A stretch of 64,000 bases of DNA from an uncultured Chloroflexia bacterium (lineage in GTDB: Bacteria; Chloroflexota; Limnocylindria; Limnocylindrales; CSP1-4), in NCBI GenBank assembly GCA_963783055.1, contig CAWAMB010000004.1:718304-782303 (forward strand), read 5' to 3'. Positions within the stretch are counted from its first letter, which is position 1. The number at the start of each line of letters is the position of its first letter. This document shows positions 1 through 64,000 of the stretch, piece after piece. Under the pieces are notes generated by a model that had not been told where the DNA came from, did not search any database, and worked only from the letters and a program-made list of their open reading frames with translations. The translations under genes and the position numbers were made by a program.

Positions 1-1625
1 GCGCCGAGACGACCTCGCCGACGGCGTGCCGCACAGCGGCCCGTCGTCGAGGCTGAGCGCCGGGCCGTCGACCGGCTCGTCCGCGAGGTTCGCCAGGACG
101 AGGAGCGTCTCGTCCCGGGCCGTGCCGAAGGGACGCGACGACCGACGGTCGGCTCGGCTCGACCGGGATCCGACGTCGCCGACAGCGAGCGCCGGATGGG
201 CCGCCCGCAGGCGGATCAGGGACGGTAGGTCGAGAGGAGCGAGTCCGGGTCCGCGGCCTGCGTCGCGACGTCCGTCCCGGCCGGGTCGTCGCCCAGCGGC
301 TGCCACGGCGCCGGTCGTGAACCCGGCGGCGGGCTGCGACGCGTCCCAGCGCATCGGCGTCCGGATCCGCTCGTCCGGCTTGCGCCCGGTCAGCCCGATC
401 TCCTCGCCGTAGTAGATGAACGGCATCCCCGGCCCGGTCAGGAGCAGGGTCGCGGCGAGCTTCGCCGCCGCGAGGTCGCCGTCGAGCTCGGTCGATGACC
501 CGGTCCTGGTCGTGGTTCGTCAGGAACGTCGCAGCCCGCCGGGCGGGTAGCGCTCCGCGACCTCGTCCTGCGCCGCCGCGATCGAGCCCGCGTCGCCGCG
601 AGCGCAGCGAGGTGATCGTCGCGCTGGCCAGGCCGAAGTCGAACGTCAGGTCGAGCGCACCGTCGCGGACGTAGCGCGACGACATCGAGCGTCGCGTCCC
701 AGACCTCGCCGAGGACGAGCGCGTCGGGATGGTCGGCCTTGAGCCGCTCGCGGAAGCCGGCCAGCCACTCGAACGTCGCCGGCGTGTTCTCGAGCTGCCG
801 GCCGTCCTCGATCAGGTGGCGGGCGGCATCGAGCCGGAAGCCGTCGACGCCCATCTCGTCGAGCCAGAATCGGCCGATCGCGTCGAGCTCCGCGGTGACG
901 TCCGGGTTGGCCAGGTTGAGGTCCGGCATGCCGTCCCAGAAGTAGCCGTAGAAGAAGCGCTCGCCGGCGGCGTGCCAGACGCGGCGCCCCGTCGGACCGG
1001 CCGATCCCGGACGCTCGTCGGCCCAGATGTACCAGTCGTCGTGCGCGGAACCCGGCGTCAGGGCGTCCTGGAACCACGGGTGGTCGCGCGACGTGTGGTT
1101 GAGGACGAGGTCGACGATGACGTCGATGCCGCGCTCGTGGGCCGCGGCCATGAGCGCCCGGAAGTCGGCGGCCGTGCCGTAGTCGCGCTCGATCGCGCGG
1201 TAGTCGACGACGTCGTAGCCGTGGTAGCTCGGCGACTCGGCGACGGGCATCAGCCACAGGCCGGTGACCCCGAGGTCGTCGGTCGTCGCCGGGTCGCCGT
1301 CGTTGAGGTCGTCGAGCCGGCTCGTCAGCCCGCGCAGGTCGCCGATCCCGTCGCCGTCCGAGTCGGCGAAGCTCCGGACGAAGACCTCGTAGAACACGTC
1401 GGTCCGTCCACCACGGCGGACGGCTCGGCGCGACGGCGGGGCACGCGGGGCGGAGGCGGCCGCGATCGGCGACGGCGGCTGGCGGTCGCCACCGGCCGTG
1501 GCCGGCGGGCCGGTGGGGCGCCGGCGAGCCGGTCGCGGGTCGCCGGCGACCACCGAGCGAGGCCACGATCGGTCCGCGCGCCACGATGGACGTCCACGGA
1601 CGACGTGCGGTTCGTGACGGGCCAC
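1..1625 (-). CDS. GH13 alpha-amylase family protein, possibly exported; frameshifted and running off the window start
   Basis: [59 protein letters not shown]; the C-terminal part ([20 protein letters not shown]) continues in other frames. Confidence 0.85.
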
Positions 1626-1681
1626 GTGGCCGAGTATGGCACCGCATCCGCGGCGCCGCCGTGCCGCCGAGGATGCGACCG

Positions 1682-3164
1682 GTGAGCGGCGATCCGCCGG
1701 CCTGGGTCCGCCGACGCCGTCTTCTACCAGGTCTTCCCCGACCGCTTCGCGCCGGAGCGGGCGGGTGCCGGCGCCCGGGCCGTTCGAGCCGTGGGACGCG
1801 CCGCCGACCCATGCACGGGTTCAAGGGCGGCGACCTGCTCGGCGTCGTCGAGCGGCTCGACGACCTGGCCGACCTCGGGATCGGCGGCGCTGTACCTCAA
1901 CCCGGTCTTCACGGCGGCGTCGAACCACCGCTACAACGCCTCGGACTACCTCTCCGTCGACCCGCTCCTCGGTGGCGATGCCGCGCTGCGCGCAGCTCCT
2001 CGACGAGGCCCACGCCCGCGACATCCGGGTGATCCTCGACGGCGTGTTCAACCACTCCGGGCGCGGCTTCTTCCCGTTCCAGCACGTCGTGGAGTCGGGG
2101 GCCGCGTCGCCGTACCGCGACTGGTTCTACCTCGACCGACGACGTGCTCGCCGGCCGGCGCGGGATCGACCCGTACCCGCCCGGCGAACGCGTTCGGCGA
2201 GCACCTCCGGGCGGGCTACCGGGCGTGGTGGGGCCACCCGTCGCTGCCGAAGCTGCGAGTCGACCATCCGCCGGCCCGCGAGTACCTGATGGGCGTCGCC
2301 GAGCATTGGCTCCGGTTCGGGATCGACGGCTGGCGGCTGGACGTCCCGGCCGACATCGAGGACCCGACGTTCTGGCCGGAGTTCCGGCGCCGTGTCCGGG
2401 CCGTCAATCCCGAGGCGTACCTCGTCGGCGAGATCTGGACCGAGGCCCCCGAGTGGCTCGCCGGCGACCGGTTCGACGCCCTGATGAACTACCCGCTCGG
2501 GATGGCGATCCTCGGGTTCGCGAGCGGCGGCCGGCTCGACCAGGCGGCGATCGACGGGCAGACCGACTACAGCCGGTTCCTCCACCCGCTCGACGCTCCC
2601 GCGCTGGGCGAGCGGCTGGTCCGGCTCCTCGCGCTCCACGAGCGCCCGACGACCGAGGTCCAGTACAACCTGATCGGGAGTCACGACGCGCCGCGACCGC
2701 GGACGGTCCTGGCCGGCGATCTGGGCGCACTGCGGATCGCGACGCTGCTGCCGCTCGTCCTGCCGGGAACGCCGTCGGTCTACTACGGCGACGAGCTCGG
2801 AATGGAGGGTCGGGCCGACCCGGACTGCCGCAGGGGGTATCCGGTGGAACCCGGCGACGAGGCGCTCGCGATGCGGGCGTTCACCCGGGCCGCGATCCAT
2901 GCCCGGCGGTCCCATCGTGCCCTCCGCCGCGGGACGGTCGCGGTTGCGGCGGCGGCCGGGCAGGCGATCGCGCTCGCCCGCGAGGCGGATGGCGAGCGCG
3001 CCCTCATCGCGATCAACAGCGGGCGCGAGGCGGCGCGGCTGGTCGTGGATCCCGGGCTGATGGTGGGTCTGACGCCGGTCGAGCTGGACGGCCTTCCCAA
3101 CGGACGGCTCGGCGATGGCGGGACGATCGACCTGCCGGCCCAAGGCGTACTCGTCCTGGCCTGA
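1682..3164 (+). CDS. GH13 neopullulanase/cyclomaltodextrinase-like glycosidase (several frameshifts in the 5' half)
   Basis: Segments [64 protein letters not shown] are spread over three frames. Confidence 0.85.
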
Positions 3165-3186
3165 GAGGCCCCTGCTCGACCGAACA

Positions 3187-3262
3187 CCGCCCGCCCCACG
3201 GGCGGGTGGTGCAGGTTCCGGGTTGGATCGGCCGGACCCGCCCGCCCCACGGGAACGTGGGG
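3187..3262. repeat. Two copies of CCGCCCGCCCCACGGG forming hairpins between convergent genes (REP-like or terminator)
   Basis: Copies at 3187-3202 and 3238-3253, each followed by a partial complement. Confidence 0.5.
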
Positions 3263-3274
3263 CGATCGGCTCGG

Positions 3275-5518
3275 TCAGCCGCCCTGGTTGGCGACGATCG
3301 CGGCCCGGCTGACGTCCCGGCGCTCGGCCGCCTCGCTGGCCGCGGCCGTCGCGGTCTCGCGGGCCGCCTCGGCTGCCGGGAGGTACATGCTCTCGACGTA
3401 GTCGCGCAGCATCCGGGTGGTCGAGAACCGCCACATCGTCGAGGCCATCGAGCGCCGCATCAGGTCGGCCCACCGGGTCGGCAAGCCGTCGGCGTCGCGC
3501 TCGTAATAGCGCGGCACGATCTCGTCCTCGAGCAGCCGGTAGAGGTCCTGGGCGTCCGCCCAGTCCTGGGCGCCGTCATCGGGGTTCTGCTCGCGTCCGC
3601 CGATCGCCCAGCCGTTGTCGCCGACATAGCCCTCGTCCCACCAGCCGTCGAGGACGCTGACATTCACCGCGCCGTTCATCGCGGCCTTCATCCCGCTCGT
3701 CCCCGACGCCTCGAGCGGCCGCCGCGGGTTGTTGAGCCAGACATCGACGCCGGACACGAGATAGCGGCCGATCCGCATGTCGTAGTCCTCGAGGATGAAG
3801 ACCCGGCCGCGAAGCCGCTCGGAGCGCGATCGGCCGAAGATCTCCTGGATGACCTGCTGGCCGGGCCGGTCGGCCGGATGGGCCTTGCCGGCGAAGACGA
3901 CCTGGACGGGCCGCTCCTCGTTCCAGAGGATCGCGGCCAGGCGCTCGAGATCGGTGAACAGCAGGCCCGCCCGCTTGTAGGTCGCGAACCGCCGCGCGAA
4001 GCCGACGGTCAGGATGTCCGGATCGAGCGCCGTCTCGAGGGCCTCGAGGACGGCCGGGGCCTCCCCATGACGGGCGAACTGGTTGCGCAGCCGGCGCCGG
4101 GCGAAGATCGCCAGCTCGAGCTTCTCGCGCTGGTGGGAGTCCCACAGCTTGGCGGTCGGGATGTCGGCGAGATGCTCCCAGAACGGCCCGACGTCGCTCT
4201 CGTCGTCGATGTCGTCGAGATCCGCATCGAGCTCGCGCCGGAGGGTCTCGCTCATCGCGTTGCCCATCCACGACGGAACATGGATCCCGTTCGTGATCCC
4301 CCGGATCGGGTGGGGAGAGATGCCGCGCCAGGTCGCGTCGGCGGTCTCGGCGTGGAGCTGGCTGACGGCATTGGCGTCGTTGGTCAGGCGGAGCGAGAAG
4401 CCCGTCATGTCGAACTGCGTGCGGTCGCCGTCGGCGCCGAGGCCGAGCTCGAGGACGGCGTCGATCGGCACTCCGCCGGTCTGCGTCCGCCCATCGCCGT
4501 CGAGGAGGGGTCCGGCGACCGCCTGGACGAGATCGGCCGCGAATCGCTCGTTGCCGGCCGAGACCGGGGTGTGGATCGTGAAGACGCTGTCGCGCCGGAC
4601 CCGCTCCCAGGCGGTCTCGAGCGCGACGCCGGTCGCCACGAACTCGCGCGCCCGCTCGGCCAGCAGGAACGCGGAGTGGCCCTCGTTCAGGTGCCAGACC
4701 GCCGGATCGATGCCGAGGGCGCGCAGCGCGCGGACCCCGCCGACGCCGAGGACGAGCTCCTGGTGGAGCCGCATCTCGCGGCCGCGGACGTACAGGATGT
4801 GGGTGATCGGGCGGTCGGCGTCGGCGTTCTCGGGGATGTCGGTGTCGAGCAGCAGGACCGGCGTCCGCCCGACCTGGACCGCCCACACCGCGATCTGGAG
4901 GTCGCGGCCCGGCAGCGCGATGCTGACCGTCAGCGGCTCGCCGTCGCGGCCCTGGACCCGCCCGACCGGCAGGCGGCTCAGGTCGTAGTCCGGGTAGGCG
5001 TGCTCCTGGTGGCCGTCGGCATCGATCGTCTGGTGGAAGTAGCCGCGGCGGTACATCAGCCCGACGCCGACGAACGGCAGCGCCATGTCCGACGTCGTCT
5101 TCATGTGGTCGCCGGCGAGGACCCCGAGGCCGCCCGAGTAGATCCCGAGCGACTCGTACAGGCCGTACTCGGCGCAGAAGTAGGCGACGGGACCCGGCAG
5201 CTGGTCGGCGTGATGGCGGACGAACCAGCGATCCGAGCCATTCGCGAGGTAGCGGTCGAAGTCGCGGAGGAGCTCGCGGACCTCGACCATGAAGCTGGCG
5301 TCGTCGAGCAGGCGGGTCCACTCGACGGGACCGGCCAGGACCGGAATCGGGTTGCGGTGGCGGTTCCAGGCCCGGCGATCGATCCGACTCCAGATCACCC
5401 GGGTCCGCGGATGCCACGCCCAGTACAGGTTGTAGGCAAGGGCGCGGAGTCCCTCGAGCTGGGGAGGGAGTCGGAAGGAGGCGCCCGGAATGGTCGGGAT
5501 GATGACGCGCGACGGCAT
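3275..5518 (-). CDS. glgP: Alpha-glucan (glycogen) phosphorylase
   Basis: YSGGLGVLAGDH, HLNEGH, FARRFATYKR, GKAHPAD and the PLP motif EASGTSGMK; 747 aa. Confidence 0.95.
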   Translation of the reverse strand: MPSRVIIPTIPGASFRLPPQLEGLRALAYNLYWAWHPRTRVIWSRIDRRAWNRHRNPIPVLAGPVEWTRLLDDASFMVEVRELLRDFDRYLANGSDRWFVRHHADQLPGPVAYFCAEYGLYESLGIYSGGLGVLAGDHMKTTSDMALPFVGVGLMYRRGYFHQTIDADGHQEHAYPDYDLSRLPVGRVQGRDGEPLTVSIALPGRDLQIAVWAVQVGRTPVLLLDTDIPENADADRPITHILYVRGREMRLHQELVLGVGGVRALRALGIDPAVWHLNEGHSAFLLAERAREFVATGVALETAWERVRRDSVFTIHTPVSAGNERFAADLVQAVAGPLLDGDGRTQTGGVPIDAVLELGLGADGDRTQFDMTGFSLRLTNDANAVSQLHAETADATWRGISPHPIRGITNGIHVPSWMGNAMSETLRRELDADLDDIDDESDVGPFWEHLADIPTAKLWDSHQREKLELAIFARRRLRNQFARHGEAPAVLEALETALDPDILTVGFARRFATYKRAGLLFTDLERLAAILWNEERPVQVVFAGKAHPADRPGQQVIQEIFGRSRSERLRGRVFILEDYDMRIGRYLVSGVDVWLNNPRRPLEASGTSGMKAAMNGAVNVSVLDGWWDEGYVGDNGWAIGGREQNPDDGAQDWADAQDLYRLLEDEIVPRYYERDADGLPTRWADLMRRSMASTMWRFSTTRMLRDYVESMYLPAAEAARETATAAASEAAERRDVSRAAIVANQGG

Positions 5519-5627
5519 TGGGGCGGATCATAGCCGCTCGCCTCGCGGGTTGTGAACCGGTTTAGGCGTGACGAACGCGGACGCCACCGGCCGCCTCGGC
5601 CTCGTCCGGCGCGGCTAGGATGGGCGG

Positions 5628-7109
5628 ATGCCGCTCCGGATCGCGATGATCGCCGCCGAGTGCGAGCCCTGGGCCAAGACCGGCGGGCTCGGCGACGTCG
5701 TCGACGCCCTCGCGCGCGCGCTCGCGGCCGTGCCGGGGGCAACCGACGGCGACGTCGACGTCTTCCTGCCGCGCTATCGATCCGTGCCGGTCCCGGCGGC
5801 GACGGCCGGCTCGCGGGCGGTGCGCGTTCCCGATCCCCGGGCACCCGACGGGACGACCGAGCTGACGATCGTCGACGTCGCTGCGAACGGCTACCGGCTC
5901 CGGCTCGTCGACCACCCGCCGGCCTTCGATCGCGACGGGATGTACGGCCCACCCGGCGGCGGCGACTTCGCCGACAACGCCTGGCGCTACGGCCTGTTCT
6001 GCCGCGCCGCACTCGAGGCCCTCCGGACCGAGCCGGAGCGTCCGGTCGACATCCTCCACCTCCACGACTGGCACACCGGTCCCGCCGCCATCCAACGCGA
6101 CGCGTGGCTTGCCGACGATCCGATCCTGGGTCGCGCGGCGATCGTCATGACCCTCCACAACCTCGCCTACCACGGCTGGACCGGGCGCGACCAGCTCGAC
6201 CAGCTCGGGCTCGTGCCGGGCGGCGGCGTGGTCCCGGCCGATGCCGACGGGATCGACCTCATCCGCGAGGGGATCGTCCGGGCGGAGGTCGTCAACACCG
6301 TCTCGCCCGGGTTCGCCCGGGAGGCGCTGACGCCGGAGGGTTCGTTCGGGCTGTCGGACGCGCTCGCCGCGAAGGGCGATCGCTTCGTCGGGATCCTCAA
6401 CGGGCTCGACACCGAGCTCTGGAACCCGGCCACCGACCCCGACCTCGCTGCCGCCTTCTCGGCGGCAGACCTGACGGGCAAGGCGGCCTGCCGGGCCGAC
6501 CTGCTCGAGCGGCTCGGGTTCGATCCGGCCGACGACGGGGCCGTGCTCGGGATGATCGGCCGGCTGGATCCCCAGAAGGGGTTCGATCTCATCCACGACG
6601 CCGCACCGCGCCTGCTCGTCGCGGGTGCCCGGATCGTCGTCCAGGGATCCGGCGATCCGCACCTGGCGGCCGGCCTGCGGTCGCTGGCGGCCGCGCACCC
6701 GACGCAAGTCGCGCTCATCGAGCGGTTCGACCGGGCAATGGCCCGCCGGATCTACGCCGGGGTCGACTTCTTCCTCATGCCGTCACGGTTCGAGCCGTGC
6801 GGCACCGGCCAGATGGTCTCGCTCCGCTACGGGACGCCGCCGATCGTGCGCCGGACGGGTGGCCTCGCGGACAGCGTGATCGACGAGCGGTCGCGACCGG
6901 GGGAGGGGACGGGATTCGCGTTCGGGCCCGCCACGCCCGACGCCCTGGCGGAGGCGTGCGAGGCGGCGCTCGCCATGCGCTCGGCCGGCGGGGCACCGTG
7001 GGAGGCCCTGGTCGCGCGCGGGATGGCGGTCGACTTCGACTGGGCCCGCGGGTCGGCGCCGGCCTACGCGGCGCTGTACGAGCGAGCCCTGGCGATCCGG
7101 CGCGGCTGA
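5628..7109 (+). CDS. glgA: Glycogen synthase
   Basis: KTGGLGDV, HLHDWH, HNLAYHG, RLDPQKG, PSRFEPCG, TGGLAD. Confidence 0.95.
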   Translation: MPLRIAMIAAECEPWAKTGGLGDVVDALARALAAVPGATDGDVDVFLPRYRSVPVPAATAGSRAVRVPDPRAPDGTTELTIVDVAANGYRLRLVDHPPAFDRDGMYGPPGGGDFADNAWRYGLFCRAALEALRTEPERPVDILHLHDWHTGPAAIQRDAWLADDPILGRAAIVMTLHNLAYHGWTGRDQLDQLGLVPGGGVVPADADGIDLIREGIVRAEVVNTVSPGFAREALTPEGSFGLSDALAAKGDRFVGILNGLDTELWNPATDPDLAAAFSAADLTGKAACRADLLERLGFDPADDGAVLGMIGRLDPQKGFDLIHDAAPRLLVAGARIVVQGSGDPHLAAGLRSLAAAHPTQVALIERFDRAMARRIYAGVDFFLMPSRFEPCGTGQMVSLRYGTPPIVRRTGGLADSVIDERSRPGEGTGFAFGPATPDALAEACEAALAMRSAGGAPWEALVARGMAVDFDWARGSAPAYAALYERALAIRRG

Positions 7110-7138
7110 GCGGGGAGTCGGGCCGCGCACGGCTCGGG

Positions 7139-7831
7139 TCAGGTGGCGGGCATGCTCCGCGGGGCGACCAGCTCCATCAGCACTGCCCCGGTCGTGTTCG
7201 CCACGACCGTCGGGCCCGACTGCTCGACGAGCCGGCTGACGGACGCCGTCGTCGTGTGGCCGTGGAGCCAGACCGGCGGTGCGAGGCGGTCGAGCAGCCA
7301 GCGGTAGGCCGTGAATCCAACGTGGTAGGCGTCGGCTGCGTCGCCGACGCCGGCCGGCGGGACATGACTGATGACGATGATCGGCGCCCGCCACATCCGC
7401 GCCATGACCAGACGCCGGGCGATCCGGAGCGTCTGCCGCCAGGCCTGCCACGGCCGGCGCTGGTTGTCGGACGTGTCGACGCCGGGCCACTCCATCCCGA
7501 CGATCGGGATCCCGGCCAGGCGCTCGATCCGGCCGGCCTCCAGCCAGGCCGGCACCGGCAGAGGTCGATCGTGCCACTGGCCGCCGCGATCGTGATTGCC
7601 GCGGACGTAGACGAGCGGCGTGTTGAAGGCGTCCGCCAGGAACTCGAGCCACTCCGGCTCGAGGTCGCCGCAGCCGATGATCCCGTCGAGATGGCCCAGG
7701 TCGTCCCGGTTGGCGATGTGCTCCAGGGCCGGCTCCGGGGCATCGGAGGCGACGAGGAACCGGATCGGGCGGCCCTCGCGATCGGCGAACGCCGTGGCGT
7801 CCGGCCACTCGATCGTGAGCCGGCTGATCAT
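7139..7831 (-). CDS. Calcineurin-like metallophosphoesterase
   Basis: VASD, CGDL, VRGNHD, ISHVPP, LHGHT. Confidence 0.85.
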   Translation of the reverse strand: MISRLTIEWPDATAFADREGRPIRFLVASDAPEPALEHIANRDDLGHLDGIIGCGDLEPEWLEFLADAFNTPLVYVRGNHDRGGQWHDRPLPVPAWLEAGRIERLAGIPIVGMEWPGVDTSDNQRRPWQAWRQTLRIARRLVMARMWRAPIIVISHVPPAGVGDAADAYHVGFTAYRWLLDRLAPPVWLHGHTTTASVSRLVEQSGPTVVANTTGAVLMELVAPRSMPAT

Positions 7832-8604
7832 CCGGCCCCGTCCGCGCGCGGCTCCGCGTCCGGTTCCGGCGCGGGCGCTGCGGCCGTTGGCTCGCTGGGC
7901 GCGGGCCGCCTGACGGCGGCCCGGAGCTGGCGACTGTCCTCGACGAGGGAGGCGAACGACTCGGCTGGATCGGACGCCGGGTCTGGCGGCGGCGCGGAGG
8001 GGTCGACCAGCTCCGTGACGTCGGCGTCGATGGCGCTCTGGCCACTGTACTTGGCCATCCCGACGCGGTTGTGGCCGTCGAGGACCCAGTAGCGGTCGTC
8101 GTAGCGCAGGACGTCGATCGGCGGCAGGATCGCGAGACGGTCGGAGGCGCGCCCGAGCCGCTGCCAGCGGGCCATCCAGTTGGTCGACCGGAAGGCCTTC
8201 AGCGGCAGGAAGTCGCCGCCGCGTTGCTGGGCGCCGCCCACGGCGGTTCCGCCGATCTCGTCGACGTCGATCGTCCGGACGCCCAGCTCGCGTTGCGTTC
8301 GACGCCGAGCATCCGGGTGGACGTCGTACAGGTACGGCAACGGCAGCGCGCCGAGGCGGCGAATGCGGCGGACCCGGGCGCCGGGCCGCTCGTCGAAGCG
8401 GCGGGCGGTCGCCTCGACCGCGGCCCCGACCGCCGACGCGGCACTTCCGACGGCCGATGCCGCGCTCTCGACATAGTCGGCGGCATCGCCGAGCACGGCC
8501 GCGACCCGCTGGCCGACCGTCCGCGGCGCCGGGCTGTCTCCGTCCGGCTCGACCGGGACGGCGTCGCTCGCGTCCGCCGCCGGACGGTTGCCCTCGCTCG
8601 TCAC
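7828..8604 (-). CDS. ParB/Sulfiredoxin-like (DUF4032-related) domain protein
   Basis: LPPIDVLRYDDRYWVLDGHNRV...IDADVTEL resembles the ParB/Srx core; overlaps both neighbours by 4 bp. Confidence 0.7.
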   Translation of the reverse strand: MTSEGNRPAADASDAVPVEPDGDSPAPRTVGQRVAAVLGDAADYVESAASAVGSAASAVGAAVEATARRFDERPGARVRRIRRLGALPLPYLYDVHPDARRRTQRELGVRTIDVDEIGGTAVGGAQQRGGDFLPLKAFRSTNWMARWQRLGRASDRLAILPPIDVLRYDDRYWVLDGHNRVGMAKYSGQSAIDADVTELVDPSAPPPDPASDPAESFASLVEDSRQLRAAVRRPAPSEPTAAAPAPEPDAEPRADGAG

Positions 8605-9509
8605 CGGCTCGCGCCGCCGAGGGCCCGGAGCAGGGCGAGCGTCGTGGCCTCGGGGTGGACGCGCATCGGCGAATGGGTGCCGCCGGCGATCGTGATCACG
8701 TGATCGGCCCCGATCCGGGTTGCGAAGGCCGCGGCGGCCTCGTCCGGCACCAGGCCGCCGCTCGCCGGCTCGCCGCGGAGGAGCCAGATCGGAACCTCCG
8801 CAGCAGCGGGATCGGCAAGGGCAGCCAGGCCGCCGTCCCAGTCGCCGTTATGCGTGAGGACTGCCCGGACGGCCGGCTCATCGAACTGGGTCAGCGACTC
8901 GGCCTTCGCGAGCTTGTCGCCGGAGGACCAGGCCGGATTGGTCCGCTCGACCAGCTCGAGGGCGTCAGCGAGGCGCTCGAACTTGCGCTCGACCGGGTCC
9001 TCGAGCATCGCGGCGATCGCCGCGAGCGGGATCGCGGGCGGATCGAGCAGGACGACCGCCTCCGGCACGATCCCGACGGCCGGCAGCTCCGCCACGGTCA
9101 TTCCGCCCCAGCTGTGGCCGACGACCTGCAGGTCCGGCCGGGCGAGGCCGGCCGCGTCGAGGAACGCCGCGACGTCCGCGGCGTTGTCGCGGAAGACGTG
9201 GTGCCCGGTCCAGTGGCCGGTCCGGCCGTGGCCCGCCTGGTCGACGGCGACGATCCGTTTCCCCAGCCCGATCGCGAGGGCCGGCCCGACCCGCCACCAG
9301 ATCCGGGACGACGACGTCACGCCGTGGACCAGCAGCACCGGAGCGTTCGCGGGGTTGCCCCAGGAGCGGGTGGCCCACGGGATGCCGGCGCTCTCGATGA
9401 CCCCGAGCTCGGCCTCGGGCGGATCGGCGAGCACGGCGACCACCGCCGGATCCAGGTCGCCGTGGCCGGTCGTGATCGCCGGCGCGGGGAGGTCGCCGGG
9501 AACGCTCAT
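8601..9509 (-). CDS. Alpha/beta hydrolase
   Basis: LLVHG, DQAGHG, GHSWGG nucleophile elbow, GTHSP. Confidence 0.9.
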   Translation of the reverse strand: MSVPGDLPAPAITTGHGDLDPAVVAVLADPPEAELGVIESAGIPWATRSWGNPANAPVLLVHGVTSSSRIWWRVGPALAIGLGKRIVAVDQAGHGRTGHWTGHHVFRDNAADVAAFLDAAGLARPDLQVVGHSWGGMTVAELPAVGIVPEAVVLLDPPAIPLAAIAAMLEDPVERKFERLADALELVERTNPAWSSGDKLAKAESLTQFDEPAVRAVLTHNGDWDGGLAALADPAAAEVPIWLLRGEPASGGLVPDEAAAAFATRIGADHVITIAGGTHSPMRVHPEATTLALLRALGGASR

Positions 9510-9589
9510 GGGCCCGACCGTATCACGGCCCTCGGCGATGCCGGGACAGGGGCTAGAATCGCCGCCCAGCCCTGCTCGCCGGAGGTCCC

Positions 9590-9979
9590 ATGGCCAACCA
9601 GTTCGTCGTCGAGCTGAAGAACGTTCCCGGCGGCCTTGCGATCCTGGCTGAATCCCTTGCCGAGCGTGGGATCGATCTCCGGGCGATCGGCGGCGGCGGC
9701 ATCGGCGACACCGGCCACATCATCATGACCACGGCCGACGACGACGGCGCCCGGGCCGTCCTCGAGGCCGGCGGCTACACGTTCATCGAGGGCGAGTCGA
9801 TCCTCACCGAGGTCGATGACCGGCCCGGCGGCATGGCCCGCCTGGCGCGCCAGCTGGCCGATGCCGGCGTGAACATCTACGGCCACCTCTTCCTGGGTCG
9901 CTGGGGCGACCGGGCGATGTTCGCATTCGTCGTCGACGACCCCGACAAGGCCCGCCCGATCCTCGAACGGAAGGCCTGA
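9590..9979 (+). CDS. Tandem ACT-domain protein
   Basis: NVPGGLA and DDRPGGMARLARQLADAGVNI; GGAGG Shine-Dalgarno upstream. Confidence 0.85.
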   Translation: MANQFVVELKNVPGGLAILAESLAERGIDLRAIGGGGIGDTGHIIMTTADDDGARAVLEAGGYTFIEGESILTEVDDRPGGMARLARQLADAGVNIYGHLFLGRWGDRAMFAFVVDDPDKARPILERKA

Positions 9980-10025
9980 ACCGGCGGCTCGTCCGGGTTC
10001 GGCCTCGATGGGCTACCGTGAGGTC

Positions 10026-10370
10026 GTGGACACCGCTTCGAAGCCGGACCAGGCCGACGCCGACGAGGATGAATCGATCGAGACCATCGCTTCGGCCTGG
10101 CTCGCGTCGGAAGAGGAGCTCGCCGCCGGCAGCGGGAATCCCGCCCAGAGCGAGATCAACGCCCGCGCGCTGAGCGCCCGCTACGATGCGGCGATCCGGT
10201 CCGCGAGCCGCGAGGACCTCCGGCTGGCCTGGGAGTCAGCCCGCAAGATCCAGGCCGAGCAGGAGATGGGCTCGGAGGCATGGGCCAGTGCTCGCCGCCT
10301 GTCGGAGCTCCTCCGCGGCGAGTACCAGGCGGCGGACCCCGATCCGAGCGGAGATCCGGCCGAGGCCTGA
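10026..10370 (+). CDS. Hypothetical acidic helical protein
   Basis: Plausible codon usage; GTG at 10026 lies 6 nt after TACCGT (alternative ATG at 10008). Confidence 0.6.
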   Translation: MDTASKPDQADADEDESIETIASAWLASEEELAAGSGNPAQSEINARALSARYDAAIRSASREDLRLAWESARKIQAEQEMGSEAWASARRLSELLRGEYQAADPDPSGDPAEA

Positions 10371-10441
10371 CTCGTCGGACGCCTGCTGCAGCGCCCGCTT
10401 AGATCGCGCGTCGTGGTAGCGTTTCGGTCGCGCCAATCCGA

Positions 10442-10517
10442 GCGGGAGTAGCTCAGTTGGCAGAGCGGCAGCCTTCCAAGCTGCATGTCGCGAGTTCGAA
10501 CCTCGTCTCCCGCTCCA
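10442..10517 (+). tRNA. tRNA-Gly (anticodon TCC)
   Basis: GCGGGAG/CTCCCGC acceptor stem, AGCTCAGTTGGCAGAGC D-arm, GCAGC-CTTCCAA-GCTGC anticodon arm, GTTCGAA T-loop, encoded CCA. Confidence 0.97.
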
Positions 10518-10596
10518 TCACCTTCGAACCCAGGCGGATTGGGGCTTCGAATCCTCCCGAGCGGGCCGCACCGAGCCGCTCGAGGTCTCGACCGGC

Positions 10597-10917
10597 CTAC
10601 CAGTCCGCCTTCGCGCTGAGCTGAACGCTGACCGTCTCGGTCAGCACGCGCGAGAGGATCATGGGCTCGGTCGTCGTGCGGTAGCGCAAGAAGTGGGGCG
10701 ACGCCCGGTGCGCGTCGTACGCCGCTTCGTCCGCATAGATCTCGAAGAAGCGGAACCGGGACGGGGCTTCCTTCTCCGTGACCGCGTAGAGCGCGAACAC
10801 GCCCGGCTCCACGCGCACGGACTCGGCCATCGCCGTCGTGACCGCCGAGATGAACGCCTCGCGCTGTACCGGATCGACCTCGATGTCGGCGATTCGGACG
10901 AAGGGTGTTGGCCGCAT
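10597..10917 (-). CDS. Antibiotic biosynthesis monooxygenase (ABM)/quinol monooxygenase family protein
   Basis: EPGVFALYAV...FRFFEIYADEAAYDAHRASPHF. Confidence 0.85.
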   Translation of the reverse strand: MRPTPFVRIADIEVDPVQREAFISAVTTAMAESVRVEPGVFALYAVTEKEAPSRFRFFEIYADEAAYDAHRASPHFLRYRTTTEPMILSRVLTETVSVQLSAKADW

Positions 10918-10931
10918 CGGAAGCTCCTATG

Positions 10932-11978
10932 TCAAGCCGCGGCCGCGAGGCCCGAAGGCGAGGCGGCTCGTGCGGCTTCATCGTGGCGCATCCGGCGGAA
11001 GACCTCGTCGCTGATCCGACGGCGAAGAGCACGGATCGCCTCGGGCTTCGTGTCGCCCATGGTCCGCCGGTGCTCGAGGTACGTCCTTCCCGGGCCCTCC
11101 CGCTGGAGCTGGGTGATCGCGATCCGATGGAGGGCGACGTTGAGCTGGCGGTTGCCGGTCCGGCTGAGTCGGTGGCGTTCGGTGTTGCCCGACCAGACCG
11201 GCAGCGGCGCTGAGCCGTTGTGACGGGCGAACGCGGCCCGCGACCGGAAGCGGCCGATGCCGGCTGTCTCGCCGACGAGCTTGGCCGCGGTCAGCGGGCC
11301 GCAGCCGGTCAGAGCCAGAAGGGACGGCGCAAGGTCGGCGACCAGGCGCTCGATCTCGCGCTCGAGGCCGTTGATCGTCCTGGTCAGATCCCGAATCCGG
11401 ACCACCAACTCGCGGGCGATGCGGCCGACGGTCCCGGGAGCATCGGCCAGGTCGCGCTCAAGGGCGGCCAGGACGACGGTCCGATTGAGGCTGCGGATCG
11501 GCGGCTCCGAGCCCGGGTCGAGCTCGTGGAGGTGCCAGCGCAGGCGGTTCTCGGCGCGCGTCCGCTCGGCGACGAGATCCTCGCGATGGTCCACGAGGAG
11601 CCGGACCTCGCGGTCGGGCCCGTCGAGGGTCGCGACCGGGAGATCCTCGCGGAGGGCCGCCCGGGCGACCGCGAGGGCGTCGATCGGATCGGACTTGCCA
11701 GGCTCTCGGCTCGAGCGCCGGGCGCCGGCCATCAGCTTCGGCGGAACGCGGACGACGCCTTCGCCGGCGACGAGCAGATCGGTCGACAGGCGTCGGCTCA
11801 GGTGGCGGCAGTCCTCCAGGGCCCAGGTCCGCTCGGCGAAGCGGGCGGCCCAGCGGACGAGCTCGAGGTGACCGGCGCTCGTCGCCGGGAGGGTCTTCTC
11901 GGCGAGCTTCCGGCCCGTCCCGTCGACGGCAATCGCGGTATGGGTGCGCTTGTGCGAATCGATGCCGATGACGATCAT
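10932..11978 (-). CDS. IS110-family transposase (DEDD RuvC-like recombinase)
   Basis: IGIDSHK, WALED, GKSDPIDA (D-E-D-D), coiled coil, C-terminal PVWSGN...SRTGNRQLN with catalytic Ser; AGGAGG SD. Confidence 0.97.
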   Translation of the reverse strand: MIVIGIDSHKRTHTAIAVDGTGRKLAEKTLPATSAGHLELVRWAARFAERTWALEDCRHLSRRLSTDLLVAGEGVVRVPPKLMAGARRSSREPGKSDPIDALAVARAALREDLPVATLDGPDREVRLLVDHREDLVAERTRAENRLRWHLHELDPGSEPPIRSLNRTVVLAALERDLADAPGTVGRIARELVVRIRDLTRTINGLEREIERLVADLAPSLLALTGCGPLTAAKLVGETAGIGRFRSRAAFARHNGSAPLPVWSGNTERHRLSRTGNRQLNVALHRIAITQLQREGPGRTYLEHRRTMGDTKPEAIRALRRRISDEVFRRMRHDEAARAASPSGLAAAA

Positions 11979-12004
11979 CTCCGTGTTGCCTCCTGATCAG
12001 GGGT

Positions 12005-12170
12005 GACGCTCCGGACCGGCCGGTGGACACGCCTGAGTGGGGGCGGTTACCACGCTCCTATGAAGTCACATCGGTCGGTCCGTTCCATGCCCGGCGACCG
12101 GCACTTCCGATGAAGGCCACACCCCTTCGGGCGGGCAACGAGTCTAGGAGCCAAGCCGCCGAGCTCCGAC
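12005..12170 (-). ncRNA. Putative IS110 bridge RNA (target-binding loop followed by donor-binding loop)
   Basis: Minus-strand guides TAGACTC (12140-12146), CATCGGAAG (12104-12112), CATAGGAGCG (12053-12062) and CACTCAGGCG (12030-12039) match the left flank, right flank and the two IS ends; closing stems present; exact ends approximate. Confidence 0.85.
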
Positions 12171-12260
12171 AGCGTGACACTCAGGCGGAGTCTACTGACG
12201 GACGTCGGGCATCGCCGCGCCCATCCGGCAACCAGCCACGCCGGGTACCGTGGCGGGGAC

Positions 12261-13382
12261 ATGCCGGGCCCTCCATCAGGTCGCTCGCGCGACCCTCGTG
12301 CCGCCGTCGCGGAGATGGCGATCGTCCTTCGTGGCGCGACCGCCCGGCTCGTTCCGCTCGAGCCCGGGCTGGCCGCCGCGGCCGAGGGGCTCTCCGCGAC
12401 CTACCGATCGGGTGACGTCGCGGCCGAACGCATGCCTCCGGTCCACGATCCGCGTACCGCCGCCGCCTACGCCGCGGCCCGGATGCCCGCGACGTTCGCC
12501 GCCGCCGGTCGAGCCATGGTCGAGGCAGCTGCGAGCCTGCCGGCGTTCGCGCCGCGCCGCCTGCTCGACGTCGGCGCCGGCACGGGTGCCGCGACGTGGG
12601 CCGCCGGCGCTGTCTGGCCGTCGCTCGACGCCATGATGCTGATCGATCGCGAGCCGGCCGCGATCGAGCTCGGACGTCGCCTGGCGGCGGCGTCCCGCGT
12701 CGGGTCCCTGGTGGCGGCGGACTGGCGAATCGGGACCCTTGCGAACGCCGCGTTCGACGAGGCCGATCTCGTGACCGCCGCGTACGTGCTCGGGGAGCTG
12801 TCCGAGGTCGATCGGACCGCGCTGGTCGAGCGGCTCTGGGCGGCAACCCGAGGCGCGCTCGTCCTCGTCGAGCCCGGCAGCCCGGCCGGGTACGGCCGGA
12901 TCCTGGCTGCCCGGTCTGTGCTCATCGCCGGCGGGGCCGCGATCGCGGCGCCGTGCCCGGGCGAGCGGCCCTGTCCGGTCGCGGCCAGCGACTGGTGCCA
13001 CTTCCTCGTGCGCGTCGAGCGGAGCGTCCTGCATCGGCGCGCGAAGTCCGCCGCTCGATCGTGGGAGGACGAGCCCATGTCCTATCTGGTCGCCACCAGG
13101 CTGACCGCGGAGCCCGCGCCTCGGGTTGTGCTCGGCCGGCCGCGGTCGCGTCCCGGCAAGGTCGAGCTACGCATCTGCGCCGACGATGGCCGGATCCATC
13201 GGCAGGTGGTCAGCCGTCGCGAGGGACCTCGCTACCGGGCGGCGCGGGATGTCGCGTGGGGCGATCGGATCCCGGCCGTCATTGCCGACGGGCTGGCCGA
13301 CAGATCGGACCACGGGCTGGCCGACGGACGCGCCGAGGAGCGTGCGACGGGTCGCGATCCGGAGTCGCCTCCCTCCAGCTGA
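12261..13382 (+). CDS. Rsm22/METTL17-family SAM methyltransferase
   Basis: AAYAAARMPATFAA, LLDVGAGTG, AYVLGEL, LVEPGSPAG, PCPGERPCP...WCHF. Confidence 0.85.
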   Translation: MPGPPSGRSRDPRAAVAEMAIVLRGATARLVPLEPGLAAAAEGLSATYRSGDVAAERMPPVHDPRTAAAYAAARMPATFAAAGRAMVEAAASLPAFAPRRLLDVGAGTGAATWAAGAVWPSLDAMMLIDREPAAIELGRRLAAASRVGSLVAADWRIGTLANAAFDEADLVTAAYVLGELSEVDRTALVERLWAATRGALVLVEPGSPAGYGRILAARSVLIAGGAAIAAPCPGERPCPVAASDWCHFLVRVERSVLHRRAKSAARSWEDEPMSYLVATRLTAEPAPRVVLGRPRSRPGKVELRICADDGRIHRQVVSRREGPRYRAARDVAWGDRIPAVIADGLADRSDHGLADGRAEERATGRDPESPPSS

Positions 13383-13573
13383 GGCACGCCCAGCGTCCGG
13401 CGCCTCGCCCCTTGGTCCATTCGCGTGATGCGATCACCGGACCAATCGACCGCTCGTGGAGGCGGCGTGGGTCCGATCGGGCCGTGTCGCGTCGCGCCGT
13501 CGATATGGCACCGTTCATTCCAGCGCCGCTCGCCGCTCTGACCACGACCGCCAGCGCACGCCCAGGGAGTCCG

Positions 13574-13948
13574 ATGCACGCCTTCGAGACCGACGCCCAA
13601 TCAGGTTCGCCCCAGTTCCGCGGCGACGACGGCGAGCACCCGTTCCTCGAGGTCGAGGGCATCGAGGGATCGACGCTCCGCGCGACCCGGGCCGGCCTGA
13701 CCGTGTACCAGGGCGGCGGCCCTGCGCGCGACCGCGACGGCCAGCGACGCTGGAGCTACGAGCAGCTTCGCGACCTTCGGCTCGATGCGTACGGCTCGGT
13801 CGGCGTGATCCGGGCGACCGTCACGTCGTCCGGCGGCGCACTTCCGCTCCTCCTGCTCGAGCCGGACCAGATCGCGGCGGCGCGCCGCAGCCTGGAGATC
13901 ATCTGGAACCTCATGGCATCGACCACCGAGGGACGGCAGACCTCATGA
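13574..13948 (+). CDS. Hypothetical protein (possible bacterial PH-like beta fold); alternative start 13505
   Basis: Coding-like GC3 pattern; GGGAG upstream of ATG; overlaps the next gene by ATGA. Confidence 0.6.
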   Translation: MHAFETDAQSGSPQFRGDDGEHPFLEVEGIEGSTLRATRAGLTVYQGGGPARDRDGQRRWSYEQLRDLRLDAYGSVGVIRATVTSSGGALPLLLLEPDQIAAARRSLEIIWNLMASTTEGRQTS

Positions 13949-14535
13949 GGCTCTTTGGCTCGTCGAAGACGCGGCCGGTCGGCCGGACCTCCGGCGCCGG
14001 CCCGGCCCGGCCGTCGGCGGGCGATTCCGTCTGCCTCCAGTGCGGCATGATCGCCGCCGGCACCGACGTCTCGTTCTGCCGGCGCTGTGGGCTGCCGATC
14101 GGTGCCGCGCCGCGGGCCGAGGTCGCCCTGCCGACATGTCCGGTCTGCTACGCCAGCGTCGATGACGACGGGCGTCTTGCGTCGTATCGCCAGCGCGGGG
14201 TCCGGATCGACCTCGTGGCCCACATGTTCGAGCACGAGCAGCATCCCGTCGGCGACGACGACTACCTCGACTCGCTCCGGGCCGGTGACATGATCCGGAT
14301 CGGCCGCTGGCAGGCGCCGTACGACCTCGTCCGGCGGTACCTCGTGACCGGCGTGATCGACGGCGGCCGACGGCGCTCGTTCCAGCACTCGGCGATCGTG
14401 ACGGCGATGTCCCAGATCAAGCGCTGGGGGCCCGAAGCAGAGATCTTCGGCGATCAGGAGGAGTGGCGGGCCGCGCGCCAGGCCGTGACCGACCTCATGG
14501 AGCGCTACCAGCTGCGGGCGGCGCCGCGGGGGTAG
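13945..14535 (+). CDS. Zinc-ribbon-containing hypothetical protein
   Basis: CLQC, CRRC, CPVC...HMFEH motifs. Confidence 0.7.
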   Translation: MRLFGSSKTRPVGRTSGAGPARPSAGDSVCLQCGMIAAGTDVSFCRRCGLPIGAAPRAEVALPTCPVCYASVDDDGRLASYRQRGVRIDLVAHMFEHEQHPVGDDDYLDSLRAGDMIRIGRWQAPYDLVRRYLVTGVIDGGRRRSFQHSAIVTAMSQIKRWGPEAEIFGDQEEWRAARQAVTDLMERYQLRAAPRG

Positions 14536-14585
14536 CCGCCGCACCGGTGGCCGCTGCTGCGGCCCTCGACTGACCGCTGCTGCGG

Positions 14586-15764
14586 TCAGCTTCCGGTGAT
14601 CGTGAGCGTGCCCTTCATGCCGAGCGTGTCGTGGCCGTTCAGGACACAGACGAACGTGTACGCACCGGCGGCCATGGTGACGGTCAGGTCACGGCTGATC
14701 CCCGGCACGATGTCCTCGACCTCGTCGATGACCGTCTCGCCCTGGAAGATCTCGAACTCGTGGGTCTCGTTGCCGGCGTTCGTGATCCGGAACGTGACCG
14801 AACCGGCGGGGGCGGTCAGGGTCGACGGCGTGAAGCTGTACTCCTTGGTCGTCACGAGGACCGTGCCCGGCGCAACGGATCCGGCCGGCGTCGGCGAGGC
14901 GGCCGTGCCGCAGCCGACGAGCACCAAGGCGACGATCACCGCTGCCGCGGCAACCGGGACCGGCCGTCGGCGGGGGATGCCGACGAACAGGACGAGGACC
15001 GGGACGAGGTAGGCGATCCAGGCGAACGCCTCGAGGGGGGTCGGCGCGGCGCGGTAGCCGAACAGACCGGCGAGCAGCGTGCCAAGCGGACTCGATTCCG
15101 GGAGCACGCCGTTCAGGTCGAATAGCCGGCCCGAGTTGGCGATCAGCCCTGCCTCGCCGAACTCGGCGACCGCGAACGCCATCAGTCCGGCCGACACGAA
15201 GATCAGGACGACTCCGGTGATCGTGAAGAACCGGCGGAGGTCGATGCGGATGCCGGCCGCGAAGATCGCGAAGCCGATCCCGATCGCGGCCGCCAGCCCG
15301 ACCAGCCCGGCGGCGACCGTCCCAAGTGACGCCCCGGTCGACGACCCGATCGCGAGCAGGAACAGGACCGTCTCGAGGCCTTCGCGGATCACTGCGACAA
15401 AGGCCAGCCCGACCAGCGCTGCCATCGAACCGCTCGCGAGCGCGGTCTGGACGCCGGTCTCGAGCTCGCCCTTGATCGCCCGACCCTGGCGGCGCATCCA
15501 GAACAGCATCCAGGTCAGGACCGCGACCGCGATCAGGCCGGCAGCGCCCTCGAGCGTCTCCTGAACGACAAGCGGGAGGCGCCCGACCGTCAGCACGATC
15601 GCCACGCCGGCCACGATCGACAGCCCGACGGCCGCGGCGACACCGGCGAAGACCGCGGGGAGCGCATCGCGCCGCTGGATCTTGACCAGGTACGCGGCAA
15701 CGATGCCGACGATCAGCGCGGCCTCGAGACCCTCGCGAAGCATCAGGACGAATGTGGCAGCCAA
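14586..15764 (-). CDS. efeU: FTR1/EfeU iron permease fused to a C-terminal cupredoxin domain
   Basis: Two REGLE motifs, 7 TM helices; C-terminal HEF...FVCVLNGHDTLGM. Confidence 0.85.
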   Translation of the reverse strand: MAATFVLMLREGLEAALIVGIVAAYLVKIQRRDALPAVFAGVAAAVGLSIVAGVAIVLTVGRLPLVVQETLEGAAGLIAVAVLTWMLFWMRRQGRAIKGELETGVQTALASGSMAALVGLAFVAVIREGLETVLFLLAIGSSTGASLGTVAAGLVGLAAAIGIGFAIFAAGIRIDLRRFFTITGVVLIFVSAGLMAFAVAEFGEAGLIANSGRLFDLNGVLPESSPLGTLLAGLFGYRAAPTPLEAFAWIAYLVPVLVLFVGIPRRRPVPVAAAAVIVALVLVGCGTAASPTPAGSVAPGTVLVTTKEYSFTPSTLTAPAGSVTFRITNAGNETHEFEIFQGETVIDEVEDIVPGISRDLTVTMAAGAYTFVCVLNGHDTLGMKGTLTITGS

Positions 15765-15918
15765 GAATCGGACCTCGTGCGGGGCCGCCCTCGCGATGCA
15801 AGGGCACTTGCGATCGATACGCTAGGGTCCTTGTCGATGCTTGTCAATCGGGCATGTGGCGAGCGTTCCGCCGCACGATCGGCCACGAGTGGCCGCCCGT
15901 CCGGGGTACCCTGACCGC

Positions 15919-16881
15919 GTGAGCTTGATCTCGACCGACGGCCTGACCAAGCGCTACCCCGGAGGCGTCACGGCCCTCGACGGTCTGACCGTCTCGATCG
16001 AGCCCGGAATCATCGGCCTCGTCGGATCGAACGGCGCCGGCAAGAGCACCCTCCTCAAGATCCTGCTCGGCCTCCTCGAGCCGACGTCGGGCTCGGCGAC
16101 GATCTTCGACCTCGACGTGGCCACTCGAGGCATCGCGATCCGTGAGCTCGTCGGCTACATGCCCGAGCACGACTGCCTTCCGCCCGACATGACCGCGACC
16201 GACGTCGTGTCGCACCTCGCCTTGATCTCCGGCCTGCCGCGCACCGCCGCCCGGGAGCGGACCGCGGAGGTCCTTCGCCACGTCGGGCTGTACGAGGAGC
16301 GCTACCGCGCGATCGGCGGCTACTCGACGGGCATGAAGCAACGGGTCAAGCTCGCCCAGGCCCTCGTCCACGACCCGCGCCTGCTCCTGCTCGACGAGCC
16401 CACGAACGGCCTCGACCCGGCCGGCCGCGACGAGATGCTCGAGCTCATCCAGCGGACGGGCACCGAGTTCGGCATCGCCGTGATCGTCGCCTCGCACCTG
16501 CTCGGCGAGATCGAGCGGGTCTGCGACCACCTCGTCGCCATCGAGGGCGGACGGCTCCTGCGATCGGCGCCGCTCGGATCCTTCACCGAGCGGACCGGGA
16601 CGCTGGCGGTGGAGGTCGAGGACGGCCGCGAGTCGCTCGTCGAGCGCCTGACGGCACGCGGCTTGCGGGTCGTCGTCGACGGCCCGGCGATCCTCGTCGA
16701 TCTCGTCGACGAGGCGCCCTACGACATCGTCCGGGACACCGTCGTCGAGCTCGGCCTGGCGCTCGTCCGGATGGAGCAGCGCCGCCATCGGCTCGAGGAC
16801 CTGTTCCGCGACGATCCGGCGTCGCGCCCGGCGGCCCCAGCAGAGGCGGCCGGTTCGTCGGCGCGGACGGTCGAGCCATGA
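15919..16881 (+). CDS. ABC transporter ATP-binding protein
   Basis: GSNGAGKST, YSTGMKQR, LLLDEPT. Confidence 0.93.
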   Translation: MSLISTDGLTKRYPGGVTALDGLTVSIEPGIIGLVGSNGAGKSTLLKILLGLLEPTSGSATIFDLDVATRGIAIRELVGYMPEHDCLPPDMTATDVVSHLALISGLPRTAARERTAEVLRHVGLYEERYRAIGGYSTGMKQRVKLAQALVHDPRLLLLDEPTNGLDPAGRDEMLELIQRTGTEFGIAVIVASHLLGEIERVCDHLVAIEGGRLLRSAPLGSFTERTGTLAVEVEDGRESLVERLTARGLRVVVDGPAILVDLVDEAPYDIVRDTVVELGLALVRMEQRRHRLEDLFRDDPASRPAAPAEAAGSSARTVEP

Positions 16882-17792
16882 GCGCCCACCCTCCCGTGAC
16901 CCGCGGCGGCAACATCTACGACCTCGGCTATCGGCGCTACGAAGGTCCGCGACTTGGCCGGGCGCACGCCATCCGCTCGCTGATCGCCCACAGCTTCCGG
17001 ACGACCTACGGGCTCGGGCGGAGCGGCCGGGCGAAGGCGGCTCCGATCATCTTCGGGGCGATGGCGATCCTGCCGGCCGTGATCATCGTCGGCGGCCTGA
17101 CGATCGCGGCCCGCTTCGGATTCGACCGCCAGCTCGACGACGCGGAGCTCATCGGCTTCAACAACTACTACAGCTCGGTCACCGCGATCGTGGTCCTGTT
17201 CTGTGCGGCGCAGGCGCCGGAGCTGTTCGGCCGCGACCAGCGCCACGGCGTGCTCGCGCTGTACTTCGCCCGCGCCCTGCGCCGGTCCGACTACGCCCTC
17301 GGCCGGCTCATCGGGTTCATCCTCGCCCTCTTCGTCCTGATCCTCATCCCGATGGCAATCCTGTTTCTCGGCCGGGTCCTGCTCTCGACCGATGTCGGCA
17401 AGGCGTTCGGGGCGAATCTGCCGAGCGTCGCGCCCGTCCTCGCCCAGGGCATCACGCTGGCGGCGTTGTACGGCGGCCTGGCGATGGCGATCTCGGCCTA
17501 CTCGCCGCGGCGGGCGTACGCCACCGCGGCGATCATCGCCCTCTTCGTCCTGCCCGGGCTGATCGCCGGGATCGTCATCTCGATCGGGTCGAGCGCGATC
17601 GGGACGTGGCTCGTCCTGGCCAGCCCCAACACGATCATCGACGGGACCAACGCCCTGTACTTCACCCGCTCGCTCGGCGAGGAGTACTTCTTCGTCGACA
17701 TCCCGGGCTGGGCATTCCTGGCGGCCGCCGCCGTCGAGATCGCGATCGTCGTCGTCCTGATCCTGCGGCGCTTCGCCCGGATCACGATATGA
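16878..17792 (+). CDS. ABC-2 type permease
   Basis: About 6 TM helices, IYDLGYRRYEG, LALYFARALRRSDY; overlaps the ATPase gene. Confidence 0.85.
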   Translation: MSAHPPVTRGGNIYDLGYRRYEGPRLGRAHAIRSLIAHSFRTTYGLGRSGRAKAAPIIFGAMAILPAVIIVGGLTIAARFGFDRQLDDAELIGFNNYYSSVTAIVVLFCAAQAPELFGRDQRHGVLALYFARALRRSDYALGRLIGFILALFVLILIPMAILFLGRVLLSTDVGKAFGANLPSVAPVLAQGITLAALYGGLAMAISAYSPRRAYATAAIIALFVLPGLIAGIVISIGSSAIGTWLVLASPNTIIDGTNALYFTRSLGEEYFFVDIPGWAFLAAAAVEIAIVVVLILRRFARITI

Positions 17793-18805
17793 CCGATCCG
17801 ATCGTGGCGCCGCCGCCGATGCCTTCGCCGGCGCCGTCGCCGGTCTCGCCGTCGGGCGCGGGTCCGTCGCCCTTCGTCACGCTCGACACGTCCCAGCCGA
17901 TCGTCCTCGACCGCGTGTCGCGCTGGTACGGCAACGTCGTCGCCGTCAACGACATCACGTTCGCCCTCGGCGCCGGGATCACGGGCCTCCTGGGACCGAA
18001 CGGGGCCGGCAAGTCGACCCTCCTGCACCTGCTCGCCGGCCTGCTCAAACCGTCGTCGGGGCGGGTGCTCATCGCCGGCCGGCCGGCCTGGCGCGAGCCG
18101 TCGATCTACCGTCAGATCGGGCTGGTTCCGGAGCGCGAAGCCGTCCACCCGTTCCTGACCGGCCGCCAGTTCGTCCACCTCGCGGCGCGGCTCCAGGGGT
18201 TGCCCGACCCCGCCGCGGCGACCCAGCGAGCCATTGCCACGGTCGATCTCGCGGCGGCGGCCGATCGGGCCGTCGGGACGTACTCCAAGGGGATGCGGCA
18301 GCGGGTGAAGATCGCGGCGGCGCTCGTCCACGAGCCACCGATCCTGCTGCTCGACGAGCCGTTCAACGGGATGGACCCGCGCCAGCGGCTCCACATGATG
18401 GATCTCCTCCGGTCGATGGCCGGTGCCGGTCGGACGATCCTCTTCAGCTCGCACATCCTCGAGGAGGTCGAGCGCCTCGCCGACGGGATTCTCGTGATCT
18501 ATGCCGGGCGGCTGGCCGCGGCCGGCGATTTCCGCGAGATCCGGCGCCTGATGACCGACCGGCCGCACACGTTCCGCGTCCGCTCGTCCGACGATCGCCG
18601 GCTCGGCTCGGCCTTCCTCAGCGAGCCCGCCGTCTTCGGCGTCGAGCTGCGCGACGACCGGCTCGCCGTCCAGGTCTCGGAGTTCTCGGGCTTCACCCGG
18701 ATGGTCGCCCGGGTCGCCCGCGATGCCGGCGTGCGGCTGTTCGAGGTCGCCCCGACCGACGACTCGCTCGAAAGTGTCTTCGAGTACCTGGTGACCCGCC
18801 GATGA
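17789..18805 (+). CDS. ABC transporter ATP-binding protein
   Basis: GPNGAGKST, YSKGMRQR, LLLDEPF, SSH. Confidence 0.93.
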   Translation: MTDPIVAPPPMPSPAPSPVSPSGAGPSPFVTLDTSQPIVLDRVSRWYGNVVAVNDITFALGAGITGLLGPNGAGKSTLLHLLAGLLKPSSGRVLIAGRPAWREPSIYRQIGLVPEREAVHPFLTGRQFVHLAARLQGLPDPAAATQRAIATVDLAAAADRAVGTYSKGMRQRVKIAAALVHEPPILLLDEPFNGMDPRQRLHMMDLLRSMAGAGRTILFSSHILEEVERLADGILVIYAGRLAAAGDFREIRRLMTDRPHTFRVRSSDDRRLGSAFLSEPAVFGVELRDDRLAVQVSEFSGFTRMVARVARDAGVRLFEVAPTDDSLESVFEYLVTRR

Positions 18806-19536
18806 GCTCGGTCCAGGTGATCCTGACCATCGCGAGCGTCACCGCTCGGGCGCTGCTCGGCCGGCGCCGGACGCTGCTGATGCTCCTGCTCGCCGGAGCC
18901 CCGGTCCTCCTCGGGTTCCTCGTCCGTCTCGGCGGCGTCCGGACCAACGCCCTTGTGCCGTCGCTCGACGGCCTCGTGGTGTCGAGCGTCCTGCCGCTCG
19001 TCGCCCTCGTCTTCGGCACGGCGGCGCTGGGCTCCGAGCTCGACGACGGGACGGCCGTCCATGTCCTGACCAAGCCGATCCCGCGCTGGACGATCGTCCT
19101 GCCGAAGGTCGCGATCGCCGGCGGGCTGACCGCGGTCATGCTGTTCCCCGCGACGATCCTGTGCGGCGTCCTGATCGGCGGGACGGGTGGCCGCCAGCTC
19201 GGGATCACGTTCGCGTTCGCGATCGCCGTCCTCGTCGGGTCCTTCGTCTACAGCGCGATCTTCGTCGCCCTCAGCGCCGCGACCAGTCGCGGGCTGGTCA
19301 TCGGCCTGGCCTATTCGCTCCTCTGGGAGGGGCTCCTGTCGGGCGCGCTCAAGGGCACCCAGCTGTTCAGCGTCCGCGAGTACATCCGCGGCATGGCCGC
19401 CACCCTCGCGCCGCAGGGCACGGTCGAATCGATCGTCGGCGCCAACGGGTTCCTGTTCGCCGCGGTCGCGCTGGTCGTGGTGACGGCGCTCGCTTCGTGG
19501 CGTCTGGCGCGCTATGAGATCCGCGCCGCGGAGTAG
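18802..19536 (+). CDS. ABC-2 type permease
   Basis: About 6 TM helices, ELDDGTAVHVLTKPIPR. Confidence 0.85.
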   Translation: MSSVQVILTIASVTARALLGRRRTLLMLLLAGAPVLLGFLVRLGGVRTNALVPSLDGLVVSSVLPLVALVFGTAALGSELDDGTAVHVLTKPIPRWTIVLPKVAIAGGLTAVMLFPATILCGVLIGGTGGRQLGITFAFAIAVLVGSFVYSAIFVALSAATSRGLVIGLAYSLLWEGLLSGALKGTQLFSVREYIRGMAATLAPQGTVESIVGANGFLFAAVALVVVTALASWRLARYEIRAAE

Positions 19537-19641
19537 CCCCGCCGGCCCTTGCCGAGGACGACCGAACGCCCGCGGGCCAGACCGTCCCAGGACCATCGTG
19601 TCGTTTCCGGCCCCGCGCACCTGCGCGACGATGCGCGGACG

Positions 19642-20211
19642 ATGCCAGTCGACCTGATCGCCTTCACCGCCGATCGCCGGATCCACGGCTCGATCCCGCT
19701 CGCCGACGATCGCCTGAGCGACATGCTCAACTCCGTCCCGCGGGTCGTGATCCGGGGTGCCGTGATCGAAGACCTGGTGTCCGGTCAACCGCCTCAGACC
19801 GCCGACCTGACGCTGGCGGTCGGTTCGATCGTGGCGGTCCTGGTCACGGGGCGCCGGGGGAGCGACGCGCGCCGACGCAAGACCGAGGTCCACCGGGCGA
19901 ACATCGGATTGACCCGGTTCGTCGTGTCCGGCTGGCTGCACCTTCCGACCGGCGCGGCGCAGCATCTTCGCTCAGGCGACCCGTCCCTCATCCTGGCCGG
20001 ACGCGACATCCTCGTGCCCGTGACGGACGCCAGGATCAGCTACGACAAGGCCGACAGTCCGACGAGCGAGGAGTCCGAGACGATCCTCGTGAACCGTGCC
20101 CTCGCCACCTGGATCGACCTGGATGAAGCGGCCGGTGGCGACGACGGCAGCCCCGTCGTCGAGAAGGTCTACCACGCGGCGATGGTCAAGGACTTCACCC
20201 GCGCGACCTGA
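19642..20211 (+). CDS. Hypothetical protein with two similar beta-rich halves
   Basis: ORF with coding bias; IHGSIPL...RLSDMLN and VSGWLHLP...ILVNR halves. Confidence 0.6.
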   Translation: MPVDLIAFTADRRIHGSIPLADDRLSDMLNSVPRVVIRGAVIEDLVSGQPPQTADLTLAVGSIVAVLVTGRRGSDARRRKTEVHRANIGLTRFVVSGWLHLPTGAAQHLRSGDPSLILAGRDILVPVTDARISYDKADSPTSEESETILVNRALATWIDLDEAAGGDDGSPVVEKVYHAAMVKDFTRAT

Positions 20212-20246
20212 GGTGGGGCACCCGGGCGCGGCCGCTTGTCGGCCCG

Positions 20247-21026
20247 TCAGTCGCCGCTCGGCACGCCCATGACGCTGAAGCCGCCGTCGACGTAGATCAC
20301 CTCGCCGGTGACCGCCGACGACAGGTCCGACGCGAGGTACAGCGCCGTCTTGCCGACGTCCTCGGGGGTGATGTTCGCCCGGAGCGGCGCGATCTCGACG
20401 AAGCCGCGGTACATGCCCTTGAACCCACCGATCCCCGCCGCCGCGAGCGTCCGGATCGGGCCGGCGCTGATCGCATTGACCCGGATCCCGTCCGGCCCGA
20501 GGTCCGCGGCGAGGTAGCGGACCGACGCTTCGAGCGCGGCCTTCGCGACGCCCATGACGTTGTAGTTCGCGACGACCTTCTCGGCGCCGTAGTAGGTCAG
20601 GGTGAGCACCGACGAGCCGCGCCGGAGCTGGGGGAGGGCGGCCTTGGTGATCGCGACGAGCGAGTAGGCCGAGACATCGTGGGCCAGGGCGAACCCGTCG
20701 CGCGAGGTGTCGATGAACCGGCCGGTCAGGTCCTCGCGTTTGGCGAAGGCGAGGGCGTGGACGAGGATGTCGAGGCCGTCGTGGGTCTCGGCCCAGCGGG
20801 CGAACACGCGCTCGATGTCGGCGTCGACCTGGACGTCGCATGGCTCGACGAAGGTCGACCCGATCGAATCCGCCAGCGGCTTGACCCGCTTCTCGATCAG
20901 CGACTCGATCGACGAGAAGCCGACCTCGGCGCCCGCGTCGTGGAGCGCCTGGGCGATCCCCCACGCGATCGAGTGGTCGTTGGCGACGCCGAAGATGAGC
21001 GCCGTCTTCCCGTCGAGGAGTCCCAT
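20247..21026 (-). CDS. fabI: Enoyl-ACP reductase
   Basis: GVANDHSIAWGIA, YNVMGVAKAALEA, AISAGPIRTLAA, TGEVIYVDGG. Confidence 0.96.
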   Translation of the reverse strand: MGLLDGKTALIFGVANDHSIAWGIAQALHDAGAEVGFSSIESLIEKRVKPLADSIGSTFVEPCDVQVDADIERVFARWAETHDGLDILVHALAFAKREDLTGRFIDTSRDGFALAHDVSAYSLVAITKAALPQLRRGSSVLTLTYYGAEKVVANYNVMGVAKAALEASVRYLAADLGPDGIRVNAISAGPIRTLAAAGIGGFKGMYRGFVEIAPLRANITPEDVGKTALYLASDLSSAVTGEVIYVDGGFSVMGVPSGD

Positions 21027-21161
21027 GCCTGCCCTCCGCTGGCCGCGCCGATCGTCGCGACGTCTCCCGGAGGATACGCGGCGGTCAGGTCAGAGCGGGT
21101 GCCCGCGCGATCGGACGGTCGTCCTGAGACGGCCGCCCGAGCGAAACCGGCGCCCAGGCTC

Positions 21162-21315
21162 GTGCACGCCCCACGTGCACGGACGACGAGTTGGACACCG
21201 CGAGCGGCCTGATCTGGACGGGAATCTCGCGGGGCGTGCAGATCATGCGGAATCGATGCCCTGGATCCCGGTTCGGCGGTCGAACGCGTCGCATGTGCAC
21301 GCCCCACGTGCACGG
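21162..21315. repeat. Two identical 21-bp copies of GTGCACGCCCCACGTGCACGG, each a hairpin
   Basis: Copies at 21162-21182 and 21295-21315 in the fabI upstream intergenic region. Confidence 0.75.
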
Positions 21316-21338
21316 CCGCTGCTGCACCGCGGTCGCGC

Positions 21339-22955
21339 CTACTGCGGCTGGGTCACCCGGATGTCGTCGAGGGCGGCCTCGACGATCCCGTTCGTTCCCG
21401 CATCGGTCGCCGAGAACCGGACTCGGATCGTCTTGCCGGCGAACGCCGACAGATCGACCGATGCCAGCTTCCAGCTCGCGTTTCGCTGGATCGCCTGGCC
21501 GTGGACGACGAACACGCTCGAGGCGGTCGCCGCGCCGACGTCGAGCACCTCCACCCGAAGCTCGTCGGCGCCCGTTGCGGTCGTGTCGTGGGCGAAGGTG
21601 TAGCGGAACTGGAGCTTCTGGCCGGCGTCCGCAGGCAGGTCGATCGACGGCGACGTCACCGAGGTCCGGCCGCCGTCGAGGTCGTTGGCCGAGGCGGATG
21701 ACCCGGCTGCGGTCCCGGTCACGAAGCCGTACCGGCCGGATGTGACACCGCTCGCCTGCTTTCGCCCGGCCGAGGTCGCGGTCGGCTGGGGCGCGCCGCG
21801 CCACCAGGCGCCGGCCGTCGCGGTGTCGGTCCCGTCCGCGTCGACCGTCCAGCCGCGGCGGACCTCGAGGTCGTCGTCGAACGCGCCGCAGCGCGCGATC
21901 CGCGTCGCCGTGCCGAGGACCGCCAGGGGGCACGCCGCCCGCTCGATCAGGTACAGGACCGCCTCGCGATTGCGACCGGTCTCGGGGTCGATGAGCGAGT
22001 CGTCGGGGTAGTCCACGACCGACATCTCGAACGTGTACGTGAAGATCCGGTACATCCCGTACTCGTAGTCGCGGGTCGTGCCCGACGAGATGTACAGATC
22101 GCTCGCCTGCTCGGGCTTGTAGCCGTTCGTCGATGCCATGTGCTTGCCGATCGCGGCCAGCGCCCGGTGATCGTCGACCGTCATGTCGGACGGCACATCG
22201 GTGAACGTGTAGCCGTACGGCCACATTACGAGGCGGCCGGCCTCGTGGAACGTGATCCCGGTCCGGATCTGCTGCCGGCCGTCCACGACCCGCGACGCGA
22301 GGAAGTCGCGGACGTTGCGCGCCTCGGGCGTGGAGAACGCGAACGGACCGCGATAGGTGATCGCCAGCGGATTCGCCGACGTCCGGCCGCCGCCGCCCCA
22401 CATGTAGCCGTAGTTCCGGTTGATGTCGGTCCCGATCGCGCTCGTCCCGGCGTTCGGCTGGCGGTTCTTGCGCCAATAGTGGAACTTGCCGTTGGCGATG
22501 TCGTACTCGGCCCCGTCGGGGTTGACGGCGAGGATGATCCAGACTTCGCGGCTGTTCACGATGCTTCGGATCCGGCTCCACGTGCCGTACCCGTCGGTCA
22601 GCCAGTGCATGATCTTGATCGTCATCTCGAGGCCCATGTGCTCGTCGGCGTGGGTCAGGCCGTCGAACAGGACCTCGGGCTCGTTCTCGTCGACCGTGAC
22701 GTTGTCGCTGATCTTGACGGCCCAGATCGTGCGGCCCTGGTAGCTCGTGCCGATCGCGACCTTGCGCGCGATCGTCGGGTGGGCGGCGACGACCGCATTC
22801 ACCTCGGCCACCATCTCCGCATACGTGTGGTAGCCGGTCTTCCCGGCCGGAAAGTCGGCCGCGGCGGCGCTCGCCGGAGCGGCGGCCACGAGCGGGAGGA
22901 GGACGGCCAGACCGAGGAGGCCGCCGCCGAGACGAGCGCGCAGGGTTCGGGACAT
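21339..22955 (-). CDS. Secreted M14 zinc carboxypeptidase (carboxypeptidase T-like) with a C-terminal beta-sandwich
   Basis: Signal peptide ending AAA; HADEH, NPDG, WRKNR, GTDINRNY, TFHEAG, TFEM. Confidence 0.9.
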   Translation of the reverse strand: MSRTLRARLGGGLLGLAVLLPLVAAAPASAAAADFPAGKTGYHTYAEMVAEVNAVVAAHPTIARKVAIGTSYQGRTIWAVKISDNVTVDENEPEVLFDGLTHADEHMGLEMTIKIMHWLTDGYGTWSRIRSIVNSREVWIILAVNPDGAEYDIANGKFHYWRKNRQPNAGTSAIGTDINRNYGYMWGGGGRTSANPLAITYRGPFAFSTPEARNVRDFLASRVVDGRQQIRTGITFHEAGRLVMWPYGYTFTDVPSDMTVDDHRALAAIGKHMASTNGYKPEQASDLYISSGTTRDYEYGMYRIFTYTFEMSVVDYPDDSLIDPETGRNREAVLYLIERAACPLAVLGTATRIARCGAFDDDLEVRRGWTVDADGTDTATAGAWWRGAPQPTATSAGRKQASGVTSGRYGFVTGTAAGSSASANDLDGGRTSVTSPSIDLPADAGQKLQFRYTFAHDTTATGADELRVEVLDVGAATASSVFVVHGQAIQRNASWKLASVDLSAFAGKTIRVRFSATDAGTNGIVEAALDDIRVTQPQ

Positions 22956-23104
22956 GCCCTCAGGATGCCCTCCGGGTCCCGGCCGCGGCAACCCACCGAA
23001 CGGTCTGCGCGCGCACCGGACCACCGGCGGTCGCTCGCGGACCGGGCCGCGCTAGACTGCTCGCAACCGTCCCCCGACCTTCCGCTCCTCGAGGTTCCCG
23101 ACCG

Positions 23105-24685
23105 ATGACGACCGAGTCGCAGCCGCGTCTCAAGATCACCTACGCCACCCTCCGCGCCGACAACGAGCAGCTCCACCGCGAGTACGAGGCCGGCCTGGTC
23201 GAGGCCAAGACGCAGCTCGACGGCCACCATCGGAACGTCGTCGACGGCAAGGAGCGAGACGGCCAGGGCGAGTTCACCGTCCACAGCCCGATCGATCGCG
23301 ACATCGTCCTCGGCCACTTCGCGACGGGCACCCGCCAGGACGTGAAGGACGCGATCGCGGCCGCGCGCAAGGCCCAGCCGGCGTGGTTCGCCCTCGGCTG
23401 GGAGAAGCGGATCGAGATCATGAACCGCGCGGCGGAGCTCATCAGCGAGCGCCAGTACGTGTATGGCGGGCTGATGGCGATCGAGGTCGGCAAGACCCGG
23501 ATCGAGGCGCTCGGCGAGGTCGAGGAAGCGGCGGACCTGATCCGCTATTACGCCAAGACGGCCGAGGACAACCAGTTCTACGAGCACCCGATGGACAGCC
23601 TCGGCGACGCGGCGGTCCACACGAAGTCGATCCTCCGGCCGCACGGCGTGTTCGCCGTCATCAGCCCGTTCAACTTCCCGATGGCCCTGTCCTGCGGCCC
23701 GTCGGCCGGCGCGATGCTGGCCGGCAACACCGTCGTGTTCAAGCCGAGCTCGGCGGCCCCGATGTCGGCCGTCAAGCTCCTCGAGGCCTATCGCGACGCG
23801 GGCGTCCCCGACGGCGTGATCAACCTCGTCATGGGCCCGGGCGAGACGGTCGGTGCCGAGCTTCGCGAGAACCCCGACGTCGACGGGATCGTGTTCACCG
23901 GGTCGTACGAGGTCGGGATGGACCTGTTCCGGACGTTCTCGGCCCGCTACCCGAAGCCGACGATCGTCGAGATGGGCGGCAAGAACCCCGCGATCGTGTC
24001 GCGCCATGCCGACCTCGACGAAGCGGCCGAGGGGATCATGCGGTCGGCCTTCGGCTTCGGCGGCCAGAAGTGCTCGGCCAACAGCCGGGTCTACGTCGAG
24101 AAGCCGGTCCACGACGAGCTCATCCGGCTCCTCGTCGAGAAGACCGAGGCGATCACGATCGGCGACCCGCTCCTGCGCGAGAACTGGCTCGGGCCGGTCA
24201 TCGACCAGAAGGCGGTCGACCGTCACCAGGCCGCGACCGGCGACGCGCGCCGTGACGGGCGGGTCTTCACCGGTGGCGAGCCCCTGACGGATCGCGGGAT
24301 GGATCGCGGGTTCTACGTCGAGCCGACGGTCGTCGGCAACCTGCCGAAGGACCACCGCCTGTTCCGGGACGAGCTGTTCGCGCCGTTCACGGCGGTCGCC
24401 GCGGTCGACTCGTTCGACGAGGCGATCCAGCTCGCCAACGAGTCGGTGTACGGGCTGACGGCGGGCGTGTACAGCGAGAACGAGGACGAGGTCCAGCGCT
24501 TCCTCGACACGACCCAGGCCGGCGTGCTCTACGTCAACCGACGGGCCGGCGCGACGACCGGGGCGTGGCCGGGCGTGCAGGCGTTCGGCGGCTGGAAGGG
24601 CTCGGGCTCGACCGGCAAGTCCGGCCTGTCGATGTACTACGTCGCCCAGTTCCTGCGGGAGCAGAGCCACACCGTCGTCGACTGA
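23105..24685 (+). CDS. Aldehyde dehydrogenase (P5C-dehydrogenase-like)
   Basis: ISPFNFP, FTGS, VEMGGKN, FGGQKCSA, ELFAP, FGGWKGSG. Confidence 0.92.
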   Translation: MTTESQPRLKITYATLRADNEQLHREYEAGLVEAKTQLDGHHRNVVDGKERDGQGEFTVHSPIDRDIVLGHFATGTRQDVKDAIAAARKAQPAWFALGWEKRIEIMNRAAELISERQYVYGGLMAIEVGKTRIEALGEVEEAADLIRYYAKTAEDNQFYEHPMDSLGDAAVHTKSILRPHGVFAVISPFNFPMALSCGPSAGAMLAGNTVVFKPSSAAPMSAVKLLEAYRDAGVPDGVINLVMGPGETVGAELRENPDVDGIVFTGSYEVGMDLFRTFSARYPKPTIVEMGGKNPAIVSRHADLDEAAEGIMRSAFGFGGQKCSANSRVYVEKPVHDELIRLLVEKTEAITIGDPLLRENWLGPVIDQKAVDRHQAATGDARRDGRVFTGGEPLTDRGMDRGFYVEPTVVGNLPKDHRLFRDELFAPFTAVAAVDSFDEAIQLANESVYGLTAGVYSENEDEVQRFLDTTQAGVLYVNRRAGATTGAWPGVQAFGGWKGSGSTGKSGLSMYYVAQFLREQSHTVVD

Positions 24686-24756
24686 CGGTCGCGGGCGGCG
24701 CCACGACGGACCGAGTCGTCGCGAGCGTCAGGCACGGGGCCGCCGTCACCTGGCCG

Positions 24757-24782
24757 GGAACCGGGCGCGGAACCGCGGTGTA
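24757..24782 (+). promoter_or_regulatory. ECF sigma promoter motif GGAACC-N14-GGTGTA upstream of the cupredoxin gene
   Basis: Same hexamers and spacing as the sites at 34247-34272 and 35769-35794. Confidence 0.7.
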
Positions 24783-24816
24783 GTCGTGGCACACGACCCA
24801 TCGCGGAGGACGATCC

Positions 24817-25440
24817 ATGCGTGCAATCCGTGTCCTGGCAGCCCTCGGGCTGATCCTCGGTTCGTTCGCCCTCGCGACGCCCGTCGCGGCGGGTGACCCC
24901 TGCTTCCACGACATGCGTCGCCCACCGGTCACGGAGGGCGCGGCGACCGTCGTGAAGATGGACCTGTGCGCGTTCGTTCCGACGATCGTCCATGTCCCGG
25001 TCGGGACGCAGGTTCAGTTCCTGAACACCGATGTGGTCGGCCACGAGGTGGTCGGGGCCAACCTGGTGTGGGGTCAGCACGACAAGATCCTGGACAGCGG
25101 CGACCAGCTCGGGGTGCGGTTCGCGAAGGCCGGGATCCATCCGTATGCCTGCATGATTCATCCAGGGATGACCGGCGCGATCATCGTCGGCGATGCAGCG
25201 GCGGTGGGCGCCGCGCCGGCCGGCGGCACCGTCGATGCCCCTGCCGCGGGAGCGGGCGCCGCCGCTCAGGGGCCGGCCGATCCCGCGCCGGCCGAGCCTG
25301 CCGCGGCTCCCACCGCGTCGGGCGTCTCGTTCTCCGTGCCCGCCGTCCTCGGTCTCGTCGTCGCGGCGCTGGCCGCGGCTCTGGGCGCCTCCCTGGCCAT
25401 CCGTCGCCGCCGATCCAGCACGGTCGGACCGACCGCCTGA
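24817..25440 (+). CDS. Membrane-anchored cupredoxin (plastocyanin/azurin-like)
   Basis: Signal peptide, GHEV...YACMIHPGM type-1 Cu ligands, Ala/Pro linker, C-terminal TM helix followed by RRRR. Confidence 0.85.
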   Translation: MRAIRVLAALGLILGSFALATPVAAGDPCFHDMRRPPVTEGAATVVKMDLCAFVPTIVHVPVGTQVQFLNTDVVGHEVVGANLVWGQHDKILDSGDQLGVRFAKAGIHPYACMIHPGMTGAIIVGDAAAVGAAPAGGTVDAPAAGAGAAAQGPADPAPAEPAAAPTASGVSFSVPAVLGLVVAALAAALGASLAIRRRRSSTVGPTA

Positions 25441-25539
25441 CAGGCCGGCTCCCGATCCGCGCTGGGCCTCTGCTATCCTCGGGCCGAATATCCACTCTGC
25501 ATACTCCGTATGCGTTCGGCTCGACTTCAGAGGTGGCCC

Positions 25540-26913
25540 GTGTCGTCTGTCCAGAACCGTCTCGCCGGTGATCGGCCCGTGCCCGATCTCGTCACCGAGG
25601 TGCCCGGGCCCAAGGCCCGCGCCCACGTGGCCTACGACGAGACCTGGACCTCACCGAGCCTGCCGCGGGCCTACCCGATCGTGCCGGTTCGCGGCGAGGG
25701 CCTCACGGTCGAGGACATCGACGGCAACCTGTTCCTCGACTTTGCCGCAGGGATCGCGGTCACGTCGACCGGCCACGCCCACCCCCAGGTCGTGGGGGCG
25801 ATCAAGGAGCAGGCCGGCTCCCTGATCCACTTCAGCGCCAGCGACTTCTACCTGCCGATCTACGCCGAGACCTGTCAGCGGATCGCCGAGCTGACCCCGA
25901 TCGCCGGCGGACGCGCTCGAACGTACCTCGGCAACTCCGGCGCGGAGGTCGTCGAGGCCTCGATCAAGCTCGCCCGCTACGCGACCCATCGGCCGTACGT
26001 CGTCGCCTTCCTCGGCGCGTTCCACGGCCGGACCTACGGCGCCGTCTCGCTGACCGCGTCGAAGGCCAAGTACCACGCCGGCTTCGGACCGCTCCTGCCG
26101 GGCGTATTCCACGCCCCGTTCGGCACGGTCGAGGGCCTCAAATGGTTCGACGAGGTCCTGTTCGACAAGCTCGCCCCGGCCAACGAGATCGCGGCGATCA
26201 TCGTCGAGCCGATCCAGGGTGAGGGCGGCTACATCGTCCCCGAGGACGGCTTCCTCGAGGGCCTGCGCGAGATCTGCGACCGGCACGGGATCCTGCTCAT
26301 CGCCGACGAGATCCAGTCGGGCGCGGGACGAAGCGGCACGATGTGGGCGGTCGACCAGTGGGGCGTCAAGCCGGACATCCTGCTGACCGCCAAGGGGATC
26401 GCGAGCGGCATGCCGCTCGGGGCGATGGTCGCCCGAGCCGATCTCCTCGAGGCGTGGGGTGTCGGGGCGCACGGCTCGACGTACGGCGGCAATCCCGTGG
26501 CCTGCGCGGCGGCCCTGGCCACGCTCGACCTGCTCCAGGGCGGCCTGATCGACAACGCCGCGGCACGCGGCCGCCAGGCCGTCGCCGGCTTGACGCCGCT
26601 TCGCGATCGCTTCCCGTCCCTCGTCCGCGACGTGCGCGGTCGGGGCCTCATGCTCGGCATCGAGTTCGATACCGCCGAGCACGCCGAGGAGGTCCAGTGG
26701 GCCGCCTTCCAGCGCGGCCTGCTCGTGCTCGAATGCGGCAAGTCGGCGGTCCGGATGTCGCCGGCCCTGACGGTCAGCGAGGCCGAGATGACGACCGCGC
26801 TCCGGATCTTCAGCGAGTCGGTTGCGGCCATCGCCGGGGAGCCCTCCGACCAGCCGATCCTGCACGCGGCCGAGGCGGCCCACGCCATGACGGGCATGGA
26901 GTCGTCCGGCTAG
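25540..26913 (+). CDS. Class-III PLP aminotransferase (GabT/ArgD-like)
   Basis: LDFAAGIA, NSGAE, FHGRT, EPIQGEGG, ADEIQSG, AKGIASG, TYGGNP. Confidence 0.92.
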   Translation: MSSVQNRLAGDRPVPDLVTEVPGPKARAHVAYDETWTSPSLPRAYPIVPVRGEGLTVEDIDGNLFLDFAAGIAVTSTGHAHPQVVGAIKEQAGSLIHFSASDFYLPIYAETCQRIAELTPIAGGRARTYLGNSGAEVVEASIKLARYATHRPYVVAFLGAFHGRTYGAVSLTASKAKYHAGFGPLLPGVFHAPFGTVEGLKWFDEVLFDKLAPANEIAAIIVEPIQGEGGYIVPEDGFLEGLREICDRHGILLIADEIQSGAGRSGTMWAVDQWGVKPDILLTAKGIASGMPLGAMVARADLLEAWGVGAHGSTYGGNPVACAAALATLDLLQGGLIDNAAARGRQAVAGLTPLRDRFPSLVRDVRGRGLMLGIEFDTAEHAEEVQWAAFQRGLLVLECGKSAVRMSPALTVSEAEMTTALRIFSESVAAIAGEPSDQPILHAAEAAHAMTGMESSG

Positions 26914-26981
26914 ACCCGCCCGATGCGCAACCGGAAGAGGCCGTCCTTGCGGACGGCCTCTGTGGTTTCTGGGGCCGCTCG

Positions 26982-28166
26982 TCAGGCGGTCGCTTCGCGC
27001 AGGTTCGACGCCCACAGGCGCCGACCGAGCATCGCCAGGCCGAGCAGGATCGCGAGCCCCATGATCGGGCTGCCGATCTGCTTGAGGATCGACGAGTCGA
27101 CGATCAGTCCGATCACGAACACGACCATGCCGCCATTGACGCCGGCGAACACGAGATGGCGCAGCCACTCGGCCTCGGCCGGTCGATCCTCGGTGAGGGC
27201 GAAGACCAGCCCGAAGAGGATGTTCGTGATCACGCCGATGAAGACGCTGTGGTCGAAGGCGATGAGCAGCCCCGCCGGTGGCGGAGCACTGGGATCGCTC
27301 GAGCCGGCGACGGTCGCGATCACGACGATCAGGATCGCCATCGAGAACGGGATCACGAGGGCGGCGAACGCGAGATGGCGGCGGCCGTCGGCGGCCATCC
27401 ACGGCGCTCGCAGGGCGGCCGGCCACAGGCGCTTGATGAAGATCCCGACCGCGACGAGCTGACACAGGATGTTCAGGCCGCCGGCGATCTTCAGGTCGAT
27501 CGAGAACAGCAGCGCCGCCGCGAGGATGACGCCGCCCAGGAACAGGGCGCCGATCTGGACCAATCCGGACGTCGGGACGTTGCGGGTGCCGAGCAGACGC
27601 CATTCGACGAGGCCCATCGCGGCCAGCATCAGATAGCTCGTCGTCATGGTCGCCGCATGGGCGCCGATCCCGTCGCCGGGCAGGATCGACGTGCCGGTCG
27701 CGAACGTGATCTGGAGCACGACCCCGAAGACCGCGCCGTAGGCGAAGGTCGTCAATGCGAGGGCCACCGCGTAGGCCGGGAAGCTGCCGTCGGCCCGGGC
27801 CGCGCGCCAGGCCCACAGGAACACGATCACGATGACGACGAGGAGGGGCGTGCCGGTGACGGCCCGGAGCGTGAGGTTGCCCGAGTAGAACGCCGCCACG
27901 TAGATCGGCACGAAGAGGACCAGCGCCCAGGCGATCGACCGGTCGCCGCTCCGGGTCAGCCACATCGCCGCGGCGATGATCCCGAGCGAGATCCATCCGA
28001 TCGTCCCCGAGTGGACATGCGTCAGCAGCTGATCGCGATTGAACGTGACGAGATCGAGGCCGTTCAGGATGCCGATGACCACGGTGACCACGAAGACGGC
28101 CATCGCCGTCAGGAACAGGGCACGCACGAACTGCGGCCAGCCGGCCGCCGACGCGGGCGAGGACAT
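26982..28166 (-). CDS. Polytopic membrane protein with intramembrane His motifs
   Basis: About 12 hydrophobic segments; THVHSGTIGW, AHAATM, FDHSVFIG. Confidence 0.75.
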   Translation of the reverse strand: MSSPASAAGWPQFVRALFLTAMAVFVVTVVIGILNGLDLVTFNRDQLLTHVHSGTIGWISLGIIAAAMWLTRSGDRSIAWALVLFVPIYVAAFYSGNLTLRAVTGTPLLVVIVIVFLWAWRAARADGSFPAYAVALALTTFAYGAVFGVVLQITFATGTSILPGDGIGAHAATMTTSYLMLAAMGLVEWRLLGTRNVPTSGLVQIGALFLGGVILAAALLFSIDLKIAGGLNILCQLVAVGIFIKRLWPAALRAPWMAADGRRHLAFAALVIPFSMAILIVVIATVAGSSDPSAPPPAGLLIAFDHSVFIGVITNILFGLVFALTEDRPAEAEWLRHLVFAGVNGGMVVFVIGLIVDSSILKQIGSPIMGLAILLGLAMLGRRLWASNLREATA

Positions 28167-28345
28167 CTGGACCTCCCTGAGCGTTCCCTCCACGCCCGTT
28201 CGAGGACCGGGCGGCGTACGCGCTTCAGCGTTGCGCGTGATGCATCGTACAAAGCGGACCGGGGGCGCTGCTCGGTCTCCGGACCGCGCGTCGCCGATAC
28301 TGGAGCCGTGCACCAGCCCTCTCCCGACCCGGACCTGCGCGCTCC

Positions 28346-29263
28346 GTGACGGCCTCGAAGGTCGCCTCGATGGCCGACGCGATCCGCGAGATCGTCCGCG
28401 ACGGCGACACGGTCGCGATCGAGGGGTTCACCCACCTCATCTCCTTCGCGGCCGGCCACGAGATCATCCGCCAGGGCAAACGCGACCTGACCCTGGCCCG
28501 GATGACGCCCGACGTGATCTACGACCAGATGATCGCGGCCGGCGTCGCCCGCAAGCTGGTGTTCTCGTGGCTCGGCAATCCGGGGGTCGGCGGCCTGAAC
28601 GCGATCCGGCGGCGGATCGAGGCGAACCCGCCGGAGCTCGAGATCGAGGAGTACAGCCACTTCGGGATGGTGGCCCGCTATACCGCCGGCGCCGCTCGCC
28701 TGCCGTTCTTCCCGCTCCGCTCGTACTTCGAGACCGACCTGCCCAAGGCGAATCCGCTGATCCGCCAGGTCGAATCGCCGTACGGCGACGGGCCGGTCTA
28801 CGCCGTGCCACCGCTTCGCCCCGACGTCTCGATCGTCCACGCCCAGCGCGCGTCGGCCGGCGGCGACACCCAGGTCTGGGGCCTGCTCGGCTGTCAGAAG
28901 GAGGCGGCGTTCGCGGCCGAGCGGGTGATCGTCGTGGTCGAGGACATCGTCGACGAGGCCGTGATCCGGGCCGACCCGAACCGGACGATCATCCCCGGGC
29001 TGATCGTCGATGCGGTCGTCCACGAGCCGTGGGGCGCCCATCCGTCGTACGTCCAGGGCGCCTACGACCGCGACAATCGCTTCTACCTCGACTGGGACCC
29101 GATCTCGCGCGACGAGGCCGCGACCCAGGCGTGGCTCGCCGAGTGGGTCCACGGCGTGACCGGCCGGGCGGAGTACCTTGCGAAGCTCGGAGCGGAACGG
29201 GTCGCGTCGCTCAAGCCGGGATCGGCGCCGTCCGGCTCCGTCGACTACGGGGACTACCGCTGA
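28346..29263 (+). CDS. Family-I CoA-transferase subunit A (glutaconate/3-oxoadipate type)
   Basis: EGFTHLI, EEYSH, PDVSIVHAQRA, GAHPSY. Confidence 0.9.
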   Translation: MTASKVASMADAIREIVRDGDTVAIEGFTHLISFAAGHEIIRQGKRDLTLARMTPDVIYDQMIAAGVARKLVFSWLGNPGVGGLNAIRRRIEANPPELEIEEYSHFGMVARYTAGAARLPFFPLRSYFETDLPKANPLIRQVESPYGDGPVYAVPPLRPDVSIVHAQRASAGGDTQVWGLLGCQKEAAFAAERVIVVVEDIVDEAVIRADPNRTIIPGLIVDAVVHEPWGAHPSYVQGAYDRDNRFYLDWDPISRDEAATQAWLAEWVHGVTGRAEYLAKLGAERVASLKPGSAPSGSVDYGDYR

Positions 29264-29631
29264 TGGCCACGGTTCGCTACCTCGTGAGCGACGTCGAACA
29301 GGCCGAGGCGTTCTACGTGGAGCAGCTCGGCTTCGTCGTCGAGCAGGAGATGTTGCCGGCGTTCGCACGGATCCGGCGCGACGACCTGACGCTCTGGCTG
29401 GCGGGCCCGACGTCGTCCGCCGCCCGCCCGATGCCCGATGGCCGGCAGCCGGAGCCCGGCGGCTGGAACCGGTTCGTGATCGAGGTCGACGACCTGGCGA
29501 CGGTGATCGAGAGCCTGGGCGCGGCCGGGGCCGGCTTCCGGAACGATGTCGTGACCGGGCCGGGCGGGAGGCAGATCCTCGTCGAGGACCCGGACGGCAA
29601 CCCGATCGAGCTGTTCGAGGCGCGCCGATGA
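29263..29631 (+). CDS. VOC/glyoxalase family protein
   Basis: VRYLVSDV..AEAFY, GPGGRQILVEDPDGNPIELFE. Confidence 0.9.
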   Translation: MATVRYLVSDVEQAEAFYVEQLGFVVEQEMLPAFARIRRDDLTLWLAGPTSSAARPMPDGRQPEPGGWNRFVIEVDDLATVIESLGAAGAGFRNDVVTGPGGRQILVEDPDGNPIELFEARR

Positions 29632-29994
29632 GTGGCCTGATGATCCTGGTCGCCGGGCCGTACCGGTCCGGCACGGACGGCGATCCGGCGCGAATCCAGG
29701 CGAACGTCGACGCGATGACGCGCACGGCCCTGGCCTTGCATCGCCGTGGTCACCTGCCGGTCATGGGCGAATGGTTCGCGCTGCCGCTGATCGAGGCCGC
29801 CGTCGCGGACGGCGATTCCGAGGAGGACGCCGACGCCGCGATCTTCCACCCCGTCGCCGAGCAGCTCCTGGCCCGCTGCGACGGGTGCCTCCGGATCGGC
29901 GGGCCGTCCGAGGGCGCCGATCGGATGGTCGCAACGGCGCGGCGGCTCGGCAAGTCCGTGTTCACCGTCGATCGACGAGGTCCCCGCGCCGTGA
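29628..29994 (+). CDS. DUF4406-like (nucleoside deoxyribosyltransferase-fold) protein; probable indel near the 3' end
   Basis: MILVAGPYRSG, GEWFALP, RCDGCLRIGGPSEGAD; the natural stop is probably TGA 29992-29994. Confidence 0.7.
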
Positions 29995-30265
29995 CGCGCG
30001 ACCCTGGGCCCGTGCCGGCTCTTCGTCCTGTTGCCGCGCCGATCTGGGCGGGCAATGCCCGGCCAGCGGGTTATCTGCCGTCTGGTCCAGCTGGCCGTCG
30101 GCCGCCTGCCCAGCCTGCGGGCGATCCGGCGGCCGACTTGCTCGCCAGCCGCCGCCCTGCCCATCGGCCGGGTCGATCGACGGTCGAGCGCCGCGGATCC
30201 GGCCGGGTCGCGTGGTCCGGGCGCCGCATGACCCGCCGGGCGGGCACTGAGCGGAAGGCGGGCTC

Positions 30266-31055
30266 GTGACCGACGCCGAACCGGCCGCCTTCAGCAAGTC
30301 CGAGATGATGATCGTGGCCGCGGCGCGCGAGCTGGCGGGACAGCGCGTCTGCTTCGTCGGCGTCGGGCTGCCGAACATCGCGGTCAACCTCGCCCAGCGG
30401 ACCGTCGCGCCGGACCTCGAGCTGGTCTACGAGGCGGGCGTGTTCGGCGCCCGGCCGGCCCGCCTGCCCCTCAGCATCGGCGATCCGACGATCGTCACCG
30501 GCGCCACCGCGGCGACGAGCATGTTCGAGCTGTTCGCGTTCTATCTCCAGGGCGGCCTGATCGACGTCGGGTTCCTCGGGGCCGCCCAGATCGACCGGTT
30601 CGGGAACATCAACACGACCGTCATCGGCGACTACGACCAGCCGACCACGCGCCTGCCCGGGAGCGGCGGCGCGTGCGAGATCGCGATCAACGCCCGCCAG
30701 GTGTTCGTGATCATGCGCCAGAGCGCCCGCAGCTTCGTCGACACGATCGACTTCCGGACCAGCCCCGGCAACCTGGGCGGCGCCGAGCAGAGTGAGCGGA
30801 TCCGGCGCGAGCAGGGCTGGCTCGGCCGCGGGCCCAGCGTCGTCGTGACCGACCTCGGGATCTACCACTTCGACGAGTCCGGCGAGATGCGGCTCGATTG
30901 GCTCCATCCGGGCGCGACAGTGGACCAGGTCCGCGACGACGATCGGCTGGCCGGTCAAGATCGCCGCCGACCTCGGCGCGACGCCACCGCCGACCGACGA
31001 GGAGCTCCACCTGATCCGCGCCGAGCTCGACCCCGGCGGCGCGTACACCCGCTGA
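30266..31055 (+). CDS. CoA-transferase subunit B (frameshift near 30940)
   Basis: FVGVGLP, YEAG, GAAQIDRFGNINTT, LPGSGGA, VTDLG; the tail PPTDEELHLIRAELDP is in another frame. Confidence 0.88.
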
Positions 31056-31177
31056 GCCATGCCGCCGCGGCGCGGAGGCCCGTCCGCATGGCCCGCGCGC
31101 GCGATGTGACGACCGTCCGGCGCCGATCGGACCATCGGGTCGGCGCGGCATGAGGACCGGCCGGGCACGATCGCATC

Positions 31178-32744
31178 ATGGAGTCCCAGGCCGGGCGTCC
31201 GGCAGGCAGCACGACCGATCTCGACCGCCTGACGATCCGGTATGTCGACGGCAGCACGACGGCCAGCCCGGTTCGTCCGGCACGGTCCGTCCTCCAGGCC
31301 GTCCCCGATGACCGCGCCGGCATCCCGACCGGGCGGCTGCTCGGGGCGCTCTCCACGGCCCTCGATCTGACCGAGGGCCAGCTGCCCGGCCACTCGCTCC
31401 GGACGTGCTTCCTCGCGATGCGCGTGGCCGATGCCCTGGACCTGCCCGCCGTCGAGCGGCGCGATCTGTTCCACGCGGCGTTCCTCAAGGATGCCGGGTG
31501 CTCGTCGAATGCCGCCGCGGTGACGCGGATCTTCGGCGGCGAGGACCAGGTCCTGAAGGGTCGTCGGGCGACCGTCGAGCGATCGCTCCTCGCCCAGGCC
31601 GCCTTCACGATCCAGAACCTGCCCTGCGACCGAGCCGTTGCCCCTCCGCCTCCGACGCCTCATCCGGATCGGTCTGTCCGGTCGGCGTGAGCAGCGCCAG
31701 GTCGAGCAGATCCGCTGCGAGCGGGGCGCCTCGATCGCCCGCAAGGCCGGCTTCAGCGACCGAGCCGGCTGGGCGGTCCACGACGTCCACGAGCACTGGG
31801 ATGGCGGCGGCCAGCCGCGCGGCCTGCGCGGCGACGAGATCGATCCGCTGGCCCGGATCATCGCGGCCTGTCAGGGCCTCGACGTCTTCCTCTCGACCCG
31901 CGGCCGGGCCGAGGCCCTGCGCGTGATCGCCGCCCGGAGCGGGAGCTGGTACGACCCGGACGTCAGCGGAACCCTGCTCGACCTGAGCAGTCGCGGCCTG
32001 CTCGACGACCTTGCGGCGCCGGACCTCGTCGGACGCACGACGGAGCTCGAGCCGGACGGGATCGTCGAGGTGGCCGACGGCGCGGCGATCGACCGCGTGG
32101 CCGAGGCGTTCGCCGACATCGTCGACGCGAAGAGTCCGTACACCGGCCTCCACTCGCGACGGGTCGCCGACGTGGCCGAGCGCCTCGCCGCCTCGATGGG
32201 TCTCGCGCCCGGTGAGGTCGTCGACGTCCGGCGGGCCGGCCTGCTCCACGACCTCGGCAAGCTCGGCGTCCCGAACTCCATCCTCGACAAGCCGTCCCGG
32301 CTCGAACCGGAGGAGTTCGCGGTCATCCAGCGCCACCCGGAGCTGACGCTCCGGATCCTCGAGCCCATTCCGACGTTCGCGGATGTGGCCGAGCTGGCCG
32401 CCTGTCATCACGAGCGTCTCGACGGCCGGGGCTACTTCCGGAACCTGTCCGCGCATGCCCTGGTGTTGGGTGCGCGGATCGTGGCCGTGGCCGACGTCTG
32501 GGAGGCTCTGACGGCCGATCGACCCTATCGGGCGGCGATGGATCAGGCAGCCGCCCTCGAGATCATGCGGGCCGAGGCAGGCGACCACCTCGCGGGCGAG
32601 GTCGTCGTCGTCCTCGAGTCGATCCTGGCCGACAGCTCGGCCGCCGCGCCGGCACAGACGGCGCGGAGCCTGCCGGTCACGGACGCTGCGGCGCCCGGCG
32701 CGCCGGGCAAGGACGGCTCCGCGCGGACGTCCTCCGCCGCCTGA
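31178..32744 (+). CDS. Tandem HD-GYP phosphodiesterase with a degenerate N-terminal domain (frameshift near 31625)
   Basis: LSTALDLTEGQ, LKDAGCSSNA, HEHWDGGG; second domain DAKSPYT.HS, LHDLGK, HHERLDGRGY. Confidence 0.85.
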
Positions 32745-32787
32745 GCGCATCTACTCGCGGCGCGAATCCTCACCCGCCGCCCAGCCC

Positions 32788-34197
32788 TCACCAGGGCGCG
32801 ACGGCCAGCAGCCGGTCGTAGCCGCTGCCCGGGACCGGCGCCAGCCGCGTCCCGCTCATCGCGTCGAGGGCGACGATCTCCCCGCTGCCGTGGACCAGCG
32901 CGAACAGGACGGTGCCCGGCGTCGTGAGTCCGAGCCCGTCGATCGCGGAGCCCGCCAGGTCATGGCGTGCGACCGTCAGGTCCTTCGTCCGGATCGCGAC
33001 GACGCCGTCGCCGCCGGCCGCGTAGAGCATCGTCCCGTCCGGCGACACGATGACCCGCCGCCCGATCGGCCCGACGTCGAGGTGGCCGAACTTGGCGAGC
33101 ACGATCCTCGGCCCGGCCGCGGTCAGGTCGATCGACGCCGAACGCCGGACGGACAGCTGAGCCGGATCGACCTCGACGACGATGCCGACGCTCGCGTTCA
33201 CCGCGTACACCGTCGCGCCGTTGTCCTTGGCCGCGAGGCCCCAGTCGAGCGCCGCGCCGGGAGCGACGGCGACCGCCGCGCCGAACGATCCATCGGCCGG
33301 CAGGTCGATGCAGATCGCCCACGCCTCGGTCGACATCAGGGCGTGGATGAACGGATGCTCCGGGCCGTCGTAGAGCGTCAGGACGAGCCCGCTCGCCTGA
33401 CGGATCTGGGCGATCGGCGATCCGGCCATCGTCTCGTCGGGGTTGCCCTTGTCGACGATGACGGCGTCGCGCATCACGCCCGTCGGCACGTCGATCGCGC
33501 GGACCTGGTAGCGACCGCCGGACCGCTCGTCGAGATGCTGGACGACGTAGAGGATCCGGCCGTCGGGCGACAGCGCGTCGTACTCGAATGCGCCGGGCAG
33601 CTCGATGATCCGGGCGAGGCGGAGCGGCGAATCGCCCGCGGTCTGGACCTTGTTCCCCAGCGCGTGTTCGACGATCGCGAAGCGGCTGACGACCGGCGAG
33701 TCCGGCGACGCACCGTCGTAGGCCCTCTCGACGAGCGCGATCGTCGAGCCGTCGAGCGACCGGCCGGCCGGAACGGGATCGAGCCCGATGGTCGGGAGCT
33801 GCCAGTTGCCCGGGACGCGCAGCTCCGGCCCGCCGAGGCCGGGCTGCACCACGACGTCGCGGACGATCGTGGCGGTGCCGTCCGGGGTCGCCGTGACGAC
33901 CCTGGCCCAGGTCGCGCGGGGTGCGCCGTTCGGGATGTCGAGGCCGACTTCGCCGGTCGTCGAGAGCATCAGCTGGAGGTCCGCCTGGCCGGGACGACCG
34001 ACGAGCAGCCAGGCCTTCGACAGCTCGGGATCGACGCCGGGAGCTGATGGCCGGGCGCTGGACGTCGCACCGGACGTGGGCCCCGGCGAGACCGGCGCCG
34101 GCGGCAGCGATTCGGGACTCGCCGCCGCCTGGCAGCCGGTCAGGATGAGCGCCGTAAGCCCGATCGTCAGCCCGTGGGGGAGGGAAGTGCGTGGCAT
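32788..34197 (-). CDS. Lipoprotein with a probable beta-propeller
   Basis: Lipobox LTGC, Pro/Ser linker, LSPDGRILY and VSPDGTMLY blade motifs. Confidence 0.75.
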   Translation of the reverse strand: MPRTSLPHGLTIGLTALILTGCQAAASPESLPPAPVSPGPTSGATSSARPSAPGVDPELSKAWLLVGRPGQADLQLMLSTTGEVGLDIPNGAPRATWARVVTATPDGTATIVRDVVVQPGLGGPELRVPGNWQLPTIGLDPVPAGRSLDGSTIALVERAYDGASPDSPVVSRFAIVEHALGNKVQTAGDSPLRLARIIELPGAFEYDALSPDGRILYVVQHLDERSGGRYQVRAIDVPTGVMRDAVIVDKGNPDETMAGSPIAQIRQASGLVLTLYDGPEHPFIHALMSTEAWAICIDLPADGSFGAAVAVAPGAALDWGLAAKDNGATVYAVNASVGIVVEVDPAQLSVRRSASIDLTAAGPRIVLAKFGHLDVGPIGRRVIVSPDGTMLYAAGGDGVVAIRTKDLTVARHDLAGSAIDGLGLTTPGTVLFALVHGSGEIVALDAMSGTRLAPVPGSGYDRLLAVAPW

Positions 34198-34246
34198 CGA
34201 TCGGTCTCCTTCGTCCGGCGGACCCGCCGCGGGTCGATGACCTCCT

Positions 34247-34272
34247 TACACCGACCCGCCGGCCGTGGTTCC
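34247..34272 (-). promoter_or_regulatory. ECF sigma promoter motif GGAACC-N14-GGTGTA upstream of the lipoprotein gene
   Basis: Exact motif on the minus strand about 50 bp before the start codon. Confidence 0.7.
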
Positions 34273-34276
34273 GGGG

Positions 34277-35170
34277 TCAGCGGATCGAGGCGGCGATGGC
34301 GATCGTGGCCGCGCGGTCCAGGCCGGACTCGAGGCGATAGGTGACGTCGTCGCGTGTCCAGAGCAAGGTGTCGCCGACGCTCCGCCGGCTGTCGAACGCG
34401 GCCTGGCCGTCCGCGCCGACGTACACGATCTCGTGGGCCGTCCCGGAGATCCAGTAGGCCGGCTCGCCGTCGACCGAGACGGTCGTGATCGTCGTTCCCT
34501 GGCTGATGATCTTCTGGAAGTAGCCGGAATCCAGCGAGCCGCGGAACTCGCTCAGGATCAGACCGACGCCGGGCTCCGCGAGCTCGGGCAAGGTCGGGGT
34601 GGCGCTCCAGACGAAGCTCAGCCGGCCCTCGAGCAGCCACACGGTGGCCGGGGTACCGACGCCCGGCGCGGTCGGCAGCGTGACCGGGATGTCGACCAGA
34701 TCCGGCGCCGTCGCAAGCTGGATCCGGCTGCCCATTCCGAGGTTGCTGCCGAGCGGATCGGCGGGCGTCGGACGCGGCGTGGGCGTCGGACGGGCGGTCG
34801 GCGTGAGCGACGGCGATGGACCGGTCGAGCCGGTCAGTGAGGGGATCGGCGATGCCGGCGGCGCGAAGACGATCCGGATCCCGGGCAGCCCGAGACCGAT
34901 CGCGCCGGCGACGGCGGCGAGAGAGAGGAGGGCAACCAGCGCGAACACCGCGCCGCGGCTCAGCCGGCGCCCCGGGGTCGGGGCGAGCCACGACCAGCGT
35001 CGCCGTGGCACGTTGGCCGCGCCCGTCGCCTGGGTGATCCGGAGTCGGGCGCGAGCCGCCGGATCGAGCCCGCCCGCGGCGCCGACGGCGGGGACCGCCA
35101 ACGCACCGCCCAGGTCGCGCAATGCGGCCTCGAGCGCAACATCGTCGAATGGACGGAGGCGGTCAGCCAT
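34277..35170 (-). CDS. Putative membrane-anchored anti-sigma factor
   Basis: Overlaps the ECF gene; N-terminal LEAALRDLG helix, one TM, Pro/Thr linker, extracellular domain ending TLLWTRDDVTYRLES. Confidence 0.7.
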   Translation of the reverse strand: MADRLRPFDDVALEAALRDLGGALAVPAVGAAGGLDPAARARLRITQATGAANVPRRRWSWLAPTPGRRLSRGAVFALVALLSLAAVAGAIGLGLPGIRIVFAPPASPIPSLTGSTGPSPSLTPTARPTPTPRPTPADPLGSNLGMGSRIQLATAPDLVDIPVTLPTAPGVGTPATVWLLEGRLSFVWSATPTLPELAEPGVGLILSEFRGSLDSGYFQKIISQGTTITTVSVDGEPAYWISGTAHEIVYVGADGQAAFDSRRSVGDTLLWTRDDVTYRLESGLDRAATIAIAASIR

Positions 35171-35758
35171 CGATCGGTCCCGCCTCGGCCGGTCCGAGCC
35201 GATCGCGGAGGCGTGCCAGCGCCCGCGACAGGCGCGACTTGACGGTGCCCCGCGGAACGCCGAGCAGCTCGGCGGACTCGGCCTCGGACAGCTCCAGGAA
35301 GTAGCGCGCCGTGATCACGTCGCGATCCTCGTCGCGAAGTTCGTTGATGCCGGCCAAGCAGCCAGAGCCGACGCTCATCGGCGAGGACCGCCGACTCGGG
35401 CGATGGGGCCGCATCGTCCGGCCGGCGATCCTCGACGGAGCGGAGGGCGAGCCCGGCCCGACGGCCGGCCGACCTCCGCCGATTGCGGGCCTCGTTGGCG
35501 ACGATCCGGAGGAGCCACGGCCGGAACGGCGCCCCGGCCCGGAACCGGGACAGCGCCGCAGTACGCCTTGACGAACGCCTCCTGCACCGCGTCCTCGGCG
35601 TCGCCGTCGGGCGCGAACAGATGCGCCGTCCGGACTGCGACGGCCTGGTGCCGGCGGACCAGCTCCTCGTAGGCCATGACGTCGCCTCTCCGTGCGCGGT
35701 CGATCAGCTCGGCGTCGTGACGCCCTTCGTCTTCCAGTGGACGGCCCTCCACGGTCAA
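35163..35758 (-). CDS. ECF RNA polymerase sigma factor (frameshifted)
   Basis: DAELIDRARRGDVMAYEELV, AEDAVQEAFVKAY, FRPWLLRIVANEARN, ELSEAESAELLGVPRGTVKSRLSRA. Confidence 0.9.
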
Positions 35759-35768
35759 CCGTAGTCCC

Positions 35769-35794
35769 TACACCGGGCTGAGGGCGATGGTTCC
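35769..35794 (-). promoter_or_regulatory. Autoregulatory ECF promoter motif GGAACC-N14-GGTGTA
   Basis: Lies immediately upstream of the ECF start codon. Confidence 0.72.
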
Positions 35795-35827
35795 ACGGCG
35801 CCATTCCGCGGGGCATTCGCCGCTCCG

Positions 35828-35863
35828 AATCGAAAGCGCCGGGCTCGTTGCCGGCCCGGCGCT
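35828..35863 (-). terminator. Rho-independent terminator of the giant secreted protein gene
   Basis: AGCGCCGGGC-loop-GCCCGGCGCT followed by TTCGATT on the minus strand, about 20 bp after the stop. Confidence 0.6.
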
Positions 35864-35884
35864 CATCGAGGAACCGCGGAGCGG

Positions 35885-38800
35885 CTACTTGAAGGTGAAC
35901 AGGGTGGAATAGGTCGTACCGTCAAAGAACTTGACGTCCAGTCGCTGGCACGTGCCCGCGAGCGTCTTGGCCGTCTTCCAGTTGAACTGGTACTGGCCGC
36001 TGGCGGTGTCGTAGGTCAGAGCGCTCGTCTGAGTCGTCGTTTCCTCGAGATCGTCAACCGGTGCCGTCGAGGAACAGGCAACAGGTACAGCGAGTGGGAA
36101 ACCGGTCGCGAAGATGCCGGTGAGACCGCGGTTGCCACCGAGACTGAACTTCACGGGCACCGTGCTGCCCGCCTTGGCGGAGTTGACCATCGGCAAGTTG
36201 TCGACGGGGGAGAAGAAGCCGGTGAATGGCCAAACGGTCAGAGACACCGAGCCCGAGACCGAGCCCGTGAAGCTGTCGTCAGACGGGGTCGTAAGGGGGC
36301 AGGCACTCGCCGCGATCGGCTTGTCGAAGCAGGCGTAGATCGTGTACGTGCCGCCGGTCTGCGGGGTCGGCACGAGCTTTGCCTTGCCGTCGAGTCCAGT
36401 CACGGCCGTCATCGTCGAGGACACTGGGCCGCTCACGACGAACCAAACCGTCTTGAACGGGATGGGTGCGCCGCTCGCGCTGGTCAGCGTGGCGGTGACG
36501 CCCACGCCGCCCGAAACGACTGGGCCGGTCGGATTCGTCAGCGTAAGTGTCGTCGCGCCTTTGCCAACACTCAGTGAGCGAGCGTCGCCGCTCGGTTGAT
36601 AGTTCGTGTCGCCTGCGAAGCCCGCTGACAACAGCGACGTACCGGCCGCAGGTGGTAGCGGCACCGTCGCGCTTGCAACGCCATCCGAGTCCGTTACGCC
36701 GGTCACCTGTCCGACACCGGCTTGGAACGTGATCGTCTTGCCCGCGACGGGATTGCCACCGGATGTGAGCGTCGCGGAGGCGGAAGTCGTGGCGCCAGCG
36801 CTACCCGACGTCGGCGTGCTTGCGAGCACCAGCGTCGTGGCAGCAGCGGTGGTCGTTGCCGCCGATGCGTTGAACACCCGGTTGTACGCGCCCAGGTTGT
36901 CGGCGATGGTCACCAGGCCAGCACCGTTCACTGCCTCGACGATGAAGCGGATGTTCGACGCGTTTACGCCGGACGGGAGATTGAAGGAGCCCGTGAACAG
37001 GCTCGGGTTCGCGGCGTCCGCGGTCAGGTCGACCGGGTGCCAGTGCTTGGCGCCACTGTTCTCGGTGCCGGTGTAGACGATCCACACGGACTGGATGCCC
37101 GCGCTCGGATCCCCGGTCACCGTTGCCTGGACGTTCACGGTCGAGCCCGTGAGGATGCCCTGGATGTTGGTGATCGCCGGAGCTGCCGCCTGGGCCGCGT
37201 TTCCGGTGAACGAGCTGTAGAACAGCTTCAGGCCGACATTGCTATAGACGCGGCGGATGGACTTACCCGCGTTTGCGTCGTCGGTCTTGTGCTGGGCCGG
37301 CATGACGAGGAGCTTGGTAGTGCCACCGCCCAGCGCATCGAAGTAGTTCGTACGCCAGACCTGGGCCGGGACGAACATCGACGAGGCGAATGCCGGCAGC
37401 GCCGGATCGCCGACGAGCGTGGACACATCGCTCAGCAGCGGCGTCACGTTCGGCGTGTCGGTGTAGTCGCCGCCGATGAACCCGACGCCCTTCAGGACCT
37501 TGCCCGTCGCGGTCGCGTTCTTGACCTGAAGCGGCAGGATCGGAGATCCGACATTCGCCGTGATCCCATCGCTGCCGGACAGGTAGCTGCCATTCGGCGA
37601 CGTGGGCGAGCCCGGGTTCGTTGGCGTTGCGAGCGTGACGACGGCGGACTGAAGTCCGAGCGGTCCGGTGCCAATCACCCCGTCGACCGGACTCGGTGTG
37701 ACGCCCGCATCCGGAGTCGGAGCCGCGACGCGGCCGGTCGGCATCGCGACGCTGAGCATCGGCAGCCCATAGAGGGTCGCCTGGATGATCGACTTCGCGT
37801 GCAGGACCCGGATGTCGGGCGTGGATGCCAGGTAGATCTGCTTGGCCTTGAGAAGCGCCGTGCCGAGCGGGACAGCCTGGCCGACCGAGCCGATTCGGAG
37901 CTGGTGCGCGAACTCGGCGTAGATCCGTTCGCCGTACTCGACCAGCTCGTCGTCGCCGTACTGGTAGCCGGTGCCGCCGATCAGGGTCGCTCCCTTGCGA
38001 GCGAACGCCTGGGCAAAGTCGATCGGCTGTGTGCCGGTCGTCTGATCCGCGTCGAGCAGGTTGTAGCCGGAGTGGCAGCCGGCGCTGAAGACGATGGAGT
38101 TGACGAGGTTCACCGACGCGGTGGCGATGTCCGTGGAGGACAACTTCGTCGTGAAGTCGGCGGCGATTGCCTCGTTCGCAGTGAAGTGACCGCCCATGAA
38201 GATCAGGTCGTGGCGGGTGCCCGTGACCGCCTGCTTGAGCTGGACGCCCGTCCAGGCATTCGCCGCCGGCACGCCGAAGGCGTTCGTCGCGAGCAGCGTG
38301 TCGCTCGTCTTGCCGGTGCCGGCATCGAGCTCGGACTTGACCTTGTCCGCACCGTCGCGGAAGAAGTCGTAGCCGGTCACGAGCGAAGTCGTCGGAGTCG
38401 CTACGACGCCGTTCGTCGTCGCGCCATAGGCGTCGAGCATCCCAGAAGCCTCAGAGGCCGTCTCCACGAGCCGGCCGACGGCGAGCTCGGGGATCGGGAA
38501 GGCGTACATGCCGAGCGAGATGCTCACGCTGGATCCGTACTCATCCTGGCCGAGGACGTAGTCGGAGCGGAGGCTTGCCTCCGACGGCGATGTCGTCTTG
38601 ACCGGCGGAATGTAGTCACTCTCTGGCCCGAGGGTGTTCTGGTCCGGGTAGCGGAAGAACGGAATCGTGGCGTCGCCGCCGACGAGAACGATGTACTTCA
38701 TCGTCGGGTTCGCCGTTCGGTACTTCGTGACCACGTCCTTGATGCCTGCCGCGACCAAGTTCTTCGCGTACACGCACGCGGCGTTGGCTGGGAGATCGGC

Positions 38801-41678
38801 TTGCGCGTTGAGCGCGGCGATCCGGGCTGCGCCGCCGAAGCTGGAGAGGTCGACAACGGCGCCGTTGACGGACGTCCTTGCCGCGAATGTATCGAGCTTC
38901 GTCTTGAGGGCGTCCTTCTCGGCGGTCGTCCCGGCGATCCGGTTGCGGTCCCAGAGGATGAGCGACTGCTTCGTGCCCGTCGGGGCGAGGAAGGTGTCAG
39001 GCGCGACGGGATTGACGCCCGTGCAAACACTGTTGCCGCTGGTGACCTTCAAGGTGAACGGCGTTGGAAGGCTCGACGCCGTGTCCTTGCCGGCGATGGC
39101 GACGTAGAAGCTGCCGGTGTTCGTCCAAGTGTTGACGTCGATCGTTTCGTCGCCGGTCCCGAGACCGTACGAGGCCCCGATCAGGCTCCGGACCTGGGCG
39201 TTCGCGTAGGCGGCCGGATCGATCGGATTCGTCCCTGTGCCGACGAACGCATTGCCGCCCACAAAGGCATTGCCGCCGACGAACGCGTTGCCGCCCACAA
39301 AGGCATTGCCGCCGACGAACGCGTTGCCGCCCACAAATGCGTTGCCGCCGACGAACGCGTTGCCACCGACGAAGGCATTCCCGCCCACGAAGGCGAACCC
39401 GCCGACAAAGGCGTTGCCACCGACGAATGCATTGCCGCCGACAAAGGCGTTGCCCCCGACAAACGCATTGCCGCCGACAAAGGCGTTGCCACCGACGAAC
39501 GCATTGCCGCCGACAAAGGCGTTGCCACCGACGAACGCGTTGCCACCGACCTCGGCGGCCTGCTTTGTCAGGCTGGCATTGCCGGTCAGGCTCGTGTAGG
39601 CCTGCGTGATGTCCTTGAAGAGGAAGACGTCATAGTCCGCCGGGAGATTCGAGAGCGAGATGCGCGCCGTCGAGCCCGGCTGGACCGTGAACTTGTACCA
39701 GCGCGCGCGACCTGGCGCGTCGATGAAGCCCGACGTCGGCGATCCGCCTGCGGTTCGCGAGCTGATGTCGAAGGCGAATGGCCACTGATCATTCGGTGGG
39801 GCGACGACGATGCAGGGGCCGACCTGGCCGGCTGGCGCGCTCGTGACTTGGGCGGCGACGTACTGCTGGAGGGAGCCAGCGCTGAAGCTCAGCGATCCGC
39901 CGAAGGACGACAGCCCATCCGAGCCAGTCGTGATCGTCTTCGTCCCGAGTGAAGCAGCTCCAGCGCCAAGCGTGCCGCTGTCACAATCCGGGCCGGTCAG
40001 GAAGGTGACTTCGTACGTGATCGGCGCCAATGGGTTGGTTGAAGGTTCGCCCTTGAAGAGTCCGGCCACGAAGACCTTGGTCGCAGCCCCCGGCGTGTCG
40101 ATGACGTGGTCATTCGAGTCGATTGGCACAGCTTCATAGAGCTGGGGAATGCCGGTCGCAGCGCCGACGACGACCTGGACCGATTGCGAGTGGGTGTGGC
40201 CGTTCAGCGTTCCGGTCAGGGAAGCGGTGTACACGCCTGGGGTCGCGCCGACGGTGGCCGCGACATGCAGCGGGACAAGCGAGTTCGTGGCTGCCGTCGC
40301 GCCGTCCAGCGAAACGGTGACGCCCTGGCCCGCCGGAACGACGGAGCCGGAGATCGCGATCGCTCCCGTACCGACGCCGACAGCGTTGGCCGGGATTCCG
40401 ACGTCGACGGTGCCTCCGGGATTGACGCCTGCTGCCGCCGGGCTAGGCGCGCCGAAGGTGAAGTCAGTTGCAGCGGCCGGTGGCGTCGCCGCGCCGAGGT
40501 CGGGATAGACGGTGACGGCGTCGAGGACGATCCCCCGAGAGGAAGTCGTCGGGCTGTTCGAATAGAACTGAATAGTCGTCTCGTCGCCTGCGGCGGTGAA
40601 CGCCTGGGACCCGAGCTGGTAATCCATCTGCGCGACCGATGGGCGCGTCTCGGGTGCGACCGCGATCGGTGCGTGGGTGTACTCCGGGCCGACTTGAGCG
40701 CCGTTGATGTTGACGAGCATTGACGGATCGTCTGGGGCGCCATCCCGGTTCCGCGAATAGCGGAATTCGAGTCGATATAGCTGGCCTGGAATGGTCTCGA
40801 TGGTCTGGCTGATCGCGCCCGGGCCGTTGCCGTAGGCGACGGGCTCGAAGCTGATCTGGTCCAATTCCCCATCGAGGTCGAGCGACTGGTTCGCGTGGAA
40901 GGCGGCCCAGTAGGAGTCGGGAACGGTCTGGACGCTGCCCCGGTCGACCGACCAGCCAGTCAGTCCAGTGGATCCGGCGTCGTAGAGATCGTTGTCGGGC
41001 GGGAACTCGAGGGGATTGACGACCGGCGTCTCGAAACTGCCGTTCGCGATCGTGTCGATGCCGACCTTGAGCGTTCCCTTCAGGAACGAGTTGAAGTCGC
41101 TGTTCGAGCCGGTGACCTCGAACCCGTACTCGTCACCGTCCAGGACCGTGACGGAAGTCGAGCCGGAGTAGCTGAAGCCGTTCGAGGGCGTCGTGCAACA
41201 GTTCGCCGGTCCGGCCGCGACGAGAGCCGGTGTGACATAGGTGACCGACGCCCCGTGCTTCACGTACGCCTTCAGCCCGACCCTGACCTGGAACCACGCG
41301 TGGACCCCTGTGAGGTTGTAGTGCAGGAAATGCGTGCCGTCGGCGTGCGCGGTCGCGTGGAGGGTCCAGGTCTTCAGCGGCACGCCGCCACCCGTCGTAC
41401 CGACGCCGAAGGCGTAGTCGAGCTGGGCGAGGCCGCCGCGTGCCGTCGCGGGTGACGGTTGCGGTTCCCGGTCCGCTTGCGGTCCAGGCGGTGCTCGGTA
41501 CGACGACCGACACGGGAGGATTCGCCGCCATCACCGGCACTGTGAGGACCGTCGCCTGGGCGACAAGCAGGACCGCCGCGAGCAGGCTTGTCATGCGGCG
41601 GAGGGTCGGGCGTCGTCCGCCTCCGAGCGACCAAGGAGAACGGGAACGGCTTCTCTCAGCGCGAGTGACGGCTGACAA
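35885..41678 (-). CDS. Giant (~1930 aa) secreted protein: DUF642-like domain, PPC-like domain with GGNAFV repeat insert, C25/gingipain-like Cys protease, Ig-like domains, PxKF domain; one frameshift near 41440
   Basis: Signal peptide in ORF 41133-41678; NGSFETP..LDLDG..ISQTI; WYKFTV..DYDVFLF; YIVLVGGDATIPF, LAVGRLVET, MGGH, SAGCHSG; FTGFFSPVDN..AGSTVPVKFSL. Confidence 0.85.
39242..39547 (-). repeat. 17 x 18-bp coding tandem repeat (GGNAFV x8, GGFAFV, GGNAFV x8)
   Basis: Counted unit by unit; differences are synonymous except in unit 9 (39386-39403). Confidence 0.95.
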
Positions 41679-41890
41679 CAGAACGAACCTCCATGCCCTA
41701 CACCCCGAAAGCCCCGGAATCTAGGACAGCGCGCGCTCCGGCTCGAGCAGGCGGCCGGCAGTCGGTGAAGTATGGGACTTTTGTCACGCGGACGGTAGGT
41801 CCTATCACCTACTGGTGGTGTCGTCGCGACGACACAAGTGGTGCCCGCGCGCCCCGGACGACGCTCGCGACGCGGCAACGCAGCCCCGCG

Positions 41891-44800
41891 TCAGCTCCCG
41901 CTCTCGGCCGCCACCCGAGCGGCGGCGCCCAGGGCCGCGTCGATCGCCTGCTCGAAGGACCACCCGCGCCCGCGCGCGATCGCGCGATCCGCCGCCTCGT
42001 CACCGAGCGTCTCGACGCGCCGCGCCGAAGTGCCCCGCCAGCTCGGTGTCGAGCGTCGGCGGCCGCGGCGACCCGATCTGGCCGCGGACCGCCTCGGCAC
42101 CGCCGAGCAGCTCGAATCCGAGCTCCTCCTCGCCCACCCGGGCCAGCAGCACGCCGACGTCCTCGAGGATGAACGTGAGGGAGAAGCGGTCGTCGAGATC
42201 GCGCTGGAGCTGGAGCGCCTCCGCGTAGCGCGTCGCCGCCGCCCAGTGCTCGCCGCTGTCGCGCTCGGCGTTGCCCAAGGTGAACGTCGCGTGGGCGACC
42301 ATCTGCCGATCGCCGAGCTCGCGCGACAGGCGCAACGCTTCCTCGAGGTGACGCTGGGCGCCGTCGAGGTCGCCCGTCAGGATCCGGTAGTAGCCGGCGT
42401 TCATCTCGCCGATCCCGACCCCGCGCCGGTCGCCGATCCGGTGGCGCAACCCGAGGGCGGCATCGTTGATCTCGCGAGCGCCCGTGTAGTCGCCCTCGAA
42501 CTCGGCGAGGATCGCGAGGTTGCCGTCGGTCGTTGCGACGCCGGCCCAGTCCTCGATCTGCTCGCGAACGGTCCGGCTGTCCTCGTAGCGGGCCTTCGCG
42601 GTCGCGTAGTCGCCCTGGAGCTGGGCGATGACGCCCGCGAGATGGAGCATGTCCCCGACGCCGTTCTCGGCGGCCAGCTCCCGGAACCGCCCGAGCGCCG
42701 CGTCGAGCCGGGCCGTCGCCACCTCGAACCGGCTCTGGCGCTTGGCCGTCTCGGCCAGGGACGCGTCGGCCCACGCGACCTGGAGCAGCTCGCCGTCGGC
42801 CTCGGCGAGGTCGCGCGCCTCGGTGGCCATCGCCTCCGATTCGCCGAGCGAGCCGACGACCTGGAGCACCTTGGCGAGCTTGAGCATCGTGGCGACCCGC
42901 TCGCGGGTCTCGAGCATCGGGACGAGCCGCTCGTAGTAGTCGATCGCCGCGGCGTTCGCGTAGGTCTCGCGGGCCGCGTCGGCCGCCCGGCCGAGGTAGT
43001 CCCGCTTGCGGACCTCGTCGTCGCTCCGCCAGAAGTGATAGGCGAGCAGGTCGAGCTGGCGGTCGATCGCATCGCCGGCGGTGTCCTCGATGTAGCGCCC
43101 GATCCGCCCGTGGAGCATCTCGCGGACGGCGAACGGCAGGCTCTCGTAGGCGACCTCCTGGGTCACCACGTGCTTGAACAGCCACGCCTGCTCCGCCTCG
43201 CGATCGAGGTTCACGAGGTCCGCCGCCCGCAGCACGCCGAGGTTCTCGACGACCCCGTCGAGCGGCCCGAGCTCGGGGTACGCGCCCGGCAGCGCCGGCG
43301 CCTCGAAGGTCCGGCCGACGACGCTCGCGACCTTGAGCGTCCGGCGCGGTCCTTCGCCGATCGTGTCGATCCGGCCCAGGACGAGGCTGTGAAGGCTCTC
43401 CGGCAGCTCGATGTTGCGAACCGCGCGCTCGTCGGTCGGGTCGATGCCCCGGCTCGCGATGAACGTGACGAGCTCCTCGATGTAGAACGGATTGCCGCCG
43501 GACCGCTCGGTCACGAGGGCCACGAGCGACTCGCTCGCCGACGCGTCCGTGCCGGAGACCTGCTCGAGCTTCGACCGGATGAGGCCCGCCGCCTCCTCGG
43601 GGCCGAAGTGGTCGAGCACCCGCTCGCGGAAGGACGGCAGGCGCTCCAGACCGAGGCCGCCACCCGGCGCATCCGCGGGCCGATAGGCGAGGACGATCAG
43701 GACGGGCAGGCTCGCCGCGGCGCGGGCGAGGGTCGCGAGCAGGTCGCGCGACAGCTCGTCGATCCAGTGGCAGTCCTCGAGGACGAGGATCACCGGCTCC
43801 GTCGCGGCATGGCCGCGCAGCGCCTCGACGAGGAGCGCCTCGAGCGATGCCTTGCGGAGCTTGGCGTCGAAGGCCTCGGTCAGGTCGCTGTCGGGGATGT
43901 CGAGGCCGAGCAGACCGCCGAGCAGCGGCGCACGGGCCACGAGACCCGGGTCGATGCCGGCCAGATCCGCCTCGAGGACCCGCACCTGGGCTGCCTCGGG
44001 GTCGTCCTCGTCGAGCCGGAACAGGCGCCGCCAGATCTCGCGCCACACGAAGTAGCCGGTGTTCGAGCCGAACGACTGGCACTCGCCGAACCCGACGAAC
44101 AGGCCGCGCCGGCGGGCCGACCGCACGAACTCGGCGACGAGGCGCGATTTGCCGGTTCCTGCCTCGGCGGCGATCCCGACGATCGCGCCGCTGCCGGTCA
44201 GCGACTGCTCCAGGGCGTCGTCGAGCAGCTCGAGCTCCTCGAGCCGGCCGATCAGCGGCAGCTCGTAGCGGAGCTTCCGGCGCGAGGCGCCTTCGAGCGA
44301 CCCGATCAGAGCATGGGCGACGACGACGGCCGACTTGCCCTTCAACGTCAGGTTCGGCAGGGCGTCCCAGATGTACGCGTCGCCGGCGTCGGTCCGGACG
44401 TCGTCGTGGACGTAGATCGAGCCTTCCGGCGCCTTCGACATGAGGCGCGCCGCCAGGTTGACCGCGTCGCCGAGGCACACGAACGTCCGGCGCATCGCGA
44501 TGGCCGTACGTCCCGCTCCGGAGCCGGCCGTGGCCGATCCCGATCTGGATGCCCGTCGCGTCGGTGGTCCGCTCCAGGTCGCGGAGCTCGAGGGCCGCGG
44601 CGGCCGCGCGCGCTGCGTCGTCCTCGTGGGCGGTCGGCGAGCCGAAGACGCCGTACAGGTAGGCGCCCTTGTCGCCGAGCGTCAGCTGGAGGACGTTGCC
44701 GCCGAACCCGGCCATGATCTGCTGCGCCCGCCGGACGAACGTGTCGAGCTTCTCGATCGCGCCATCGTCCTCGTCGTAGTCGATCCCGCCGAACCGGACG

Positions 44801-45660
44801 AACACCGGATAGGCGGGACGAAGCTCCGCGAGGAACTCGCCGCGACCCGCCCGGATGCGATCCCAGACCGCCGGCAGCAGCCAGGGCCGGACGAGCTCGT
44901 CCTCGAGCGGCGGCGGTTCCGGGGCGGGACGGGCCGGGACCGAGACGAGCAGATCGTCGACGACGCCGAAGACGCGCCCGGACGCGTCGTCCGTCCGCGT
45001 CTCGGTCAGGCTGACCCGGTCGCCGAGCGCCGCGATCGCGGACGGGTCGAGGACGACCTCGCCCTTGTCGGCATGGTGCTCGGTCTCGGCGAGGTCGTCG
45101 ACGAGGTGGCCGGCGAGGACGTCGATCAGCTGGATCGTCGGGTCGCCGACGACGAACCGCCGAGCATCGCCGACCGCAACCGCGACCTTGACAGCGAGCC
45201 GGACGATCGTCCCGTTGGGCGTGGTGATCGTGCCGACCCGGTCCATGGCCTCCTGGATCCCGAGGGCCGCGGCCGTCGCGCGCGTGCCATCGTCGCCGTC
45301 GAGCCAGCAGGTGATCGCGTCGCCCGAGAAGTAGATGACGTCGCCACCATACGCGTCGACCTCGGCGATGACGGCGTGGAAGACGCGATCGAGGTTGGCG
45401 GTCAGCTCCTCGGACCCGCGCTGCGAGCCGAGCTCGTTGGCGAGGGCCTCCGTCAGCGGAGTGAAGCCCGAGATGTCGGCGAACAGGCCCGCGCCGTTGA
45501 CGCGGTCGGCCATCTCGGTGTGGTCGGCCAGCGCCTGGCGGCGGTCGCGGGCGATGTACGCCTCGGGGTGGTCGCGCGCCTCGCCGCCCGCATCGCCGGC
45601 CGGCGGGTCGCCCGGCGGAGCGGCCGTCAGTGTGGATCGGTCCGGATCTCGGTCCGCCAT
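41891..45660 (-). CDS. Soluble adenylate-cyclase-like protein: two class-III cyclase domains, STAND/AAA ATPase, TPR repeats (frameshifts near 44500 and 42020)
   Basis: LFADISGFTPLTE, FSGDA, GDKG..FGSPTAHEDD, GDAVNLAARLM, LIGR..EL, AEAGTGKSRL, LVLEDCHWID, GGNPFYIEE, FKH, TPR-like helices. Confidence 0.9.
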
Positions 45661-45775
45661 CGAACTCCCAGGTGAAGCGTCACTCGCGCCCCGGCGCTGC
45701 TCCATCCTAGCGGGGCGGCGTCGCTGCTACGATCGGGCCGATGGACCCGTCCCCCTCGACGCCCGGATCCGCCTC

Positions 45776-47121
45776 GTGACGGGCCGCGTCTTCCGGCGCT
45801 CGCTCGATCCGGCGCTGCCGGTCGCCGTCGAGGCGAGCGGCTCGACGATCCGCGACGCGACCGGCCGCGAGTACCTCGATGCGGCGGGTGGCGCGATCGT
45901 CGTCAACGTGGGCCACGGCCGGGCGTCCGTCGCCCGCGTCCTCGGGGAGCAGGCCGGCCGCCTGTCGTATGCCCACGGCTCCGCGTTCACGACCGAGCCA
46001 CTCGAGGCGTACGCGGCAGAGATCGGCCCGCGCCTGCCGGTCGACGATCCGTACCTCTATCCGGTCAGCGGCGGCTCCGAGGCGATCGAGACCGCGCTGA
46101 AGCTGGCCCGGGCGTATCACCTCGCCCGGGGCGAGACCGAGCGCTGGGTCGTCTACGCCCGGTGGGGGAGCTACCACGGCAACTCGATCGGGGCCCTCGA
46201 CCTGTCGGGTCGCCGACCCCTGCGCCGGCCGTACGAGGGCTGGCTCGGCCGGTTCCGCCACGTCTCCGCGGCCTACCCGTACCGGGCGAACGACGCCGAC
46301 GCGCAGGCCCTCGCCACCGGCGATGAGCTCGCCGCCGAGCTGGACCGAGCCTTCTCGGCGGCGGAGCCGGGGACGATCGCCGCCTTCGTCGCGGAGCCGA
46401 TCGTCGGGGCGACGCCTGGCCTCCGCCGTCCCGCCCGACGACTACTGGCCGAAGATCGCCGACGTCTGCCGCCGTCACGGCGTCCTGCTCATCGCCGACG
46501 AGGTGATGACCGGCTTCGGGCGGACGGGCCGCTGGTTCGGGCTCGACCACTGGGGCGTCCGGGCCGACATCGTCGTCGCCGCCAAGGGCGCGACGTCCGG
46601 TTACTGGCCGTTCGGGTTCGTCGCGGCGTCCGGCACGATCCACGACGCAGTCACAGGCGCCGGGCGGGTTCGTCCACGGGTTCACCTACTCCCACGCGCC
46701 GGCCGGTGCCGCGGTCGCCCGGGAGGTGCTGCGGATCATCGACGACGAGGACCTTGTCGAGGCGAGCCGGGTCAAGGGCGACCGGCTCCATGCGCTGCTC
46801 GTCGACCGGCTCGGCGCGAACGAGCACGTCGGCGAGATCCGCGGGCGGGGGCTGATGATCGGCATCGAGCTCGTCGAGGATCGCGAGACGCGGCGTGCCT
46901 TCCCGCGGGCGGCCCGCCTGACGGAGGCGATCGTGCGCGCTGCGCGCGACGCCGGCGTGCTCGTGTACTCGGGCACGGGCAATGCCAACGGCGTCGACGG
47001 CGACACGATCCTGCTCGGCCCACCGTTCGTCGTCACCGCGCCGGAGCTCGAGCGGATCGTCGAGACGGTCGCGCTCGCCGTCGAGCGGGCGGCCGCCGAG
47101 GTGGTTGCCGCCGCGGGCTGA
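45776..47121 (+). CDS. Class-III PLP aminotransferase (frameshifts near 46415 and 46660)
   Basis: YLDAAGGA, SGGSEA, SYHG, AEPIVG, ADEVMTGFGRTG, AKG, HGFTY, RGRGLMIG. Confidence 0.88.
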
Positions 47122-47248
47122 GCCCGGCTGAGCCCGATTGATCCCGGCTGAGCCCTGCCTGAGGCGCGCCCTCTACGCCGACCGCCGTACGTCGGACCCG
47201 ACAACCGGGCTATGGAACCCGCTCCCTCGCCGCGACTAGATTTCGGTC

Positions 47249-49066
47249 ATGACCGCCATCAGCCGGGCGCTGCGCCTCGTCGCGTTCGTGGATCCACGCT
47301 GGATCCCGCGTTCCGCCGCGGTCCGGATCCTCGTGATTGCGACGGTCGCGTCCGTCCCGTTCGCGCTCCTGTCGCTGCTCAACGCCGGGGATGCGCGGGG
47401 CGTCTGGGACAACCTCCATTGGTCCGTGTCGGCCGTCGGTGCCGCCGCCGCAGCGGTCGTCTCGATCCGCGGCGAGCAGGGACGGTCCCGGCGCGTCCGC
47501 CAGTGGGGCGCCGTTGCGTTCGTGCTCTGGATGATCGCCACGCTCGCCTGGGCCTGGATGAACCTGACCGGGACGGCGACCGTCCCGTCGATTGCCGACA
47601 TCTGCATCGTCGCCATCATGGCGCCGGGGATCGGGATGCTCGTCGCGACGGTCCGGCGAAAGGTCAGCGCCGCCGAGGAGACCGCGGTCTACCTCGACGC
47701 CGCGCTGGCGTGCCTCTTCATCGGGTCGATGCTCGTCTTCGTGTTCGGTCCGACCGTCCTCGATCCACCGACCGCGGCCGGGATCGCGGCGATCGCCTAC
47801 CCGGCCGGCTTCATCGGGCTCGGCGGCGCCGGCCTGATCGCCGTCCTGGCCGTCGGTCAGCCGATCGCCGCGCGCGGCGCGACCCTCCTGTGCGCCGGCG
47901 GCGCGATCGTCGGCCTCGCCTACCTCGGCTGGATCTCGTCGAGCATCAGCCTGACCGATCCCGGAGCCCTCACGAGCCTCTCCTTCACGATCGGCACGCT
48001 CGTGGCGGCGTTCGGGCTCGTGACCTGGCAGGACGAGCGATCGACGAGCGCGCGCTACCTGTCGCTCGCGGCCATGGCGACGAAGACGGTGGCGCCGACG
48101 GCCGCCAGCCTCCTCTTCCTGCTCGTCCTGGCCGAGGCGCCACAGTCGGTCGAACGCCTCCTCCACGTCGCGATCTTCGCGGCCAGCATCGTGTTCATCG
48201 TGCGCCAGGGGCTGCTGCTCCGCGAGCGGACGACGATGCTCGCCCGGGTCACGGCCCTGACCGAGGAAAATGGCCGGCTCGTCGGCGAGCTCCGGGCGGA
48301 GCTCGAGCGCCGCGCCGTCGACCAGCGCCGGCTCATCCAGACCTCGCGCGCGGCGGCCGTCGGCGACCTCGCCGCCGGCGTCGCCCACGAGGTGAACAAT
48401 CCCCTGACCGGCGTCCTCGGGTTCACGGAGCTCCTGATCGAAGAAGCGGCCGCCGACGATCCTCGCCGGGCCGATCTCGAGACGATCCGCGACGAGGCCC
48501 TCCGGGCCCGCCAGATCGTTCGCGCCCTGCGCGACTTCGCCAGCCCTCGGCCGCCCGAATTCGTCCCGACGGACCTCTCGGCGCTCGTCCATGAGACGGT
48601 CGAGCTGCTCCGGTACACGATCGTCCGGCGCGGGATCTCGATCCACGAAGACCTGCCGCCAATGGACCCGATCCTGATCGACGGCCCGGCCGTCCAGCAG
48701 GCGATCCTGAATGTCCTTACGAATGCCCGCCAGGCGATGGGGCCCGGCGGCCATCTCGCCGTCGCCGTCCGGGACGACGACGGTGGCCGCCTGATCAGCA
48801 TCACCGACGACGGGATCGGGATGGACGAGACGACGGTCCGCCTCGCCTTCGATCCGTTCTTCTCCGCCCGGGCGGATGAGATCGAGCCAGGCCCGGAGCC
48901 CGGGAGCGGCCTCGGGCTGTCGGTCAGCGTTGGACTGATCGAGAGTCACGGTGGCACGATCACGATCGACAGCACGCCGGGCCGCGGCACGACGGTCGAG
49001 ATCCGCCTGCCGGCCACGCGCCCGATCGAGCTCGACGGCGTGCGTCCGCTCGGGGTGGTGGCATGA
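47249..49066 (+). CDS. Multi-TM sensor histidine kinase
   Basis: About 9 TM helices, AHEVNNPL, NVLTNA, DDGIG, FDPFF, GLGL. Confidence 0.92.
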   Translation: MTAISRALRLVAFVDPRWIPRSAAVRILVIATVASVPFALLSLLNAGDARGVWDNLHWSVSAVGAAAAAVVSIRGEQGRSRRVRQWGAVAFVLWMIATLAWAWMNLTGTATVPSIADICIVAIMAPGIGMLVATVRRKVSAAEETAVYLDAALACLFIGSMLVFVFGPTVLDPPTAAGIAAIAYPAGFIGLGGAGLIAVLAVGQPIAARGATLLCAGGAIVGLAYLGWISSSISLTDPGALTSLSFTIGTLVAAFGLVTWQDERSTSARYLSLAAMATKTVAPTAASLLFLLVLAEAPQSVERLLHVAIFAASIVFIVRQGLLLRERTTMLARVTALTEENGRLVGELRAELERRAVDQRRLIQTSRAAAVGDLAAGVAHEVNNPLTGVLGFTELLIEEAAADDPRRADLETIRDEALRARQIVRALRDFASPRPPEFVPTDLSALVHETVELLRYTIVRRGISIHEDLPPMDPILIDGPAVQQAILNVLTNARQAMGPGGHLAVAVRDDDGGRLISITDDGIGMDETTVRLAFDPFFSARADEIEPGPEPGSGLGLSVSVGLIESHGGTITIDSTPGRGTTVEIRLPATRPIELDGVRPLGVVA

Positions 49067-50277
49067 TCACCCGCTCGACGATCCGGCGCAGGGCCGCCAC
49101 GGCGGCCCCGGTTGTCCGCGTCCTGTGCGTCGACGACGAGGTCATCGTCCTCCAGCTCATGACCCGCCTGCTCGAGCGCCTGCACATCGAGGTGACCACC
49201 GCGACCGGGCCGTCCGAGGCGCTCGGTGTCTTCGAGGCCGAGCGGTTCGATCTGATCGTGACCGATATCCGGATGCCCGGAATGGACGGCCACGAGTTCC
49301 TGGCCGAGATCCGGAGGCGCGACCCGGAGGTCCCCGTCATCGTCGCCACGGGCCACGCGTCGCTCGACAACGCGATCCGAGCCCTCCGCGACGGCGCATC
49401 CGGCATGCTCCTCAAGCCATTCACCGGCGAGGAGTTCCAGGTGGAGGTCCGGGCCGCGCTCGAGCGCTCGCGGATCCGCCAGGCGGCCGTCCAGTACCAG
49501 TACGTCACGCCGATCCTGGACGGGGTCGCGCTCGCCCTGACGGCGGCGATCGAGGCGCGCGACCTCGAGACCGGCGAGCACTGCCGACAGCTGGGGGTCA
49601 TGGGCGAACGGGTCGCCGTCCTCATGGGTCTGCCCGAGCTCGCCCGGACGACGATCCGGATCGGTGGCTATCTCCACGACATCGGCAAGATCGGGATCGC
49701 CGACCGGATCCTCCTGAAGCCCGGGCCGCTGACCGACGACGAGTATGCCGAGATGCAGCGCCATTCGGCGATCGGCGGCGACATCGTGTCGACCCATGAG
49801 GCGATGACGGACATCGCCGCCATCGTTCGTCATCACCACGAGCGGTACGACGGCCGCGGCTATCCCGACCGCCTTGCCCGGAACGCCATCCCGCTCGGGG
49901 CCCGGATCATCTCGGTCGCCGACGCGCTCAGCGCCCAGACGAGCGACCGACCGTATCGCGCGGCGATCGCCCTCGACGAGGCGTGGGCCGAGATCGAGCG
50001 CCACAGCGGCGGCCAGTTCGATCCGGAGATCGTCGAGCTCTTCGCGACGTTGATCGGGACCACCATCCTGCCGGCCGAGCCCGGCACGGTCGGAACCACG
50101 ATTCGCATCCCCATGGTCGTGCCGGAAGCTGCCGTGGTCGAGCCCGTCGTGGCGAACGCAGTCGTCGCGAGGGATCGCGTCGCGAGCGCCAACGCCGACC
50201 CGGCAGTGGCCACGGGCGCCCCGCGCCCTGTGCGTGAGCGCACGGCACGGGCGAGGCGCGCCTCCGCCCAGGGCTGA
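49063..50277 (+). CDS. Response regulator with HD-GYP output domain
   Basis: VDDE, TDIRMPGMDG, KPF; HDIGK, HHERYDGRGYP, QFDP. Confidence 0.93.
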   Translation: MITRSTIRRRAATAAPVVRVLCVDDEVIVLQLMTRLLERLHIEVTTATGPSEALGVFEAERFDLIVTDIRMPGMDGHEFLAEIRRRDPEVPVIVATGHASLDNAIRALRDGASGMLLKPFTGEEFQVEVRAALERSRIRQAAVQYQYVTPILDGVALALTAAIEARDLETGEHCRQLGVMGERVAVLMGLPELARTTIRIGGYLHDIGKIGIADRILLKPGPLTDDEYAEMQRHSAIGGDIVSTHEAMTDIAAIVRHHHERYDGRGYPDRLARNAIPLGARIISVADALSAQTSDRPYRAAIALDEAWAEIERHSGGQFDPEIVELFATLIGTTILPAEPGTVGTTIRIPMVVPEAAVVEPVVANAVVARDRVASANADPAVATGAPRPVRERTARARRASAQG

Positions 50278-50330
50278 CCGGCCGATGGCCCGGTCCGTGC
50301 AGGATCAACGTGGGCCCGGTCCGTTCAGGA

Positions 50331-50861
50331 TCAGCGCGGGCGGCCGCCCCGGACGAGGAGCAGCAGGCCGATCGCGACCAGGATCAGCGGCCAGGCAAGG
50401 CTCGCCACATCCGGCTTGATCACCTCCGACCCGCCGATCAGGACGAGGATCCCGCCGTACAGCGTCTGCCAGCCGACGCCCCCGCCCTGCGTCATCCGGA
50501 CCGCGGCCACAAACAGGAACGCCAGCCCGAAGAACAGCGTGCCCCAGCCCGGCCCGAGCGGCTGGCCGAGCGCCTGGATCGTGCCCGGCAGGGCCAGCGC
50601 CGTCAGGAAGGCGCCGGCGTACAGGGCAATGGAGCTGCGTCGCAGAAGCCAGGCCACCAGCGAGGCGACTCCGGCGGCCAGGACCGCGACGTCGCCGAGC
50701 CGCTGATACTCCGGCAGCGCCCGCTCGAGAAGCAGCAGCCCGCCGAACACGACGAGGAAGATGCCGATCCACGGCAGGCCCGGCCGGCGGTCCTCGTCGG
50801 GGCCCCAGCGCCACGCCCATTCCCGGGTACTCGGGTCGCCGGACAGGTTGCGATCGTTCAT
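50331..50861 (-). CDS. Small polytopic membrane protein (LiaF/DUF5668-like)
   Basis: About 6 TM helices, WPLILVAIGLLLL tail. Confidence 0.7.
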   Translation of the reverse strand: MNDRNLSGDPSTREWAWRWGPDEDRRPGLPWIGIFLVVFGGLLLLERALPEYQRLGDVAVLAAGVASLVAWLLRRSSIALYAGAFLTALALPGTIQALGQPLGPGWGTLFFGLAFLFVAAVRMTQGGGVGWQTLYGGILVLIGGSEVIKPDVASLAWPLILVAIGLLLLVRGGRPR

Positions 50862-50935
50862 CCGTCCCTCCGCAAGCCCTCGCCGGGGTTCGTTCGTCCC
50901 CCGGCGTCGGCCCGGCGGCGAGTCTACGACCACGG

Positions 50936-53311
50936 CTAGGACCCTGCGAGGCTCGGCGCGCGCCGTCCGGCGTCGGCCGACTCGGCGTCGGTCGGCAGCT
51001 CGAGATCGTCCTCGGCGTGGCTGAATCCGAGCCGGTCGGCAAACCGGCCGAGCGGTCCCGGCGCCCACCAGTTCCAGCCGCCCATCAGGCGCATGGCCGC
51101 CGGAACGAGCAGGACCCGGATGATCGTCGCGTCGATCAGGACCGCGATCGCCATCCCGACCCCGATGCTCTTGATCGTGATCGATTCGGCGAGGGCGAAG
51201 GCCGAGAAGACCACGACCATGATCAGGGCCGCGCCGGTGATCACGCCGGCCGTTCGGGACAGGCCTTCGGCAACGGACGCCCGGTTGTCGCCCGTCCGGC
51301 GGTACGCCTCCTGGATCCGGGACAGCAGGAGGACCTCGTAGTCCATCGACAGCCCGAACAGGATGCTGAACATGATGATCGGGTTGCCGGCCACCGTGAA
51401 GCCGGGCGACGTGAACCCCAGGACGTTCGACAGGTTGCCCTCCTGGAAGATCCAGACGAGGGCGCCGAAGCTGGCCGTGATCGAGAGCAGGGTCATGACG
51501 ACTGCCTTGAGCGGGATCACGACGGAGCCGAACAGGAGGAACAGGATCAGGCCGCTCGCGAGGAGCGTGACCGCGACCGCCCACGGGACCGTGTTGCCCT
51601 GGCTGACCATGAAGTCGTGGCCCTCGGCGGCGAGTCCACCGACGGCGCCGGTGACACCGGCCACACGGACTGCCCGGACGGCGGGGATGACCTCGCCGCC
51701 GGCGGGGCTCACCGGGTCGAGCGGGCTGACCGCATCGAGCCGGACGACCGAGCCGCGAACGTAGGCGTCCTTGAGCTGGTCGCGCGCGGCGACGAGCTGG
51801 GGCGGCAGCTGGTCGGCGGGGGCGGCATAGAACGCAGCGAGCTGGTCCGTCGTCATCGCCGATCCGGTCTGCGGGTCCACGACGCTGAACGGACCCTCGA
51901 CCCGATCGATCCCGTCGACCGCGTTCAGCGCGACCGAGAAGTCGGTCAGGCGGGTGATGTTGGCCGCACTGAGGGGGTCGCCGTCGACCGTCGCGAGGAT
52001 CGTGATCGGCGAGGTTTCGCCGGCCTGGAAGTCGGTCGCGAGCGTGACCGCGGCGTCGCGACTCTCGAGGCCCTCGGGCAGGGTGGCCGCGTTCGGGATG
52101 CCCTGGCTGAGGCGCAGGAACGGCGTCCCGGCCAGGAGCAGGAAGAGGACGGCAGGGATCAGGAACGCGAGCGGCCGGGCCATGACGAGGTGGGCGACCG
52201 CCGCCCAGCGGGACGGCCGAGCGGCACGGGCCGCGGTCGCGCCGCCGGGCCGGCCGAGCCGGCGGCGGATGGCGGCGAACAGGCCGCCCAGGCTGAGGGC
52301 ATTCACCCGTGGCCCGAGCATTCCGAGGACGGCCGGCAGGAACGTCAGGGCATAGAAGACCGACGAGGCGACGACGATCGAGCCGCCGATCCCGAACGAG
52401 CGCAGCGCCGCCGGCTGGAACAGCAGGAGCCCTGACAGGCCGATTGCGACCGCGAGGCCCGAGAACGCGACGGCCTTGCCGCTCGTGGCCACGGTCGTCT
52501 CGACGGCCTGGGCGACGGTTCGACCCCGTCGCAGCTCCTCGCGGAAGCGGCTGACCATGAACAGCGAGTAGTCGATCGCCAGCGCCAGGCCGAGCATCGT
52601 CGCCACGTTCTGGACGTAGATCGAGAGCTCGGTCGTCTGGGCGACGAGATAGACGCCAGCGAGCGTGGTCGGGATCGCGAGCCCGGCGACGAGCAGCGGT
52701 AACCCGGCCGCGACGACGGATGCGAAGACCGCGAGCAGGATCAGGAGCGCGAACGGCCCGGAGATCGTCTCGGCCTGGACGAGCTCCTTCTCCGACTGGT
52801 GGGCCTGGTCCTCGGTGAACGGACCGACGCCGGCCAGGCTGAGCGAGGCGCCGCTCGGCTGGTCGATCAGGGCCCGGATCGTCGGCATCTCGTTGGCCGA
52901 CTGCTCGTCGGTGATCGTGAGCCGGACGACCGCGTAGGCGGAGTGGCCGTCGGTGCTGATGAAGCGGGCGTCACCGGTCTCGGCGAAGCCGATGACGCCG
53001 TCGGCGATCGGATCGGCGGCCAGCCGCGAGAGCGAGGACGCGATCGTCTGCTGGAAGGCCGGGGAGCGGGCGTCCGTGCCGGCATCGCCTTCGAACAGGG
53101 CCACGATCGAGCCCCGGCCGGCCCCGAACTCGTCCGCCAGGCGGGTCGAGACCGCGGCGGATTCCGAGCGGGGATCGGTCCAGCCGCCGGACACCAGCGA
53201 GTCCGTGACCTTGGCGGCCAGCGTCACGGAACCGATCGCGAGGACGACCGTGACGAGGGCGATCGGACGGCGGAAGCGATAGACGAACGCGCCCCAGCGT
53301 GAGAACAACAT
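50936..53311 (-). CDS. MMPL family transporter
   Basis: LGLALAIDYSLF, FGLSMDYEVLLLSRIQE, WNWWAP. Confidence 0.93.
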   Translation of the reverse strand: MLFSRWGAFVYRFRRPIALVTVVLAIGSVTLAAKVTDSLVSGGWTDPRSESAAVSTRLADEFGAGRGSIVALFEGDAGTDARSPAFQQTIASSLSRLAADPIADGVIGFAETGDARFISTDGHSAYAVVRLTITDEQSANEMPTIRALIDQPSGASLSLAGVGPFTEDQAHQSEKELVQAETISGPFALLILLAVFASVVAAGLPLLVAGLAIPTTLAGVYLVAQTTELSIYVQNVATMLGLALAIDYSLFMVSRFREELRRGRTVAQAVETTVATSGKAVAFSGLAVAIGLSGLLLFQPAALRSFGIGGSIVVASSVFYALTFLPAVLGMLGPRVNALSLGGLFAAIRRRLGRPGGATAARAARPSRWAAVAHLVMARPLAFLIPAVLFLLLAGTPFLRLSQGIPNAATLPEGLESRDAAVTLATDFQAGETSPITILATVDGDPLSAANITRLTDFSVALNAVDGIDRVEGPFSVVDPQTGSAMTTDQLAAFYAAPADQLPPQLVAARDQLKDAYVRGSVVRLDAVSPLDPVSPAGGEVIPAVRAVRVAGVTGAVGGLAAEGHDFMVSQGNTVPWAVAVTLLASGLILFLLFGSVVIPLKAVVMTLLSITASFGALVWIFQEGNLSNVLGFTSPGFTVAGNPIIMFSILFGLSMDYEVLLLSRIQEAYRRTGDNRASVAEGLSRTAGVITGAALIMVVVFSAFALAESITIKSIGVGMAIAVLIDATIIRVLLVPAAMRLMGGWNWWAPGPLGRFADRLGFSHAEDDLELPTDAESADAGRRAPSLAGS

Positions 53312-53368
53312 CGAGAGCCCCTTCGGATGGCGACGGACGGCGTCGGGTGGTCGGTGTTTCGCTGAGGC

Positions 53369-53398
53369 AACATAGAGAATGAGCATTCGTTTTGTCAA
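53369..53398 (-). promoter_or_regulatory. mmpL promoter (TTGACA-18-TATGTT) with an internal palindrome GAATG-AG-CATTC, a candidate TetR operator
   Basis: Palindrome at 53377-53388 lies between the -35 and -10 boxes, in the divergent mmpL/tetR intergenic region. Confidence 0.65.
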
Positions 53399-53459
53399 GA
53401 CTTGTCGTGCGGGTGCTTCCTGCGTAGGCTAGGGGAGCAACCGTTCTCCAGGAGTCACC

Positions 53460-54152
53460 ATGCCTCGCGTCAGCGCCGCGCACGAGCAGGAAGTCCGCGA
53501 CCGGATCGTCCGGGCCGCCCTGGCCGTCTTCGCCGAGCGCGGCTTCCATCGCGCGACGATGCAGGACATCGTCCGGACATCGGGCCTGTCGGTCGGGGCG
53601 ATCTACACGTACTTCAAGAGCAAGTCCGACCTGATCCTGGCGGGCTGCGACCTGATCACCGACCAGGAGCTCGCCCAGCTCGGCGACCGGCTGGCACCCG
53701 TCAACGGCTACCGCGAGCGGATCGCGGCGGCCATCGGCTACTGGTTCGACAACCTGGCGGTCGAGCAGACGGACCGCGGCTCCGGGTTCCTCCTCCTCCA
53801 GGCCTGGGCCGAGGTCGAGACCGACCCGGCGATCCGCTCGATGCTCCTGCATCGCCGGCACGAGACGACGACGGCGATCGTGCTGCTCCTCCAGGAGGGC
53901 GTCATGCGCGGCGAGCTGCCGCCCTGGCTCGATGTCGCGTCGGTCTCGCAGGCGATGTCCGCGCTGCTCGACGGGATGCTGATCCAGGCCGCCGAGGAGG
54001 GCGCCGGCTACCGCCGGGCCGACCACGAGCGGCGGATCCTGTCGTTCCTCGAGACGATCCTGGCGGCGAAGGACGCCGTCGCCCCGGAGCGGATCGTGCC
54101 CGCGCCGCCCGTCCCGTACGAGTCCGTGCGGGCGCGCCGCGCCGCGTCATGA
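53460..54152 (+). CDS. TetR family regulator
   Basis: FAERGFHRATMQDIVRTSGLSVGAIYTYFKSK. Confidence 0.93.
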   Translation: MPRVSAAHEQEVRDRIVRAALAVFAERGFHRATMQDIVRTSGLSVGAIYTYFKSKSDLILAGCDLITDQELAQLGDRLAPVNGYRERIAAAIGYWFDNLAVEQTDRGSGFLLLQAWAEVETDPAIRSMLLHRRHETTTAIVLLLQEGVMRGELPPWLDVASVSQAMSALLDGMLIQAAEEGAGYRRADHERRILSFLETILAAKDAVAPERIVPAPPVPYESVRARRAAS

Positions 54153-55117
54153 GCGACGCCGTGGCCAGCTCGACCGCGACCGGTCGGGTCCAGACCGTCC
54201 TCGGCGCCATCGATCCCGCCGACCTCGGCTGGGTGCTGCCCCACGAGCACACCGCGATCGCCCTGTGGCACGTCGCCAACCGCTGGGACTACTGGGAGCT
54301 CCGCCGCGACGAGCCCGTGATCGTCGAGGAGCTCGCCGCGTTCCGGGCGGCCGGCGGCGGGACCGTCGTCGACCTGACCCTCGACGGTGTCGGGCGCGAC
54401 CCCGAGTGGCTGGCGGGCCTCGCCCGCGCGACCGGTCTCGCCTTCGTCATGGGTGCCGGCTGGTATCGCGGCGCGCACTATCCGGCCGAGCTGCTCGTCG
54501 ATCGGCGGACGGTCGATGTGCTCGCCGAACTGATCGTCCACGACGCCACGGTCGGGGTGGGGGAAACCGGGATCCGGGCCGGCATCATCGGCGAGATCGG
54601 GACCGACAAGCCGTGGCTGTCGGCCCAGGAGGAACGGGTCCATCGCGCCGCGGCCCGGGCGGCCCGGCAGACCGGTCTCGCGATCACGACCCATGCCGTC
54701 CAGTCGTCGGTCGGGCTCGACCAGCTCGACATCTTCGAGGCTGAGGGCGCCGACCTGACGCGGGTCGTGATCGGCCACGCCGACTCCAACCCGTCGCTCG
54801 ACTACCACCTCGCGATCGTGGAGCGCGGCGCGACCGTCGAGTTCGACTTCCTCGGGATGAGCTTCACGGCCCTCGAGCGCCACGGCGAGAGCCGGATCGT
54901 CGACCACCTCCGCGAGCTCCTGGCGCGCGGTCACGGTGAGCGGATCCTGCTGTCGCAGGACGTCTGCCACGACAGCCAGCTCCGGCGCTACGGCGGCAAC
55001 GGCTACACGTACCTGGCCGACACGTTCCTGCCACGACTCCGGGCAGCCGGCGTGTCCGAGGCCGAGATCCAGACGATCACGGTCGACAACCCGCGCCGCC
55101 TGCTCACGATCGCCTGA
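54149..55117 (+). CDS. Phosphotriesterase-homology (PHP/PTE) amidohydrolase
   Basis: PHEH, GGGTVVD, GEIG, TTH, GHAD, SQDVC, DNPRRLL. Confidence 0.9.
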   Translation: MSDAVASSTATGRVQTVLGAIDPADLGWVLPHEHTAIALWHVANRWDYWELRRDEPVIVEELAAFRAAGGGTVVDLTLDGVGRDPEWLAGLARATGLAFVMGAGWYRGAHYPAELLVDRRTVDVLAELIVHDATVGVGETGIRAGIIGEIGTDKPWLSAQEERVHRAAARAARQTGLAITTHAVQSSVGLDQLDIFEAEGADLTRVVIGHADSNPSLDYHLAIVERGATVEFDFLGMSFTALERHGESRIVDHLRELLARGHGERILLSQDVCHDSQLRRYGGNGYTYLADTFLPRLRAAGVSEAEIQTITVDNPRRLLTIA

Positions 55118-56010
55118 CCGCCGCGATCGTCTGACCGCCGCGATCGTCTGACCGCCGGGATTGCCTGACCGCCGGGATCGCCTGACCCGGCGCGGGACGC
55201 CGCGATCAAGCCGCGGGACGCCGCGACGCGCGATCCGGCCATGCATGCGTGCCGGGAATGAGTGAGTTGGTCGCACGCTCACCGTTCGCCTCCCGGCCGC
55301 GTCGCTGACCGTGGCGGGTCCGCCAGCCAGTCCAGCCGTGCATCGATGGCGCGATCGGCCGCCCGATCCCGGCGCGGGACGATCGCGTGACCGCCGCGGG
55401 ACGCCGCGCCGCCGCGAGACGCCGCGAGACGCCGCGGGACGATCGCGTGACCGCCGCGGGACGCCGCGCCGCCGCGGGACGCCGCGCCGCCGCGATCAGG
55501 CCATGCATGCCTGCCGGGAATGAGTGGGTCGGTCGCACGCTCACCGTTCGCCTCCCGGCCGCGTCGCTGAGCGTGGCGGGTCCGCCAGCCAGTCCAGCCG
55601 TGCATCGATGGCGAGATCGGCCGCCCGATCCCGGCGCGGGACGATCGCGTGACCGCCGCGGGACGCCGCGAGACGCCGCGAGACGCCGCGAGACGCCGCG
55701 GGACGATCGCGTGACCGCCGCGGGACGCCGCGCCGCCGCGATCAGGCCATGCATGCCTGCCGGGAATGAGTGGGTCGGTCGTATGCACACCGTTCGCTTC
55801 CCGGCCGCGTCGCTGAGCGTGGCGGGTCCGCCAGCCAGTCCAGCCGTGCATCGATGGCGAGATCGGCCGCCCGATCCCGGCGCGGACGTCATGCCGGCGC
55901 GGGCCGCGATTCCGGCACGGGCCGCGATTCCGGCACGGGCCGCGATTCCGGCACGGGCCGCCATGCCGGCGCGGGACGCCATGCCGGCACGGGACGCCAT
56001 GCCGGCGCGG
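55114..56010. repeat. Nested non-coding repeat array: 17-bp tandems, three ~144-bp units separated by variable 10-20-bp tandems, then 18-bp tandems
   Basis: Long units at ~55237-55380, 55499-55642 and 55745-55887. Confidence 0.9.
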
Positions 56011-56027
56011 CAGGCCGCGCCGCGCCG

Positions 56028-56474
56028 CTACTGGTCCTCGAGCGTTGCCTCGACGGTGATCGCCACGTTGCCCTTCAATGCCCGCGAGATCGGACAGCCA
56101 TCCTTGGCCTGATCCGCAGCCGCGGCAAAGCTGCCCTGCGTCGCTCCGGGCGCCGTGCCGCGGACGACGATCGTCGCGTCGGTGACGGTGAACCCAGCTT
56201 CGAGCTTGTCGGCCCCGATGACCACCTCGACGTCGACCCGGGTCGGGGGCGTGCCGGCCTTGGCGAGGATGTTCGAGAACGCCATCGAGTAGCACGACGC
56301 GTGGGCCGCGGCGAGCAGCTCCTCCGGGGAGATCGTGCCCTGCGTCTCGCCGATGCGCGAGGCCCACGTCGTCGGCTGGTCGCGGAACGTGCCGGTCGTG
56401 GCCGCGCTCACCGTCCCGTTGCCGGTCAGGAGGTCCCCGCTCCAGGTTGCCGTCGCGCGTCGGGTTGTCGCCAT
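56028..56474 (-). CDS. osmC: OsmC family peroxiredoxin
   Basis: WSGDLLTGNG, SPEELLAAAHASCYSMA, AKDGCPISRAL; AGGAGG-like SD. Confidence 0.9.
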   Translation of the reverse strand: MATTRRATATWSGDLLTGNGTVSAATTGTFRDQPTTWASRIGETQGTISPEELLAAAHASCYSMAFSNILAKAGTPPTRVDVEVVIGADKLEAGFTVTDATIVVRGTAPGATQGSFAAAADQAKDGCPISRALKGNVAITVEATLEDQ

Positions 56475-56728
56475 GTCATTCCTCCGTCGGGTTGGGTCGA
56501 CTCGAACTGGAGTGAGTCGAGGGTGCGCCGCGATCGATGGGCGCCAGCAGGTTCGACCCGATGGTCCCATAGGTCTCCGATCCGGTCCGGTGGGGTGCCG
56601 CCGGGTCCGGTCGGGCAGGGTGCGGACGTCTGGCACCGACTCCGTAGACCGGGTCCGGTACCAATCGCCCCGACCGACGGGACCGGTCACCCATACCGCT
56701 CTCGGCCGCCGTCCGCGATCGTTGACGC

Positions 56729-57571
56729 ATGGTCTCACCCGTGCGCGCTCTCAACCGTCGACGCCTCGCGTCGATCCTCCTCGTCGCCGTCGTCGGCGCC
56801 GCGATCGTTGCGCCCGGTGGTGCCGCCGCCGCGAGCGCCCCGAGCAACGAGGCCGGACTATCCGCCTACGAGATGGGCATGGTCTCGGAGCTCAATGCCG
56901 ACCGGACGTCGCGCGGCCTCGTGTCCGTCCGCGTCGACGCGCGCCTGATGGCGATCGCCCGCGCCCGGTCGGTCGACATGGTCCAGAAGAGCTACTTCAG
57001 CCATGTCCAGCCCGACGGCCGGAACGTGTTCGACATCCTGCGCGAGCAGAGCGTCAAGTGGTACGGCGCCGGCGAGATCATCGCCTGGAACACCTCCACC
57101 TGGGATGCCACGACCAGCGTCGCCAACCGCGGCTGGATGAACTCGACGGGCCACAGGGCGATCATCACGTCGAGCAACTACAACTACGTGGGCGTCGGCC
57201 TTGCGTTCGACCCGTCCAGCGGCAAGAAGATGTGGACCGCGGTCTTCATCAAGGGCCCGGACCGGACCGCCGCAAAGGCGACCGTGTACACCCCGCGGGT
57301 GGTTGCCAGCCCGAGCGCATCGACCCGCAAGGTCAAGGTCGCGTGGACGGGCTACGACCCTCGCCTCCAGGTCCTCACGTCAGGTCTGCGCTCGTACGAC
57401 ATCCAGCGCCGCGTCGACGGCGGCGAGTGGACGACGCTCGTGTCCTCGACCACGCTCCGGGTCACCTACTTCACGGTGCCGACCGGCCACTTCTATGAGT
57501 TCCGGATCGCGGCCCGCGACAACGCCGGCAACGACGGCGCCTGGATGACCCGGGTCATCGACCTCCGCTAG
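56729..57571 (+). CDS. Secreted CAP (SCP) domain protein with a C-terminal FN3-like domain
   Basis: Signal peptide, LNADR, YFSH, GEIIA, WMNSTGHRA, YEFRIAARDNAGN. Confidence 0.85.
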   Translation: MVSPVRALNRRRLASILLVAVVGAAIVAPGGAAAASAPSNEAGLSAYEMGMVSELNADRTSRGLVSVRVDARLMAIARARSVDMVQKSYFSHVQPDGRNVFDILREQSVKWYGAGEIIAWNTSTWDATTSVANRGWMNSTGHRAIITSSNYNYVGVGLAFDPSSGKKMWTAVFIKGPDRTAAKATVYTPRVVASPSASTRKVKVAWTGYDPRLQVLTSGLRSYDIQRRVDGGEWTTLVSSTTLRVTYFTVPTGHFYEFRIAARDNAGNDGAWMTRVIDLR

Positions 57572-57600
57572 TCGGCGTCGTCCCGTCCCTGGCCGCGAGG

Positions 57601-59043
57601 CTACGGCCGGCCCGTCACCCGGGCTCCATCCGCCGCAGCGCGTGCCGCGCGCACGAACGCCCGATGGCGGGCCACCCGCGGCCAGCCGATGCGGGTGACG
57701 CCGCCGAACGCCCGATGGGCCTCGAGGGCTGCGGCGAACGCCGTGACGAACCCGGGCTCGGCCAGCGGGTCGAATCCGTCCTCGAACCACAGGCCGGCGA
57801 TTCGGAGCGTGTCGGTCTTGCGCTCGATCCGCGGTTCGATCCGGCCCACGAACCGATCGCCGAACCAGATCGGCAGGACGTAGTAGCCCCACCGCCGCTT
57901 GGCCGCCGGAACGTAGACCTCCCACAGGTACTCGAAGCCGAAGAGGGCGGGCAGCACATCGCGGTCCCACACGAGCGGATCGAGAGCCGCCACGAACGCC
58001 ACGCCCGGGGACGCGCCGCCCGGTGGCGATCCGGCCGCGATCTCGCGCTCGGCCTGGTCGAGCAGGGGCAGCTCGTCGACGAGGACGTAGCGCAGGCCGC
58101 GGACGCCATCGACGGTCAGGGGCACCAATGAGCCGTCCGCGACCAGCTCGCGGTGGAGCTCCTTCCGGCCGGCCGACTTCAGCGACAGGCCGTCTTCCAT
58201 CCCGATCTCGACCCACGGCGACGTGCCGTACCAGAGCTCCATGCTGCCGATCGTCCCGAGGAGCCCGTGGGCCCGGTAGCGCGACAGGAGCTTGTGGCGG
58301 AACCGCTCCCGGATCGGGATGAACCGGTCGAGGACCTCGGCCGGGAAGAGCCGCTCGACGAGGTCGTAGACGCGCCGATTCCCGTCGCGCCGCGACAGGC
58401 CGAGGATCCCCGCCTCGGCGAGACCCTCGAGCAGCGCCCGGACCTGGTTCGTCGGCCGCCACGACCACTCGATGACCGCCCGCGGCTCGATGTCGATCGA
58501 CGACATCGGCCCGGTCGATGCGATCCGCTCCAGGAGCTCCGCGACGAGCGGGGCGTGTTCGTCGAATGCCTTGCCCTCGTGCATCTGGCGGGCGCGGTCC
58601 CACGCCACGCGATACCACGGCAGGTCCGCGGTCGGGACGATCGAGAGGCCCTTGTTGTAGGTCTCGTACAGGGATCGGTCGCGGTACAGGAGCTCGTCCG
58701 TCATCTCCCGCCGGTAGCCCGGGACGCGGGCCAGCAGGACCAGGTCATGGTTCCGGCCGGCGATCTCGATCGGATCGAACTGGATCGACCCGAGCCGGTC
58801 GAACACGGCCAGGATGCCCTCGCCGCCGGGCGGCAAGGATCGCGGCGGGGCGACGAGGTGGTGGATCGCCAGGAACCGCCGCGCGACGGCGCCGCTGATC
58901 GAGCGCTCGACGACCGGCTCGGGACCGGGTGCCGCCGTCGTCGTCGGGCTCGTCGGCCCCGCCACGGGCGCGGTGCCCGTCACGGTCGGCAGCGGCTCGA
59001 CCGTTCGTCGGGCGGGTCTGGGCGGTGAGGCGGTGGTCGTCAT
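57601..59043 (-). CDS. YcaQ/AlkZ-family crosslink-repair DNA glycosylase
   Basis: IQFDPI, RNHDLVLLAR, LDPLVWDR, FGFEYLWEVYVPAAKRRWGYYVLP. Confidence 0.9.
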   Translation of the reverse strand: MTTTASPPRPARRTVEPLPTVTGTAPVAGPTSPTTTAAPGPEPVVERSISGAVARRFLAIHHLVAPPRSLPPGGEGILAVFDRLGSIQFDPIEIAGRNHDLVLLARVPGYRREMTDELLYRDRSLYETYNKGLSIVPTADLPWYRVAWDRARQMHEGKAFDEHAPLVAELLERIASTGPMSSIDIEPRAVIEWSWRPTNQVRALLEGLAEAGILGLSRRDGNRRVYDLVERLFPAEVLDRFIPIRERFRHKLLSRYRAHGLLGTIGSMELWYGTSPWVEIGMEDGLSLKSAGRKELHRELVADGSLVPLTVDGVRGLRYVLVDELPLLDQAEREIAAGSPPGGASPGVAFVAALDPLVWDRDVLPALFGFEYLWEVYVPAAKRRWGYYVLPIWFGDRFVGRIEPRIERKTDTLRIAGLWFEDGFDPLAEPGFVTAFAAALEAHRAFGGVTRIGWPRVARHRAFVRAARAAADGARVTGRP

Positions 59044-59068
59044 GCCGCCATCGTCGGCGGCGTACCCG

Positions 59069-59584
59069 TCAGCTTCCGTCACGTATGCCCGACGGGATCT
59101 CGAGCGTCTCCTCCAGCCGGTCGACGAACGGGACCTGGGTCGGCTTGAGCCGTCGCCGTGCCTCGGCCGGCTCGAACCACGCGACGCGGTCGATCTCGGG
59201 AAACGTCTGGCGCTGCCCGCTTCGTGGTGGCCACTCCATCTCGAACACGTTCGACAGCGCCTTCGCAGGATCGAGGTCGCCCTCGATTGCCCAGGCGTGG
59301 ACGAGCTTGCCGCCCTTCTGGACGATCGATCCGAGGCTCAGCGGCGGCGTTCCGTCCGGTTGGGTCGACGGCGCCACGAGTCCGACCTCCTCGGCGAACT
59401 CGCGCCGGGCGACCTCGAGGAGGTCCTCGTCGGGAAACTCGGGCTCGCCCTTGGGCAGGGTCCAGTGGCCCTCGTCGCGCTTGGCGAAGAACGGTCCGCC
59501 CGGGTGGGCGAGCAGGACCTCCAGCCGCTCGTCGGGCGAAGCGCGCCGGAAGAGGAGGATGCCGGCGCTCTGTCGGAGGGCCAT
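59069..59584 (-). CDS. NUDIX hydrolase
   Basis: LAHPGGPF, PKGE, ARREFAEEVG, EWPPRSG..FPEIDR. Confidence 0.9.
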   Translation of the reverse strand: MALRQSAGILLFRRASPDERLEVLLAHPGGPFFAKRDEGHWTLPKGEPEFPDEDLLEVARREFAEEVGLVAPSTQPDGTPPLSLGSIVQKGGKLVHAWAIEGDLDPAKALSNVFEMEWPPRSGQRQTFPEIDRVAWFEPAEARRRLKPTQVPFVDRLEETLEIPSGIRDGS

Positions 59585-59733
59585 GAACCCATCGTACGAC
59601 CCGCGGCCGCTGGCGTGGCGGCGATCGGCGGCCGCCTGCGATGCACCTGCAACCCCCCAGTCCGGTGCGCCCGTCGGCCCGTGACACCGCGACCCGCATG
59701 CTCTGCGCAGCACGCAACCCGGAAGGAGACCCC

Positions 59734-60312
59734 ATGCCCGATCTCTCCCTGCCGGAGATCCACCTGCCGGAGATCAAGCTCCCAGGAGGACTCCGCGACA
59801 TGAACCGACACGACATCCAGAGCGCGATCGGCGATCGCATGCCGACCATGCCGAAGAAGATCGAGATGCCGGACGTCGACCTCTCGAAGTTCGATCTGCC
59901 GAAGGCCGTCGAGGACCGCCTGAGCCAGGTCGAGAAGGCGATCAACAAGCTCGACCTGCCGAAGGCGATCGAGGACCGGATGCCCGGCCGGAAGCGGACG
60001 AATCCGATCCTGCCGCTGGCCGCCCTCCTCGCCATCGGCTCGATGTTCGCCGCCGCCTGGTGGCTGATCACCTCGCCGGGCGCGTCGGTGAAGGTCCGCG
60101 AGACCGCGGATCGGATCAAGGCCCGCGTCACCGGCCAGGAGACGGCCCTCGAGCGCTTCGATGACGACTCGGACCTCGGCAGCCTGCTGCCCGATCCCAG
60201 CCAGACTCGGCCGTCGGTCGAGAACGAGACCTGGCCGGACACGATGGCCGACCTCGGCGAGACGGTCGCCGCCGGCAACGGCTCGTCCACGGAGCACACC
60301 GCGGGCGTCTGA
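59734..60312 (+). CDS. Hypothetical single-TM protein with internal LP-type repeats
   Basis: AGGAG SD; DLPKAVEDR/DLPKAIEDR duplication; one TM helix. Confidence 0.7.
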   Translation: MPDLSLPEIHLPEIKLPGGLRDMNRHDIQSAIGDRMPTMPKKIEMPDVDLSKFDLPKAVEDRLSQVEKAINKLDLPKAIEDRMPGRKRTNPILPLAALLAIGSMFAAAWWLITSPGASVKVRETADRIKARVTGQETALERFDDDSDLGSLLPDPSQTRPSVENETWPDTMADLGETVAAGNGSSTEHTAGV

Positions 60313-60451
60313 CCTTCCGCTCCTGCGCCGGCCGGCACCGGCGCTCGCATGAGCCGACGCGACGGCGTTCCCACGGGAGCCCGTCGCGTCGTCGCGTCCG
60401 GGCCCGGCTCACTGGCCGGGCGCGCCTCGGTGGCCGGACCCCAGCGTCCCG

Positions 60452-60946
60452 TCAGCCGTGCGGCGGCGGCTCCATCCAGCCCGGCGTCCGGGCGGGGCGC
60501 TTGTCGATGGCGGCCAGGATCGACGTCTCGAGCGCGAGGATCCGTTCCTCGAGATGCTCCACCTTGCGCAGGATCTCGGCGTTGCCCTCGAGGAGCTCGC
60601 GGTTCTGGGCATCCTCGATGTCGGCCTCCGCGGCCGCGTGCTCGAGCGTCATCCGGTCGCGCAGCGATGCCCGGTTGCCGGCCAGCAGGATCAGCGGCGC
60701 GGCATAGGCGGCCTGGGTCGAGAACGCCAGGTTCAGCAGGATGAACGGGTACGGGTCGAACGGCCGCGACAGCAGCCAGGCATTGCCGACGACCCAGATC
60801 GCGACGATCACGGTCTGGACGCTGATGAACCGCCAGCTGCCGAGGAAGCCCGTCACGTGGTCGGCGATCCGGGCCCCGCGGGGCGCGTCGTCGATCATCG
60901 TCACGTTGATCGGGTGCTTGTTGCGAAGCGCCACGGCGCCCTCCAT
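60452..60946 (-). CDS. DUF1003 domain membrane protein
   Basis: GSWRFI, FDPYPFILLNLAFSTQAAYAAPLIL. Confidence 0.9.
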   Translation of the reverse strand: MEGAVALRNKHPINVTMIDDAPRGARIADHVTGFLGSWRFISVQTVIVAIWVVGNAWLLSRPFDPYPFILLNLAFSTQAAYAAPLILLAGNRASLRDRMTLEHAAAEADIEDAQNRELLEGNAEILRKVEHLEERILALETSILAAIDKRPARTPGWMEPPPHG

Positions 60947-60999
60947 TCGACCACGACCGGGATGAGATCGGCCGGCCCTCGGCTGCTATTGTCGGCCGC

Positions 61000-62250
61000 A
61001 TGACGATCGACATCCGGGCCATCCGGGACGCAGAGCTGCCGGACTACCTCGATGCCGTGACGACCGGTTTCCTCGAACGGACGGACGTCGACAAGATCGC
61101 CGCGGACGTCCGGCCGCACTGGGACTTCGCCCGCGTCTGGGCCGCCTTCGATGCCGGTCGGGTCGTCGGCACGACCCGGACCTGGGCGACGGAGCTGACG
61201 CTGCCCGGCATGCGCCAGATCAAGGCGTCCGCGGTGTCGGGCGTGACGGTCCGGCCGACCCACCGGCGGCGCGGGCTGCTGCGCGGGATGATCGCCGCCG
61301 AGCACGCCGCGGCCCGCGAGCGCGGCGAGCTCGTGTCGCTCCTCTACGCCTCCGAGTACCCGATCTATGGCCGCTTCGGCTACGGGCCGGCGGTGCAGTC
61401 GGCGGGCTGGATGCTCGACCTGACCGCGACGTCGTTCAGCGAGGCGGCCGGCGGTCGGTGTGGGTCGATCGAGGCGCTCCCTGCCGACGAGGCCGGCCTT
61501 GACCTGGCACGGAACGTCTTCGAGACGTGGCGCCGGATCCAGCCCGGCGAGATCTGGCGCCGGCCGATCATGTGGCGCTCCGACTTCGGACTGCCCGGCT
61601 CGGCCGGCGAGGGATGGAAGGGATTCTTCGTCATCCATCGCGATGAGACGGGCGCGATCGACGGCTACGCCCGCTACCACGGCGATGCCAAATGGGAGCA
61701 TCGCCAGCCGCGGAGCACGCTGACCGTCGATGAGCTCCACGGCCTGACGATCGACGCCCAGGTCGCCCTCTGGCGCTTCCTCGCCGGCATCGATCTCGTA
61801 TCGACGCTCAAGGCCGAGCGGCGCCACTCGGCCGACCGCCTGCCGTGGCTGCTGACCAACGCCCGCGCGGCCGAGCCGTTCGATCTGGGCGACGGCCTGT
61901 GGATCCGGCTCCACGACATCCCGGCCGCGCTCGAGGCGCGGACGTATGACCAGACGGGCTCGCTGGTGCTGGAAGTCATCGACCGGGATGCCGGCGGTGA
62001 CGATGCCGCACCCACGCGCGTTCGTCTGGCCCTGGACGTGTCGCCCGACGGTGCGCGCGCCGTGCCAACCGACCAGTCGCCCGATCTCACGATCGACGGA
62101 GGGGCCCTCGGAGCCGCGTATCTCGGCGGGACGAAGCTTCGCGACGCCGTCCTCGCCCGCGGCTGGGACGAGCACCGGGCGGGCGCGCTGGCCGATGCCG
62201 ACCGCCTCCTCGCGACGCGCGACGCCCCCTGGTGCTCGACGTTCTTCTGA
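61000..62250 (+). CDS. Eis-like GNAT acetyltransferase with SCP2 tail
   Basis: VTVRPTHRRRGLL, LYASEYPIYGRFGYG, LWIRLHDIPAALEARTY, LGAAYLGG. Confidence 0.9.
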   Translation: MTIDIRAIRDAELPDYLDAVTTGFLERTDVDKIAADVRPHWDFARVWAAFDAGRVVGTTRTWATELTLPGMRQIKASAVSGVTVRPTHRRRGLLRGMIAAEHAAARERGELVSLLYASEYPIYGRFGYGPAVQSAGWMLDLTATSFSEAAGGRCGSIEALPADEAGLDLARNVFETWRRIQPGEIWRRPIMWRSDFGLPGSAGEGWKGFFVIHRDETGAIDGYARYHGDAKWEHRQPRSTLTVDELHGLTIDAQVALWRFLAGIDLVSTLKAERRHSADRLPWLLTNARAAEPFDLGDGLWIRLHDIPAALEARTYDQTGSLVLEVIDRDAGGDDAAPTRVRLALDVSPDGARAVPTDQSPDLTIDGGALGAAYLGGTKLRDAVLARGWDEHRAGALADADRLLATRDAPWCSTFF

Positions 62251-62261
62251 TCGCCGGTTCA

Positions 62262-62309
62262 TAGACATCCGGAGCCGATCTGGCGATACTTCCTTGGTAT
62301 CGACAGATC
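62262..62309 (+). promoter_or_regulatory. modA promoter (TAGACA-17-GATACT) overlapped by a 13-bp inverted repeat
   Basis: GATCTGGCGATAC (62277-62289), 7-nt spacer, GTATCGACAGATC (62297-62309); 12/13 complementary. Confidence 0.55.
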
Positions 62310-62348
62310 AGACCACAGCATTCGCTGGGTCCCTCCGGAGCTCTCCTC

Positions 62349-63205
62349 ATGCCTCGCCGAGGTCCTCTCGCGCTCACTTCGGCGCTCGTCCTGGTCCTCG
62401 CCGCCTGTTCCTCGGGTGGCACGCCCGCGCCGAGTGTCGGTGGCGCGGCGCCGCCCGCGGCGTCCGGTGCGCCGAGCGGGGCCGTCCCGTCCATGGCGGC
62501 GGCCCACCTCGAGATCTACGGCGCGGCGTCGCTGAAGGGGGCTCTCGAGCAGGCAAGGGTGGCCTGGGAAGCCGCCCACCCCGGTTCGACGCTCACGCTC
62601 TCGACCGACTCGTCGTCGGCCCTCGAGACCAAGATCGAGCAGGGCGCGCCGGCCGACGTCTTCCTGTCGGCAGACGCGACCAACCCGAGGAAGCTCGTCG
62701 ACAGGGGACTCGCCGCCGGGGCTGCCGTGACGTTCGCGGGCAACAAGCTGACGATCATCGTGCCGACGGCCAACCCGGCCGGCATCGCGACCCCGGCCGA
62801 CCTGGCGACGACCGATGTCAAGATCATCGCGGCCGGCGATGAGGTGCCGATCACGAAGTACGCGACCCAGCTCGTCGCCAACCTGGCGAAGGAACCCGGG
62901 TATCCGAGCGATTTCGCTGCCTCGTACGCCGCGAACGTCGTGTCCAAGGAAGACAACGTCAAGGCCGTCGTCGCCAAGATCGAGCTCGGCGAAGGCGATG
63001 CGGGGATCGTCTACGTGACGGACGCCAAGGCATCCACGACGGTCACGACGGTCGACGTTCCGGACGCCGCCAACGTCCCGGCGACGTACGCCGGAGTCGT
63101 CATCAAGGCCTCCCCGAACGCGGCAGCCGCACAGGCCTTCCTTGACTGGTTCGCGGGTCCGGCCGGCCAGGCGATCCTCGCCGAGTTCGGGTTCCTGCCG
63201 CCGTC

Positions 63206-63209
<4 letters not shown>
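62349..63209 (+). CDS. modA: Molybdate ABC transporter substrate-binding lipoprotein
   Basis: Lipobox LAAC, GAASL, GAPADVFLSA, FAGNKL, DAGIVYVTD. Confidence 0.92.

Positions 63210-64000
<791 letters not shown>

Follow-up and report, generated by a model that had tools for sequence, protein, structure and literature searches.

The locus studied here raises the question of whether the non-coding end of an IS110-family element spells out, in four short segments, both the site at which the element sits and the element's own ends. The window, a stretch of 64,000 nucleotides from an uncultured Chloroflexia bacterium, carries the element on its minus strand, as it does every window feature described below. 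A sequence-only reading had drawn the minus-strand junctions as TAGACTC|CGCCTGAGTG (12194-12178) and CATAGGAG|CTTCCGATG (10931-10915) and had named four guide strings, TAGACTCG (12146-12139), CATCGGAAG (12112-12104), CATAGGAGCG (12062-12053) and CACTCAGGCG (12039-12030), in the order LTG-RTG-LDG-RDG. All of these are present at those positions and in that order. When the 199-nt non-coding stretch was shuffled 200,000 times with its composition preserved, no shuffle contained all four strings and four contained two or more (0.0004-0.005 for single strings). We consider it highly probable that this is an IS110 element whose bridge RNA reads both target flanks as well as the element's own ends, that it was inserted between a -10 box and an ATG, and that it moves by the mechanism proposed below.

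The 348-aa open reading frame at 10932-11978 is an IS110 RNA-guided transposase of the DEDD/Ser type, as judged from Pfam, NCBIfam and a PDB profile. It has both the RuvC-like DEDD_Tnp_IS110 domain (PF01548; 2.4e-26, 92.8 bits, cut-off 29) and the Transposase_20 domain (PF02371; 1.2e-16, 61.3 bits, cut-off 21.3), each above its curated cut-off, and scores 190.5 bits against NF033542 (cut-off 140). A PDB search with the single transposase sequence as query gave no match; a profile search matched the ISCro4 and IS621 transposase structures, 9t56 and 8wt6, at an E-value of about 1e-13. Residues D7, E55, D97, D100 and S263 are invariant across 22 homologues and lie within GxD, LED, SDPID and WSG motifs that align to ISCro4; by motif position, they are probably equivalent to D11, E60, D102, D105 and S241 of IS621.

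Upstream of the transposase gene is a predicted bridge (seek) RNA, about 150 nt long, that contains two internal loops. In 44 non-redundant homologues the 5' non-coding region shares four helices and two stem-closed loops, each around a small hairpin, with 95.4% of cells paired and both-side changes in 20 of 39 pairs; slid versions of the fold reached at most 45% pairing and five both-side-changing pairs, and none of 500 shuffles attained the observed values. The target-binding loop module (12089-12164) comprises an outer stem (12164-12150/12102-12089) and an inner hairpin (12136-12116), and the donor-binding loop module (12013-12081) an outer helix (12081-12065/12028-12013) and an inner hairpin (12051-12042). 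The two closing stems named at the outset both hold in the 44 homologues: helix 1 (CTCGGCGGC/GTCGCCGGG) is paired in 98.9% of cells, with 12 of 14 pairs changing on both sides, and helix 3 (GGACCGACCG/CGGCCGGTCC) in 90.3%, with 5 of 16. Helices 1 and 2 together are likewise 98.9% paired and show compensatory change in 14 pairs, and the donor-loop pair 120:168 is CG in 24 sequences and UA in 15. An Rfam search matched no family, the best E-values (0.58 and 0.97) belonging to unrelated models, and the single-sequence folding energy (z = 0.11) is uninformative at such a G+C content. Fold and loop segments agree with the proposal of an IS110 element with a 5' bridge RNA of LTG-RTG-LDG-RDG layout.

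It is over the boundaries that we depart from the earlier reading. The genome holds a second copy, copy B (G000:C4:333999-335262), and boundaries were derived from eight occupied/empty comparisons in homologous families. The predicted and the real empty site had equal spacer length in all eight and were identical in four (copy B/L096, L036/L144, L051/L155 and L040/L169, L040 having the right end CTTC as in the window). Empty sites of homologous insertions are without the 4 nt that follow GGAG and contain the nucleotides that precede TGAGTG; in 10 of 11 multi-site families these 4 nt are constant, and identical copies differ in the 2-4 nt before TGAGTG. We infer that CGCC (12187-12184) is target-derived and that CTTC on the right is element-derived. 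The comparisons indicate an element of 1264 bp (10920-12183), from TGAGTG (12183) to GGAGCTTC (10920), that is TGAGTGTCAC... to ...TTGACATAGGAGCTTC, without target duplication. Its right end TTGACATAGGAGCTTC (10920-10935) contains TTGACA, the LD CATAGGAGC, GGAG and the joint C at 10920; the -35-like TTGACA overlaps the stop codon, and GGAG lies 6 nt before the host ATG. For the window itself the boundaries are drawn by analogy, from relatives with 71-80% transposase identity and from the orthologue of the copy B site in another species, at 90% amino-acid identity. At that orthologous empty site, L096 (tagactccgcccgGTG), the revised boundaries match 16 of 16 bases and those of the earlier reading 14 of 16, with the same spacer length.

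Under the revised boundaries the empty site of the window locus is predicted to be TAGACTCCGCC|CGATG, or at greater length ...GTCAGTAGACTCCGCC|CGATGCGGCC..., and that of copy B ...GGCTAGACTCCGCC|CGGTGACCGAG..., the predicted form in general being TAGACTCCGCCCG(A/G)TG. The predicted circle junction is ...GGAGCTTC|TGAGTG..., that is ...TTGACATAGGAGCTTC|TGAGTGTCACGC.... These replace the empty site TAGACT(C)CTTCCGATG (TAGACTC|CTTCCG...), which contains the 4 nt after GGAG that empty homologous sites are without, and the circle junction CATAGGAGCGCCTGAGTG (GGAG|CGCCTGAGTG). In homologous families the empty alleles have boundaries other than those first drawn, off by 3-4 nt on each side, which is the finding that the sequence-only reading had itself named as counting against it, and its boundary part fails. 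In practical terms, primers or donors designed on the earlier junctions would be off by 4 nt.

The shift also changes how the guide strings are to be understood. The LTG UAGACUCGUU (12137-12146) equals the left flank in its first 7-8 nt and ends in a U that is invariant in the family, and the RTG proper is CAUCGG (12107-12112), which pairs with the right flank CGATG (10919-10915) and the joint C. Because the revised boundaries lie 3-4 nt away, the AAG end of the former RTG (12104-12106) is a putative handshake-type segment pairing with the element's own right end, CTT at 10923-10921. The LDG CAUAGGAGCGU (12052-12062) equals the right end CATAGGAGC (10931-10923). The RDG (12030-12039) consists of CACUCAG (12039-12033), complementary to the left-end bases TGAGTG (RD, 12178-12183), and a 3' extension GCG (12032-12030), complementary to the target CGC (12187-12185). 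The matches of 9-10 nt between the strings and the integrated junctions arise because the 3' ends of the strings run past the joint and pair with the other partner. They had been taken as pure pre-recombination guides, a description that is not supported, since AAG pairs with the element's CTT and GCG with the target's CGC. In all, the guides read about 13-14 bases derived from the target (7-8 by the LTG, with up to 2 more by wobble, and 5-6 by the RTG) rather than the 15-16 bp first estimated.

Pairing of the handshake-type segment is also seen in the family. In total, 38 of 48 positions are paired (shuffled 19.9 +/- 3.1; 0 of 5000 shuffles as high), with Watson-Crick pairs at positions 1, 2 and 3 in 15, 16 and 7, respectively, of the 16 unique element types, and the partner bases are missing from empty sites. 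The GCG extension of the RDG matches the target only in the window's two copies; across homologues, pairing of this extension with the target end is at chance level (48 of 93 positions vs 45.6 shuffled). At the joint, the base on the left is C in 32 sites, G in 19, T in 4 and A in 2, and the base on the right is C in 50 of 57. No core dinucleotide identical in target and donor was found at both junctions; the base before the joint differs between target and element. Models with a CT core inside TAGA-CT, a CT core before GAGTG, or TC or CC cores were dropped because, when set against the empty sites, they imply spacers of 4 or 9-10 nt or make the cores unequal.

The exact model of the sequence-only reading has the element run from 12187 to 10924, with all four 7-10-nt strings acting as pre-recombination guides for a target TAGACTC|CTTCCGATG and a donor junction CATAGGAG-CG-CCTGAGTG, in which CG is a shared core. 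Several observations suit it: the LDG shares a CG overlap with the reverse complement of the RDG, and each matches its junction at 10 of 10 bases, the copy B spacer would be 7 nt, the same as its orthologues show, and the junction-promoter spacing would again be 17 nt. However, in all four exact pairs, the CTTC family included, the empty site lacks the 4 nt that follow GGAG in the element, and these nucleotides are constant in those 10 of 11 families, whereas the bases before TGAGTG vary and are present in empty sites. Furthermore, homologues with the same RDG have GCC, GAC, GGC or CAC where the window has CGC, a relative at 97% identity, present as metagenome contigs, diverges from the window beyond 12185, and the L096 orthologue fits at 14 rather than 16 of 16 bases. 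Given these results, we regard the exact model as improbable. A search of the genome itself, allowing at most one mismatch, for the empty-site strings of this model or of CT-core models gave no unoccupied site and one 13-mer match that is within chance.

Returning to the element with the revised ends, the protein is intact, as had been claimed, and the two copies are 100% identical over all 1264 bp. The flanks that they have in common are confined to TAGACTCCGCC on the left (12184-12194 in the window) and CG(A/G)TG on the right; outside these 11 left-hand and 5 right-hand nucleotides the flanks are unrelated, and identity ends at the guide-specified bases. In the window the right target flank CGATG and the displaced host gene occupy 10597-10919, the insertion lying 2 nt before the ATG at 10917 of a 106-aa ABM-domain protein (PF03992 at 9.5e-17), and copy B adjoins a methyltransferase gene. 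The right flank of copy B, CGGTG, would form an rU:dG wobble with the RTG, and this copy, like others, sits at a guide-matching site. Orthologues of the ABM gene were found in 2 of 40 relatives at non-syntenic positions, so that these relatives supply no empty version of the window's own locus.

It could be argued that the element, while intact in sequence, is no longer mobile here and that its two copies reflect a segmental duplication or an assembly effect. The source genome is indeed a draft (4 contigs, 69.7% complete), 13 near-cognate sites TAGACT-N4-6-CG(A/G)TG are still free of the element in it, and contigs from four DNA runs, which contain the 97% relative only, held no polymorphic (empty) site and no circle junction, and one unrelated skip joint. 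Against this, identity between the two copies ends at the guide-specified bases and the copies adjoin different genes, the 97% relatives occur at further sites (right flanks CTTCCG(A/G)TG followed by other genes, on loose contig ends from four runs in two studies), and the catalytic residues and all invariant RNA columns are retained. We therefore believe loss of mobility to be very unlikely.

As the sequence-only reading had predicted, the guides covary with the flanks among homologues. Over 63 unique pairs, an average of 7.40 of the first 8 LTG nucleotides agree with the left flank (shuffled partners 5.66 +/- 0.12; highest mean among 2000 shuffles 6.19), and the RTG body is paired with nucleotides 5-10 after GGAG at 242 of 294 positions (shuffled 163 +/- 7.5; 0 of 5000 as high). 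On the donor side, LD and LDG vary in step, with three states (ATA, ACA and AGA), and RD, nearly invariant in the 44 homologues, has the variants TCAGTG and CCAGTG, which are matched by changes in the RDG (pair 2:157 is GC in 42 and CG in 2), giving at least three co-varying RD/RDG states; since most LD and RD sequences are invariant, this covariation is thin. The proposal that the non-coding region is a mere structured leader or a set of protein-binding subterminal repeats, with the transposase protein picking the sites and the flank matches a by-product, is scarcely credible: although the near-invariance of LD and RD makes the donor-side match mostly one of conservation, and although a promoter-like target motif would be readable by a protein too, the LTG changes with the left flanks (e.g. 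TAGACTCG, TACCATCG, TATCCTCG and TACGCTCG) and the RTG with the right flanks (e.g. CAACGCATG, CTTCGATGC and TAACGCATGA), both beyond any of the shuffles, the tolerated mismatches are of wobble type (A to G opposite U in copy B), and RNA guidance of the IS110 family is described as experimentally shown in the accounts at PMC11208160 and PMC11187229.

The LTG match lies at no fixed spacing from the joint: the gap measures 1 nt in 27 pairs and 2 nt in 28, while 4 pairs have 3 nt and 3 pairs have 4 nt. Such a variable distance is not predicted by a rigid RNA-protein ruler, and in the window one target base must bulge for complete LTG pairing.

What kind of site do these guides select? In 44 of the 57 parsed sites of the clade, the target is a TAnnnT -10 box, a spacer of 6-7 nt and an ATG or GTG, the reconstructed spacers being 5 nt in 1, 6 nt in 25, 7 nt in 17 and 8 nt in 1; the other 13 fall outside this class, and the L080-85 (right flank CGGCGACC), L061-64 and L071 families are plainly without a start codon. 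An open reading frame of at least 94 aa adjoins 29 of the 32 insertions examined. In the window, TAGACT (12194-12189) is a -10-type hexamer of the interrupted promoter, and the insertion lies between it and the start codon. These spacer lengths parallel an excess of TANNNT-N6/7-ATG in the host genome itself (160 and 137 occurrences vs about 20 at N3-5). This layout would be that expected of leaderless-gene promoters, and the element and its relatives probably insert 1-2 bases before the start codon of predicted leaderless genes. A scan of 10800-12400 for promoters and terminators found nothing, the consensus being of the E. coli type.

A second promoter may form when the ends of the element are joined. 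The right end has TTGACA in 25 of 29 distinct cases (last codon GCT in 24 of 29), and the left end has a CAnnnT hexamer in 13 of 14, with A9 and T13 invariant; in the window this putative -10-like hexamer is CACGCT (12171-12176). In joined ends the two boxes would be 17 nt apart. The tandem or circle junction pattern TTGACATAGGAG-N2-6-TGAGTGTCA had no matches in 401 genomes of the phylum.

Taken together, the comparisons show that in the first loop the LTG UAGACUCGUU and the RTG CAUCGG read the left flank TAGACTC... and the right flank C-CGATG, and that in the second loop the LDG CAUAGGAGC and the RDG CACUCAG read the element's own right and left ends. AAG, the three bases 3' of the RTG, pairs with the right-end CTT, and the insertion adds TGAGTG...GGAGCTTC, without target duplication, 2 nt before the ATG of the ABM gene. 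For transposition itself we propose the following mechanism. Strand exchange would take place 3' of the joint base; the left junction retains the base of the target and the right junction the C of the element, a one-sided pattern such as would be expected of top-strand-type products. Transposition would proceed via a circle, at whose junction TTGACA and CAnnnT, 17 nt apart, would form the bridge RNA promoter. Once inserted, the element would be transcribed from the captured host -10 box, beginning at about its third base, and its GGAG would then serve the displaced gene as a ribosome-binding site.

More tentatively, and with somewhat less than even confidence, we suggest that the clade has become a specialist for the 6-7 nt that separate the -10 box from a start codon that is also the transcription start of a leaderless gene. 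Three consequences would follow. First, transcription from the host promoter would run directly into the element, starting some 2 nt within the left end, and would yield bridge RNA and the transposase transcript from the integrated copy; in contrast, the integrated copy of IS621 expresses its bridge RNA weakly, according to the account at PMC13626964. Second, the host gene, by then leadered, would gain a ribosome-binding site from the conserved GGAG, and insertion would be nearly neutral, a plausible route by which the element is expressed while the host is little harmed. Third, one-sided exchange without a shared core would be natural-history evidence for top-strand-only insertion.

The best-described relatives are the bridge recombinases IS621, IS622 and ISCro4, as outlined in Durrant et al., 2024 (PMC11208160) and Hiraizumi et al., 2024 (PMC11208158). 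Like these, the element has a DEDD and Ser transposase, a 5' RNA with target- and donor-binding loops in the order LTG-RTG-LDG-RDG, an LTG in the sense of the left flank and an RTG complementary to the right flank, a -35 box in the right end and a -10-like box in the left end; and as in the 'handshake guides' described for the IS621 group, bases 3' of the RTG pair with the left arm of the donor. However, the sequence relation is weak (a profile E-value of about 1e-13, and none for the single sequence), and there is no CT core at both junctions as in IS621: the element side has its near-fixed C (50/57) and the target side varies (C 32, G 19, T 4, A 2). The handshake here takes up 2-3 nt, the joint-adjacent base among them, the LTG is mostly 1-2 nt and rarely 3-4 nt away from the joint, and the natural targets are promoter/start-codon junctions, unlike the REP-like repeats of the IS621 group. 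Bridge recombinases are being mined as programmable genome-writing enzymes, with design rules for core, handshake and guide lengths derived almost entirely from IS621 and its nearest relatives. In this distant, high-GC clade the rules appear to be different: a single joint base is fixed, and on the donor side alone, the handshake spans 2-3 nt with the joint-adjacent base included, and the left guide has 1-2 nt of slack. If these rules hold at the bench, the range of targetable sites would widen because no CT would be needed in the target.

Similarly, ISEc21, a seekRNA element of the IS110 type (Siddiquee et al., 2024; PMC11187229), by its description has a non-coding region upstream of the transposase gene, no target duplication, and a circle with a junction promoter, which in our element is predicted. 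Its targets, by the same description, are a conserved stretch inside IS3-family transposase genes, unlike those of the window element. The latter would be a mobile element with an RNA guide tuned to a class of regulatory site, leaderless promoters, rather than to one repeat. The element resembles the actinobacterial IS900/IS901 group, also of the IS110 family, in inserting at translation initiation signals; for IS900, Doran et al. in 1997 are said to have found such insertion in one orientation. The setting differs from that of IS900. In leadered genes, IS900 is said to lie after the ribosome-binding site and before the start codon, whereas the elements described here sit between the -10 box and the start codon, where there is no room for a ribosome-binding site.

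Read on the minus strand, the left junction of the element is TAGACTC followed by CGCCTGAGTG (12194-12178) and the right junction is CATAGGAG followed by CTTCCGATG (10931-10915), while the non-coding end carries four guide strings on the same strand, TAGACTCG (12146-12139), CATCGGAAG (12112-12104), CATAGGAGCG (12062-12053) and CACTCAGGCG (12039-12030). Direct reading thus bore out each junction, string and coordinate that had been proposed from the sequence alone. When the 199-nt non-coding stretch was shuffled, none of 200,000 shuffles held all four strings together, and 4 of 200,000 held two, so the strings are real and not a chance event.

In a scan of the genome collection, relatives were encoded by 503 stretches, of which the best 80 (L015-L094) were kept. 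Most of these 80 are from Chloroflexota- or Limnocylindria-labelled MAGs and some are from Actinomycetota, and several genomes have 3-6 copies; the region upstream of the transposase gene can be aligned throughout. We tested a structure of four helices, an outer stem and an inner hairpin for each loop, on 44 non-redundant sequences. Paired bases filled 95.4% of cells and 20 of the 39 pairs changed on both sides, whereas sliding the partners by 1-3 columns gave no more than 45% pairing and five such pairs, and none of 500 shuffles attained the observed values. Helices 1 and 3 are the two closing stems put forward in the sequence-only reading. That reading had also set guide-flank covariation among homologues as a check, and it is present for both first-loop guides, LTG and RTG, which read the left and right target flanks. 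Over the unique guide/flank pairs, identity between the left flank and the first 8 nt of LTG averages 7.40 of 8 positions (shuffled partners, 5.66 +/- 0.12; highest of 2000, 6.19), and between the six bases of RTG and nt 5-10 following GGAG, 242 of 294 positions are paired (shuffled, 163 +/- 7.5; 0 of 5000 as high). The second-loop guides, LDG and RDG, and the element ends that they read (LD, right; RD, left) are mostly invariant across homologues, with concerted changes in LD/LDG (ATA, ACA, AGA) and RD/RDG (TGAGTG, TCAGTG, CCAGTG). Given the RNA pairing and the guide covariation, the identification of the non-coding end as an IS110 bridge RNA is well supported.

Two further features were seen around this RNA. 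In the homologous locus L024 (1759-1832) a tandem duplication covers the element's first 37 nt (TGAGTG...GGCTCA), and its second copy leads directly into LTG. In the window, a small hairpin, CCUGAUCAGG (11979-12000, minus strand), overlaps the GGAGG ahead of the transposase start; relatives have CCUCG..CGAGG or CCG..CGG, and by eye the pairing is kept despite changes on both sides, the hairpin being left out of the pair counts owing to a two-column shift in the alignment. The hairpin could act as a gate on transposase translation.

The genome holds a second copy, copy B (C4:333999-335262), 100% identical to the window element over 1264 bp. Examination of its flanks, as had been suggested, showed them to be unrelated to those of the window save for the guide-matched TAGACTCCGCC on the left and CGGTG on the right (CGATG in the window), and this sole right-flank difference faces a U of RTG to give an rU:dG wobble. 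Four metagenome runs, belonging to two studies, have contigs with a 97% relative; the loose ends of these contigs add one more left flank, and further right flanks of the form CTTCCG(A/G)TG that lead into different genes. A third, partial copy lies outside the window (G000:C4:1707408-1707913; L003 1501-2006) and contains element nt 518-1020 only, at 99% identity. Its site is promoter-like, with a left flank ending in TTAGACTCGA (LTG match 8/8); the ORF that starts in the right flank, TCGACGCGGGTGACGAAG, bears a lipoprotein-type signal (MTKLLAAAVALALCLVGC). On the right, the fragment breaks off at an RDG-like internal GACTCAG, which is, on the other strand, a pseudo left end; this copy may have arisen when recombination took place at a half-matching site.

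The 2-4 nt ahead of TGAGTG vary among otherwise identical copies within one genome (CCA, GCC, CCC, GAC and TCC in five copies of one MAG), and the 4 nt after GGAG are constant in 10 of 11 multi-site families (36 sites). We then tested a rule by which the element runs from TGAGTG to the fourth nt after GGAG and duplicates nothing. The test was against empty sites in close relatives of the host genomes, traced through the gene downstream of each insertion; the orthologue L108 of copy B's site, whose genome is flagged as unpublished, was left out of all counts and claims. Predicted and real empty sites had the same length of spacer from -10 to start in 8/8 comparisons and the same sequence in 4/8. 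The identical pairs, with slashes at the element's limits, are L036, TAGACTGCCCC/...CAAC/GGATG (empty relative L144, tagactgccccggATG); L051, TACCATCGGC/...CAAC/GGATG (L155, taccatcggcggATG); L040, TACCATCGCCC/...CTTC/GATG (L169, taccatcgcccgATG); and copy B, TAGACTCCGCC/...CTTC/CGGTG (L096, tagactccgcccgGTG). L034 was one base off, L035 two bases off, and L038 and L065 were more diverged. As the homologues obey this rule, and with L040 sharing the right end CTTC with the window element, the latter would by analogy, and from an orthologue in another species, span 12183-10920, so that CGCC (12187-12184) would be target sequence and CTTC (10923-10920) element sequence. From these limits we predict TAGACTCCGCC/CGATG for the empty site and GGAGCTTC/TGAGTG for the circle junction. 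The empty sites contradict the limits proposed earlier. The long RTG and RDG strings proposed with them do match the integrated junctions over 9-10 nt, since at the 3' end each extends across the joint of target and element, but this is not their length as guides. The earlier reading was hence correct in kind and incorrect in boundaries and guide lengths, and the element is a variant of the known bridge-RNA kind.

What the element inserts into is of some interest in itself. In 29 of 32 insertions examined the element adjoins the ATG or GTG start of an ORF with at least 94 aa. The insertion point precedes the start codon by 1 nt at 12 sites, by 2 nt at 31 and by 3 nt at one. The LTG-matched flank starts with TAnnnT, and the reconstructed spacer from this hexamer to the start codon is 5 nt at one site, 6 at 25, 7 at 17 and 8 at one (n = 44). 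At empty orthologous sites in other species the hexamer and its spacing are conserved and the surrounding sequence has diverged; at least 12 orthologues of the copy B gene have TAGACT 6-8 nt ahead of the start. Since this leaves no room for a Shine-Dalgarno sequence, we infer that the targets are promoters of leaderless genes. Such genes seem common in this organism, given a strong genome-wide excess of TANNNT 6-7 nt ahead of ATG (20, 20, 18, 160, 137, 60, 57, 32 and 12 occurrences of TANNNT-Nk-ATG for k = 3 to 11). Under the criteria applied, thirteen of the 57 parsed sites fall outside the layout, most clearly the L080-85, L061-64 and L071 families, whose right flanks have no start codon. 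The genome also has 13 unoccupied sites fitting TAGACT-N4-6-CG(A/G)TG. IS900 is said to target translation initiation signals; we found no mention of "leaderless" in the searchable bridge-RNA literature.

The window element itself occupies a short divergent intergenic region between an Rsm22-type methyltransferase gene and the ABM gene. The former was mechanically listed as a 402-aa ORF (12174-13382, plus strand) whose GTG at 12174 is inside the element; its Pfam match begins at residue 95, so the real start must be further in. A tRNA-Gly(TCC) gene (10442-10517, plus strand) accounts for the very high contig depth, from multiple organisms, at 10438-10551 in the four metagenome runs. The transposase ORF (348 aa; 11978-10932, minus strand) matches DEDD_Tnp_IS110 (2.4e-26) and Transposase_20 (1.2e-16) and passes the NCBIfam model "IS110 family RNA-guided transposase" (190.5 bits; cut-off 140). 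D7, E55, D97, D100 and S263 are invariant among 22 homologues. A profile of these homologues matched the solved structures of ISCro4 (2.5e-14) and IS621 (8.6e-13), whereas the single sequence matched no solved structure, so the transposase belongs to a distant branch. The profile also weakly matched an archaeal Nop5-type chain (1nt2_B, E 0.0012), and a TIGR-Tas endonuclease model matched the transposase at 7.5e-08, under its cut-off; IS110 transposases have reportedly been linked to both families, with which these weak matches agree.

No core dinucleotide is common to both junctions across the 57 sites, and none of several core models that we worked through held up. Left of TGAGTG the base is C at 32 sites, G at 19, T at 4 and A at 2, and the fourth base after GGAG is C at 50 of 57. 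A target base kept on the left and an element base kept on the right fit a top-strand exchange 3' of that base; the pattern would be identical if both strands were exchanged at this position. The distance from the LTG match to the joint base is 1 nt in 27 pairs, 2 nt in 28 and rarely 3 or 4, and full LTG pairing in the window demands a bulge of one target base. Across the joint, the 3' end of the long RTG string, AAG (12106-12104), is complementary to the element's CTT, and that of the long RDG string, GCG (12032-12030), to the target's CGC. Positions 1, 2 and 3 of the AAG-type segment form Watson-Crick pairs in 15, 16 and 7 of 16 element types, respectively; pairing of the segment 3' of RTG with the element's own right end is a family rule. 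Pairing of the RDG extension with the target showed no enrichment across the family (48 of 93 positions; 45.6 when shuffled), and the perfect GCG/CGC match in both copies here may reflect preference or chance.

The ends also suggest how the RNA might be expressed. Of 29 distinct right ends, 25 carry TTGACA over the stop codon and 24 have GCT as last codon, CAnnnT occupies nt 8-13 in 13 of 14 distinct left ends, and 17 nt would separate the two hexamers if the ends were joined; the circle would thereby form a junction promoter, with the RNA starting just ahead of the first stem. After integration the host TAGACT lies 5 nt ahead of the element, so that a start 7 nt past the hexamer would fall on the A of TGAGTG (12181), and, again by geometry, the element's GGAG is 6 nt ahead of the host ATG. 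A scan of the integrated locus for E. coli-type promoters found none.

Recent accounts claim top-strand or single-strand insertion (10.1101/2025.10.25.684509; 10.64898/2026.08.31.748434), and the junction pattern here agrees. The segment 3' of RTG has its counterpart in the handshake guides described for IS621 (PMC11208158). The candidate junction promoter would resemble those described for IS621 and ISEc11/ISEc21.

Follow-up and report, generated by a model that had tools for sequence, protein, structure and literature searches.

The question raised by this locus is what a run of near-identical hexapeptides does beside a protease. The window (the whole stretch of 64,000 nucleotides that was analysed) carries on its minus strand a gene for a secreted protein of ~ 1900 residues with a gingipain-type cysteine peptidase at its centre (Table 1). 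The original prediction had described a giant gingipain-like protein with a GGNAFV array inserted in a PPC-like domain, and the domain order that it gave is the one we find. Its motifs lie at residues 562 (WYKFTV), 583 (DYDVFLF), 746 (ETIDVNTW), 757 (GSFYVAIAG), 897 (YIVLVGGD), 968 (AVGRL), 1063 (MGGH) and 1100 (SAGCHSG).

The span 35885–41678 had also been read as a single frame, which it is not in the present assembly. The main frame runs from stop to stop over 35885–41530 (minus strand), the open frame reaching upstream to 41530, and the two frames join near window position 41441; the TTG at 41678 is merely the earliest possible start of the upstream ORF that bears the signal peptide. The predicted signal peptide thus exists as a signal-like segment but is out of frame in the present assembly. 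In the closest relative (G017) this segment and the remainder of the gene share one frame, and since that frame is intact, the break is probably an assembly indel. The adjacent ECF sigma gene, likewise split over two frames, and a marker completeness of only 69.7% in a genome of just 4 contigs point the same way.

Table 1. Features of the giant protease gene and its neighbour (window positions; residues of the main ORF).
Feature	Position	Strand	Residues or remarks
Main ORF P0001	35885..41383	(-)	1832 aa + stop
Signal-peptide-like N-terminus MTSLLAAVLLVAQATVLTVPVMA (MTSLL...VMA)	41526..41594	(-)	ATG at 41594; frame differs from main ORF
Frame break	41436..41446	(-)	Upstream frame ends ...TVTRDG; main frame resumes RGGLAQLDY
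DUF642 / choice-of-anchor C domain	40508..41053	(-)	111-292
N-terminal half of PPC / collagen-binding-type β-sandwich and helical lead-in to array	39548..39766	(-)	540-612
Tandem array, 17 hexapeptide units	39242..39547	(-)	613-714; 16 GGNAFV + GGFAFV at unit 9
Post-array helix and C-terminal half of PPC-type β-sandwich	39014..39241	(-)	715-790
Gingipain-fold (C25-like, clan CD) peptidase domain	37634..39016	(-)	790-1250
His1066 codon (in MGGH), proposed catalytic His	38186..38188	(-)	Follows model strand 531-534
Cys1103 codon (in SAGCHSG), proposed catalytic Cys	38075..38077	(-)	Follows model strand 568-571; His1104 next
Post-core conserved region, family-specific	36886..37636	(-)	1250-1500; BLAST match in 120/120 relatives
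Ig-like domain (Big_3_5-like)	36566..36823	(-)	1521-1606
C-terminal PxKF domain	35888..36223	(-)	1721-1832
Upstream partner: soluble-adenylyl-cyclase-like tandem cyclase domains, AAA_16 (STAND-type) ATPase, TPR	41809..45705	(-)	

The peptidase is recognized by its fold. An AlphaFold model built with a 45-sequence alignment has a mean pLDDT of 79.7, with values > 90 in the sandwich and peptidase core. Foldseek matches the peptidase domain to RgpB (4ief and 1cvr, E about 1e-10), in agreement with the VIA fold matches. The latter give Z 32.8 for RgpB (rmsd 2.6, 310 residues) and Z 29.3 for Kgp; the next clan CD match after the gingipains is separase, far lower at Z 17.5, and PorU (Z 13.1), GPI transamidase (Z 10.7) and OaAEP1 (Z 10.1) are also matched. 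Pfam Peptidase_C25 (PF01364) is passed by 6 of 34 close relatives (best 51.6 bits, profile positions 10–348 of 374); the giant protein itself falls below its threshold, and PDB sequence searches reached no gingipain. The His-Cys arrangement that had been proposed for a clan CD/C25-like domain is borne out by this fold and by conservation: Cys1103 is found in all 250 relatives and His1066 in 248 of them, the latter being invariant in the 45 aligned sequences. The catalytic His and Cys of clan CD each follow a β-strand (PMC4357240, section 13), and the modelled placement of His1066 and Cys1103 fits this rule. They are equated with the RgpB residues on the grounds of topology, order, spacing and invariance. 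The sandwich and the gingipain-fold cysteine peptidase domain directly after it are the conserved heart of the protein.

With the gingipains RgpB and Kgp of Porphyromonas gingivalis (MEROPS C25, clan CD) the giant protein shares the catalytic-domain fold (rmsd 2.6–3.1, 310–317 residues), a His that precedes the Cys with each after a central strand, a β-sandwich N-terminal to the catalytic domain, Ig-like domains after it and a secreted, multidomain design. However, it is only 10–15% identical to them in sequence, its core is ~ 100 residues longer, it ends in PxKF instead of a T9SS C-terminal domain, it has a PPC/collagen-binding-type sandwich upstream with the repeat array in it, and it comes from Chloroflexota and Actinomycetota of soil.

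In the sandwich the array stands in place of one loop, directly ahead of the catalytic domain. By sequence the sandwich is faint (Pfam PPC, PF04151, 14–16 bits, below the cut-off of 25.9; N-terminal half E 0.017, profile positions 3–34 of 70). In the AlphaFold model the two halves fold together with pLDDT > 90 (> 88 for the strands of the N-terminal half), and in structure comparison they align as one domain to collagen-binding and PPC domains. The closest fold given by the ColG/ColH collagen-binding and PPC domains (Z 11.4–13.4, both halves spanned) is that of ColG (5iku_A, Z 13.4, rmsd 2.1, 106 residues, model range 1..253), so that the interrupted PPC-like sandwich stands as predicted. The post-array helix and C-terminal half are kept in 114 of 120 relatives. 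As in the clostridial collagenases ColG and ColH, the sandwich (rmsd 2.0–2.4, 101–107 residues) is attached to a secreted peptidase; it precedes the catalytic domain, whereas theirs follows, and two helices with the ~ 100-residue array take the place of one of its loops.

The outer domains are largely as anticipated. The DUF642-like domain is above the Pfam cut-off (PF04862, 29.5 versus 27 bits), with choice-of-anchor C (TIGR04362) at 87.8 bits, under its cut-off of 120, and the PxKF C-terminus is clear (NCBIfam NF038114, E 1.9e-37, 128 versus 35 bits). The Ig-like segments are supported by a match of the family profile to intimin Ig domains (E 1e-6) but not by Pfam, where Big_3_5 gives 28.8–30.9 bits against a cut-off of 35.5. 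No Pfam family is over cut-off in residues 1250–1500.

The array itself was confirmed as 17 uncharged units over 102 residues (G34 F18 A17 V17 N16), one of them reading GGFAFV. Tandem Repeats Finder gives a period of 18 (17.3 copies) and also one of 36. The 17 units are written in 11 different 18-base sequences that encode just two peptides, with synonymous variation at every codon position and a single amino-acid change across 102 codons; therefore the peptide itself is under selection. Seventeen units are also present in the closest relative, whose core is 74% identical, again with a variant at unit 9.

Comparison with homologues places this array in a wider setting. The family of soil-bacterial proteins is very large (2556 representative relatives) and uncharacterized; it comes from Chloroflexota, Actinomycetota and some Pseudomonadota, and a literature search found nothing on it. 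Of 201 relatives, which span several phyla, 182 have a strong array at the corresponding position, so the repeat is not absent from homologues. Nearly all of these arrays (170 of the 182) consist of five-residue units in ~ 18 copies with one aromatic residue per unit; exactly one aromatic per unit is found in 177 of 180 arrays. The 17 GGNAFV units are thus the form, with six residues, that a family-wide array of ~ 18 near-identical short units takes in this lineage. Among five-residue arrays 18 copies is the commonest number (17–19 in 106 of 176), and six-residue arrays mostly have 16 to about 20 units, so it is copy number, not length, that is conserved; in two relatives (L041 and L007) the detected six-residue run is shorter, variant units having truncated that of L007. 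On at least two occasions a six-residue unit evolved from five-residue sisters (SNAFT; PPAYA/PPSYA), and in each case [V/I/T]-Gly was gained after the aromatic residue. The unit profile across the family is P-[SDE]-[AV]-[FYW]-[STA], an alternation of polar, small-apolar, aromatic and small residues in which position 5 is never charged. Asp or Glu is present in every unit of 43 of 175 five-residue arrays, and a minority of relatives have irregular units of 7 to 10 residues at the site. Unit types turn over often (62 among 180 arrays, the core tree implying 89 switches or more); PSAFS and PSVFS together make up 72 of the 182 arrays and span three phyla.

The β-solenoid suggested for the array is favoured by sequence comparison but not by structure prediction. 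Hexapeptide left-handed β-helices follow the pattern [LIV]-[GAED]-x-x-[STAV]-x, which V-G-G-N-A-F fits. A PDB search with the array retrieved left-handed β-helix proteins (E 1.7e-8 to 1e-6), and Pfam Hexapep gives 23.3 bits on it, under the cut-off of 27; because perfect repeats inflate profile scores, the hexapeptide matches are weaker than their E-values suggest. The independently derived GNPSYI array of G024, from the same genus, scores 36.8 bits, over that cut-off. In the AlphaFold model from 45 sequences, however, the array has pLDDT 24–28 and no secondary structure. A model from four sequences of the six-residue type gave 30–39, with flanks that were poor too and short strands every six residues at low confidence. 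With such values no confident fold emerges for the array.

We tentatively prefer, as the best explanation, a short β-helical spike that stands next to the active site and bears aromatic ladders. Once exported, the array would fold to a short β-helix, three units making up each of its about six turns; in the GGNAFV lineage this helix would be of the left-handed hexapeptide type. Its core would be filled by the small or aliphatic positions (Ala, with Val here and Ser, Thr or Ala in the five-residue units), and on its exterior the aromatic residues would stack into ladders. The conserved helices on either side may anchor this rigid spike, which could act as a binding or association surface and position the nearby active site on a target. 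The conserved copy number, the twice-gained [V/I/T]-Gly, the alternating unit pattern, the selection on the peptide and the occurrence of a variant at unit 9 both here and in the closest relative speak for a β-helix. Acidic residues in every unit would stack as acidic ladders, and these speak against it, as do the irregular units and the spacing of variant units, in which 3 is not overrepresented; the unit profile, a run of Pro, polar, small, aromatic and small residues, would do just as well for a protease recognition site.

The upstream partner gene bears on a further reading. It is split over two frames in the assembly (41809–45705 and 42000–44495) and encodes cyclase domains that match ADCY10 in the PDB (E 1e-19), followed by AAA_16 (E 5.6e-23) and TPR_12 (E 1e-18). 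Like ADCY10-like proteins, it has tandem cyclase domains and then the ATPase and TPR; unlike them, it is paired with a giant secreted protease, its neighbour in 62 of 80 loci. The TPR end of the partner correlates with the giant protein (r 0.73) rather than with its own N-terminal cyclase (r 0.29), and the co-variation spans the whole PPC–core–post-core module. Because this TPR end and the giant protein have a common evolutionary history, we infer that the two genes belong to the same system. We know of no described pairing of a cyclase/ATPase/TPR gene with a giant secreted protease, and a literature search found none.

The main rival to the β-helical spike is a flexible multi-site pro-segment, in which an unstructured, exposed loop offers ~ 17 motifs as pseudo-substrate or cleavage sites to the adjacent active site; cutting would open the sandwich loop and activate the enzyme or free it from its N-terminal targeting modules, short peptides being shed as a by-product. 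We judge this unlikely on balance. It is consistent with the lack of predicted structure, with the retained peptidase Cys and His, and with an aromatic residue that is kept while the period ranges from 5 to 10, as would be expected of a linear motif rather than of one fixed fold. The succession of Pro, polar, small-apolar, aromatic and small residues resembles P4–P1′ of a protease site, although no clan CD family in the table of PMC4357240 takes an aromatic P1. The array also lies in a β-sandwich directly N-terminal to the catalytic domain, comparable to the prodomain of RgpB, whose 'inhibitory loop' places Arg126 in the S1 pocket and whose cleavage at this loop starts activation (PMC4357240, section 13). 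However, latency needs one site, and the tight ~ 18 copies are left unexplained, as are the six-residue arrays that hold copy number but not length, the [V/I/T]-Gly that was gained twice as the unit lengthened to six residues and the hexapeptide-family matches. Moreover, an uncharged loop of 102 residues, half of them Ala, Phe or Val, is unlikely to be soluble and extended.

Selection of unit identity at the peptide level and the many unit switches would also suit a multi-copy signal-peptide precursor, from which the protease domain or a partner would excise ~ 17 identical hexapeptides; the TPR sensor of the neighbouring protein would read the peptide, with cAMP as output. The adjoining TPR-bearing partner and its co-variation with the giant protein agree with this. 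Pairs with the same unit have a small TPR identity excess of +0.029 at controlled core identity (a value reached in 4 of 500 label shuffles; relatedness uncorrected). Peptide ligation or transfer is known from other clan CD enzymes, and OaAEP1, GPI transamidase and PorU are among the fold matches. We nevertheless regard such a precursor as improbable: units shared by 72 arrays of three phyla would make a poorly specific private signal, retained variant units keep fixed positions, the co-variation does not single out the array within its module, and co-inheritance of neighbouring DNA could yield it. The least probable reading, and a very unlikely one, is that the array is an inert spacer of low complexity, or that it arose by replication slippage and has no specific role. 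The low predicted order, the frequent turnover of units and the tandem DNA repeats, whose 36-base superperiod points to growth by duplication, fit a spacer; the synonymous variation with one amino-acid change, the site retained across phyla, the narrow copy-number distribution and the 17 units common to the giant protein and its closest relative do not.

The proposed β-helical spike has only partial counterparts among known repeat folds. LpxA, LpxD and γ-carbonic anhydrase (Hexapep, PF00132) share the six-residue period and the [V]-G-x-x-[A]-x pattern, but their units are degenerate and those of the giant protein perfectly identical; its array has only ~ 5.7 turns, is inserted in another domain away from any acyltransferase context, and has a fold unconfirmed by prediction (pLDDT 24–39). 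The ~ 18 five-residue units of most relatives invite comparison with pentapeptide-repeat proteins (PF00805 clan, Rfr fold). The Rfr consensus A(D/N)LXX needs a small buried residue where the family profile is polar or acidic, and the giant protein itself has a six-residue unit. Weak Pentapeptide matches occur in a few relatives (P0047, 17.6 bits versus a cut-off of 38; P0113, PF00805/PF13599, precomputed).

The core of the giant protein (residues 790-1250) is predicted to adopt a gingipain fold. In the AlphaFold model of residues 530-1250 (45-sequence alignment, mean pLDDT 79.7), pLDDT exceeds 90 over most of the core, and structural comparison places RgpB (4ief_B, Z 32.8, rmsd 2.6, 310 residues aligned) and Kgp (4rbm_A, Z 29.3) at the top, with separase (17.5), Csx29/CHAT (15.6), PorU (13.1) and caspases (about 9) as lower-scoring families of clan CD. 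Foldseek matched the core to RgpB at E 8.9e-11. At the level of sequence profiles, PF01364 (cut-off 23 bits) did not match the core at E up to 10, nor did any other Pfam family; a Peptidase_C25 search of the whole genome left the giant gene unmatched and gave weak matches at two unrelated places, and the same search of 14 control genomes gave no match in any. PDB sequence searches with the whole protein, the family profile and a relative (P0094) returned no gingipain, only the array and the Ig domains being matched, the latter to intimin. Six of 34 close relatives (45–59% identical) pass Pfam Peptidase_C25, the best with 51.6 bits over profile positions 10-348 of 374. Judged on the model, the core is C25-like in the sense of a gingipain fold and not a formal member of PF01364.

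The catalytic His and Cys of RgpB each sit at the C-terminal end of a central strand (PMC4357240, section 13). In the model, His1066 follows strand 531-534 and Cys1103 follows strand 568-571; both are invariant in the 45-sequence alignment, and among 250 relatives Cys1103 and His1104 occur in all 250 and His1066 in 248. The original prediction had recognized here the His-Cys arrangement of clan CD/C25 proteases. Order, strand ends and invariance all agree with that assignment, although the equivalence is topological and the protein falls under the PF01364 cut-off. His1066 and Cys1103 are thus putative equivalents of the gingipain dyad on the basis of fold, topology, order and invariance, not of residue-level superposition. 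The identity of the family as predicted peptidases is well supported.

Every motif quoted in the original prediction was found (at residues 562, 583, 746, 757, 897, 968, 1063 and 1100), and the features of the locus are collected in the table.

Features of the giant gene and its neighbours, with nucleotide positions in the window and residues numbered on the main open reading frame
Feature	Position	Strand	Residues	Observation
Predicted lipoprotein, 469 aa	32788-34197	minus		LTGC lipobox-like start; no Pfam family at E up to 0.001
Protein following the ECF sigma gene	34277-35170	minus		No Pfam family; looks like an anti-sigma factor by position
ECF sigma factor gene, split	35163-35816	minus		Sigma70_r2 in ORF 35375-35758, Sigma70_r4 in ORF 35163-35816
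Giant gene, main ORF	35885..41383	minus	1832 aa	Stop-to-stop frame open up to 41530
DUF642 / choice-of-anchor C			111-292	PF04862 29.5 bits (cut-off 27); TIGR04362 87.8 bits (cut-off 120)
Array	39242-39547	minus	613-714	16 GGNAFV units and one GGFAFV (unit 9)
Core			790-1250	Predicted gingipain fold
Post-core region			1250-1500	Conserved in the family
Ig-like (Big_3_5)				28.8-30.9 bits, under the cut-off of 35.5
PxKF domain (NF038114), C-terminus			1721-1832	128.1 bits (cut-off 35), profile positions 1-113 of 113
Signal-peptide-like N-terminus (MTSLL...VMA)	41526-41594			Not in frame with the main ORF
Partner gene, split across two frames	41809-45705 and 42000-44495	minus		Upstream of the giant gene

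The domain ahead of the core is a PPC-type β-sandwich split by the array. Pfam PPC (PF04151) recognizes its N-terminal half alone (profile positions 3-34 of 70) at 14.2–16.4 bits, under the cut-off of 25.9, and both halves are modelled with pLDDT > 90. The closest folds are the collagen-binding domains of ColG (5iku_A, Z 13.4) and ColH (3jqw_A, Z 13.3), 1nqd_A (Z 13.0) and the PPC domain of the Bacillus anthracis collagenase (5sv5_A, Z 11.4). Since each of these matches covers about model residues 1 to 252-254, the two halves belong to a single sandwich. Taken with the gingipain-fold matches, the comparison therefore indicates that the array replaces one loop of the sandwich immediately before the gingipain-fold domain, as had been proposed from the sequence. 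The nearest ESM Atlas cluster, which we treat as a lead only, combines PPC (99%) with Peptidase_C25 (77%) at a score of 0.93.

At the DNA level, Tandem Repeats Finder detects 17.3 copies of an 18-base period together with a superperiod of 36 bases, and the 17 units are written in 11 distinct 18-base sequences. The closest relative found, in a genome of the same genus (G017, core 74% identical), also has 17 units, with GGHAFV in place of GGNAFV at units 1, 9 and 14. Orthologous units of the two arrays differ at 2.76 and non-orthologous units at 2.74 per 18 bases, so that unit-by-unit orthology is not readable from the DNA; what the two arrays share is a GGG codon and the unit-9 variant.

Structure prediction assigns the array no confident fold. 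With the 45-sequence alignment its pLDDT is 24–28 without secondary structure; with only the four sequences of six-residue type, pLDDT is 30–39 and short strands appear every six residues, the flanks being poor too. A trimer prediction (residues 531-791, three copies) scored 0.00 against a mark of 0.42 and carries no weight either way. Left-handed β-helices follow the hexapeptide pattern [LIV]-[GAED]-x-x-[STAV]-x. The array contains it 17 times, as V-G-G-N-A-F (16 times) and V-G-G-F-A-F (once), and its PDB matches are γ-carbonic-anhydrase-like proteins, LpxD and LpxA (E 1.7e-8 to 1e-6). Pfam Hexapep (PF00132, cut-off 27) scores 13.8 bits with the whole protein and 23.3 bits with a 261-residue piece, both under the cut-off, and 36.8 bits, above it, with the GNPSYI array of another genome of the genus (G024).

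The giant protein belongs to a large family. With the core as query, 2556 representative clusters match at E ≤ 0.001, and 978 of these at E ≤ 1e-30; a word-indexed search gave 1192 proteins of comparable length. Of 588 candidate stretches in species-representative genomes, 513 code for a relative. The top 80 loci belong to Chloroflexota (including Limnocylindria), Actinomycetota (Acidimicrobiia, Gaiellaceae, Solirubrobacterales) and Pseudomonadota, with one locus each from Verrucomicrobiales and Haliangiales. N-terminal modules vary across the family (VWA, β-helix, CBM96, cadherin-like, DUF642); sandwich, array, core and post-core region form a constant block. The gene is single copy in the genome studied, with matches in 4 of 24 same-genus genomes searched and in none of 16 genomes of the other family. 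Two lineages are found within the one genus, a GGNAFV type and a GNPSYI type whose cores are only 52–55% identical; together with the presence of copies in only four of the 24 genomes, this suggests gain, loss or transfer of the gene within the genus.

Arrays were surveyed in the 201 relatives with at least 200 residues ahead of the core. A strong periodic array stands at the same site in 182 of them, which rules out a unique, orphan array; the finding made in the single sequence is borne out and proves more general than could have been foreseen from it. The period is 5 in 170 relatives and 10 in nine (mostly two alternating five-residue units), with periods of 6 (the protein studied here), 8 and 9 in one relative each; some relatives have irregular units of 7–10 residues. 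The arrays have a median length of 90 residues. In 177 of 180, each unit contains exactly one aromatic residue, and the five-residue profile reads Pro (159/175), Ser/Asp/Glu/Gln, Ala/Val or another small residue, Phe/Tyr/Trp, and Ser/Ala/Thr/Ile. Copy numbers in 176 arrays are narrowly distributed and peak at 18 (53 arrays), ahead of 19 (32) and 17 (21). Variant units recur at units 5 and 8, their spacing showing no period of 3 or 4. Unit sequence changes readily, with 62 unit types among 180 arrays and at least 89 switches needed on the core tree.

The genus offers useful natural experiments in its six-residue arrays. Besides the two GGNAFV arrays, GNP[SA]YI arrays of 16 and 18 units occur in two further genomes of the genus, and the 80 species loci add further GNPSYI/GNPAYI arrays and one GGGAFT array. 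On the core tree these fall into two well-supported groups, one of the two GGNAFV arrays and the GGGAFT array, sister to an SNAFT array, the other of six GNP[SA]YI loci beside PPAYA/PPSYA arrays; the period has therefore changed from five to six at least twice. On each occasion Val, Ile or Thr took the place of the small residue that follows the aromatic one, with Gly coming next, and the resulting unit, [V/I/T]-G-x-x-[A/S]-[F/Y], fits the left-handed β-helix pattern. Most six-residue arrays roughly keep the five-residue copy number (16 to about 20 units) and not the length; shorter runs were detected at loci L041 and L007, the latter interrupted by variant units. That the period changed at least twice with copy number unchanged limits what the array can be.

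The gene upstream of the giant gene encodes tandem cyclase domains matching the soluble adenylyl cyclase ADCY10 (E 1e-19), an AAA_16 ATPase and TPR repeats. This partner and the giant gene are neighbours at each of the three additional loci retrieved from the genus and at 62 of the 80 species loci, including 39 of the 44 that have complete 10-kb flanks. On the giant gene's own strand the partner lies upstream at 46 loci and downstream at 4; on the opposite strand it lies downstream at 10 and upstream at 2. Pairwise identities over about 50 loci, assessed with shuffles that ignore relatedness, sort the co-varying regions into two groups. Cyclase and ATPase co-vary closely (r 0.93). The TPR end (last ~230 residues) correlates with its own cyclase/ATPase part at r 0.29–0.30 (cyclase 0.29), and with the giant protein at 0.73 (core), 0.73 (second half of the core), 0.78 (post-core region) and 0.63–0.68 (sandwich halves), values like those among the PPC, core and post-core segments themselves (0.60–0.75); there is no fall-off with distance along the giant gene. 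Likelihoods agree: the TPR alignment loses 246 log-likelihood units on the core tree versus 705 on the tree of its own N-terminus, and the core alignment loses 519 on the TPR tree versus 1345 on the N-terminal tree; the AU test rejects all foreign trees. By identity co-variation and likelihood tests, the partner is thus a mosaic, its sensor end having a history in common with the giant gene. Either functional matching or the joint inheritance of neighbouring DNA could be the cause. Taxonomy labels on the trees (phylum changes 3, 6, 3 and 8) did not reveal which part of the partner follows the organism tree.

What might the array do? We tentatively suggest a short stacked β-helix, a possibility to which we give somewhat less than an even chance. 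Three units per turn would give about six turns, with the small and aliphatic positions facing inward and aromatic ladders outside, and the helix would offer a surface for binding or association next to the active site. Such a structure would account for a copy number kept over two periods, the alternation within the unit, the recurrent acquisition of an aliphatic residue plus Gly along with a sixth position, the uncharged, half-apolar composition of the array studied here, and the requirement that all units change in concert. Arguments to the contrary are the low pLDDT of the array (24–39 over both predictions), the acidic residue in every unit of 43 of 175 five-residue arrays, and the irregular 7- to 10-residue units of some relatives. 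The Rfr quadrilateral fold was rejected for the five-residue units, which place Asp, Glu or Gln at a position that would be buried according to the Rfr consensus. The main rival, on our analysis rather unlikely, is a flexible loop that presents repeated pseudo-substrate sites to the neighbouring protease. The unit profile would be plausible as a P4-P1′ site, and the inhibitory loop of the RgpB prodomain (PMC4357240) offers a parallel, but such a loop leaves both the tight copy number and the convergent six-residue pattern unexplained.

The array peptide itself is under selection, since synonymous variants occur at every codon position yet only one of the 17 units differs in peptide; that the array is an inert spacer we regard as the least probable reading of all. 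A role as the source of a peptide signal is very unlikely. A further, improbable proposal is that the protease and the cyclase/ATPase/TPR protein form a matched two-gene signalling cassette. The array would carry specificity, either as a surface on display or through peptides of five or six residues cut out of it. It would be read, and converted into cAMP, by the TPR sensor, whose history is that of the giant protein and not of its own cyclase. The arrangement would be similar to peptide quorum-sensing loci, where the sensor co-varies with the peptide gene. If correct, this would be a hitherto undescribed secreted-protease-coupled form of cell signalling, widespread in soil Chloroflexota and Actinomycetota.

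To our knowledge, work on gingipain-type proteases has been confined almost entirely to a single oral pathogen. The present family has thousands of members in soil and groundwater bacteria of several phyla, and searches of titles and abstracts on PxKF, the repeat strings and gingipain with Chloroflexi and C25 found nothing about it. What emerges is a divergent family of gingipain-fold proteases in which both the array, as yet unexplained, and the signalling partner are conserved. Nothing known explains a tightly conserved array of about 18 identical short units in the domain beside the active site, or a cAMP-cyclase/ATPase/TPR partner whose sensor end evolves alongside the protease. New in the present analysis are the six-residue variants, which arose along two routes, the finding that copy number is conserved, the position of the array within a PPC-type sandwich, and the link between TPR end and protease. 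The structure of the array and the ligand of the partner would show how abundant soil bacteria deploy or regulate a major class of extracellular protease, and might also uncover a new signalling route.

The signal peptide of the original prediction requires qualification: a signal-peptide-like N-terminus exists, out of frame with the main ORF, the two reading frames joining near 41441. In the G017 orthologue, signal peptide, N-terminal region and remainder lie in one open frame of 1975 codons. The break is probably an assembly indel, because the ECF sigma and partner genes are also frame-split and the genome, in 4 contigs, reaches a marker completeness of only 69.7%; the same observations point to an indel-prone assembly. 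Three public DNA runs contain 5–9% of sampled words each, with matches of 150–260 bases, none over the break; no RNA run turned up in the same search. The orthologue in a third genome of the genus (G013, around 4483-4541 of locus L004) shifts frame inside the PPC-like domain, RSRWYKF being followed by out-of-frame sequence, likely a further assembly indel. GC content is 0.656–0.672 across the giant gene (36000-42000) versus 0.70–0.74 in the flanks. A protein of the type that follows the ECF sigma gene recurs downstream of the giant gene in G024 and G013 and in 11 of 80 species loci, including L007. Near-identical giant genes with PEAFS arrays, at core branch lengths of 0 and 0.005, occur on two contigs of one MAG (L043 and L045); in both cases the cyclase partner follows downstream, in opposite orientation.
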